Positions 1 to 32,000 of a DNA stretch of 32,000 nucleotides are shown piece after piece; the first letter of the stretch is position 1, and every line of letters starts with the position of its first letter. Under the pieces are notes generated by a model that was given only the letters and a program-made list of their open reading frames with translations, ran no database searches and was not told the origin of the DNA. A program made the translations under genes and the position numbers. Source of the DNA: Bacillus subtilis subsp. subtilis str. 168 (lineage in GTDB: Bacteria; Bacillota; Bacilli; Bacillales; Bacillaceae); the NCBI RefSeq assembly GCF_000009045.1, contig NC_000964.3, positions 450,001 through 482,000 of the forward strand, given 5' to 3'.

Positions 1-2
1 GG

Positions 3-1160
3 GTGATTGTAGGATCGGATATTCCAATGTTTTTAGGCGCAATGATTATGGGTCCGCTTGGCGGATACCTCATTAAACAGACTGATAAATTATTCAAGGA
101 TAAAGTCAAGCAAGGCTTTGAAATGCTGATCAACAACTTTACGGCAGGGATTGTCGGCGCGGCTTTAACGATTCTCGCGTTTTACGCCATCGGCCCGGTT
201 GTCTTGACGCTAAATAAATTGCTGGCGGCTGGTGTGGAAGTCATTGTACACGCTAATTTACTGCCGGTAGCCAGTGTTTTTGTAGAACCGGCGAAAGTGT
301 TGTTCCTTAACAACGCCATAAACCATGGAATCTTAAGCCCGATCGGAATCGAGCAAGCATCTCAAACAGGAAAATCAATTCTGTTTTTAGTAGAAGCAAA
401 CCCTGGACCGGGGCTCGGCATTTTGCTGGCCTACATGTTCTTTGGCAAAGGATCTTCAAAATCAACGGCTCCCGGTGCGGCGATCATCCATTTCTTCGGA
501 GGGATTCACGAGATTTACTTCCCGTACATTCTGATGAAACCGGCCCTGATTCTCGCAGCCATTGCCGGCGGAGCAAGCGGACTCTTAACATTTACGATCT
601 TTAATGCCGGACTTGTCGCGGCAGCGTCACCGGGAAGCATTATCGCATTGATGGCAATGACGCCAAGAGGAGGCTATTTCGGCGTATTGGCGGGTGTATT
701 GGTCGCTGCAGCTGTATCGTTCATCGTTTCAGCAGTGATCCTGAAATCCTCTAAAGCTAGTGAAGAAGACCTGGCTGCCGCAACAGAAAAAATGCAGTCC
801 ATGAAGGGGAAGAAAAGCCAAGCAGCAGCTGCTTTAGAGGCGGAACAAGCCAAAGCAGAAGAAGCGTCTGAGCTGTCTCCTGAAAGCGTGAACAAAATTA
901 TCTTTGCGTGTGATGCGGGAATGGGATCAAGTGCCATGGGGGCATCCATCTTAAGAAACAAAGTGAAAAAAGCGGAGCTTGACATCAGTGTGACCAACAC
1001 GGCCATTAACAATCTGCCAAGCGATGCGGATATTGTCATCACCCACAAAGATTTAACAGACCGCGCGAAAGCAAAGCTGCCGAACGCGACGCACATATCA
1101 GTGGATAACTTCTTAAACAGCCCGAAATACGACGAGCTGATTGAAAAGCTGAAAAAGTAA
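3..1160 (+). CDS. mtlA: PTS mannitol-specific EIICB component, C-terminal 385 aa (5'-truncated by window edge)
   Basis: The frame is open from the window edge to TAA 1158-1160. A polytopic hydrophobic EIIC segment is followed by an Ala/Glu-rich linker and an EIIB(Mtl) domain with the phospho-Cys motif IIFACDAGMGSS. mtlF and mtlD follow directly. Confidence 0.95.
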   Translation: MIVGSDIPMFLGAMIMGPLGGYLIKQTDKLFKDKVKQGFEMLINNFTAGIVGAALTILAFYAIGPVVLTLNKLLAAGVEVIVHANLLPVASVFVEPAKVLFLNNAINHGILSPIGIEQASQTGKSILFLVEANPGPGLGILLAYMFFGKGSSKSTAPGAAIIHFFGGIHEIYFPYILMKPALILAAIAGGASGLLTFTIFNAGLVAAASPGSIIALMAMTPRGGYFGVLAGVLVAAAVSFIVSAVILKSSKASEEDLAAATEKMQSMKGKKSQAAAALEAEQAKAEEASELSPESVNKIIFACDAGMGSSAMGASILRNKVKKAELDISVTNTAINNLPSDADIVITHKDLTDRAKAKLPNATHISVDNFLNSPKYDELIEKLKK

Positions 1161-1184
1161 TCTTATAGAAAGAGAGTGATTGTC

Positions 1185-1616
1185 ATGCAAGTACTCGCAA
1201 AGGAAAACATTAAACTCAATCAAACGGTATCATCAAAAGAAGAGGCTATCAAATTGGCAGGCCAGACGCTGATTGACAACGGCTACGTGACAGAGGATTA
1301 CATTAGCAAAATGTTTGAACGTGAAGAAACGTCTTCTACGTTTATGGGGAATTTCATTGCCATTCCACACGGCACAGAAGAAGCGAAAAGCGAGGTGCTT
1401 CACTCAGGAATTTCAATCATACAGATTCCAGAGGGCGTTGAGTACGGAGAAGGCAACACGGCAAAAGTGGTATTCGGCATTGCGGGTAAAAATAATGAGC
1501 ATTTAGACATTTTGTCTAACATCGCCATTATCTGTTCAGAAGAAGAAAACATTGAACGCCTGATCTCCGCTAAAAGCGAAGAAGATTTGATCGCCATTTT
1601 CAACGAGGTGAACTGA
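1185..1616 (+). CDS. mtlF: PTS mannitol-specific EIIA component
   Basis: The ORF-track frame is 1176-1616. I place the start at ATG 1185, with a purine-rich SD (AGAAAGAGAG) ending about 9 nt upstream, which gives 143 aa. EIIA(Mtl)-type phospho-His motif FIAIPHGT. Confidence 0.93.
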   Translation: MQVLAKENIKLNQTVSSKEEAIKLAGQTLIDNGYVTEDYISKMFEREETSSTFMGNFIAIPHGTEEAKSEVLHSGISIIQIPEGVEYGEGNTAKVVFGIAGKNNEHLDILSNIAIICSEEENIERLISAKSEEDLIAIFNEVN

Positions 1617-1617
1617 C

Positions 1618-2739
1618 ATGATCGCCTTACATTTCGGTGCGGGAAATATCGGGAGAGGATTTATCGGCGCGCTGCTTCACCACTCCGGCTATGATGTGGT
1701 GTTTGCGGATGTGAACGAAACGATGGTCAGCCTCCTCAATGAAAAAAAAGAATACACAGTGGAACTGGCGGAAGAGGGACGTTCATCGGAGATCATTGGC
1801 CCGGTGAGCGCTATTAACAGCGGCAGTCAGACCGAGGAGCTGTACCGGCTGATGAATGAGGCGGCGCTCATCACAACAGCTGTCGGCCCGAATGTGCTGA
1901 AGCTGATTGCCCCGTCTATCGCAGAAGGTTTAAGACGAAGAAATACTGCAAACACACTGAATATCATTGCCTGCGAAAATATGATTGGCGGAAGCAGCTT
2001 CTTAAAGAAAGAAATATACAGCCATTTAACGGAAGCAGAGCAGAAATCCGTCAGTGAAACGGTAGGTTTTCCGAATTCTGCCGTTGACCGGATCGTCCCG
2101 ATTCAGCATCATGAAGACCCGCTGAAAGTATCGGTTGAACCATTTTTCGAATGGGTCATTGATGAATCAGGCTTTAAAGGGAAAACACCAGTCATAAACG
2201 GCGCACTGTTTGTTGATGATTTAACGCCGTACATCGAACGGAAGCTGTTTACGGTCAATACCGGACACGCGGTCACAGCGTATGTCGGCTATCAGCGCGG
2301 ACTCAAAACGGTCAAAGAAGCAATTGATCATCCGGAAATCCGCCGTGTTGTTCATTCGGCGCTGCTTGAAACTGGTGACTATCTCGTCAAATCGTATGGC
2401 TTTAAGCAAACTGAACACGAACAATATATCAAAAAAATCATCGGTCGCTTTGAAAATCCTTTCATTTCGGACGATGTGACCCGCGTAGCGAGGTCACCTC
2501 TCAGAAAACTGGGAGAAAATGATAGACTTGTAGGCCCGGCAAAGAAAATAAAAGAACCGAATGCACTGGCTGAAGGAATTGCCGCAGCACTGCGCTTCGA
2601 TTTCACCGGTGACCCTGAAGCGGTTGAACTGCAAGCGCTGATCGAAGAAAAAGGATACAGCGGCGTACTTCAAGAGGTGTGCGGCATTCAGTCCCATGAA
2701 CCGTTGCACGCCATCATTTTAAAGAAACTTAATCAATAA
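1618..2739 (+). CDS. mtlD: mannitol-1-phosphate 5-dehydrogenase
   Basis: ATG 1618 lies one nt after the mtlF stop (TGAcATG), suggesting translational coupling. N-terminal Rossmann motif GAGNIGRGF. Long-chain mannitol dehydrogenase family, 373 aa. Confidence 0.95.
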   Translation: MIALHFGAGNIGRGFIGALLHHSGYDVVFADVNETMVSLLNEKKEYTVELAEEGRSSEIIGPVSAINSGSQTEELYRLMNEAALITTAVGPNVLKLIAPSIAEGLRRRNTANTLNIIACENMIGGSSFLKKEIYSHLTEAEQKSVSETVGFPNSAVDRIVPIQHHEDPLKVSVEPFFEWVIDESGFKGKTPVINGALFVDDLTPYIERKLFTVNTGHAVTAYVGYQRGLKTVKEAIDHPEIRRVVHSALLETGDYLVKSYGFKQTEHEQYIKKIIGRFENPFISDDVTRVARSPLRKLGENDRLVGPAKKIKEPNALAEGIAAALRFDFTGDPEAVELQALIEEKGYSGVLQEVCGIQSHEPLHAIILKKLNQ

Positions 2740-2746
2740 CCGACCA

Positions 2747-2776
2747 CCCGTGACACAATGTCACGGGCTTTTTTTA
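2747..2776 (+). terminator. Rho-independent terminator of the mtlAFD operon
   Basis: Perfect 9-bp stem: cccgtgaca (2747-2755) pairs with tgtcacggg (2759-2767), loop caa, followed by a run of 7 T (2769-2775). Confidence 0.85.
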
Positions 2777-2829
2777 CTATCTCGCAATCTAGTATAATAG
2801 AAAGCGCTTACGATAACAGGGGAAGGAGA

Positions 2830-3894
2830 ATGACGATGAAACAATTTGAGATTGCGGCAATACCGGGAGACGGAGTAGGAAAAGAGGTTGTAGCGGCTGC
2901 TGAGAAAGTGCTTCATACAGCGGCTGAGGTACACGGAGGTTTGTCATTCTCATTCACAGCTTTTCCATGGAGCTGTGATTATTACTTGGAGCACGGCAAA
3001 ATGATGCCCGAAGATGGAATACATACGCTTACTCAATTTGAAGCAGTTTTTTTGGGAGCTGTCGGAAATCCGAAGCTGGTTCCCGATCATATATCGTTAT
3101 GGGGGCTGCTGCTGAAAATCCGGAGGGAGCTTGAGCTTTCCATTAATATGAGACCCGCCAAACAAATGGCAGGCATTACGTCGCCGCTTCTGCATCCAAA
3201 TGATTTTGACTTCGTGGTGATTCGCGAGAACAGTGAAGGTGAATACAGTGAAGTTGGCGGGCGCATTCACAGAGGCGATGATGAAATCGCCATCCAGAAT
3301 GCCGTGTTTACGAGAAAAGCGACAGAACGTGTCATGCGCTTTGCCTTCGAATTGGCGAAAAAACGGCGCAGCCATGTGACAAGCGCCACAAAGTCTAACG
3401 GCATTTATCACGCGATGCCGTTTTGGGATGAAGTCTTTCAGCAGACAGCCGCTGATTATAGCGGAATCGAAACATCATCTCAGCATATTGATGCGCTGGC
3501 CGCTTTTTTTGTGACGCGTCCGGAAACGTTTGATGTCATTGTGGCGAGCAACTTGTTCGGTGATATTTTAACCGACATCAGCTCAAGCCTGATGGGAAGC
3601 ATCGGCATTGCGCCTTCTGCGAACATCAATCCATCCGGCAAATATCCGTCCATGTTTGAACCGGTTCACGGCTCAGCTCCTGACATTGCCGGACAGGGCC
3701 TTGCCAATCCGATCGGCCAGATTTGGACAGCGAAGCTGATGCTCGACCACTTCGGAGAGGAAGAATTGGGGGCGAAAATTCTGGATGTAATGGAGCAAGT
3801 GACTGCCGACGGCATCAAAACACGCGACATTGGGGGACAAAGCACAACGGCTGAGGTCACTGATGAAATCTGTTCGCGCTTAAGAAAGCTCTGA
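2830..3894 (+). CDS. ycsA: tartrate dehydrogenase/decarboxylase-like enzyme (isocitrate/isopropylmalate dehydrogenase superfamily)
   Basis: Motifs IPGDGVGKEV, NLFGDILTD and HGSAPDIAG. The ORF-track 5' extension from 2758 runs through the mtlD terminator and is rejected. The start is ATG 2830 or ATG 2836; AAGGAG at 2823-2828 is better spaced for 2836. Confidence 0.88.
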   Translation: MTMKQFEIAAIPGDGVGKEVVAAAEKVLHTAAEVHGGLSFSFTAFPWSCDYYLEHGKMMPEDGIHTLTQFEAVFLGAVGNPKLVPDHISLWGLLLKIRRELELSINMRPAKQMAGITSPLLHPNDFDFVVIRENSEGEYSEVGGRIHRGDDEIAIQNAVFTRKATERVMRFAFELAKKRRSHVTSATKSNGIYHAMPFWDEVFQQTAADYSGIETSSQHIDALAAFFVTRPETFDVIVASNLFGDILTDISSSLMGSIGIAPSANINPSGKYPSMFEPVHGSAPDIAGQGLANPIGQIWTAKLMLDHFGEEELGAKILDVMEQVTADGIKTRDIGGQSTTAEVTDEICSRLRKL

Positions 3895-3899
3895 TGAAT

Positions 3900-3930
3900 C
3901 AGGCCGGTGGCAGATGGCTGCCCCGGCCTG
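3900..3930 (+). terminator. GC-rich hairpin after ycsA (possible terminator with a weak U-tract)
   Basis: caggccgg (3900-3907) pairs with ccggcctg (3923-3930). An inner ggcag/ctgcc stem adds to it. The sequence after the hairpin is only tccatttcc, so the T-run is poor. Confidence 0.4.
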
Positions 3931-4028
3931 TCCATTTCCTTACGAAAATTTCCACGAAAGTCTAACCAAGCAGATCCAAATGCTGTATAATAATTTGGAA
4001 TTCTTAGGAAAGCATCGGGTGAAGGAAG

Positions 4029-4592
4029 TTGAATGCAAAAACAATCACGTTAAAGAAAAAAAGAAAAATCAAAACGATCGTTGTACTCAGTATCATTATG
4101 ATCGCAGCTCTCATTTTTACGATCAGATTGGTGTTTTACAAGCCTTTTCTTATTGAAGGATCATCAATGGCCCCAACGCTTAAAGACTCAGAAAGAATTC
4201 TGGTTGATAAAGCAGTCAAATGGACTGGCGGGTTTCACAGAGGAGACATCATAGTCATTCATGACAAAAAGAGCGGCCGCTCATTTGTCAAACGTTTAAT
4301 CGGTTTGCCTGGTGACAGCATTAAAATGAAAAATGATCAGCTATACATAAATGATAAAAAGGTGGAAGAACCATACTTAAAGGAATATAAACAGGAGGTC
4401 AAAGAGTCGGGTGTAACCTTAACAGGTGACTTCGAAGTTGAGGTTCCTTCCGGTAAATATTTTGTGATGGGAGATAACCGTCTCAATTCACTGGATAGCA
4501 GAAACGGAATGGGCATGCCTTCTGAGGACGATATCATCGGTACTGAATCTCTCGTCTTTTATCCATTCGGTGAGATGAGACAGGCAAAATAA
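4029..4592 (+). CDS. sipU: type I signal peptidase
   Basis: TTG start, 187 aa. N-terminal membrane anchor, catalytic Ser box GSSMAPTL, Lys box VKRLIGLPGD and GDNRLNSLDSR box. Confidence 0.92.
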   Translation: MNAKTITLKKKRKIKTIVVLSIIMIAALIFTIRLVFYKPFLIEGSSMAPTLKDSERILVDKAVKWTGGFHRGDIIVIHDKKSGRSFVKRLIGLPGDSIKMKNDQLYINDKKVEEPYLKEYKQEVKESGVTLTGDFEVEVPSGKYFVMGDNRLNSLDSRNGMGMPSEDDIIGTESLVFYPFGEMRQAK

Positions 4593-4651
4593 AATGCAAT
4601 GCAAAAAGAACATGGAACATGACGGCACCGATAATAAAGCGCCGTGCACGT

Positions 4652-5260
4652 TTAAAAAAATGATGATGAAACGGTGCGGAGCCGGCTTTCCGCCCCGTTT
4701 TTTATGATAGAAAGCGTTTTGAAGAAAAGGGCCCTGTTGAAATAAACAGAATCAGGATTGGCGAAGCCGTGAAGCGCATCGAATTGGTAAATCTCAAGAT
4801 GGGTATGCTGTTTTTCCCGCAGTTTTTTGATAAGAAGCGCTACGTCAAACGACGGCTCATAATTAGGGAAAAACAATAGGACCGGGCAGGCTGGCATGTG
4901 ATGAAGAGAGTCGCGTATCCGGGAACCGTAATAACAAACCGATCCGCTCACCTCAGGCATACTGCTGCATTTCCATGCGATAGTAGCCCCCACGCTGAAT
5001 CCAATCACAAAGATGTGCCGTCCGGCGTTTTGCCTGATCACATTCTGGATGATGGTTTCTCCCGTTTTCAGCCTTTCGTGTTTTGTAAATTGTTCGTATG
5101 CCGTTTTTTCTTCTTTCAGTGTGTAGACTTCATCCTCGCCGAGCAGGTTGGGCGTCAACACATCATATCCAGCCATTTTGATCAGCCGGCCCATCTTTTT
5201 CATATGGCTGTTTACACCATATATTTCGTGTGCGAGAATGACAAGCGGTTTTGGGAACAT
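4652..5260 (-). CDS. yczH: dienelactone hydrolase-family alpha/beta hydrolase
   Basis: Nucleophile elbow GFSVGAT and an alpha/beta-hydrolase layout. The ORF-track start is 5287. I prefer ATG 5260 (MFPKPLVIL...) because AAAGGAGG lies 5 nt upstream of it on the minus strand, whereas 5287 has only a weak AGGA 4 nt upstream. The gene symbol is recalled from B. subtilis gene order, not verified. Confidence 0.8.
   Translation of the reverse strand: MFPKPLVILAHEIYGVNSHMKKMGRLIKMAGYDVLTPNLLGEDEVYTLKEEKTAYEQFTKHERLKTGETIIQNVIRQNAGRHIFVIGFSVGATIAWKCSSMPEVSGSVCYYGSRIRDSLHHMPACPVLLFFPNYEPSFDVALLIKKLREKQHTHLEIYQFDALHGFANPDSVYFNRALFFKTLSIIKNGAESRLRTVSSSFF
4671..4704 (+). terminator. Rho-independent terminator of sipU, embedded in the 3' end of convergent yczH
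   Basis: acggtgcgga (4671-4680) pairs with tccgccccgt (4689-4698) with one mismatch. The loop is gccggctt and the T-run is 4698-4703. Confidence 0.75.
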
Positions 5261-5345
5261 AACGGCCTCCTTTTGTGTTTTTTCCATTATATCCTATCGT
5301 TTCACTTTAGGCTGAGATATAATGGTCAAAAAAAGGAGATATAAA

Positions 5346-5738
5346 ATGAACTCATTATCTTTGCCTCACCGCTATCCATTTTTGTTTATTGATGGCGTGA
5401 CGGATAGCGAGCCCGGCAAACATGCGGCAGCTTATAAGCTGATTAGTGAGAACGACTGGTTTATCACTGATACGCAAACAGAAATGCCGTTTTCACTTGT
5501 GATTGAAGCGCTTGCGCAAACCGCGGCTTTTACAGGAATTACAGATGAGAACAGCTTGGGATTATTGTCTTCGGTGAAGAAAGCGGAAAAGCTGGGAGAA
5601 GCTGTGCCTGGTGACCGGCTTGATCTTACGTTTGAAGTCACGCGCAATCGGCGCGGGTTTGTGTTCGGACATGCCAAGGCATCAGTTGGAGAGCAGCCTG
5701 TTGCTGAAGCTGAAATCGGCATCTATATTGAAAAATGA
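5346..5738 (+). CDS. ycsD: hot-dog fold FabZ/FabA-like (3R)-hydroxyacyl-ACP dehydratase homolog
   Basis: Start placed at ATG 5346, with GGAG at 5335-5338 and 7-nt spacing, giving 130 aa; the ORF track starts at 5322. Contains the LPHRYPFLFID motif typical of FabZ. Confidence 0.88.
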   Translation: MNSLSLPHRYPFLFIDGVTDSEPGKHAAAYKLISENDWFITDTQTEMPFSLVIEALAQTAAFTGITDENSLGLLSSVKKAEKLGEAVPGDRLDLTFEVTRNRRGFVFGHAKASVGEQPVAEAEIGIYIEK

Positions 5739-5744
5739 AAAAAA

Positions 5745-5775
5745 CCCTTCACAACATTTTGTGAGGGGTTCTATT
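5745..5775. terminator. bidirectional Rho-independent terminator shared by ycsD (+) and the small minus-strand ORF
   Basis: cccttcacaa (5745-5754) pairs with ttgtgagggg (5759-5768), including one G-U pair, loop catt. T-rich sequence follows on the + strand and a run of 7 T follows on the minus strand. Confidence 0.8.
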
Positions 5776-5935
5776 TTGTGTCGTAATCCCGTTCGCTTTG
5801 AGAGTTATCTCTTTGCTGGCGTTTGTGTTTTTCATCATTCATATTTTCCTTCAGCTCTTCATTAGGAATCGGATCGGTTAAGTCGTTGTGCTCGGGGTTT
5901 TCATTTGGTTTGTTTTGCTGTTTTTTTTCTGTCAT
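5771..5935 (-). CDS. yczO: small hydrophilic protein, 54 aa (MTEKKQQNKPNENPEHNDLTDPIPNEELKENMNDEKHKRQQRDNSQSERDYDTK)
   Basis: Not in the ORF track because it is under 60 aa. I translated it by hand. The minus strand reads GGTGAGGTGATCAAACATG, so a near-consensus SD sits 7-8 nt before ATG 5935. The stop TAG at 5773-5771 is followed immediately by the bidirectional terminator. The gene symbol is recalled from 168 gene order and is tentative. Confidence 0.6.
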   Translation of the reverse strand: MTEKKQQNKPNENPEHNDLTDPIPNEELKENMNDEKHKRQQRDNSQSERDYDTK

Positions 5936-6067
5936 GTTTGATCACCTCACCGTTTGTTTTCCTCTTATTCATTCTCCTCAAACATAGGAAATCGCTTTTT
6001 TGTCCCGCTGGGTATAATGTATTAGAATAGAGAGAAGCACAACAAAAAGATAAAGAGAGGTACATAT

Positions 6068-6817
6068 ATGTCTGTTCAAAGAGAAGATGTAGATATCAAG
6101 CTGATCGCAATTGATATGGATGGTACACTGCTGAACGACGAGCAGCTGATCTCGGATGAAAACCGCAAAGCCATTCGTGAAGCGGAGGATAAAGGTGTGT
6201 ATGTGGTGATCAGCACGGGCCGGACGCTGATGACGTGCAGGGAGCTGGCGGAATCGCTAAAGCTGTCATCCTTTCTAATCACGGCAAACGGCAGTGAAAT
6301 TTGGGATTCGAATTTTAATTTGGTGGAACGGAAGCTGCTTCATACGGACCATATTCAAATGATGTGGGATTTGCGGAATAAGCACAACACTAATTTCTGG
6401 GCTTCTACGGTGAATAAAGTATGGAGAGGCGAGTTTCCGGAAAACATTACGGATCATGAATGGCTCAAATTCGGCTTTGACATCGAGGATGACGATATCC
6501 GAAACGAAGTGCTTGAGGAGCTGAGAAAAAACAAAGAGCTCGAAATCACAAATTCAAGTCCGACAAACATTGAAGTCAACGCGCTTGGCATCAACAAAGC
6601 TGCAGCCCTTGCCAAGGTTACGGAAAAACTCGGCTTTACAATGGAGAATGTGATGGCGATGGGCGACAGCCTTAATGACATTGCGATGATCAAAGAAGCG
6701 GGTCTTGGCGTCGCAATGGGCAATGCGCAAGACATCGTAAAAGAAACGGCTGATTATATCACGGATACAAATATTGAGGATGGTGTCGCTAAAGCGATTC
6801 GCCATTGGGTACTATAA
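6068..6817 (+). CDS. ycsE: HAD-IIB (Cof-type) sugar-phosphate phosphatase; in B. subtilis a 5-amino-6-(5-phospho-D-ribitylamino)uracil phosphatase
   Basis: HAD motif I DMDGTLL and motif IV GDSLNDIAM. SD AAAGAGAGG lies 7 nt before ATG 6068. 249 aa. Confidence 0.92.
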   Translation: MSVQREDVDIKLIAIDMDGTLLNDEQLISDENRKAIREAEDKGVYVVISTGRTLMTCRELAESLKLSSFLITANGSEIWDSNFNLVERKLLHTDHIQMMWDLRNKHNTNFWASTVNKVWRGEFPENITDHEWLKFGFDIEDDDIRNEVLEELRKNKELEITNSSPTNIEVNALGINKAAALAKVTEKLGFTMENVMAMGDSLNDIAMIKEAGLGVAMGNAQDIVKETADYITDTNIEDGVAKAIRHWVL

Positions 6818-6820
6818 AAA

Positions 6821-6851
6821 AAGAGAGTCCTAAGATGGACTCTCTTTTTTA
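6821..6851 (+). terminator. Rho-independent terminator of ycsE
   Basis: Perfect 10-bp stem: aagagagtcc (6821-6830) pairs with ggactctctt (6837-6846), followed by a T-run to 6850. Confidence 0.85.
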
Positions 6852-6901
6852 GTTTGGCAGGTTTTATTCTGGGACCATGGTAGGTTTTCTGACAAAAGTA
6901 T

Positions 6902-6930
6902 TTCACAAACTGATATGATTCACTTATAAT
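6902..6930 (+). promoter_or_regulatory. candidate SigA promoter of the pxpA(ycsF)-kip operon
   Basis: TTCACA (6902-6907), a 17-nt spacer, then TATAAT (6925-6930). It sits 93 nt upstream of the pxpA start. Confidence 0.6.
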
Positions 6931-6944
6931 GAAATAAAGTTCAA

Positions 6945-6970
6945 AAATTCGGAATAGTCGTTCCGAATTT
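6945..6970. promoter_or_regulatory. perfect 10-bp inverted repeat (candidate operator, possibly for KipR) just downstream of the -10
   Basis: aaattcggaa (6945-6954), spacer tagtcg, ttccgaattt (6961-6970). The repeat starts about 15 nt after the TATAAT. No T-run follows, so it is not a terminator. Confidence 0.45.
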
Positions 6971-7022
6971 CGGGACAATAAATGACATAAAGCATATCGT
7001 TTGCTTTGGCAGGAGGGATTCT

Positions 7023-7796
7023 GTGTTTCAGATTGATTTAAACTGTGATTTAGGAGAAAGCTTCGGAGCCTACAAGATAGGCCTTGACCAAGATATTTTA
7101 GAGTATGTGACATCAGCGAATATCGCATGCGGATTTCATGCAGGAGATCCTAGTGTTATGCGAAAAACCGTCGCGCTTGCAGCAGAAAGAGGCGTGAAAA
7201 TGGGTGCGCATCCGGGCTTGCCGGATTTACTCGGTTTTGGGCGCCGCAATATGGCGATTTCTCCTGAGGAAGCGTATGATCTTGTCGTTTATCAAATTGG
7301 CGCGCTCTCTGGCTTTCTAAAAGCAGAGGGACTTCACATGCAGCACGTCAAGCCGCATGGCGCTTTATACAATATGGCGGCAGTCGATCAAAAACTGTCG
7401 GATGCTATCGCGAAAGCTGTCTATAAGGTTGATCCCGGCCTGATTCTTTTCGGTCTTGCTGAGAGCGAGCTTGTAAAAGCGGGAGAACGGATCGGACTTC
7501 AGACCGCAAATGAAGTGTTCGCCGACAGAACATACCAATCGGACGGCACGCTGACACCGCGCTCCCAGCCGGACGCACTCATTGAAAGTGATGATGCCGC
7601 CGTCACCCAGGTCATCAAAATGGTGAAAGAAGGGGCGGTCAAATCTCAGCAAGGACATGATGTGTCATTAAAAGCAGATACAGTCTGCATTCATGGAGAT
7701 GGAGCCCATGCGCTGACATTTGCGCAAAAAATCAGAAAACAGCTCAAAGCGGCTGGAATTGAAGTGACAGCTATTTCAGAACAGAGGTCAACATAA
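7023..7796 (+). CDS. pxpA: 5-oxoprolinase subunit A (LamB/YcsF family)
   Basis: GTG start with AGGAGGG at 7011-7017. Motifs DLNCDLGE and [10 protein letters not shown]. 257 aa. Confidence 0.92.
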
Positions 7797-7810
7797 AGGA
7801 GGAACAATAG

Positions 7811-9025
7811 ATGGAGCAGCAGAAAAAGACAGCAGGAAAAAAAGCGGGCAGCTGGTCATTGCTGATGGGCGCCGCCTTTTTAATGGCGACATCAGCAATC
7901 GGACCGGGTTTCCTCACCCAAACCGCAACATTCACAAACACACTCGCAGCAAGCTTCGGTTTTGTCATCTTAATCTCTATTATTTTAGATATTTTCGCCC
8001 AAACCAATGTGTGGCGCATCATCGCAGTTTCTGGAAAACGAGGTCAGGAAATTGCGAATATGGTGCTTCCCGGACTGGGGTATTTCATCGCCATTCTCGT
8101 CGTGCTTGGCGGACTAGCTTTTAATATTGGGAATATCGGAGGGGCCGGGCTGGGACTTCAGGTGCTGTTCGGCATTACACCTGAAACAGGCGCTTTAATC
8201 AGTGCCGTTATCGCCATTTTGATTTTTGTCATCAAGGAAGCAGGAAAAGCGATGGACCGTTTTACGCAAATCGCGGGGTTCGTGATGATTATTTTAACGG
8301 TCTACGTTGCGGCGACGACAGCTCCTCCGGTCGGACAGGCAGTCGCAAATACATTCGTCCCGGAACACATCAGCATATTTGCCATTGTCACCCTAGTGGG
8401 CGGAACCGTCGGCGGTTATATCACATTTGCCGGAGGACACCGTTTGCTTGATGCCGGAATTAAAGGAAAGGAATCCATTCCGCAGGTGACAAAGAGCTCG
8501 GTTGTCGGCATTTTAATTACATCTGTCATGCGTATCGCTCTTTTTCTTGCGGTTCTAGGCGTTGTATCGAAAGGCCTGCACATCGATGAAAGCAACCCGG
8601 CGGCTTCTGTCTTCAAGCTGGCTGCTGGAAATGTCGGTTATAAAATTTTCGGATTGATCATGTGGTCTGCGGCGATTACGTCTGTTATTGGAGCAGCCTA
8701 TACATCTGTTTCATTTTTTAAAACCTTTTCTCCAAAAATTGAAAAGAATTCACGCGGTATTATTATCGGATTTATTGTGGTTTCTACGTTAGCTTTTGTC
8801 ACAATCGGCCAGCCTGCGAAGATCCTCGTCCTTGTCGGTTCACTGAACGGCTTAATTCTGCCGATTGCGCTCGGAACGCTGCTTGTTGCCGCCTACAAGA
8901 AAAACATTGTCGGTGATTATAAGCATCCGCTTTGGCTGACAAGCACAGGCGCGCTTGTAGTGATTGTAATGGCAGTTATGGGAATCTACACGTTATGTAC
9001 ACAACTTCCTCAATTGTGGAGCTGA
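7811..9025 (+). CDS. ycsG: NRAMP-fold membrane transporter (atypical; canonical metal-binding residues absent)
   Basis: AAAGGAGG lies 8 nt before ATG 7811. 404 aa with about 11 hydrophobic segments. The TM1 region reads AIGPGFLTQ where NRAMP proteins have DPGN. Confidence 0.9.
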   Translation: MEQQKKTAGKKAGSWSLLMGAAFLMATSAIGPGFLTQTATFTNTLAASFGFVILISIILDIFAQTNVWRIIAVSGKRGQEIANMVLPGLGYFIAILVVLGGLAFNIGNIGGAGLGLQVLFGITPETGALISAVIAILIFVIKEAGKAMDRFTQIAGFVMIILTVYVAATTAPPVGQAVANTFVPEHISIFAIVTLVGGTVGGYITFAGGHRLLDAGIKGKESIPQVTKSSVVGILITSVMRIALFLAVLGVVSKGLHIDESNPAASVFKLAAGNVGYKIFGLIMWSAAITSVIGAAYTSVSFFKTFSPKIEKNSRGIIIGFIVVSTLAFVTIGQPAKILVLVGSLNGLILPIALGTLLVAAYKKNIVGDYKHPLWLTSTGALVVIVMAVMGIYTLCTQLPQLWS

Positions 9026-9048
9026 TATAAGTGGAGCAATTAAACAAA

Positions 9049-9822
9049 ATGGCGCCAAAGGATGTACGCGCCCTGATACGAGAGGGGAAAATAAACGGGC
9101 CGACCGCAGGCATGTCCGGCGGCTACGCCCAAGCGAATCTTGTGGTTTTGAAAAAGGACCTTGCGTTTGATTTTCTGCTGTTTTGCCAGCGAAATCAAAA
9201 GCCCTGCCCCGTGCTGGATGTGACTGAAGCAGGTTCGCCTGTGCCGTCTCTGGCTGCGCCGGATGCTGATATCAGAACGGACTTTCCGAAATACCGTATT
9301 TACAGGCACGGTATCCTAACGGAAGAAGTATCTGATATTACGCCATACTGGGAGGACGATTTTGTCGGCTTTCTGATCGGATGCAGTTTCTCCTTTGAAC
9401 AGGCACTGATCAATAATGGGATAGCTGTCCGGCATATTGATGAGGGGACAAACGTCTCAATGTATAAAACGAATATCGATTGTGTTCCGGCGGGGGCGTT
9501 TCACGGACAGATGGTTGTCAGCATGAGGCCGGTTCCTGAACGGCTGGCTGTACGTGCTGCACAAGTGACCTCGCGTTTTCCGGCTGTGCACGGAGGGCCG
9601 ATCCATATTGGCAATCCGGGAGCAATCGGGATTCGCGATCTCGGGAAACCGGATTTCGGAGATGCCGTTTCCATTCGTGACGGCGAGGTTCCTGTTTTTT
9701 GGGCATGCGGAGTGACCCCGCAAGCCGTGGCTATGAATGTAAAGCCTGAAATGGTCATCACACATGCGCCGGGGCATATGCTCATCACAGATATTCGAGA
9801 CGAGTCGCTTGCGGTGCTGTAG
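9049..9822 (+). CDS. ycsI: DUF1445 / D-glutamate cyclase-family putative hydro-lyase
   Basis: The ORF-track frame starts at GTG 9031. I use ATG 9049 (MAPKDVRALIREG...), giving 257 aa. The start is ambiguous because a GTGGAG SD-like element lies upstream of both candidates. Confidence 0.85.
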   Translation: MAPKDVRALIREGKINGPTAGMSGGYAQANLVVLKKDLAFDFLLFCQRNQKPCPVLDVTEAGSPVPSLAAPDADIRTDFPKYRIYRHGILTEEVSDITPYWEDDFVGFLIGCSFSFEQALINNGIAVRHIDEGTNVSMYKTNIDCVPAGAFHGQMVVSMRPVPERLAVRAAQVTSRFPAVHGGPIHIGNPGAIGIRDLGKPDFGDAVSIRDGEVPVFWACGVTPQAVAMNVKPEMVITHAPGHMLITDIRDESLAVL

Positions 9823-9866
9823 CCTCTCGTCATCCTGATGAACGAGAATTAAAAGAGGTGAGAAAG

Positions 9867-10589
9867 ATGACTGTACGATATCAAATCGAACAGCTCGGTG
9901 ATTCTGCAATGATGATCCGATTCGGAGAAGAAATCAATGAACAGGTCAACGGCATTGTCCATGCAGCGGCCGCTTATATAGAAGAACAGCCATTTCCGGG
10001 ATTCATTGAATGTATCCCGGCTTTTACAAGTCTAACCGTATTTTATGATATGTATGAAGTGTACAAGCATTTGCCTCAAGGCATAAGCTCACCTTTTGAG
10101 AGTGTCAAGCGCGATGTCGAAGAGCGGCTGGCAGAAATAGCCGAAGACTATGAGGTCAACCGCCGTATTGTAGAAATTCCCGTTTGCTATGGCGGTGAAT
10201 TCGGTCCGGATTTAGAAGAGGTGGCGAAGATCAATCAACTGTCACCGGAGGAAGTAATCGACATTCATACAAACGGTGAATATGTGGTGTATATGCTTGG
10301 CTTCGCGCCCGGTTTTCCTTTTCTAGGCGGGATGTCAAAACGCATTGCAGCTCCGAGAAAATCATCGCCAAGACCGTCGATTCCCGCAGGTTCGGTCGGT
10401 ATTGCGGGATTGCAGACAGGCGTTTATCCGATTTCAACGCCGGGCGGCTGGCAGCTGATCGGCAAAACGCCGCTGGCTCTTTTCCGGCCGCAGGAAAACC
10501 CGCCGACATTGCTGCGGGCGGGAGATATTGTGAAATTCGTTCGCATCTCAGAAAAAGACTATCACGCCTATAAGGAGGAGTCCAATTGA
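9867..10589 (+). CDS. kipI: KinA inhibitor KipI / 5-oxoprolinase subunit B (allophanate hydrolase subunit-1-like, cyclophilin-like domain)
   Basis: Start placed at ATG 9867, with AGAGGTGA at 9854-9861 upstream, giving 240 aa. The ORF-track start GTG 9858 lies inside that SD. Confidence 0.92.
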
Positions 10590-10591
10590 GC

Positions 10592-11599
10592 ATGAAAGTA
10601 TTAAAGCCCGGACTGCTCACAACGGTTCAGGATATAGGCAGAACGGGTTACCAAAAATACGGCGTTCTGGCCAGCGGCGCTATGGACACGGTTTCACTGC
10701 GCATTGCCAATCTGTTGATAGGAAACGGCGAAAATGAAGCAGGTCTCGAAATAACGATGATGGGGCCCGGTCCGTCGTTTCATTTTTCAAAACAGACACT
10801 GATTGCTGTGACAGGGGCGGACTTCACGCTGCGTATTAATGACGAGGAAGCGCCTTTATGGAAGCCTGTGCTCATCAAGGAAAACAGCACGGTCAGCTTT
10901 GGCCCCTGCAAACTCGGCAGCCGTGCTTATTTGGCGGCAGCTGGCGGCATTGAGGTGCCTGCCGTCATGGAAAGTAAAAGCACATACGTCAGAGGAAGCA
11001 TTGGCGGACTTCATGGCAGAGCGCTTCAAAAAGAAGATGAACTGAACATTGGAGAGATGTCAGCTCTTTCGCAAACCATCCTTTCTCGCTTAAGTTCGCA
11101 GCTTGGAAAACAGGGATTTGCAGCACCGAAGTGGTCAGTCAGCCGCGGCAGATTTCTGCCATTGAAGAAGAATCCCGTCATTCGGGTGCTGGAAGGAAAG
11201 CAATTTGCCTTTTTCACAGAAGAATCAAAAACGCGTTTTTATGAAGAAGCATTTCGTGTCACGCCGCAGTCCGACCGTATGGGCTACAGGCTCAAAGGAG
11301 AACCGCTCGAACTGAAGGCCCCGCTTGAGATGGTGTCGGAAGCGGTTTCATTCGGAACAGTTCAGGTGCCGCCTGACGGCAACCCGATTATCCTGCTTGC
11401 AGACCGGCAGACGACTGGCGGCTATCCGAGGATCGCGCACATCATATCCGCTGATCTTCCGATTGTTTCCCAAATCATGCCGGGCGAGCACGTTCAGTTT
11501 GAGCCTGTGTCCCTCCAGGAGGCAGAAGCGCTTGCGGTAGAACGGGAACAGCATATAAAAGAACTGAAAACGAGAATGAAGATGGAATGGCTGACATAG
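10592..11599 (+). CDS. kipA: KipI antagonist KipA / 5-oxoprolinase subunit C (allophanate hydrolase subunit-2-like)
   Basis: ATG 10592 lies 2 nt after the kipI stop TGA (10587-10589). AAGGAGGAG at 10572-10580. 335 aa. An in-frame TTG at 10586 is an alternative start. Confidence 0.92.
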
Positions 11600-11614
11600 C
11601 AAAGGGGATGAATG

Positions 11615-12367
11615 ATGCAGAATAAAAATAAAACCGTAGTCAAATCTATGGCGCTGCTTAATTTGTTTTTGCATAAACCAAGCCTAACCTTAAGTGAACT
11701 GGTGTCGCTGACGGGAATGCCGAAGACCTCTGTTCACCGGATGGTCAGCTCCTTGGAGGAAATGGGGTTCCTCAGTCGGGATGCGTCCGGCGCTTATTCG
11801 CTGGGATTGGTGTTTTTGGAATTCGGACAGCTTGTCGCTGACAGGCTGGATATCAGAAAAATAGCGAAACCGGTGATGGAAGAGCTGTGCCGGGAAGTGG
11901 ATGAGGCCGTGCAGTTGATCATGAGGGACGGCAATGAAGCGATATACGTTGAGAAAATAGAAGGGACACAGACTGTGCGGCTGTATACGGCGATCGGCAG
12001 GCGTTCCCCCCTATACGCGGGAGCGTGCGCCAGAAGCATTCTGTCCTTTCTTCCCCGTGAAGAAATCGAAGCATACATCAAACAAACCGAGCTCATTTCG
12101 ATTGGCTCCGGAACGATTACCGATCCCGAAAAACTGCTTCAGGAGATTGATGCCTCTGTGCAAAATGGCTATACTGTCAGCTATTCAGAGCTCGAAAACT
12201 ATACGGCGGCGATCGGCGCCCCGATCTTTAACCATGAGCGCCAGGTGGCAGCCGGCATTAGCATTGCAGGCTTTGAAGCGAGATTTACAGAAGACAGGCT
12301 GCCCTATTTAACAGAAAAGGTGAAGGACGCCGCTTTACAGATTTCAAGAAAAATAGGATATACATAA
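11615..12367 (+). CDS. kipR: IclR-family transcriptional regulator of the kip operon
   Basis: N-terminal winged HTH (LTLSELVSLTGMPKTSVHRMVSSLEE) plus an IclR effector domain. Tandem ATGs at 11612 and 11615; the AAAGGGGA SD spacing favours 11615, giving 250 aa. Confidence 0.92.
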   Translation: MQNKNKTVVKSMALLNLFLHKPSLTLSELVSLTGMPKTSVHRMVSSLEEMGFLSRDASGAYSLGLVFLEFGQLVADRLDIRKIAKPVMEELCREVDEAVQLIMRDGNEAIYVEKIEGTQTVRLYTAIGRRSPLYAGACARSILSFLPREEIEAYIKQTELISIGSGTITDPEKLLQEIDASVQNGYTVSYSELENYTAAIGAPIFNHERQVAAGISIAGFEARFTEDRLPYLTEKVKDAALQISRKIGYT

Positions 12368-12430
12368 GTAGCCAATCTTTTCTCTGCTGCGTACATTAAC
12401 GTATCGACGTTCAAGAGTGGAGGAAAGAAC

Positions 12431-13072
12431 ATGGTGCTTCGATATACAGCTCTGGGCGATTCCTTGACGACAGGGAGAGGCTCCGGGCTGTTTTCACCCG
12501 GCTTCGTCCAGCGTTTTGGGGACATGATGGAAGCTGACTTGAAAACAAGAACGGCAATAAACATATTTGCCAGATCAGGTCTGAATACAGAAGAGATTTT
12601 GGGACTCCTGTCATATCCCTATGTGCAAAAATGTATTCGAGATGCTGATATGATAACGATCACAGGGTGCGGAAACGATCTCATCGATTCGGTCTTAGCC
12701 TACCAAACCTCTAAGGATGAAACGATTTTCAGCCGTGTATCCGCCCATTGCCATGAGAATTTTGAAAAGATGATTGCCAAAGTCGCCGAGATTAAAGGAG
12801 AAAATCCTTCCCCGTACGCCATTCGTGTGTTCAACTTATACAATCCGTTTCCCGAAATTGATATCGCCGGCAAATGGATCACTTCGTTTAATTCACATTT
12901 AGAAACACTTGCATCAGCACCCCATGTCAAAATCGCGGATGCCTATAGCATCTTCAAAGGCAAAGAACAGGAATATCTGTCCTTTGACGGTGTCCATCCG
13001 AACAGCAAAGGCTATCAAGCGATGGCTGAAGCCGTTCACAAGCTAGGCTATAAAGAATTATCAGTTTCATAG
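12431..13072 (+). CDS. lipC: SGNH/GDSL-family lipase (spore germination/coat phospholipase)
   Basis: GDSL block LGDSLTTG near the N-terminus, GCGNDL block and DGVHPN block. SD GTGGAGGAAAG upstream. 213 aa. Confidence 0.92.
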
Positions 13073-13103
13073 AAAACGCGCCTCATGACAGGCGCGTTTT
13101 TTA
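13073..13103 (+). terminator. Rho-independent terminator ending the pxpA-lipC operon
   Basis: aaaacgcgcc (13073-13082) pairs with ggcgcgtttt (13091-13100), loop tcatgaca, T-run to 13102. Confidence 0.88.
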
Positions 13104-13244
13104 TGTGTGATCGAAATATTAAAAGAAACTTAAAATTCTCTGTCTTCTGTTCTACAGACAAACAAAGTGCGCTAGAATAATGGAGGGCGTAGGCAAATAT
13201 AGCCATAACGTTCAATATTTCGTATATAAGGAAGGATGGTCCTT

Positions 13245-13490
13245 TTGTTTCGGATTTTTAAAATGTCTTTTGCGGTTATCATTATTATACTGGCGCTTAT
13301 TGCTTTTAACTATACGGAACACACCTCTGTAATCCAATCGGTCATGCTCGTCTTTCTTGGTGCGGTCATGTTTATGCAGGGGCTTGAAGAGCGCAAAAAA
13401 GAAAATGACGGCTCAGGCGCTTTTAATATTTATACCGCCGTTTTTGTATGGTCTGTCTCCCTTATCGGTTTTACACTTCATATTATATAA
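13245..13490 (+). CDS. yczI: small two-TM membrane protein (DUF3953-like)
   Basis: The ORF is open from ATG 13236, but the AAGGAAGG SD abuts that ATG. The in-frame TTG at 13245 has about 8-nt spacing and gives 81 aa. Two hydrophobic helices are separated by EERKKENDG. Confidence 0.7.
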   Translation: MFRIFKMSFAVIIIILALIAFNYTEHTSVIQSVMLVFLGAVMFMQGLEERKKENDGSGAFNIYTAVFVWSVSLIGFTLHII

Positions 13491-13495
13491 ATCTA

Positions 13496-13783
13496 TTACA
13501 CATCCTGAAAATGCTCGACCGTCGGGAACGGGGTATAGAACCGATGAAGCAAGGCTTTCCACTCTTGATACTCTGAAGAACCGCGAAAGCCTTCCGTATG
13601 GTCCTCAAGTGTTTCCCACTCCACAAGAAGCAGATATTTATGCGTTTCCTCCATGCATTTTGATAACGAGTGAGTGATATAGCCCTTCATGCCGGAAATA
13701 ATCGGCGCAGCTTGCCGGAATGCATCCTCAAACTCTTGTTCAAGGCCTTCTTTAATGTGAAGCATTGCTGCCTCTCTGACCAT
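13496..13783 (-). CDS. yczJ: ABM-domain (antibiotic biosynthesis monooxygenase-like) small protein
   Basis: Start placed at ATG 13783 (MVREAAMLHIKEG...), preceded on the minus strand by AGAAAGAAGGGA, giving 95 aa. The ORF-track extension to 13843 has no SD. Ferredoxin-like ABM pattern (LLLVEWETLEDH...F). Confidence 0.8.
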   Translation of the reverse strand: MVREAAMLHIKEGLEQEFEDAFRQAAPIISGMKGYITHSLSKCMEETHKYLLLVEWETLEDHTEGFRGSSEYQEWKALLHRFYTPFPTVEHFQDV

Positions 13784-13933
13784 GCTATCCCTTCTTTCTG
13801 TCTTTTCAAATAGTCTACAGCAAACGATAGGAGATTTCTGCAAAATCGGTGAACTTTTCCTTCATTTTCAAAAAAATCTTGCACGCACCAATTCAATTAA
13901 GAGAAAATAACAAGTGGAAGGCAGGGGAAAGTC

Positions 13934-15940
13934 ATGTTAAAAAAGTGTATTCTACTAGTATTTCTATGCGTCGGATTGATTGGGTTAATCGGATGCTCCA
14001 AAACAGATTCACCAGAGGATCGCATGGAAGCATTCGTGAAACAGTGGAACGATCAGCAATTCGATGACATGTATCAAAGCCTGACTAAAGATGTCAAAAA
14101 AGAAATCTCCAAAAAAGATTTCGTCAACAGGTATAAAGCCATCTATGAGCAGGCCGGCGTAAAAAATTTGAAAGTCACTGCGGGAGAAGTAGATAAGGAC
14201 GATCAAGACAACAAGACGATGAAACATATCCCGTATAAAGTCAGCATGAACACAAATGCCGGCAAAGTCAGCTTCAAGAATACTGCTGTGCTGAAATTAG
14301 AAAAAACAGATGACGAGGAGTCATGGAATATAGATTGGGACCCATCGTTTATTTTCAAGCAGCTGGCTGACGACAAAACCGTGCAAATTATGAGCATTGA
14401 ACCGAAACGAGGCCAAATTTACGATAAAAATGGAAAAGGCTTAGCCGTCAATACAGATGTTCCGGAAATTGGAATTGTTCCCGGAGAGCTTGGCGATAAA
14501 AAAGAGAAAGTCATAAAAGAACTCGCCAAAAAACTTGATTTGACTGAAGACGACATCAAGAAAAAGCTGGATCAAGGCTGGGTAAAAGACGATTCGTTTG
14601 TGCCGCTCAAAAAGGTCAAGCCTGACCAGGAGAAATTAGTTTCTGAAGCGACGTCATTACAAGGCGTAACAAGAACGAATGTCAGCTCCCGCTACTATCC
14701 GTATGGCGAAAAGACAGCCCATTTGACAGGCTATGTCCGCGCCATTACAGCGGAAGAACTGAAGAAAAAGAAAGAAGGAACGTACAGCGATACGTCTAAC
14801 ATCGGTATCGCCGGACTTGAAAATGTGTATGAAGACAAGCTAAGAGGCACAACTGGCTGGAAAATCTACGTGCCGCAAACCGGGGAAGTCATCGCTGAAA
14901 AGAAAGCAAAGGACGGCGAGGATCTTCACCTCACAATTGATATCAAAACGCAAATGAAGCTGTATGATGAACTGAAGGATGACAGCGGGGCGGCAGTCGC
15001 GCTGCAGCCGAAGACAGGCGAAACACTCGCCCTTGTCAGCGCGCCTTCCTACGATCCAAACGGATTTATTTTCGGCTGGAGCGATAAGGAATGGAAAAAG
15101 CTAAACAAAGATAAAAACAATCCGTTTTCAGCGAAATTCAATAAGACATACGCGCCAGGTTCTACCATTAAACCGATTGCGGCTGCTATTGGAATCAAAA
15201 ACGGCACCCTTAAAGCCGATGAGAAGAAAACAATCAAAGGCAAGGAGTGGCAAAAAGATTCAAGCTGGGGCGGCTATTCAGTGACACGTGTGTCTGAGAG
15301 ACTTCAACAAGTCGATTTGGAAAACGCCCTTATTACGTCAGACAATATTTATTTTGCCCAGAATGCGCTTGATATGGGAGCGGACACCTTTACAAAAGGC
15401 TTGAAGACATTCGGTTTTTCAGAGGACGTTCCGTACGAATTCCCGATCCAGAAATCGTCTATTGCAAATGACAAGCTTGATTCAGACATTTTGCTTGCGG
15501 ATACAGGCTACGGACAAGGGCAAATGCAAATGTCTCCGCTTCACTTGGCAACTGCTTACACGCCATTTGTTGACAATGGAGACCTTGTCAAACCGACGCT
15601 GATCAAAAAAGATTCACAAACAGCTGATGTTTGGCACAAGCAAGTGGTCACGAAGGAAGGAGCGGCAGACATTACAAAAGGTCTGAAAGGCGTTGTGGAA
15701 GATGAGCGCGGATCAGCGTATCAGCCTGTCGTGAAAGGAATCACAGTGGCTGGAAAAACAGGAACAGCCGAGCTGAAAACATCAAAAGATGATAAAGACG
15801 GCACGGAAAATGGCTGGTTTGTCGGCTACGATTACGAAAACAAAGACCTGCTTGTCGCCATGATGATCCAAAATGTGCAGGACCGCGGCGGCAGCCACTA
15901 TGTCGTTGAGAAAGCGAAAAAGCAATTTCAATCGAATTAA
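13934..15940 (+). CDS. pbpC: class B penicillin-binding protein 3 (lipoprotein; MecA/PBP2a-like N-terminal domain plus transpeptidase)
   Basis: Lipobox LIGLIGC at the N-terminus. Transpeptidase motifs STIK (SxxK), SDN (SxN) and KTGTA (KTG). 668 aa. Confidence 0.95.
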   Translation: MLKKCILLVFLCVGLIGLIGCSKTDSPEDRMEAFVKQWNDQQFDDMYQSLTKDVKKEISKKDFVNRYKAIYEQAGVKNLKVTAGEVDKDDQDNKTMKHIPYKVSMNTNAGKVSFKNTAVLKLEKTDDEESWNIDWDPSFIFKQLADDKTVQIMSIEPKRGQIYDKNGKGLAVNTDVPEIGIVPGELGDKKEKVIKELAKKLDLTEDDIKKKLDQGWVKDDSFVPLKKVKPDQEKLVSEATSLQGVTRTNVSSRYYPYGEKTAHLTGYVRAITAEELKKKKEGTYSDTSNIGIAGLENVYEDKLRGTTGWKIYVPQTGEVIAEKKAKDGEDLHLTIDIKTQMKLYDELKDDSGAAVALQPKTGETLALVSAPSYDPNGFIFGWSDKEWKKLNKDKNNPFSAKFNKTYAPGSTIKPIAAAIGIKNGTLKADEKKTIKGKEWQKDSSWGGYSVTRVSERLQQVDLENALITSDNIYFAQNALDMGADTFTKGLKTFGFSEDVPYEFPIQKSSIANDKLDSDILLADTGYGQGQMQMSPLHLATAYTPFVDNGDLVKPTLIKKDSQTADVWHKQVVTKEGAADITKGLKGVVEDERGSAYQPVVKGITVAGKTGTAELKTSKDDKDGTENGWFVGYDYENKDLLVAMMIQNVQDRGGSHYVVEKAKKQFQSN

Positions 15941-16041
15941 AATGTCTTTTTAAAAGGAGCGAAAGGAAAAAGGGGATCTGAGGCCGAATGAACTAGTAAG
16001 GGGGCAAAACCCGGTTTATACAAAGAAAAGAGGGATTTTGC

Positions 16042-16944
16042 ATGCAGCGTATTCAATTGGCGGAGGATCTTCAATTTTCAAGAGTCATACACGGGCTTTG
16101 GCGGCTGAATGAATGGAACTATTCAGATGCTGAACTTCTAAGCCTCATTGAATGGTGTATCGATCACGGCATCACGACCTTTGATCATGCGGATATTTAT
16201 GGAGGCTATACGTGCGAAAAGCTGTTTGGAAACGCCCTTGCCCTTTCGCCTGGATTAAGAGAAAACATAGAGTTGGTCACAAAATGCGGTATCGTTCTTG
16301 AATCGCCTGAACGGCCCGCTCACAGATCGCATCATTATAACACAAGCAAATCGCATATTTTGGCATCCGTTGAGCAATCGCTTATGAACCTTAGGACGGA
16401 TTATATCGATATGCTTTTGATTCACAGACCGGACCCGCTCATGGATCCGGAGGGGGTAGCAGAGGCGTTTCAGGCCTTGAAATGCTCTGGCAAGGTCAGG
16501 TACTTTGGCGTTTCAAATTTTAAAGATCACCAGTATCGGATGCTGGAATCATATTTGCCTGAGAAGCTCGTAACCAACCAGATTGAGCTTTCCGCATACG
16601 AATTAGAAAATATGCTCGACGGCACTTTGAACCTGTGCCAGGAAAAACGGATTCCGCCGATGGCTTGGTCGCCTCTGGCAGGCGGCAAAGTATTCACTGA
16701 AAACACGGATAAAGACCGACGTGTCCGTACGGCGCTTGAATCCGTCCAAGGGGAAATCGGCGCCGCTTCATTGGACGAGGTGATGTACGCATGGCTGTAT
16801 ACGCATCCGGCCGGCATCATGCCGATTGTCGGAAGCGGAAAGCGCGAGCGGATTTCCGCCGCGATAAATGCGTTGTCATACAAGCTTGACCAGGATCAAT
16901 GGTTCCGCATTTTTACAGCCGTACAGGGTTACGATATTCCATAA
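16042..16944 (+). CDS. ycsN: aldo/keto reductase family oxidoreductase
   Basis: AKR hallmarks are present (FDHADIYGG, HRPD, GVSNF). SD AAAGAGGGA lies 6 nt upstream. 300 aa. Confidence 0.9.
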   Translation: MQRIQLAEDLQFSRVIHGLWRLNEWNYSDAELLSLIEWCIDHGITTFDHADIYGGYTCEKLFGNALALSPGLRENIELVTKCGIVLESPERPAHRSHHYNTSKSHILASVEQSLMNLRTDYIDMLLIHRPDPLMDPEGVAEAFQALKCSGKVRYFGVSNFKDHQYRMLESYLPEKLVTNQIELSAYELENMLDGTLNLCQEKRIPPMAWSPLAGGKVFTENTDKDRRVRTALESVQGEIGAASLDEVMYAWLYTHPAGIMPIVGSGKRERISAAINALSYKLDQDQWFRIFTAVQGYDIP

Positions 16945-16975
16945 AAAGCATCAGTTTACCAGCTGATGCTTTTTC
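16945..16975 (+). terminator. Rho-independent terminator of ycsN
   Basis: gcatcag (16948-16954) pairs with ctgatgc (16963-16969), flanked by an A-run and a T-run (aaa...ttttt). Confidence 0.8.
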
Positions 16976-16979
16976 AATA

Positions 16980-17001
16980 TTGTCACACCGCTTAGTGCCA
17001 A
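16980..17001. promoter_or_regulatory. imperfect inverted repeat resembling the MtlR operator half-sites (TTGNCAC...GTGNCAA)
   Basis: TTGTCAC (16980-16986), an 8-nt spacer, then GTGCCAA (16995-17001). It sits about 20 nt upstream of the candidate -35 of mtlR. The spacing differs from my recollection of the published consensus, so this is tentative. Confidence 0.4.
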
Positions 17002-17019
17002 ATTACCATTTATAAGTGA

Positions 17020-17048
17020 TTGATTCTTTCTTGAAAGCGTTTTATATT
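17020..17048 (+). promoter_or_regulatory. candidate SigA promoter of mtlR with a cre-like element in the spacer
   Basis: TTGATT (17020-17025), a 17-nt spacer, then TATATT (17043-17048). TTGAAAGCGTTTTAT (17031-17045) matches the cre core TGNAANCG but deviates at the 3' end. Confidence 0.45.
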
Positions 17049-17129
17049 AAAAGGAAACCTCTCTATATCCTCTACTGCATCTCCTTGCGACTTCATCCGC
17101 ACATCAAGATTGGCTAGGAGGTCTTTTTT

Positions 17130-19214
17130 ATGTATATGACTGCCAGAGAACAAAAGCTGTTAAAGCACTTATTATTACAAAACAGATATATAACCGTAAC
17201 TGAGCTTGCTGAGCTGATGCAAGTCAGCACGAGAACCATTCACAGGGAACTCAAATCAATTAAACCGCTGATGGAAACCGTGGGGCTTACGTTAGATAAA
17301 CAGCCCGGTAAAGGGTTGAAAGCAGTGGGAAGTCCCGAGGGTAAACAAAAGCTGCTTACTGATTTATCATATGAACAGCATGAATACAGCGCCGACGAAC
17401 GGAAACTGCTCATTCTTTGTTCGTTATTAGAGTCTCAGGAGCCCGTCAAACTGTACACGCTTGCTCATGATCTCCAGGTGACGAATGCCACGGTCAGCTA
17501 TGACTTAGATGAGCTCGAGAAGTGGATTTCTCCCTTTGGACTGACACTGATCCGCAAAAGAGGTTTTGGCATCCAGCTCATAGGGCCGGAGAATGCGAAA
17601 CGGAAAATTGTCGGCAACTTGATTGTGAACCGTCTCGACATCCAAATGTTTTTGGAAGCGGTTGAATTAAACATCAAAGGAAAAACCGATTCTTCAGAGA
17701 AAATGTTCGGGGTTGTCAGCAAAGGTGAGCTGTTAAAAATGGAGCGCATCTTATTTCAGCTCAAAGAAAAAATCGCTTTTTCATTGTCCGACAGCTCCTA
17801 TATAGCGCTCGTCGTCCATCTGACGTATGCGATCGAACGAATTAAGCTTGGGGAAACTATCACCATGGAGCAAAATGAGCTTGAGGAACTGATGAATGCG
17901 AAGGAATACAGCTCCGCTCTTGAAATCGCGGGCGAGCTTGAACGTGCCTTCGGCGTGACGATTCCAGAGGCGGAGGTCGGCTATATTACAATCCATCTTC
18001 GAAGCGCCAATCGAAAATACAAAACAGAATACAAAGCGCAGGAAATTGAGCTGGAAACAGCCCTGCAAACAAAGCGGCTCATTGCTTTTATTTCAGACAA
18101 AATCAGAATGGATCTGACGAAAAACTACTCTTTATATGAAGGCTTGATTGCCCATTTGGAGCCGGCCGTCAGCCGCATAAAAGAAAATATTGAGATATAC
18201 AATCCGATGAAGGAACAGATCAAGCGCGATTATTTTCTGCTTTATATGGCGATCGAAGAAGGTGTCGAAAAGTATTTTCCGGGCATGTCCTTTTCTGATG
18301 ATGAAATCGCTTTTATCGTTCTTCACTTTGGCTCGGCTCTTGAAATCAAAAAAGAAGAAGCAAAAGTGAAAGCGCTTGTCGTCTGCTCAAGCGGGATCGG
18401 CTCCTCGAAAATGCTTGCCTCCAGACTGAAAAAAGAGCTGCCGGAAATTGAATCGTTTGATATGTCATCTCTGATCGAGCTAAAGGGGAAGGATGTTCAA
18501 GCCTATGATATGATTGTGTCCACTGTACCGATTCCTTATGAAAACATTGATTACATCATGGTCAGCCCACTATTAAATGAGGAAGACGCAAACCAGGTCA
18601 AGCAGTATATCAAGCGGAAGATTCCCCTTATTCTTAACAAAAAAAGAAGCTCGAAGGAAGAGGCGCAGCAAGCTGATGTACCTGACATGCTGGAGGCGGC
18701 GGAAAGCATAGGGCGGTATATGGAAGTTATCCAAGATGTTCTGCGCCATTTTACGCTAGCTCAACTCAAAACAAACCCGGACCATAGCATGCTTCTGCTA
18801 GAGCTTTTTCAACAGCTGAAGAAGGATGGCCTGATCCGTGATCCGGAAAAAGCCGCGGTTTGCCTGGCTGAGCGGGAGAAACAAGGGGGATTGGGAATCC
18901 CCGGAACAAACATGGCGCTTTATCATCTCAAAAATGATGAAATCGTCCTGCCTTTTTTCAAAATGTTTGATCTCAGCACCCCCTATGAAGTGGATGGCAT
19001 GGACGGAAATACCCTCAGGATGACACGCATTCTCGTCATGATGGCGCCTGGCTCATTATCTGCTGAAGGCTCGGAGATTTTAAGCGCGATCAGCTCGGCA
19101 ATTATCGAGAGCGGAGAAAGCATGGCGGGGTTTCAGGAAGAAGGAGGACAAGAATTGTATCAGCGGTTAAACCGCATATTTTTCACATGGATGAAAGAAA
19201 AAAACATACTGTAA
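17130..19214 (+). CDS. mtlR: PRD-containing transcriptional activator of the mannitol operon
   Basis: N-terminal HTH ([21 protein letters not shown]), two PRD regions, an EIIB(Gat)-like segment [14 protein letters not shown] and a C-terminal EIIA(Mtl)-like domain. TAGGAGGT SD lies 7 nt upstream. 694 aa. Confidence 0.95.
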
Positions 19215-19224
19215 ACCTGCATGG

Positions 19225-19254
19225 CACACGTCAAAAATTTGGCGTGTGTTTTTC
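19225..19254 (+). terminator. Rho-independent terminator of mtlR
   Basis: cacacgtc (19225-19232) pairs with ggcgtgtg (19241-19248), including one G-U pair, followed by tttttc. Confidence 0.8.
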
Positions 19255-19331
19255 TGTGGATGGGGAACAAAATAAGAAAATGTGGGACTATTTTATCATT
19301 CAGTATTGGAATAATTCCAAAATGAAATAGT

Positions 19332-19360
19332 TTTACAAGTTATCTTTTTTGGGTTAAAAT
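19332..19360 (+). promoter_or_regulatory. candidate SigA promoter of ydaB
   Basis: TTTACA (19332-19337), a 17-nt spacer, then TAAAAT (19355-19360). Confidence 0.5.
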
Positions 19361-19425
19361 GGGTGAGGTAAGGAAGAAAATCTAACAAATTATTGAAGAT
19401 TCAAGAGAATATAGGAGATGACGAT

Positions 19426-20937
19426 ATGGAAACATTACAGCATCTGATTCTGCATGACATGCCGAATAGCGAAGAAATAGAGGCTGTAAAAAGCGGAGAC
19501 CATACACTGACATATAAAGGTTACCGTAAACGGATTAATCAGCTGGCGAATGCCATGCTTCAAAAAGGAATTCAAAAGGGCGACCGTGTTGCATTGCTTT
19601 GCAAAAACGGCCATCCCGCCTCAACTGTTATGTTCGCCGCACTTGAAATAGGTGCTGTTGTCGTACCTGTCAGCTGGCAGCTGAAACCATATGAAATGAC
19701 AGGCATTTTAAAAGCAAGTGAACCAAAAGCGATGTTTTACGGAGCGGAGTTTAAAGAGATACTGGATGAAGTTCTTCCTGAATTGTCCTCACTGTGTGTA
19801 ACAATGGAAACAGGAACAGCTTACGAAACATCTGCTGAATTTGAAGCGCTGTTTGCAGGTCCTGATCATTTGCCAGAGACGGAAATGGTTTCACCTGATG
19901 ATACAGCACTTCTGATGTTTACATCTGGAACAACGGGAAACCCGAAAAGATGCATGATTACACATGGCGGCATATACAGATACGTTAAAAAATCCAACAG
20001 CTCAATAGCACGTATGAAGGGCCTTCGTTTTCTCGCGTGCCATCCGATTTATCATACGAGTGCGCTCATTTGCATCATGCTTGGAACGTTTGCAGAAACA
20101 ACATTTGTGTTTACAAAGGATCAAGATCCTGTTCACATGCTGAAGGTCATTGAAGAAGAGAAGATTCAGACCGTGATGGCTCTTCCTGTGTTCTACACGT
20201 ATTTGCTTGAGGCGTGGGAAAAGCACCAAACTGACTTATCTTCGCTTGTTATTTTAATGACAGGCGGAACAAAAGTGCCGAGCAGCCTAATAAGCCGCTA
20301 TCTTGATATTGGCATTCCGCTTGCGCATGGCTATGGAAGTACTGAGGCTTGGGGCATCAGCACATGGACGCCTGATATGGGAATGGATAAAGCGGCATCT
20401 GCAGGAAAACCTGTGGCAGGTGTTAAAGTCAAAGTGGAAGATCCTCTGACCGGAGAAGAACTTCCTCAAGGAGAAATCGGCGAAATCGTTGTTCATACTC
20501 CATTCTTATTTAAAGGCTATGAAGACAATCCTGAAGCAACAGCGAAAGTGCTGCAAAATGGATGGTTTAGAACCGGAGATTCAGGATATGTAGATGAAGA
20601 TGGCTTTATTTTCATCACGGGACGCTACAAGGATGTCATTATTTACGGAGGCGATAACGTCTATCCTGATCAGGTTGAAGAAGTTATCCAGCAGATCCCG
20701 GGAATCCTTGAAACGGCTGTGGTCGGTATTCCTGACCCGCTTTACGGTGAAAAACCGAAAGCTTTTATCGTGAAAAATGGCGGCCAGCGCATCACGGAAG
20801 AGGATGTCATCGCATTTTGTAAAGAACGCCTGTCCGCTTACAAAATACCTGAAGTTGAATTTGTTAACGAACTGCCGAAAAACAACCTTGGCAAGGTGAA
20901 AAAAGACGTCCTGCGCAATCAGGCTGTACATTCATAA
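19426..20937 (+). CDS. ydaB: acyl-CoA ligase / adenylate-forming enzyme (ANL superfamily)
   Basis: Start placed at ATG 19426, with AGGAG at 19413-19417 and 8-nt spacing, giving 503 aa; the ORF-track TTG 19393 is rejected. AMP-binding motifs LMFTSGTTGNPKR, GYGSTE and TGD, plus the C-terminal Lys (GKVKK). Confidence 0.9.
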   Translation: METLQHLILHDMPNSEEIEAVKSGDHTLTYKGYRKRINQLANAMLQKGIQKGDRVALLCKNGHPASTVMFAALEIGAVVVPVSWQLKPYEMTGILKASEPKAMFYGAEFKEILDEVLPELSSLCVTMETGTAYETSAEFEALFAGPDHLPETEMVSPDDTALLMFTSGTTGNPKRCMITHGGIYRYVKKSNSSIARMKGLRFLACHPIYHTSALICIMLGTFAETTFVFTKDQDPVHMLKVIEEEKIQTVMALPVFYTYLLEAWEKHQTDLSSLVILMTGGTKVPSSLISRYLDIGIPLAHGYGSTEAWGISTWTPDMGMDKAASAGKPVAGVKVKVEDPLTGEELPQGEIGEIVVHTPFLFKGYEDNPEATAKVLQNGWFRTGDSGYVDEDGFIFITGRYKDVIIYGGDNVYPDQVEEVIQQIPGILETAVVGIPDPLYGEKPKAFIVKNGGQRITEEDVIAFCKERLSAYKIPEVEFVNELPKNNLGKVKKDVLRNQAVHS

Positions 20938-20941
20938 AAGA

Positions 20942-20976
20942 AGAAGCCCGTCCACTTTATGTGGCGGGCTTCTTTG
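20942..20976. terminator. hairpin terminator between convergent ydaB and ydaC, overlapping the ydaC 3' end
   Basis: agaagcccgtccac (20942-20955) pairs with gtggcgggcttct (20961-20973) with one bulged T. The + strand follows with ttgcag, which is weak. The minus strand follows with a T-rich cttcttcttttat. Confidence 0.65.
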
Positions 20977-21553
20977 CAGTTGCACAGACGGAAAGCTCAG
21001 GCTTAATGTTCTTAAATTGTATATCAATGTCTTCGAAGCCGGCTGCTTTAAAGTCAGCAATCATCTGTCTTCCAAATGATTTGGTTTTCTCAGGACTGGC
21101 ATCCGCTTCCCGCGGCTGCATCGTAATGGCTGCTTTGCCGCCTGGCTTTAATGCCCGATAAATCTGTTTTATGCCTTTTGTTTGGTCATTCCAAATGGTG
21201 TAGTTGTTAACGGAAATCACTTTATCATAAAACGAGGCGGGGAGAGGAAATGTCTCGATGCTTCCTTGTATCAGGCGTACGCCCTTTGGTTTCACTCTGC
21301 GGGCGGCCAGCTTCAGCATGGCCTCTGATACATCAATCCCATGAAGATGAACATCCTTCTCGCGTTTCAGCATCTGCTGCATGCAGTATCCCGGGCCAAA
21401 CCCGACTTCTAAAATGCTGTCCCCGCGCGTGATACCCAGCTGATTGATTGTCCACTGATTCAGTGTTTGATTTTCAGCAGCCATGATGTACCCGGCAATC
21501 ATGCCGATGACGCCCTTTGGCCTGCTGAATCTTCTAGAAAGCATGTTAATCAT
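20957..21553 (-). CDS. ydaC: class I SAM-dependent methyltransferase
   Basis: SAM motif I ILEVGFGPG and post-I/II blocks. The start is uncertain, with Met codons at 21553, 21544 and 21502. I keep the longest ORF because the N-terminal RPKGVIGMIAGYIM segment resembles a conserved extension seen in this methyltransferase family; that judgement is from memory. Confidence 0.8.
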   Translation of the reverse strand: MINMLSRRFSRPKGVIGMIAGYIMAAENQTLNQWTINQLGITRGDSILEVGFGPGYCMQQMLKREKDVHLHGIDVSEAMLKLAARRVKPKGVRLIQGSIETFPLPASFYDKVISVNNYTIWNDQTKGIKQIYRALKPGGKAAITMQPREADASPEKTKSFGRQMIADFKAAGFEDIDIQFKNIKPELSVCATAKKPAT

Positions 21554-21644
21554 TCAGCAACCAACCCCCTTTTTGAGTTAATTTCCTCTCAGCGTTCCAT
21601 GTGAAACATTTTTCTGATAAAGCAATGCGAAGGTGCCAAGCCAT

Positions 21645-21670
21645 GTTTATCCAAAGAGTGTGTGAGGTAC
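21645..21670 (+). promoter_or_regulatory. candidate SigB-type promoter of ydaD-ydaE
   Basis: GTTTAT (21645-21650), a 14-nt spacer, then AGGTAC (21665-21670). This compares with the SigB consensus GTTTAA-N12-15-GGGTAT. Confidence 0.5.
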
Positions 21671-21708
21671 ACAACAAATAGACATGAAAACAAAGGAGGA
21701 GAATCATC

Positions 21709-22569
21709 ATGGCAAATTATCCAAAAGAACTGCCGGCACAAACTCAAAGTCGCCAGCCGGGAATTGAAAGCGAAATGAATCCAAGTCCGGTGTATGAGTA
21801 CGAGGATTATAAAGGAGCAGACAAATTAAAAGGAAAAGTAGCTCTTATTACAGGCGGCGACAGCGGGATCGGACGCGCGGTTTCCGTCGCTTACGCAAAG
21901 GAAGGCGCAGACATCGCCATTGTGTATAAGGATGAGCATGAAGACGCTGAGGAGACGAAGAAACGTGTTGAACAAGAAGGCGTAAAATGCCTGCTGATTG
22001 CTGGTGACGTAGGTGAAGAGGAATTCTGCAATGAAGCGGTTGAAAAAACGGTCAAGGAACTAGGCGGCCTTGACATCCTTGTCAACAATGCAGGTGAACA
22101 GCACCCGAAGGAAAGCATCAAAGATATTACGAGCGAACAGCTTCACCGCACATTCAAAACAAATTTTTATTCTCAATTTTATTTGACTAAAAAAGCAATT
22201 GATTACCTGAAACCGGGCAGCGCCATCATCAATACGACATCCATCAACCCGTACGTAGGGAACCCGACACTGATTGATTATACAGCGACAAAAGGGGCGA
22301 TCAATGCCTTTACAAGAACAATGGCGCAGGCGCTTGTCAAAGACGGCATCCGTGTAAATGCAGTCGCGCCGGGTCCAATTTGGACGCCACTAATCCCAGC
22401 TACGTTCCCTGAAGAAACAGTTGCTCAATTTGGGCAAGATACGCCGATGGGCCGTCCTGGACAGCCTGTTGAGCACGTCGGCTGTTATGTGCTTCTGGCA
22501 TCAGATGAGTCCTCTTACATGACAGGTCAGACCCTGCATGTCAACGGCGGAAACTTTGTGACGACATAA
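21709..22569 (+). CDS. ydaD: short-chain dehydrogenase/reductase, general stress protein
   Basis: TGGDSGIGRA cofactor motif, NNAG, and the YTATKGA catalytic YxxxK. AAAGGAGG SD. 286 aa. Confidence 0.92.
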   Translation: MANYPKELPAQTQSRQPGIESEMNPSPVYEYEDYKGADKLKGKVALITGGDSGIGRAVSVAYAKEGADIAIVYKDEHEDAEETKKRVEQEGVKCLLIAGDVGEEEFCNEAVEKTVKELGGLDILVNNAGEQHPKESIKDITSEQLHRTFKTNFYSQFYLTKKAIDYLKPGSAIINTTSINPYVGNPTLIDYTATKGAINAFTRTMAQALVKDGIRVNAVAPGPIWTPLIPATFPEETVAQFGQDTPMGRPGQPVEHVGCYVLLASDESSYMTGQTLHVNGGNFVTT

Positions 22570-23087
<518 letters not shown>

Positions 23088-23088
<1 letters not shown>

Positions 23089-23117
23089 GGATGGGCTTAA
23101 CAGCCCATCCTTTTTGT
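23088..23117 (+). terminator. Rho-independent terminator of ydaD-ydaE
   Basis: aggatgggc (23088-23096) pairs with gcccatcct (23103-23111), followed by ttttt. Confidence 0.85.
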
Positions 23118-23118
23118 A

Positions 23119-23146
23119 TTGAAAAAAACAGAATCATCGCTATAAT
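23119..23146 (+). promoter_or_regulatory. candidate SigA promoter of ydaF
   Basis: TTGAAA (23119-23124), a 16-nt spacer, then TATAAT (23141-23146). Confidence 0.45.
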
Positions 23147-23173
23147 GGGTAAAAAAGGAAAGAGGGCGAGGCA

Positions 23174-23725
23174 ATGTTCACTTGCAAGGTAAATGAGCAC
23201 ATCACCATCCGATTATTGGAGCCGAAGGATGCGGAGCGGCTGGCCGAACTCATTATCCAAAATCAGCAGCGGCTTGGCAAGTGGCTGTTTTTTGCGGAAA
23301 ATCCAAGCAGCGCTGACACGTACCGAGAAACAATCATTCCAGATTGGCGGCGCCAGTATGCCGACCTGAACGGCATTGAGGCGGGTCTCCTTTATGACGG
23401 CAGCCTATGCGGCATGATCAGCCTGCATAACCTTGATCAAGTGAATCGTAAGGCGGAAATCGGATATTGGATTGCCAAAGAATTTGAAGGGAAAGGCATT
23501 ATTACAGCTGCCTGCCGAAAACTCATTACGTATGCTTTTGAAGAGCTTGAGCTGAATCGTGTGGCGATCTGTGCGGCTGTCGGAAACGAAAAAAGCAGAG
23601 CGGTTCCGGAGCGGATCGGGTTTCTAGAGGAAGGAAAGGCACGGGATGGCTTATACGTAAACGGCATGCATCACGACCTCGTCTACTACAGTCTGTTAAA
23701 GCGTGAATGGGAAGGCGAAAAATAA
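23174..23725 (+). CDS. ydaF: GNAT-family N-acetyltransferase (RimJ/RimL-like)
   Basis: GNAT core is present (RKAEIGYWIAKEFEGKGIIT, acetyl-CoA loop). 183 aa. Confidence 0.9.
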   Translation: MFTCKVNEHITIRLLEPKDAERLAELIIQNQQRLGKWLFFAENPSSADTYRETIIPDWRRQYADLNGIEAGLLYDGSLCGMISLHNLDQVNRKAEIGYWIAKEFEGKGIITAACRKLITYAFEELELNRVAICAAVGNEKSRAVPERIGFLEEGKARDGLYVNGMHHDLVYYSLLKREWEGEK

Positions 23726-23740
23726 AGAGCACACTTTCTT

Positions 23741-23767
23741 GTTTAAATCTTCCCCGGATGTGGAAAA
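23741..23767 (+). promoter_or_regulatory. candidate SigB-type promoter of ydaG
   Basis: GTTTAA (23741-23746), a 14-nt spacer, then TGGAAA (23761-23766), about 35 nt upstream of the ydaG start. Confidence 0.55.
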
Positions 23768-23802
23768 GTAACAGCGGAGACGTTAAAAAGGAGTGATTCG
23801 AG

Positions 23803-24225
23803 ATGAATCAGCAAGACATTAAACAAAAAGTGCTTGATGTTCTAGATCACCATAAAGTAGGTTCGCTCGCAACAGTTCAAAAGGGCAAACCGCATTCCCG
23901 CTACATGACTTTTTTCCATGACGGGCTGACGATTTACACACCGACAAGCAAGGAAACTCATAAAGCGGAAGAAATTGAGAACAACCCCAATGTCCACATT
24001 TTATTAGGCTATGATTGTGAAGGTTTTGGCGACGCATATGTCGAAGTTGCCGGAAAAGCAAAGATCAACAATTCGGCAGAACTCAAGGACAAAATATGGA
24101 GTTCCAAATTAGAGCGCTGGTTTGACGGCAAGGATGATCCGAATCTGGTGATTCTTGAAATTGAACCGGAGGATATCAGATTAATGAATGCCGGGGAGAA
24201 AACACCGGTCTCACTCGAACTATAA
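23803..24225 (+). CDS. ydaG: general stress protein 26, pyridoxamine 5'-phosphate oxidase-like split-barrel fold
   Basis: AAAGGAGTGA SD. 140 aa. The PNPOx-like N-terminal pattern is present (KVGSLATV...GKPHSRYM). Confidence 0.9.
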   Translation: MNQQDIKQKVLDVLDHHKVGSLATVQKGKPHSRYMTFFHDGLTIYTPTSKETHKAEEIENNPNVHILLGYDCEGFGDAYVEVAGKAKINNSAELKDKIWSSKLERWFDGKDDPNLVILEIEPEDIRLMNAGEKTPVSLEL

Positions 24226-24618
24226 AAAATTTGTGTTTTCAGGGGCGATATGTTATTATGAATAGCTAGTAAGAAAAATAAGCAAATAAAAAAGAAAGTA
24301 AACTTCTTTTTTCTGTTTTGAGAGAGAAGCTTACCGCTTCCCAAGCAGCATAACCAGCTGCCCTTATTCTTTTCCTTCATAACAAATCGCCCCTAACGAT
24401 GAGATGGAAAAAAGACTTTTTTGTTTTACAATTCACACCGGCGCGGCTTCGGAGCCGCAGTGACGATTGAGAGGTAGGGCTTTCGTTGTCTTGTGTTCAA
24501 GAAATTTCCATGGTGTTTACTTTCCAGAATGATTCTTCGGAACAATGCTTTATGAATCTAACCCGCCTGACTTGGCGGATGATATAATCTTTATTTGCGT
24601 ATAGAAAAGAATAAGACA

Positions 24619-24650
24619 AACCGCCCGGCGTACGCCGGACGGTTTTTTTA
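24619..24650 (+). terminator. strong orphan Rho-independent terminator about 400 nt downstream of ydaG and about 80 nt upstream of amj
   Basis: ccgcccggc (24621-24629) pairs with gccggacgg (24634-24642) with one mismatch, followed by a run of 7 T (24643-24649). No CDS ends nearby. Confidence 0.7.
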
Positions 24651-24670
24651 TTGCAAAAAACACATCGTAC

Positions 24671-24698
24671 TGAAACCTCCTTGTCTTCTTTCCAGTCT
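24671..24698 (+). promoter_or_regulatory. candidate ECF-sigma (SigM/W/X-type) promoter of amj
   Basis: TGAAAC (24671-24676), a 17-nt spacer, then AGTC (24694-24697), compared with the ECF pattern TGAAAC-N16-17-CGTC/CGTA. ydaH/amj is known to belong to the SigM regulon. Confidence 0.4.
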
Positions 24699-24730
24699 TA
24701 TCTCTAGGATGAAATTGGAGGAAGAATAAC

Positions 24731-25540
24731 GTGCATGTCATTACAACACAAGTACTTTTTATTTTTTGTTTTTTATTGCTGATTCACTCGATAGAAACCT
24801 TAGCCTATGCGACAAGGCTTTCCGGAGCTCGCGTTGGATTTATTGCGTCCGCGCTTTCTCTGTTTAATGTCATGGTCATCGTATCCAGAATGTCGAATAT
24901 GGTGCAGCAGCCCTTTACTGGGCATTTAATTGATGATGCTGGAAAAAACGCACTGGCGATTGTAGGGGAGCAGTTCCGCTTTTTAATTTTCGGATCGACA
25001 GTCGGCACCATTTTGGGCATTATCCTGCTCCCGTCTTTTGTCGCTCTTTTTTCACGGGCGATTATTCACTTGGCGGGCGGCGGCGGCTCCGTTTTTCAAG
25101 TATTCCGAAAGGGATTCTCGAAACAAGGATTCAAAAATGCCCTTTCCTATTTGCGTCTGCCGTCCATTTCATATGTAAAAGGATTTCATATGCGCTTGAT
25201 TCCGAAGCGTTTGTTTGTCATCAACATGCTGATCACATCGATTTATACGATTGGTGTGCTTTCGGCTTTATACGCAGGCCTTTTGGCGCCGGAGCGCAGC
25301 ACGACAGCCGTCATGGCTTCGGGTTTGATCAACGGAATTGCAACGATGCTGCTGGCTATTTTTGTTGATCCTAAGGTATCCGTTCTTGCTGATGATGTGG
25401 CAAAAGGAAAACGAAGCTATATCTATTTAAAATGGACCTCTGTCACAATGGTCACATCAAGGGTGGCGGGCACACTCCTCGCCCAGCTCATGTTTATTCC
25501 CGGGGCCTACTATATCGCGTGGCTGACAAAGTGGTTTTAA
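24731..25540 (+). CDS. amj: alternate lipid II flippase Amj (DUF2837 membrane protein)
   Basis: GTG start with GGAGG at 24716-20. 269 aa, polytopic and hydrophobic throughout. Confidence 0.9.
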   Translation: MHVITTQVLFIFCFLLLIHSIETLAYATRLSGARVGFIASALSLFNVMVIVSRMSNMVQQPFTGHLIDDAGKNALAIVGEQFRFLIFGSTVGTILGIILLPSFVALFSRAIIHLAGGGGSVFQVFRKGFSKQGFKNALSYLRLPSISYVKGFHMRLIPKRLFVINMLITSIYTIGVLSALYAGLLAPERSTTAVMASGLINGIATMLLAIFVDPKVSVLADDVAKGKRSYIYLKWTSVTMVTSRVAGTLLAQLMFIPGAYYIAWLTKWF

Positions 25541-25544
25541 TAAG

Positions 25545-25576
25545 AAAGGCTGGATCATAAAGATCCAGCCTTTTTG
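25545..25576. terminator. bidirectional terminator between amj (+) and ydzA (-)
   Basis: Perfect 12-bp stem: aaaggctggatc (25545-25556) pairs with gatccagccttt (25562-25573). T-rich sequence flanks both sides. Confidence 0.88.
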
Positions 25577-25583
25577 CGCTTCC

Positions 25584-25874
25584 TTATTTATAGTTCCTTA
25601 ATCCGCGGTCGTACAAAAAATTTCCGAATGGGACGAAAGCGGCGATGAAGCCGGCAGCTGACCATTTCAGCGGCCATTTGACAGAGAAGGTTGCATAAGC
25701 CAAGACAAGCAAATACAAAATGAACAACCCGCCGTGAACCGAACCGACAATTGTCACCGCAAGCGGAAGGCCTGCCCAATATTTAAGCGGCATAGCGATG
25801 AACAACAGGATTAAGAGTGACATTCCTTCAATAAAACCCATCGTGCGAAGTCTTCCGATCGGCGTGTGCAGCAT
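25584..25874 (-). CDS. ydzA: small three-TM membrane protein (DUF3817-like)
   Basis: Start placed at ATG 25874 (MLHTPIGRL...), with AAGGAGG 7 nt upstream on the minus strand, giving 96 aa. The ORF-track start 25904 has no SD. Confidence 0.8.
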   Translation of the reverse strand: MLHTPIGRLRTMGFIEGMSLLILLFIAMPLKYWAGLPLAVTIVGSVHGGLFILYLLVLAYATFSVKWPLKWSAAGFIAAFVPFGNFLYDRGLRNYK

Positions 25875-25998
25875 AAATCGCCCTCCTTGTGGACACGTTT
25901 TCATTTTATACTATAAACAATCCGGGGGGGCATATGACAGCTTTCAAAAAATGTTCGGAAAACATTCATTTTTACATGCCTTTTCTAGGGAACTGTAC

Positions 25999-26027
25999 TT
26001 GTCATTTACAAAAATACCCGAGATAAT
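25999..26027 (+). promoter_or_regulatory. candidate SigA promoter of lrpC
   Basis: TTGTCA (25999-26004), a 17-nt spacer, then GATAAT (26022-26027). Confidence 0.5.
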
Positions 26028-26058
26028 GTGTACAAAATCAAAAAAGAAGGATGTTGAA

Positions 26059-26493
26059 ATGAAACTTGACCAGATTGATCTGAATATCATTGAGGAGCTG
26101 AAGAAGGACAGCCGTTTGTCGATGAGGGAATTAGGCAGAAAAATTAAGCTGTCGCCTCCATCTGTAACAGAACGGGTAAGACAGCTTGAATCGTTTGGCA
26201 TCATCAAGCAATACACGCTGGAGGTCGACCAGAAAAAACTGGGGCTTCCCGTTTCCTGCATTGTGGAAGCAACCGTTAAAAACGCGGATTATGAGCGGTT
26301 CAAAAGCTATATTCAAACATTGCCGAATATTGAATTTTGCTACCGGATTGCGGGTGCAGCCTGCTATATGCTGAAAATCAATGCCGAAAGCCTCGAAGCG
26401 GTAGAAGATTTCATTAACAAAACATCGCCCTACGCGCAAACCGTCACTCACGTCATTTTCTCAGAAATTGACACGAAAAACGGGCGCGGTTAG
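26059..26493 (+). CDS. lrpC: Lrp/AsnC-family DNA-binding/DNA-wrapping protein
   Basis: Start placed at ATG 26059, with AAGAAGGA upstream, giving 144 aa. AsnC HTH (RLSMRELGRKIKLSPPSVTERVRQLE) plus a RAM domain. The ORF-track 5' extension from 25798 overlaps ydzA and the promoter, so it is rejected. Confidence 0.92.
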   Translation: MKLDQIDLNIIEELKKDSRLSMRELGRKIKLSPPSVTERVRQLESFGIIKQYTLEVDQKKLGLPVSCIVEATVKNADYERFKSYIQTLPNIEFCYRIAGAACYMLKINAESLEAVEDFINKTSPYAQTVTHVIFSEIDTKNGRG

Positions 26494-26510
26494 AGAGTGC
26501 CGCGCGAAGT

Positions 26511-26525
26511 CTGTTATAATAACAG
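26511..26525. promoter_or_regulatory. palindrome ctgttat-a-ataacag containing an extended -10 (TGTTATAAT) upstream of topB
   Basis: TGTTATAAT spans 26512-26520. The 7-bp arms at 26511-26517 and 26519-25 are perfectly complementary. No good -35 is present. Confidence 0.35.
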
Positions 26526-26557
26526 GATGAGCGTGAAAGAAAGAGAAGTGATCAAGC

Positions 26558-28741
26558 ATGTCAAAAACAGTTGTATTAGCTGAAAAACCTTCAGTCGGCC
26601 GGGATTTAGCCCGGGTACTGAAGTGCCATAAAAAAGGAAACGGTTATCTCGAAGGCGATCAATATATTGTGACTTGGGCTTTAGGCCATTTGGTGACGCT
26701 TGCTGATCCGGAAGGCTACGGAAAAGAATTTCAATCATGGCGCCTAGAGGATCTGCCGATTATCCCAGAACCCTTGAAGCTTGTGGTGATAAAAAAAACC
26801 GGAAAGCAGTTCAATGCAGTCAAATCCCAGCTTACCCGTAAAGACGTCAATCAGATTGTCATCGCGACTGACGCAGGCCGGGAAGGTGAGCTTGTTGCGC
26901 GCTGGATCATTGAGAAAGCGAATGTCCGAAAACCAATCAAGCGGCTGTGGATTTCATCTGTGACGGATAAAGCGATCAAGGAAGGTTTTCAAAAGCTGCG
27001 CAGCGGCAAAGAATATGAAAACCTGTACCATTCTGCCGTCGCCAGAGCGGAAGCGGATTGGATTGTGGGGATCAACGCCACCCGTGCACTTACCACAAAA
27101 TTCAATGCCCAGCTCTCATGCGGGCGTGTGCAGACTCCGACGCTTGCCATGATTGCAAAGCGCGAGGCAGACATTCAGGCGTTTACGCCCGTTCCGTATT
27201 ACGGCATACGTGCTGCAGTCGACGGCATGACGCTGACGTGGCAGGATAAGAAATCAAAGCAGACGAGAACGTTCAATCAAGATGTAACAAGCCGTTTGCT
27301 AAAAAATCTCCAAGGAAAGCAAGCGGTCGTAGCTGAGCTGAAAAAAACAGCGAAAAAAAGCTTTGCGCCTGCGCTTTATGATTTAACGGAGCTCCAGCGT
27401 GACGCCCACAAGCGCTTCGGTTTTTCTGCCAAAGAAACGCTTTCTGTCCTGCAGAAGCTATATGAGCAGCATAAGCTCGTCACATATCCGCGGACGGACT
27501 CTAGATTTTTATCCAGTGACATCGTCCCGACGTTAAAAGACCGTCTGGAAGGCATGGAAGTAAAACCGTATGCCCAATATGTCAGCCAAATTAAAAAACG
27601 CGGCATTAAATCTCATAAAGGATATGTCAATGACGCGAAGGTGTCAGACCACCACGCGATTATCCCGACCGAAGAGCCGCTCGTTCTCAGCAGTCTGAGT
27701 GATAAAGAACGAAAGCTGTATGACCTGATTGCGAAACGTTTCCTGGCTGTATTAATGCCTGCATTCGAATATGAGGAAACAAAGGTCATCGCAGAAATCG
27801 GCGGAGAAACCTTTACGGCGAAAGGCAAAACCGTGCAGTCGCAAGGGTGGAAAGCCGTTTATGATATGGCGGAAGAGGATGATGAGCAGGAGGATGACAG
27901 AGATCAGACACTTCCTGCGCTTCAAAAAGGCGACACACTTGCCGTCCGCACGTTAACGGAAACAAGCGGCCAAACGAAGCCGCCTGCCCGCTTTAATGAA
28001 GGGACCTTGCTGTCAGCGATGGAAAACCCAAGCGCGTTTATGCAGGGAGAAGAAAAAGGCCTCGTCAAAACGCTTGGAGAAACAGGCGGCCTCGGCACGG
28101 TGGCAACGCGTGCCGACATTATTGAAAAACTGTTCAACAGCTTTTTAATCGAGAAAAAAGGCCAAGATATTTTTATCACATCTAAAGGAAAACAGCTCCT
28201 GCAGCTTGTTCCGGAGGATCTGAAATCACCGGCCTTAACAGCAGAATGGGAGCAAAAGCTGTCTGCGATCGCGGCCGGCAAATTGAAATCGGCTGTTTTT
28301 ATTAAAGATATGAAGGCTTACGCTCACCAAACGGTAAAAGAAATCAAAAACAGCAGCCAAACCTTCCGACATGACAACATTACGGGAACGGCATGTCCGG
28401 AATGCGGCAAAATGATGCTGAAAGTAAACGGCAAACGCGGGACGATGCTCGTGTGCCAAGATCGTGAATGCGGAAGCAGAAAAACGATTGCCCGAAAAAC
28501 AAACGCACGCTGCCCAAATTGCCATAAAAGAATGGAGCTTCGCGGCCAAGGCGAGGGCCAAACCTTTGCGTGTGTGTGCGGTCACCGTGAAAAGCTCTCT
28601 GTATTTGAAAAACGAAAAAACAAAGACAAAGCGCGTGCTACCAAACGGGACGTATCCTCTTATATGAAAAAACAAAATAAAGATGAGCCGATTAACAACG
28701 CGCTGGCAGAACAGCTGAAAAAACTCGGTTTGGATAAATAA
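26558..28741 (+). CDS. topB: DNA topoisomerase III (type IA) with C-terminal Cys4 zinc ribbons
   Basis: Toprim region (VVLAEKPS, IATDAGREGE) and the active-site Tyr motif LVTYPRTDS. The C-terminus carries CPECG...CQDREC and CPNC...CVC. 727 aa. Confidence 0.95.
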   Translation: MSKTVVLAEKPSVGRDLARVLKCHKKGNGYLEGDQYIVTWALGHLVTLADPEGYGKEFQSWRLEDLPIIPEPLKLVVIKKTGKQFNAVKSQLTRKDVNQIVIATDAGREGELVARWIIEKANVRKPIKRLWISSVTDKAIKEGFQKLRSGKEYENLYHSAVARAEADWIVGINATRALTTKFNAQLSCGRVQTPTLAMIAKREADIQAFTPVPYYGIRAAVDGMTLTWQDKKSKQTRTFNQDVTSRLLKNLQGKQAVVAELKKTAKKSFAPALYDLTELQRDAHKRFGFSAKETLSVLQKLYEQHKLVTYPRTDSRFLSSDIVPTLKDRLEGMEVKPYAQYVSQIKKRGIKSHKGYVNDAKVSDHHAIIPTEEPLVLSSLSDKERKLYDLIAKRFLAVLMPAFEYEETKVIAEIGGETFTAKGKTVQSQGWKAVYDMAEEDDEQEDDRDQTLPALQKGDTLAVRTLTETSGQTKPPARFNEGTLLSAMENPSAFMQGEEKGLVKTLGETGGLGTVATRADIIEKLFNSFLIEKKGQDIFITSKGKQLLQLVPEDLKSPALTAEWEQKLSAIAAGKLKSAVFIKDMKAYAHQTVKEIKNSSQTFRHDNITGTACPECGKMMLKVNGKRGTMLVCQDRECGSRKTIARKTNARCPNCHKRMELRGQGEGQTFACVCGHREKLSVFEKRKNKDKARATKRDVSSYMKKQNKDEPINNALAEQLKKLGLDK

Positions 28742-28744
28742 TAA

Positions 28745-28775
28745 AAAAACCTGTGCCTATCGCACAGGTTTTTTA
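28745..28775 (+). terminator. Rho-independent terminator of lrpC-topB
   Basis: aaaaacctgtgc (28745-28756) pairs with gcacaggttttt (28762-28773), T-run to 28774. Confidence 0.88.
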
Positions 28776-28943
28776 TTGGACTTAGGTCCTGTTTTCTTAA
28801 TGTTCAAAAAGGGAAAAAAAAGCTAGCAATCTGCATTTTTTTTCTTTTATAGTAAATGTACTTTGTAACATGGCAGTCATATTTTCGTCTATAACTATTT
28901 GTGAGCGTCTGATTTGCTTCAGGCGACAAAGGGGGATTTGCCT

Positions 28944-30032
28944 GTGAGGCATGTACTAATTGCTGTCATCTTATTCTTCTTATCTATCGGACTTTCCGCA
29001 GGGTGTGCTGAAGCTGGAAACAAGACCCAAAATCAGTCGGCGACAGAAGTGAATGCCAGCCCGCTCCAGCCGGCGGAATATTTCATCTATCACAATTTAA
29101 TGAATGACAAAGGGCTGATCAAAACCGATTTTTCAGACCAGCCTTCTTACTTGTCGGAATCTCTCGGACTGTGGATGGAGTTTCTGCTCAGCAAAAATGA
29201 CGCACCACATTTCCAGGATCAATATCAGCATCTGACTGATTCATTTCTGATGAGCAATCACTTGGTGACGTGGAAGATTCAAAATGGCCAAGCGAGCGGG
29301 ACGAATGCGCTGATAGATGATATGAGAATTATGCTGTCTCTTGACCAAGCCGCCGCAAAATGGGGCCGCAGCGACTACGCGCAAACGGCTAGGGATATCG
29401 GCACGTCTTTGAAGACATACAATATGAACAACGGGTTTTTTACAGACTTTTACGACTCACAGGCCGCTTCAAAGGATGTGACGCTTTCATACGTCATGCC
29501 TGATGCCTTAGCTGTCTTAAAGAAGAATGGAATCATAGACGAAGAAACAGAACAGCGGAATGCCAATGTTCTCTATTCAGCTCCTTTAAAAAATGGCTTT
29601 CTGCCGAAGACATACAGCTCGGAGACGAAGGAATACACATATGATAGTGAAATCAACCTGATTGATCAGCTTTACGCTGCTTGGCATTTGCCGGAAGGGG
29701 ATGAAAAAGCATCTGTTTTAGCGGACTGGATCAAGCAGGAATTTCAGAAAAACGGAAAGCTGTACGGGCGGTATTCGGCATATACGAAGGAGCCTGCCGT
29801 CCAATATGAGTCTCCATCCGTATATGCCTTAGCCGTATTGTTTTTGACAAAACAGCATGAAAACAGTTCTGTCATCAAAGCCATATATGATAGAATGAAT
29901 GACTTTGAAATTCATGATCCGGTGAAATCGTATTATGGAGGCTATATGAGCGGCACTCAGACGCATTCATTTGACAATCTGCTGCCGCTGTTAGCCGAAA
30001 GGAAGCTTTTTAATGAAAATATCATTCAGTGA
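28944..30032 (+). CDS. ydaJ: lipoprotein, glycoside hydrolase family 8-like (BcsZ-like) component of the yda EPS operon
   Basis: Start placed at GTG 28944, with AAAGGGGGA 8 nt upstream, giving 362 aa; the ORF-track TTG 28914 is rejected. Signal peptide with lipobox LSAGC. Confidence 0.88.
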   Translation: MRHVLIAVILFFLSIGLSAGCAEAGNKTQNQSATEVNASPLQPAEYFIYHNLMNDKGLIKTDFSDQPSYLSESLGLWMEFLLSKNDAPHFQDQYQHLTDSFLMSNHLVTWKIQNGQASGTNALIDDMRIMLSLDQAAAKWGRSDYAQTARDIGTSLKTYNMNNGFFTDFYDSQAASKDVTLSYVMPDALAVLKKNGIIDEETEQRNANVLYSAPLKNGFLPKTYSSETKEYTYDSEINLIDQLYAAWHLPEGDEKASVLADWIKQEFQKNGKLYGRYSAYTKEPAVQYESPSVYALAVLFLTKQHENSSVIKAIYDRMNDFEIHDPVKSYYGGYMSGTQTHSFDNLLPLLAERKLFNENIIQ

Positions 30033-30864
30033 ATCACAAAAATTATTTGCTTATTTTTCAGGGCTCATCGCGGCCCTGTCTTTGTTTATTTATTATGTGT
30101 CAGCCCAGCAATCAGAAGGTGCTCTGATCCTTTGCATCACATTTGGCGTCATCGCCGCAGGCATCTGGTTCGGCCCGATTTACGCGCTGGCAGTGACCTT
30201 AATCGTACTCTTTGTTCTCGGCACCTTAATGATGTTTTTCCAGACTGGACAGACATCGCTCTTTCCGGCTGAGGAAGGGCTGCGAATGCTTGTCGTGTGG
30301 GGAATCGCGCTTTTGCTGTTTTCTTTTATTTCTGGAAGAATCCACGATATTACAGCAGAGCTTCGGCGCTCAATGACACGGCTTCAATCCGAAATTAAAA
30401 GCTATGTTGCTGTTGACAGAGTGACTGGTTTTGATAACAAGCAAAGGATGAAGCTGGAACTTTCAGAAGAAATCAAGCGGGCGGAGCGCTACGGCAATTC
30501 TTTTGTGTTTTTGCTGCTCCATATGCATTATTTCAAAGAGTTTAAGTCTTTGTACGGTGAAAAAGAAACGGACCGCCTCTTCCAATATGTCGGTCAGCAA
30601 ATCAGGACAAGCGTTCGGGAAACGGATAAGAAATTCCGTCCCTCTGACGAGCGTATCGGGATCGTGCTGACGCACACGCCTGCTGAACATATGCCGGCCG
30701 TTCTGACTAAGCTGAAGAAACAATTGGATACATATCAGCTGGAAAATGGAAAGTATGTGTCGCTTACGTTCCACGTTTGCTATTTGCCCTACCGCAACGA
30801 TATCCAAACAGCTGATCAATTTTTAGAAGAACTGGAAAACGAGATGATGATGAATGAACTATAA
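30013..30864 (+). CDS. ydaK: membrane protein with degenerate GGDEF domain (c-di-GMP receptor)
   Basis: The ATG overlaps the ydaJ 3' end by 20 nt, with GAAAGGAAG 7 nt upstream. Four N-terminal TM helices. In the GGDEF fold the signature is replaced by SDERI and the RETD I-site is retained 5 residues upstream. 283 aa. Confidence 0.92.
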   Translation: MKISFSESQKLFAYFSGLIAALSLFIYYVSAQQSEGALILCITFGVIAAGIWFGPIYALAVTLIVLFVLGTLMMFFQTGQTSLFPAEEGLRMLVVWGIALLLFSFISGRIHDITAELRRSMTRLQSEIKSYVAVDRVTGFDNKQRMKLELSEEIKRAERYGNSFVFLLLHMHYFKEFKSLYGEKETDRLFQYVGQQIRTSVRETDKKFRPSDERIGIVLTHTPAEHMPAVLTKLKKQLDTYQLENGKYVSLTFHVCYLPYRNDIQTADQFLEELENEMMMNEL

Positions 30865-32000
30865 AGGAATCACATTGCTATGCGTCATGATGCTTCTATT
30901 TTCAGCTATTGCGTCTTTTCCCGTTTCTGCGCAAGCGAAAGATCAGGATGCCGGCATTCTCATCATCTACTCAACCTTGGACGGCAAAGAGTCGTCACAA
31001 GTCAAAATGCTCGATTTGCTTGCGGGCCACTTTACATCCCATGTGACAGTCAAAAAAGATTCAGACGTTGAAGCGTCGGATTTCAAAGGGAAAGACCATG
31101 TGATTTATTACGGCCAAACGAAAAGAAAGCTCAGCCAAAAATTGCTGTCTCTTATCAGCGGCGTGAAAAAACCGGTTGTCGCCATTGGCTATAACGCAGG
31201 CCAAATCAGCCAATTTTCTGGGCTTTCATTAGCCCGCAAAGAAAATGTGTTTCAGGTTCACAGCAGGTCAGAAAAGGCCGATGTGTCTCTGGAAAGCGGG
31301 CTTAACGTGCTGAGTGTATCAGGCCTGAAAGGAACGGCGCTTTACACCTTCAAAGCGGATGAAGGCACAACGCATTCTTTTATATGGAAAACAAAAAAAG
31401 GGAATGTGTACATTGGATTAACAAATTTGTTAAATGACAATTTGATCGTGGCGAAACAGCTCAGAGAAGCTTTCGGAGAGAAGGCGGGGACGACGTTATT
31501 GTATTTGCGTCTCGAGGATATCAGCCCGATGTCTGATGAAAAACTGCTGCTTCAAGCCGGTACATACCTGCATAAGCGGCATATTCCTTTTATCCTGGCG
31601 GTCATTCCGGTTTACTTGAATCCGGAAACAGGCGACAAAGTGTATTTGTCTAATCAACCGAAGATGGTCAAGGTGCTGAAGAAGCTGCAAAGCATGGGCG
31701 GCAGTATCATAGTTCACGGCTATACTCACGCTTATCGCTACAGTGAAACAGGAGAGGGATTTGAATTTTGGGATGCAAAGGCGGATCAGCCGATTACATC
31801 CGGAAATGCCGAAGACCCCCCGTCCATTTTGGAGAAAGAACAGGACTTCCCGAACGAACAAGCCTATCACAGCTATCTTGAACCATTTCGGGAAAAGGAA
31901 GAAACGTATACAAAACAAAAACTGACGCGTGCCATTGAGGATTTGACATCATCGGGTCTTTACCCGCTGGCGTTTGAAGCGCCGCATTACACGATGTCCG
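30854..32000 (+). CDS. ydaL: secreted DUF2334 / polysaccharide-deacetylase-like protein, N-terminal 382 codons (3'-truncated by window edge)
   Basis: Not in the ORF track because no stop falls inside the window. I translated it by hand from ATG 30854, which overlaps ydaK by 11 nt, and the frame stays open to position 32000. Signal peptide MNYKGITLLCVMMLLFSAIASFPVSAQA. DUF2334-like LRLEDISP...IVHGYTH. Confidence 0.85.
   Translation, partial: MNYKGITLLCVMMLLFSAIASFPVSAQAKDQDAGILIIYSTLDGKESSQVKMLDLLAGHFTSHVTVKKDSDVEASDFKGKDHVIYYGQTKRKLSQKLLSLISGVKKPVVAIGYNAGQISQFSGLSLARKENVFQVHSRSEKADVSLESGLNVLSVSGLKGTALYTFKADEGTTHSFIWKTKKGNVYIGLTNLLNDNLIVAKQLREAFGEKAGTTLLYLRLEDISPMSDEKLLLQAGTYLHKRHIPFILAVIPVYLNPETGDKVYLSNQPKMVKVLKKLQSMGGSIIVHGYTHAYRYSETGEGFEFWDAKADQPITSGNAEDPPSILEKEQDFPNEQAYHSYLEPFREKEETYTKQKLTRAIEDLTSSGLYPLAFEAPHYTMS

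Follow-up and report, generated by a model that had tools for sequence, protein, structure and literature searches.

Why a single chromosomal locus of Bacillus subtilis should combine the subunits of 5-oxoprolinase, a pair of proteins that control KinA, a transporter, a DUF1445 protein, an IclR-type regulator, and a spore lipase is the question raised by the 32,000-nucleotide stretch of DNA analyzed here (the window). The region is the pxpA(ycsF)-ycsG-ycsI-pxpB(kipI)-pxpC(kipA)-kipR-lipC cluster of B. subtilis, a long-studied model operon whose gene names have changed from ycsF-ycsG-ycsI-kipI-kipA-kipR-ycsK to pxpA-mntG-ycsI-pxpB-pxpC-kipR-lipC (PMC10448178, PMC2743287). Four of the encoded proteins (YcsI, YcsG, KipR, and LipC) match their B. 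subtilis counterparts exactly, and the locus does not differ from the published kip operon in gene order, in promoter region, or in regulators (PMC10448178, PMC2743287). The operon and both roles of KipI and KipA, in the control of KinA and as PxpB and PxpC, are already in print; what we add is a predicted KipR operator, the ligand residues of YcsG, and the cross-phylum context of ycsI. The cluster very probably consists of three layers of different evolutionary age, namely, a salvage module, a KipR layer, and a lipC layer.

An earlier note on this DNA had described one seven-gene unit with short intergenic gaps, a single promoter-like element, and a single strong terminator. Seven co-directional open reading frames are indeed present (Table 1), and their families (LamB/YcsF-PxpA, Nramp-like, PF07286 or DUF1445 “D-Glu cyclase,” PxpB, PxpC, IclR, and GDSL lipase) bear out the gene identities given in the note. 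The gaps between them are 14, 5, 35 (or 44), −4 (or 2), 12, and 63 nt, where the alternatives reflect different choices of start codon. The promoter-like element was the top sigma-70-like match within positions 5500 to 14500; its −10 hexamer does not vary among five Bacillus species, and its position agrees with the published deletion map (PMC10448178). The downstream terminator is likewise borne out by its folding energy (−23.6 kcal/mol, z = −6.8), with none of 200 shuffled sequences folding as well. It was overlooked by the consensus scan. At the 5′ boundary, a T run comes directly after the perfect 14-nt inverted repeat of the ycsE terminator (−18.9 kcal/mol, z = −5.6). No convincing internal terminator was seen by the consensus scan and folding of the region. 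Both promoter-like matches (15 versus 12.4 ± 3.2 expected by chance) and terminator-like matches (13 versus 8.7 ± 2.7) occurred in the region at overall chance frequency, and the scan is therefore unable to exclude internal sites.

Table 1. Features of the pxp/kip-lipC region, in window coordinates
Feature	Coordinates	Strand	Basis
Intrinsic terminator of ycsE (upstream gene), bounding the unit on its 5′ side	6817..6850	+	Inverted repeat, fold
TnrA-box-like site TGGTAGGTTTTCTGACA	6878..6894	+	One mismatch to TGTNAN7TNACA
Sigma-A promoter PpxpA, TTCACA-17-TATAAT	6902..6930	+	11/12 match; conserved −10
Candidate KipR operator	6945..6975	+	Inverted repeat, conservation, association with KipR loci
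pxpA (ycsF), 5-oxoprolinase subunit A	7023..7796	+	PF03746, 354 bits; NF003814 PxpA subfamily
ycsG (mntG, PxpT-like), NRAMP-fold transporter without canonical metal ligands	7811..9025	+	PF01566
ycsI, DUF1445/UPF0317 “putative hydro-lyase” (Pfam: D-Glu_cyclase)	9031..9822	+	PF07286; NF003969
kipI (pxpB)	9858..10589, likely start ATG 9867	+	TIGR00370; start-codon and Shine-Dalgarno inspection
kipA (pxpC)	10586..11599, likely start ATG 10592	+	PF02626, 312 bits; TIGR00724; start-codon inspection
kipR, IclR-family repressor of the operon	11612..12367	+	HTH_IclR and IclR_C; exact KipR match
Candidate sigma-K promoter of lipC, TTTCAAGA-N12-ACATAAGTA	12342..12370	+	PMC517825, mapped in window
Conserved block GCGTACATTAACGTATC, kipR-lipC spacer	12389..12405	+	GTACAT-TA...TA invariant, five Bacillus species
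lipC (ycsK), GDSL spore-coat lipase	12431..13072	+	PF00657, PF13472; exact LipC match
Intrinsic terminator common to the operon and lipC	13073..13103	+	16-bp stem, U run

The TnrA-box-like site is centered some 51 nt ahead of the inferred start of transcription, and five Bacillus species share its block AGGTTTTCT-ACAA without variation. Upstream of ycsF, ChIP peaks and two TnrA boxes have been reported (PMC4475385); a cre site overlaps the TnrA site, and the published regulators of PpxpA are TnrA, KipR, CcpA, AhrC, and MntR (PMC10448178). KipR, which combines an N-terminal HTH_IclR domain (PF09339, 53 bits) with a C-terminal IclR effector domain (PF01614, 209 bits), is a repressor of its own operon (PMC10448178, PMC2743287). 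Just 3′ of the inferred start site, we found the palindrome TTCGGAA-N6-TTCCGAA (6948 to 6967), with half-sites at 6948 to 6954 and 6961 to 6967 and an additional imperfect half-site, TTCGGGA, at 6969 to 6975. The palindrome is part of a 26-bp element (6945 to 6970) with a perfect 10-nt inverted repeat, which occurs once in the window (0 expected by chance) and whose arms are invariant across five Bacillus species while its spacer varies. Similar paired half-sites preceded a cluster gene by no more than 200 bp in 10 of 13 KipR-encoding loci versus 3 of 35 loci without KipR (Fisher P value of about 1e-5, which overstates independence, as the motif was defined post hoc and the loci are related). 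We infer that this palindrome is likely the KipR operator, a placement consistent with the published loss of KipR repression upon deletion of the sequence downstream of +1 (PMC10448178).

The expression of lipC follows a different program. In mother-cell arrays, ycsK (lipC) was 11.8-fold sigK dependent, whereas the ratios of the upstream genes were 0.94 for kipR, 0.70 for kipI/kipA, 0.66 for ycsI, and 0.95 for ycsG (PMC517825 supplement), and lipC is described as sigma-K and GerE dependent (PMC12311139). The candidate sigma-K promoter, which the PMC517825 supplement terms a “possible promoter by visual inspection,” maps to a site overlapping the kipR stop codon (12365 to 12367) and is kept in the closest relative only, which leaves the exact lipC start site uncertain. 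Within the kipR-lipC spacer, the flanks of the conserved block diverge across the five Bacillus species, and the block itself may serve late sporulation as a promoter or regulator element. The spacer can form a hairpin (−16.9 kcal/mol) but has no U tract, so that no terminator separates kipR from lipC and vegetative read-through into lipC is possible. Because of lipC, with its separate sigma-K dependence and candidate internal promoter, the seven genes do not make up a unit with one promoter, none internal, and one terminator, and the single promoter of the earlier note does not stand. lipC is a neighbor that uses the same terminator and lies outside the metabolic logic of the cluster.

To place the gene order in a wider context, we surveyed 80 YcsI-anchored loci from Firmicutes, Chloroflexota, Cyanobacteria, Planctomycetes, Methylomirabilota (NC10), and Proteobacteria, counting genes within 10 kb as linked. 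The linkage that the earlier note had proposed to survey was recovered across phyla, with pxpB/pxpC in 43 of the 80 loci, pxpA in 41, and ycsG-like genes in 27. A KipR-like gene was present in nine loci, all of them in Bacillales, and lipC was found in none of the 80 distant loci. B. velezensis, B. atrophaeus, B. paralicheniformis, and B. halotolerans all retain the complete seven-gene order, including lipC, and lipC is linked to the cluster in the B. subtilis group only. Organisms that do not form spores, such as Psychrobacter and Megasphaera, carry the core cluster as well. This pattern identifies a transporter-PxpABC-DUF1445 module as the core, with KipR and lipC as lineage-specific additions.

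All three 5-oxoprolinase subunits are represented by PF03746 (PxpA), PF02682 (PxpB; CT_C_D), and PF02626 (PxpC; CT_A_B), with E values of 1e-76 to 1e-106. PxpB passed its equivalog model (TIGR00370, 355.8 bits versus a cutoff of 145.6), and PxpA passed its subfamily model (NF003814, 385.7 versus 226 bits) but fell just short of the equivalog NF003813 (389.9 versus 392 bits). PxpC did not reach the equivalog NF045499 (262.9 versus 500 bits) and passed just a broader domain model, TIGR00724 (308.9 versus 230.2 bits). PxpA and PxpC thus score under equivalog cutoffs although they are themselves the experimentally characterized B. subtilis proteins. According to the literature as summarized in one preprint, B. 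subtilis PxpABC converts 5-oxo-L-proline to L-glutamate in an ATP-dependent manner, and KipI inhibits KinA while KipA counteracts it (bioRxiv 10.1101/2024.05.01.592088). The two roles that the earlier note assigned to these proteins are correct but are textbook knowledge (PMC10448178, bioRxiv 10.1101/2024.05.01.592088, PMC2743287).

Two characterized clusters come close to this one. Like the operon described here, kipOTIA (pxpAGBC) of Clostridioides difficile joins PxpA, a YcsG-like transporter, PxpB, and PxpC, and it functions in the detoxification and use of 5-oxoproline; in contrast to B. subtilis, it lacks ycsI, kipR, and lipC, and sporulation is unaffected by deletion of its kip genes (bioRxiv 10.1101/2024.05.01.592088). 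In Corynebacterium glutamicum, pxpTABC similarly places a YcsG-homologous transporter and PxpABC under a dedicated local repressor and confers growth on 5-oxoproline, but it includes no DUF1445 gene and no lipase (PMC13274462). Its repressor, PxpR, is a divergently transcribed GntR-type protein that binds 5-oxoproline (PMC13274462), whereas KipR is of the IclR type and is cotranscribed.

YcsG has the NRAMP fold (PF01566, 82.2 bits versus a cutoff of 29.8) and aligns over about 375 residues with a solved divalent metal transporter, but it scored only 44.9 bits against the MntH model, far under the cutoff of 430. The metal-binding motifs DPGN and A-x-x-M-P-H are absent: where the solved NRAMP protein has DPGN in TM1 and AVVMPH in TM6, YcsG has GPGF and GGTVGGY, so that Gly, Phe, Gly, and Tyr stand in place of the metal ligands Asp, Asn, and Met and of the conserved His of canonical NRAMP/MntH proteins. 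These replacements are invariant in 28 of 30 aligned homologues (the other two are divergent NRAMP-like proteins with other residues) and are strictly kept within the YcsG clade from Bacilli to Psychrobacter.

YcsI belongs to DUF1445 (PF07286, 233.8 bits versus a cutoff of 25) and to the “putative hydro-lyase” family NF003969 (433.9 versus 324 bits). It is very highly conserved, with about 60 to 70% identity from Bacillus to Chloroflexota and Psychrobacter, and the structural-genomics structures 2PIF and 3DB9 have no assigned function. Elsewhere, YcsI is partnered with DUF4392, alanine racemase, and an aminotransferase of class IV (D-amino-acid-type); clostridial operons that encode all three carry ycsI inserted between the genes pxpC and pxpA. 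DUF4392 is adjacent to ycsI in 27 to 30 of the 80 surveyed loci, and DUF4392 (PF14336) was found neither in the 32-kb window nor in any Bacillales locus examined. The adjacency (27 of 80 loci) mirrors the mammalian D-glutamate cyclase DGLUCY (C14orf159), whose mouse form, a DUF1445-DUF4392 fusion, converts D-glutamate to 5-oxo-D-proline (PMC5339696). YcsI is homologous to the DUF1445 domain of this enzyme, but the mammalian activity is known only from the fusion (PMC5339696), whereas B. subtilis YcsI consists of DUF1445 alone. Our literature search found no assay of a bacterial D-glutamate cyclase. The neighbors of ycsI point to D-glutamate chemistry, and both the cell wall and the poly-gamma-glutamate of Bacillus are rich in D-glutamate. 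We tentatively propose, as a possibility well short of an even chance, that YcsI forms a D-branch in which the DUF1445 enzyme, in other phyla together with DUF4392, would channel D-glutamate or derived 5-oxo-D-proline into the 5-oxoproline pool of PxpABC; the thermodynamics of ring opening leave the order of reactions in such a branch ambiguous.

The transporter and ycsI each invite a rival reading. YcsG has been assigned experimentally as the Mn2+ importer MntG (PMC10448178), in which case it would carry no 5-oxoproline and would supply enzymes with Mn or tie Mn homeostasis to nitrogen metabolism. Expression from Pspac-ycsG, but not from Pspac-ycsI, raised cellular Mn, an mntH mntA ycsG triple mutant was unobtainable without ectopic ycsG, and PpxpA is bound by MntR and Mn responsive (PMC10448178). 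The rise in Mn upon YcsG overproduction and the unobtainable triple mutant make the substrate genuinely disputed between two experimental assignments. Against manganese stand the replaced metal ligands and low MntH score, the ycsG-like genes beside pxpABC in 27 of 80 loci, and the finding that the C. glutamicum homologue PxpT (50% identity) is essential for growth on 5-oxoproline, its deletion being complemented in trans (PMC13274462). YcsG therefore most likely carries 5-oxoproline rather than metal, and a true Mn2+ importer seems rather unlikely to us. As for ycsI, it might be a passenger gene functionally unrelated to 5-oxoprolinase: PxpABC functions without it in the pxp clusters of Escherichia coli, C. 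glutamicum, and C. difficile, and no pxp gene lies within 10 kb of ycsI in 36 of the 80 loci. Yet the linkage to pxpB/pxpC spans at least five phyla, ycsI often sits between pxpC and pxpA at distances of 0 to 10 nt, as in loci L079 and L073, and by our estimate the chance of meeting a given single-copy cluster in a 20-kb window is well below 1%, all of which makes a mere passenger highly improbable. The earlier statement that ycsG, ycsI, and lipC are unexplained by the two Kip roles holds only in part: ycsG has its two competing experimental assignments, ycsI belongs to a conserved module, and lipC is a neighbor outside the metabolic logic.

A broader alternative has all seven genes, lipC included, functioning together: through PxpABC/KipI-KipA, 5-oxoproline or a related lactam would inform KinA, and hence the decision to sporulate, of nitrogen or damage status. 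The published effects of KipI and KipA on KinA, the nitrogen-source responsiveness of the operon through TnrA (PMC10448178, PMC2743287), and the continuity from kipR into lipC agree with it. It has to contend with the sigma-K-dependent expression and narrow linkage of lipC, and the core clusters of non-sporeformers together with the C. difficile result make a lactam-sporulation coupling less likely as the explanation of the arrangement; overall, we consider this reading improbable. The layered origin explains the same observations through a widely conserved glutamate-lactam salvage module, in which PxpABC would be joined by the YcsG transporter and a YcsI accessory activity. To this, Bacillales would have added KipR, whose gene comes last in the module and which is predicted to bind the palindrome just 3′ of the TnrA-activated sigma-A promoter, an arrangement that would have the module induced under nitrogen limitation and autoregulated. 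The third layer, lipC, would have been gained in the B. subtilis group only, sharing the downstream terminator while its real expression would occur late in the mother cell, driven by a sigma-K/GerE-dependent promoter of its own. KinA inhibition by KipI would then be a lineage-specific second job of PxpB and not the cause of gene clustering.

Overall, the cluster is no new sporulation-sensing unit but a widely conserved salvage module that acquired a local regulator and, with a sporulation promoter of its own, a spore lipase gene. Because the locus has long been known, its confirmation adds little; the present details do make the questions of the KipR ligand and site, the YcsG substrate, and the YcsI reaction more testable. 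The proposed 26-bp palindrome does so for KipR binding and sensing, and the missing metal ligands of YcsG give a clear prediction for the choice between 5-oxoproline and manganese. If the action of KipI on KinA were metabolite dependent, both Kip roles would be explained together, a point on which the sequence is neutral. If the D-branch is true, the operon would salvage both enantiomers of the glutamate lactam.

The plus strand between positions 6902 and 13103 carries seven closely spaced ORFs, identified by Pfam and NCBIfam models as pxpA (ycsF), ycsG (mntG), ycsI, kipI (pxpB), kipA (pxpC), kipR, and lipC (ycsK). Their gaps are 14, 5, 35 (or 44), -4 (or 2), 12, and 63 nt, varying with the start codon picked, and agree with the 2 to 63 nt given in an earlier note on this DNA. 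Exact-sequence look-up of four proteins (YcsI, YcsG, KipR, and LipC) returned B. subtilis subsp. subtilis in each case, and the flanking genes (the HAD phosphatase YcsE upstream; DUF3953, an ABM protein, a PBP, and an aldo-keto reductase downstream) match the map of B. subtilis and its relatives. The gene identities and the matching flanks therefore establish the window as the ycsF-lipC region of B. subtilis. The cluster region had no megablast match in plasmids, and Rfam recognized no RNA family in its 5' leader or elsewhere in 6902 to 13103; farther along the window, Rfam matched the small RNA BsrC at 24413 to 24499 on the minus strand (79.3 bits versus a gathering score of 38). Everything central about the pxpA-lipC cluster is already in print; the features that the earlier note describes are real, and its description is correct except for the claim of a single promoter.

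Features of the pxpA-lipC cluster and its boundaries (window positions)
Feature	Position	Strand	Basis or details
PxpA (LamB/YcsF)	7023-7796	+	Pfam + NCBIfam
NRAMP-fold transporter (YcsG)	7811-9025	+	Pfam + NCBIfam
DUF1445, "D-Glu cyclase," "putative hydro-lyase" (YcsI)	9031-9822	+	Pfam + NCBIfam
PxpB (KipI)	9858-10589	+	Pfam + NCBIfam
PxpC (KipA)	10586-11599	+	Pfam + NCBIfam
IclR-family regulator (KipR)	11612-12367	+	Pfam + NCBIfam
GDSL lipase (LipC)	12431-13072	+	Pfam + NCBIfam
ycsE terminator	6817-6850	+	-18.9 kcal/mol, z = -5.6
Cluster terminator	13073-13103	+	16-bp stem + U tract; -23.6 kcal/mol, z = -6.8
Inverted repeat, candidate KipR operator	6945-6970	+	Perfect AAATTCGGAA-N6-TTCCGAATTT, just past -10 hexamer; third imperfect half-site after

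Promoter-like matches between 5500 and 14500 occurred at chance level (15 versus 12.4 +/- 3.2 expected). The best of them, TTCACA-17-TATAAT at 6902 to 6930, is nevertheless credible because it sits in the 205-nt gap past the ycsE terminator and because its -10 hexamer is unchanged across an alignment of five Bacillus species. Given the chance-level background, a second good sigma-70-like match, inside ycsG (8739 to 8766; TTGAAA-16-TATTAT, 10/12) may be meaningless. Internal terminator-like matches were weak and likewise at chance frequency (13 versus 8.7 +/- 2.7 expected), and the cluster terminator was overlooked by a simple terminator scan. Two TnrA boxes and ChIP peaks have been reported upstream of ycsF (PMC4475385), and a TnrA-like box with one mismatch, conserved in the five-species alignment, lies at 6878 to 6894, ~51 nt upstream of the inferred transcription start. 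Upstream of the -35 element there is also a direct repeat, TGGCAGGTTTT at 6855 to 6865 and TGGTAGGTTTT at 6878 to 6888 (23-nt spacing), which may represent the two published boxes. Over the whole window, TnrA-box-like matches (TGTNAN7TNACA, at most one mismatch) numbered 21 versus 10.5 +/- 3.1 expected, a count reached by no shuffle; a perfect box lies within an ORF at 2942 to 2958. Besides activation by TnrA and repression by KipR, more recent work has shown binding to, or control of, the pxpA operon by CcpA, AhrC, and MntR (PMC10448178).

kipR encodes the local repressor of the cluster, and the inverted repeat just past the -10 hexamer is its predicted operator. The window contains a single TTCGGAA-N4-8-TTCCGAA, a pattern seen in none of 100 shuffles, and across the five Bacillus species its arms are invariant while the spacer varies, as expected of a protein-binding palindrome. 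The exact palindrome, when sought in distant loci, was matched in the B. subtilis group only; at distant KipR-encoding loci of Terrilactibacillus, Priestia, Domibacillus, B. badius, Psychrobacillus, and Brevibacillus, a -10-like element ahead of the cluster is closely followed by similar paired half-sites. Because this looser pattern is common genome-wide, it was counted only within 200 bp upstream of cluster genes, where it was present at 10 of 13 KipR-encoding loci versus 3 of 35 loci without KipR (Fisher P value about 1e-5, for a post hoc motif and nonindependent loci). The position of the candidate operator is consistent with the published observation that a deletion downstream of +1 abolishes KipR-dependent repression (PMC10448178).

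Using an alignment of diverse YcsI homologues, we scanned one genome per GTDB species and obtained 80 ycsI loci, each flanked on either side by as much as 10 kb, from Bacilli, Clostridia, Negativicutes, Chloroflexota, Cyanobacteria, Planctomycetes, Methylomirabilota (NC10), Rokubacteria, Synergistales, delta-proteobacteria, and Psychrobacter. Neighbors within 10 kb of ycsI were counted by tblastn with the window proteins. Both kipI and kipA were present at 43 of the 80 loci, pxpA at 41, all three pxp genes at 40, and a ycsG-like gene at 27. The linkage of ycsG and ycsI to pxpABC, which the earlier note's reading of the cluster needed beyond close relatives, is thus kept there, and from these counts it is old and broad. 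KipR-like genes were found at nine loci, all Bacillales, and lipC at none; kipR followed by lipC was confined to the B. subtilis group (B. velezensis, B. atrophaeus, B. paralicheniformis, and B. halotolerans). By this distribution, KipR is a Bacillales addition and lipC a recent neighbor.

Some surveyed loci vary in their pxp genes. A Sporomusa locus (L010) has two pxpB (kipI) paralogues within 4 kb (4409 to 5149 and 8172 to 8918), upstream of pxpC-ycsI-pxpA. At 10 loci, including those of Psychrobacter, Megasphaera, and some Bacillales, genes for biotin carboxylase and biotin carboxyl carrier protein adjoin pxpB/pxpC/pxpA (L028:10861-12786, L044:10952-12871, L014:13339-15124, L001, L002, L009, L016, L035, L055, and L071). 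This arrangement recalls urea carboxylase architecture and suggests, by analogy, a possible biotin-dependent variant of the lactam-opening enzyme.

Ogura et al. (PMC10448178) gave YcsG the name MntG because of Mn accumulation and of synthetic lethality with mntH mntA. In an alignment with a solved NRAMP transporter of divalent metals, YcsG shows GPGF in place of DPGN and GGTVGGY in place of AVVMPH; unlike that transporter, it lacks the metal-liganding Asp, Asn, and Met as well as the conserved His. These replacements are invariant in 28 homologues from Bacilli to Psychrobacter. Its score against the MntH model is 44.9 bits (cutoff, 430). In Corynebacterium glutamicum, pxpTABC is under a GntR-type 5-oxoproline-sensing repressor, and the organism cannot grow on 5-oxoproline without PxpT, which shares 50% identity with YcsG (PMC13274462). 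Together, the ligand loss, the low MntH score, and the C. glutamicum genetics favor 5-oxoproline as the YcsG substrate, a reading that leaves the Mn phenotypes unaccounted for.

The YcsI family is unusually conserved, with 58 to 70% identity across phyla. A PDB profile search with the YcsI alignment recovered only two unannotated UPF0317 structures, both from structural genomics and without assigned function, along with chance-level matches; an AlphaFold2 model from a 14-sequence alignment (mean pLDDT, 42) was too poor for a fold search. We found no bacterial assay of the DUF1445 family in the literature, where one survey reports split bacterial homologues of the human D-glutamate cyclase enzyme. 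Clustering of neighboring ORFs showed a ~285-aa protein adjoining ycsI at 27 of the 80 loci (30 by tblastn). It belongs to PF14336 (DUF4392), which accompanies DUF1445 in mammalian D-glutamate cyclase (PMC5339696); the gene is absent from the B. subtilis 32-kb window. No locus had both DUF4392 and a ycsG-like gene, 27 had each one alone, and 26 had neither, an exclusion that may simply be phylogeny (Bacilli versus the rest). Several clostridial genomes have the operon class IV aminotransferase-DUF4392-pxpB-pxpC-ycsI-pxpA-alanine racemase with gaps of 0 to 10 nt, which ties DUF1445 to PxpABC and to D-amino-acid metabolism and suggests that YcsI may act in a D-glutamate or 5-oxo-D-proline branch. 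One such operon, in a clostridial MAG (L079:6444-12680; also L051, L053, L075, and L080), places the 5-oxoprolinase genes with three D-amino-acid-type enzymes.

The single promoter proposed earlier does not hold for lipC. In the mother-cell data of Eichenberger et al. (PMC517825 supplement), the sigK+/sigK- ratio of ycsK (lipC) is 11.8, that of kipR 0.94, kipI/kipA 0.70, ycsI 0.66, and ycsG 0.95, and a possible sigma-K promoter of lipC is listed, TTTCAAGA...ACATAAGTA, which we place at 12342 to 12370, spanning the kipR stop codon. A recent coat-assembly study describes LipC as a late coat protein dependent on sigma-K, GerE, and SafA (PMC12311139). When the kipR-lipC junction was aligned across the five species, the -10 candidate ACATAAGTA proved to be kept only in B. 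halotolerans, and a block 20 nt past it (12389 to 12405, GCGTACATTAACGTATC) was invariant in all five; the listed promoter therefore marks only a candidate lipC start. Folding of the kipR-lipC spacer revealed no terminator before lipC, so vegetative read-through into lipC is plausible, and the operon has been described as ycsFGI-kipIAR-ycsK (PMC2743287). In a spacer hairpin at 12376 to 12428 (-16.9 kcal/mol, z = -2.5), UCUUUUCUCUGCU is paired with the Shine-Dalgarno region of lipC; silencing of lipC translation by this hairpin on read-through transcripts is unsupported, since the five-species alignment disrupts several of its pairs and gives a covariation term that is positive. The three genes that the earlier note had left unexplained are largely accounted for: ycsG as the transporter of the 5-oxoproline module, ycsI as a conserved accessory enzyme, and lipC as a separately driven neighbor.

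The earlier note further suggested that 5-oxoproline or a related lactam links nitrogen and damage metabolism to the sporulation decision. KipI inhibits KinA and KipA counteracts it, and KipI, KipA, and YcsF constitute the PxpABC 5-oxoprolinase (summarized in bioRxiv 10.1101/2024.05.01.592088). B. subtilis kipI and kipA mutants are unable to use 5-oxoproline, which is toxic to them. The orthologous Clostridioides difficile operon, kipOTIA, serves 5-oxoproline detoxification and use without a role in sporulation (bioRxiv 10.1101/2024.05.01.592088), and the linkage of ycsG and ycsI to pxpABC also occurs in non-sporeformers, e.g., Psychrobacter and Megasphaera. A metabolite-to-sporulation coupling may still exist, although nothing in the comparative evidence requires it. 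The breadth of the core linkage, non-sporeformers included, together with a KipR limited to Bacillales and a lipC limited to the B. subtilis group, argues that the logic of the clustering is metabolic and that the sporulation links through KipI-KinA and lipC are lineage specific.

Follow-up and report, generated by a model that had tools for sequence, protein, structure and literature searches.

A SigB-driven, c-di-GMP-gated exopolysaccharide operon in Bacillus subtilis 168: annotation of the 5′ half of ydaJKLMN

Results

Overview

The region studied here contains, with a probability of about 0.93, two and a half genes at the 5′ end of the published ydaJKLMN operon (BSU04270-04310) together with their leader and promoter, and we are equally confident that ydaJKLMN is a synthase-dependent exopolysaccharide (EPS) system of the cellulose-synthase type that is controlled at two levels, transcription and activity. 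The region covers positions 28776-32000 of a window, the whole stretch of 32,000 nt that was analyzed, from B. subtilis subsp. subtilis str. 168 (NC_000964.3:450001-482000; GCF_000009045.1); all coordinates are those of the window. The operon has been described previously (Gao et al. 2013; Bedrunka & Graumann 2017; Kunz et al. 2020; De Stefano et al. 2026), and re-finding an already published locus in a genome scan is no discovery. Our additions to the published picture are the assignment of YdaJ to family GH126, a fold-level prediction linking YdaL to CE4 enzymes, support for an ATG start that yields a 576-aa YdaL, and a conserved block in the leader. Apart from the one encoded here, no EPS machine of this Gram-positive model is controlled by c-di-GMP, and the DgcK-YdaK pair is a model for local c-di-GMP signaling. 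The corrections made below to a first-pass annotation of this DNA (a SigB promoter, placement of YdaJ in GH126 instead of GH8, a predicted membrane-anchored CE4-like YdaL, and an ATG start for ydaL) are useful mainly for annotation.

Locus identity and gene layout

The B. subtilis chromosome CP045672.1 matched the window with 0 mismatches over 11,988 nt (100% identity), and the locus corresponds to the published one in its genes, in the YdaK motifs (R202-D205 and SDERI), in its SigB dependence and in this identical DNA; no observation spoke against this identification. Three same-strand open reading frames occupy 28944-32000. The first, ydaJ (28944..30032, plus strand), begins with GTG and encodes a 362-aa predicted lipoprotein with an (alpha/alpha)6 GH126 glycoside hydrolase domain; ydaK (30013..30864, plus strand) encodes a 283-aa protein with four transmembrane (TM) helices and a degenerate GGDEF domain; and the 5′ part of ydaL (30854..32000, plus strand) supplies the first 382 of 576 codons, the gene running past the window end. 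The upstream neighbor, topB (26558-28741), ends in an intrinsic terminator hairpin (28744..28774, plus strand), a 13-pair stem between A and T runs that is kept in the subtilis clade and separates the operon from upstream transcription.

Downstream of the window, we found a 420-aa GT2 synthase (YdaM) followed by a 706-aa BcsB-like protein (YdaN). Pfam content and gene order were checked and gave topB-ydaJ-K-L-M-N-kimA, and among about 80 loci from the Bacillales, nearly all kept the J-K-L-M-N order. The first-pass annotation had read this DNA as the 5′ half of a Bcs-like, c-di-GMP-gated EPS operon, ydaJ-ydaK-ydaL, continuing with a GT2 synthase gene (ydaM) and ydaN; the DNA identity, the downstream genes and the literature all bear this out, and its three packed genes, which overlap by 20 and 11 nt, were recovered as open reading frames. 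In profile-HMM searches, the GGDEF, DUF2334 and GT2 models matched YdaK, YdaL and YdaM, respectively, but the GH8 model did not match YdaJ.

A SigB-type promoter drives the operon

A pattern match to the SigB consensus given in the literature (GTTTaa and GGG(A/T)A(A/T), 13-15 nt apart) identified a SigB-type promoter, GTTTTC-N14-GGGAAA, on the plus strand at 28791..28816, with the -35 element at 28791-28796, the -10 element at 28811-28816 and a 14-nt spacer. The transcription start site (TSS) expected for this promoter falls near 28823-28825, giving a 5′ UTR of about 120 nt. The chance expectation of the pattern in the 168-nt leader, on one strand, is about 0.003 (1.16 per 64,000 positions); across the whole window, two matches were obtained against 1.16 expected, a number at which the motif by itself lacks significance. 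Within the window, the established SigB promoters of ydaD and ydaG deviate from the consensus at least as much as the ydaJ promoter does. Most species examined from the B. subtilis clade keep the motif, which is not conserved beyond the clade.

Published data converge on the same site. The transcription upshift U335 maps 133 nt upstream of ydaJ (about 28811), and both SigB motifs are found there, with a spacer of 15 in its authors' convention versus 14 nt here. The activity of the fusions ydaJ::lacZ and ydaN::lacZ was abolished in a sigB::neo mutant in two media; the two fusions were equally active, which means that there is no internal promoter. It had been claimed that the leader holds no convincing SigA or SigB promoter; this is overturned by the coincidence of the motif at 28791-28816 with U335 and by the SigB dependence of the fusions. 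These data indicate that the SigB-type promoter at 28791-28816 drives ydaJKLMN. RNA polymerase carrying SigB, the sigma factor of the general stress response, would start at GTTTTC-N14-GGGAAA, just past the topB terminator, and produce one mRNA carrying five genes.

A conserved block in the leader

The leader (28776-28943) follows the topB terminator hairpin and is, as first described, 168 nt long and AT-rich. Within it, a block on the plus strand at 28822..28853, GCTAGCAATCT...TATAGT, is near-invariant in 10 subtilis-clade leaders. The block remains recognizable in the licheniformis group (TAGCAA-N16-TATAAT) and in the amyloliquefaciens group (TAGTAT-N17-TATAGT), in both of which the SigB motif is lost, and it is conserved more widely than that motif. 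It could be a weak SigA-like pair (TAGCAA at 28824-28829, an 18-nt spacer and TATAGT at 28848-28853), an operator or a 5′-UTR element.

This wider conservation, together with the TAGCAA-N16-TATAAT form of the licheniformis group, would suit a reading in which a second, SigA-type promoter or an operator within 28822-28853 drives or co-drives the operon, the SigB site being a recent addition of the subtilis clade; a kinetic-modeling paper, in which ydaJKL was fitted best with SigB and SigA together, points the same way. We consider this reading unlikely: in B. subtilis, the -35 element matches at only 3 of 6 positions, the spacer is 18 nt, the -10 element is TATAGT and a sigma-70 scan made no call at the 28822-28853 block, while lacZ activity is fully lost without SigB in both media and the published upshift at about 28811 lies some 50 nt upstream of the TSS expected from a promoter in the block. 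Control at the RNA level by a riboswitch or attenuator, for example a c-di-GMP-sensing one, appears far less probable still. A partly conserved 5′ UTR of about 120 nt would offer room for it, and both single-sequence and alignment folds place a 7-bp hairpin, CGTCTGA/TCAGGCG (28906..28925, plus strand), just 5′ of the ribosome-binding site (RBS); however, the alignment showed one-sided changes in this hairpin and no compensatory pairs, no terminator-like T-run was found after it, the whole-leader fold was no better than that of shuffled sequence (z = -0.38), and an Rfam search of the leader returned no family near its gathering score, the best scores coming from the topB terminator hairpin. The RBS of ydaJ, AAAGGGGGA, was read from the sequence at 28929..28936 (plus strand), 7 nt before the GTG, and is conserved.

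Overlapping junctions and the start of ydaL

All four junctions of the operon overlap, by 20, 11, 8 and 4 nt, when the longer start choices are taken for ydaL and ydaN. The 20-nt overlap of ydaJ and ydaK (30013-30032) recurs in the subtilis, amyloliquefaciens, licheniformis and pumilus groups. The 11-nt overlap of ydaK and ydaL (30854-30864) assumes a ydaL start at ATG 30854, and the junction sequence, ATGATGATGAATGAACTnTAA, is kept in all 14 species compared. An alternative start, TTG 30875, is used in some assemblies and, as judged from published distances, in the reference annotation; it would yield a 569-aa protein and a 10-nt gap after ydaK instead of an overlap. In the 14-species comparison, TTG 30875 was not conserved, being CTG, CTA or CTC in other species, whereas ATG 30854 was present in 14/14 and was followed by Lys or Arg in most. 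Because the ATG is conserved while the TTG varies, the comparison supports ATG 30854, rather than the TTG of the reference annotation, as the start of ydaL.

The overlaps had also been taken to imply co-translation as one machine. This goes too far: they imply co-transcription and translational coupling only, and the assembly of the Yda components as one machine is known from published co-localization. The four overlapping junctions would favor translational coupling and fixed subunit ratios.

YdaK gates a GT2 synthase

YdaK matched the Pfam GGDEF family at 9e-30 and carries the degenerate motif SDERI (residues 211-215) in place of GGDEF. Its I-site, RETD (202-205), is followed by KKFRP and then by SDERI, which places the RxxD five residues upstream of the degenerate motif, as in I-site receptors of the PssE/PelD type. 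Hydropathy analysis revealed four hydrophobic spans within residues 11-111, in agreement with the initial description, which gave the protein four TM helices alongside a degenerate GGDEF domain. According to published work, YdaK binds c-di-GMP with a Kd of about 1 uM and is devoid of cyclase activity; the I-site variants R202A and D205A have been made, disruption of the motif is reported to inhibit EPS production, and production depends on c-di-GMP, DgcK and YdaK. YdaK is thus the c-di-GMP receptor that licenses synthesis, via the I-site RETD.

The synthase, YdaM, matched Pfam GT2 at 1.8e-31 and BcsA structures at about 1e-13. It has the motifs DAD142, ED235 and QRTRW272 (DxD, ED and QxxRW, respectively) and hydrophobic spans at its N- and C-termini. 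The Pfam search gave no PilZ domain in YdaM, and c-di-GMP is therefore sensed in trans by YdaK. YdaN matched Pfam BcsB at 2.1e-35 and has a C-terminal TM helix at 672-699. Membrane-bound YdaM polymerizes and translocates the chain together with BcsB-like YdaN, and is active only when c-di-GMP, provided locally by the cyclase DgcK, is bound at the RxxD I-site of YdaK; published work demonstrates this gating and its specificity for DgcK.

YdaJ is a predicted GH126 lipoprotein

YdaJ has a positively charged N-terminus (M-R-H) and a lipobox of the pattern [LVI][ASTVI][GAS]C, LSAGC, with the cysteine at position 21; this residue is kept in 13 of 14 species. With both a signal peptide and a lipobox present, YdaJ is a predicted lipoprotein. 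Searches against Pfam and NCBIfam gave no family at E <= 0.1, including the GH8 profile PF01270, so that the carbohydrate-active character of the protein shows only against solved structures. In a phmmer search of the PDB, YdaJ matched PssZ (6r2m, 7.5e-32) and CPF_2247 (3ren, 6.6e-24) over residues 20-354; marginal matches at E of about 0.05 were to the (probable) endoglucanase chains 6vc5 and 1wzz, which we take to be GH8 structures.

PssZ and CPF_2247 are classified in GH126, a family with the invariant residues Glu84, Asp136 and Tyr194 and the GH126-specific residues Arg139 and Tyr307 in CPF_2247 numbering (PMC7479077). YdaJ residues E72, D125, Y183, R128 and Y294 align with Glu84, Asp136, Tyr194, Arg139 and Tyr307, respectively, a correspondence read from motifs in the HMMER alignment to 3ren and not from chain numbering. 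On these alignments, YdaJ belongs to CAZy family GH126, with a GH8-like fold. The earlier label of a GH8-like lipoprotein thus stands as regards the lipobox and the fold, but the family is GH126 and no Pfam GH8 match exists. As a lipoprotein and GH126 hydrolase related to Listeria PssZ, YdaJ is predicted, from its fold and conserved residues, to act outside the membrane, where it would trim, release or otherwise modify the polymer.

YdaL is a predicted membrane-anchored, CE4-like protein

YdaL matched Pfam DUF2334 at 4.4e-36 for the window fragment and at 3.2e-50 at full length. The part encoded in the window runs from a signal peptide through an N-terminal alpha/beta domain into the DUF2334 domain, of which it includes the first two thirds; the full-length protein adds a C-terminal TM helix at 533-564. 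There was no match to the Pfam CE4 family (PF01522), nor did a single-sequence search or a 14-sequence profile match any solved structure in the PDB. One distant homologue (P0094) carries a precomputed PF01522 match.

An AF2 model of YdaL (pLDDT 88.5, pTM 0.83) was compared with the PDB using Foldseek. The top ten matches were all CE4 esterases or deacetylases, at E values of 5e-5 to 7e-4 and about 10% identity, with target TM-scores of 0.36-0.68 that were at least 0.5 in 8 of the 10. The model thus predicts a CE4 deacetylase-like (beta/alpha)-barrel fold. Among the conserved residues, E221/D222 (23/26), H288 (26/26) and H292 (24/26), the last two forming an H-x3-H motif, and H466 (23/26) are candidates for the CE4 metal triad and catalytic residues. 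YdaL had been described as a secreted, DUF2334/deacetylase-like protein that runs off the window. The DUF2334 match, the signal peptide, the CE4-like fold and the truncation agree with this, but the helix at 533-564 predicts a protein anchored in the membrane rather than freely secreted. Judging by its fold and conserved residues, the probable role of membrane-anchored YdaL is to de-N-acetylate the nascent polymer or to modify it in some other way.

The polymer and its relation to known systems

In published work, the Yda polymer causes cells to clump, binds Congo red in an overexpression strain and increases spore adhesion; staining with the lectin GSL-1 (alpha-Gal/GalNAc) is operon-dependent, and staining with WGA (GlcNAc) is operon-independent. 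The polymer's identity and inducing condition had both been called unresolved. For the former this is fair, as we found no chemical structure in the searchable literature, but part of the inducing conditions has been established, namely SigB, stationary phase, biofilm medium and DgcK.

The Listeria Pss system has a similar architecture. Both systems combine a GT2 synthase, a BcsB-like protein and a receptor with a degenerate GGDEF domain and an I-site, instead of a PilZ domain; both include a putative deacetylase (PssB and YdaL) and a GH126 hydrolase (PssZ and, by prediction, YdaJ; E = 7.5e-32), and their cognate cyclases, DgcA/B in Listeria and DgcK in B. subtilis, are described as orthologues. 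That an alpha-Gal-specific lectin stains the Yda product would fit a polymer decorated with Gal. The sequence match in this comparison covers YdaJ and PssZ alone, YdaK, L, M and N being likened to PssE, B, C and D by description, and the 80 best relatives of YdaM included none from Listeria. The systems differ in that the Listeria receptor gene comes last and pssZ lies in a separate operon of c-di-GMP enzymes, whereas the hydrolase and receptor genes come first in B. subtilis under SigB control; Listeria also has an extra gene, pssA.

Yda resembles BcsA-BcsB(-BcsZ) in its processive membrane GT2 with QxxRW, in being activated by c-di-GMP, in a BcsB-like partner that lies in the periplasm or otherwise outside the cytoplasm and is anchored by a TM segment at its C-terminus, and in having an (alpha/alpha)6 hydrolase as an accessory. 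Cellulose synthase, however, contains a PilZ domain, whereas the receptor here is the separate GGDEF protein YdaK; the hydrolase is GH126, not GH8; and a CE4-like modifying enzyme is present. In the PNAG systems PgaABCD and IcaADBC, too, the GT2 synthase is accompanied by a CE4-type deacetylase located outside the cytoplasm, and in PgaCD c-di-GMP acts without a PilZ domain; unlike Yda, Pga and Ica have no BcsB-like subunit, YdaL lacks a PF01522 match and WGA staining is independent of the operon.

That the operon encodes a genuine synthase for cellulose or PNAG, making beta-1,4-glucan or poly-beta-1,6-GlcNAc, is suggested by the matches of YdaM to BcsA structures and of YdaN to Pfam BcsB (2e-35), by a deacetylase-like partner that recalls PgaB and IcaB, and by Congo red binding. 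We judge it improbable, since the BcsA match, at only about 1e-13, is no better than that to other GT2 enzymes, no PilZ domain or other Bcs, Pga or Ica subunit is present, the hydrolase has its nearest match in PssZ, an enzyme that cleaves a polymer of ManNAc and Gal, GSL-1 rather than WGA staining follows the operon, and the homologous Listeria system makes neither polymer with the same GT2, BcsB and GGDEF-receptor logic. The Yda product is probably not cellulose. A broader proposal, which we put forward tentatively and with the odds somewhat against it, is that the polymer is a heteropolymer of the Pss type (alpha-linked Gal on a backbone of beta-1,4-ManNAc, possibly in part de-N-acetylated by YdaL), that J-K-L-M-N is the Bacillales-wide form of the Listeria Pss machine, and that the more widely conserved control element at 28822-28853 underlies the clade-specific SigB promoter. 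Given the relationship of YdaJ to the GH126 enzyme PssZ and the staining by an alpha-Gal lectin, a Pss-like ManNAc-Gal structure is a specific proposal that could be tested at little cost. Across the Bacillales, YdaM is unusually well conserved, retaining at least 70% identity while its partner proteins fall to 25-40%.

Identification of the ydaJKLMN Locus and Its Gene Junctions

The ydaJKLMN locus is already known, and the first-pass annotation of the window identified this operon correctly; its core interpretation is supported, with corrections to four side claims (the lack of a promoter, a GH8-like YdaJ, a secreted YdaL, and overlaps taken to imply a single machine). The ORF table and raw sequence demonstrated three same-strand genes in window positions 28944-32000. 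On the plus strand, ydaJ (28944-30032) encodes 362 aa from a GTG start, with the ribosome-binding site AAAGGGGGA located 7 nt before the GTG in the raw sequence, ydaK (30013-30864) encodes 283 aa, and ydaL extends from ATG 30854 to beyond the window end. The upstream neighbour topB (26558-28741) and its terminator hairpin (28744-28774) are followed by a 168-nt leader (28776-28943). The gene overlaps of 20 nt and 11 nt matched the earlier reading exactly.

The YdaK protein was found identically on B. subtilis chromosomes. Because the B. subtilis locus in CP045672.1 (L001) showed 0 mismatches to the window over 11,988 shared bases, it was used as the downstream continuation. In L001, full-length YdaL is 576 aa and is followed by a 420-aa GT2 protein (YdaM), a 706-aa BcsB-like YdaN, and then the kimA-mutT-ydaP genes. 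The GT2 synthase expected downstream is therefore present, and the operon reading does not fail for want of a glycosyltransferase.

Assemblies disagree on YdaL length, giving 576 aa (ATG 30854) or 569 aa (TTG 30875); judging by published distances, the reference annotation uses the TTG start, with 569 aa and no overlap. The ATG and the K/L junction ATGATGATGAATGAACTnTAA were kept in 14/14 species, whereas the TTG codon was not conserved; on this comparison, a start at ATG 30854 with the 11-nt overlap is better supported. The ydaN start is likewise discrepant, at 706 versus 703 aa (L001 13824 versus 13833). One database protein, the 565-aa P0021 of B. paralicheniformis, had both DUF2334 and GGDEF Pfam matches and looks like a YdaK-YdaL fusion; a frameshift or annotation artefact where ydaK and ydaL overlap probably explains it.

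A SigB Promoter in the ydaJ Leader

The view that the leader holds no convincing SigA or SigB promoter proved wrong, because a SigB motif, a published transcriptional upshift, and sigB-dependent reporter activity all point to one. A strict SigB pattern search located GTTTTC-N14-GGGAAA at 28791-28816. According to a published SigB-regulon meta-analysis, tiling-array upshift U335 falls 133 nt before ydaJ (approximately window 28811), where the two SigB motifs are also listed; their spacer is 15 in the convention of that analysis (TGTTTT-N15-GGG). For ydaG and ydaD, established SigB genes within the window, upshifts lay 0-16 nt from the promoter-predicted TSS. In reporter assays, ydaJ::lacZ and ydaN::lacZ were equally active; their weak activity rose in biofilm medium and was abolished by a sigB mutation (De Stefano et al. 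2026). The strict pattern was not enriched across the whole window (2 matches versus 1.16 expected), so the argument rests on position and the published upshift rather than on count; the computed chance of one match in the 168-nt leader on the correct strand was approximately 0.003. A sigma-70 scan found none in the leader and a single match inside the end of topB.

In the leader comparison, conservation of the SigB motif did not extend past the B. subtilis clade. Just downstream of the motif, a block at 28822-28853, GCTAGCAATCT...TATAGT (the CTAGCAAT block), has a wider range of conservation than the SigB promoter: licheniformis-group leaders have TAGCAA-N16-TATAAT there, and amyloliquefaciens-group leaders have TAGTAT-N17-TATAGT. 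Candidate roles for this block are those of a second, weak SigA-type promoter, an operator, or a 5'-UTR element. A riboswitch or structured leader was rejected: a gathering-threshold Rfam scan covering the full window matched only BsrC, with none in the leader, the sole matches from a permissive scan of 28740-28990 were sub-threshold and driven by the topB terminator, the MFE z-score of the leader fold was not significant (-0.38), and an alignment fold of the leader revealed no compensatory pairs. A 7-bp hairpin at 28906-28925, directly upstream of the ydaJ ribosome-binding site, is kept in the subtilis clade by one-sided G-U/A-U changes only, and thus lacks covariation support.

In the B. pumilus-group loci (L022-L028), the region approximately 130-150 nt upstream of ydaJ holds GTTTTTCTGAAAATGGGAAT, in which an 8-nt gap separates GTTTTT from GGGAAT in place of canonical SigB spacing; a perfect TATAAT lies further downstream. 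This region overlaps a 12/15 match, counted by eye, to AATTTTCWGAAAATT, which we take to be the CodY box consensus. Regulation of ydaJ may, from these sequences, differ in the B. pumilus group.

Domain Assignment of the Encoded Proteins

YdaK carries a GGDEF domain (Pfam, 9e-30) in which residues 211-215 read SDERI instead of GGDEF, with the RxxD I-site RETD (202-205) five residues before it, and hydropathy analysis gave four hydrophobic spans within residues 11-111. The domain, I-site, and spans agree with the published description. The primary I-site has the same numbering here and in Bedrunka & Graumann 2017; the putative secondary RxxR I-site is RAER 156-159 here and R157-R160 in that paper, a one-residue numbering difference. 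YdaM shows the motifs DAD142, ED235, and QRTRW272 with flanking TM helices and matched BcsA structures at approximately 1e-13; a Pfam search found no PilZ domain in it.

Carbohydrate-active HMM matches had been anticipated for both YdaJ and YdaL. This held for YdaL, which matched DUF2334 in Pfam, and literally failed for YdaJ, which matched no family in Pfam or NCBIfam. The proposed GH8 membership of YdaJ was rejected in favour of GH126. YdaJ matched the solved structures of two (alpha/alpha)6 enzymes, Listeria PssZ (6r2m, 7.5e-32) and C. perfringens CPF_2247 (3ren, 6.6e-24), both of which belong to CAZy GH126 and not GH8 (PMC7479077). All five GH126 invariant residues are kept (E72, D125, R128, Y183, and Y294), two of the five being reported as unique to the family (PMC7479077). 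The lipobox LSAGC (Cys21) was conserved in 13/14 species.

Sequence searches of YdaL against solved structures returned nothing with either a single sequence or a 14-orthologue profile; weak Cas6 matches (E = 0.013) were dismissed as noise. Because no solved relative was found by sequence, even by profile, the structure was predicted from a 26-sequence alignment obtained by homologue search (pLDDT 88.5, pTM 0.83). In a Foldseek search of the model against the PDB, the top ten matches were all CE4 carbohydrate esterases/deacetylases, with target TM-scores of 0.36-0.68 (8/10 at ≥0.5). The link to solved structures is resolved at the fold level only, the predicted fold being CE4-like. A conserved CE4-like residue set comprises E221/D222, H288-x3-H292, and H466. 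YdaL was not borne out as simply secreted: in the full-length protein, residues 533-564 form a C-terminal TM helix, indicating that YdaL is anchored rather than released. Residues ~34-210 (window 30953-31483) form an N-terminal domain with no Pfam match that is alpha/beta in the model, its fold matches being GATase-like (the GMP synthetase GATase subunit and the IFT52 N-terminal domain). The beta-galactosidase fold matches of the YdaL model probably also fall on this domain.

Conservation across Bacillales

The best 80 loci from a YdaM genome scan (L005-L084) span Bacillus, Lysinibacillus, Paenibacillus, Brevibacillus, Sporosarcina, Kurthia, Exiguobacterium, and other genera, and J-K-L-M-N order is kept in nearly all of them; Listeria was not among these 80. 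The five genes of the operon are conserved to strikingly different degrees. Across genera in these loci, YdaM retains 70-99% identity, whereas YdaJ, YdaK, YdaL, and YdaN fall to 25-45%; the corresponding figures for the subtilis clade are 96-99% for YdaM (98-99% without B. atrophaeus) and 68-96% for its neighbours.

Table 1 of the 2026 AEM paper (De Stefano et al. 2026) lists no YdaM homologue for B. halotolerans, B. atrophaeus, or B. pumilus. By tblastn, representative genomes of these species (L009, L012, and L028) carry all five genes in order, with YdaM at 79-99% identity, and the gaps in that table look like search artefacts. The complete J-K-L-M-N operon is also present, with a YdaM of 70% identity, on a contig from a 'Candidatus Bathyarchaeia archaeon' MAG (L063, DASQNU010000285.1); this probably reflects mis-binning of a Bacillota contig and not an operon of archaeal origin.

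Proposed Mechanism and Relation to Known Systems

Published work shows SigB-dependent transcription and a polymer formed only if YdaK, YdaL, YdaM, and YdaN are all present. DgcK is the specific c-di-GMP source and physically interacts with YdaK, for which I-site variants have been made; disrupting the RxxD motif is reported to inhibit EPS production. YdaK, YdaM, and YdaN occur in static polar clusters, and the product leads to clumping, Congo-red binding, and greater spore adhesion. In the mechanism we propose, the overlapping gene junctions would permit translational coupling, CE4-like YdaL would modify the polymer extracytoplasmically, and the GH126 lipoprotein YdaJ would trim or release it.

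Among characterised homologous systems, Listeria Pss is the closest. Yda and Pss share the GT2, BcsB, and I-site-GGDEF logic, a putative deacetylase (PssB in Listeria), and a GH126 hydrolase (PssZ); Pss differs in gene order and in having a product defined as a ManNAc-Gal polymer. Unlike cellulose synthase systems, the Yda system has no PilZ domain and no GH8 enzyme. Operon-dependent staining with GSL-1, an alpha-Gal/GalNAc lectin, has been reported; it fits a Pss-like product but is not proof of one. Our literature search found neither a determined Yda polymer structure nor explicit YdaM/PssC orthology; the DgcK-YdaK and DgcA/B-PssE cascades have been remarked to look conserved, with nothing further on that orthology. 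The structure of the Yda polymer is a matter for chemistry rather than for sequence analysis.

Window Neighbourhood

The neighbourhood is unusually rich in SigB-regulon genes (ydaC, D, E, F, G, J-N, P, S, and T). SigB-type promoters of ydaD (GTTTAT-N13-GAGGTA) and ydaG (GTTTAA-N14-TGGAAA) lie at 21645-21671 and 23741-23766, respectively. Between ydaG and amj/ydaH, on the minus strand at 24413-24499, the sequence matches the BsrC small RNA (Rfam RF01410) over its full length, scoring 79.3 bits against a gathering threshold of 38.
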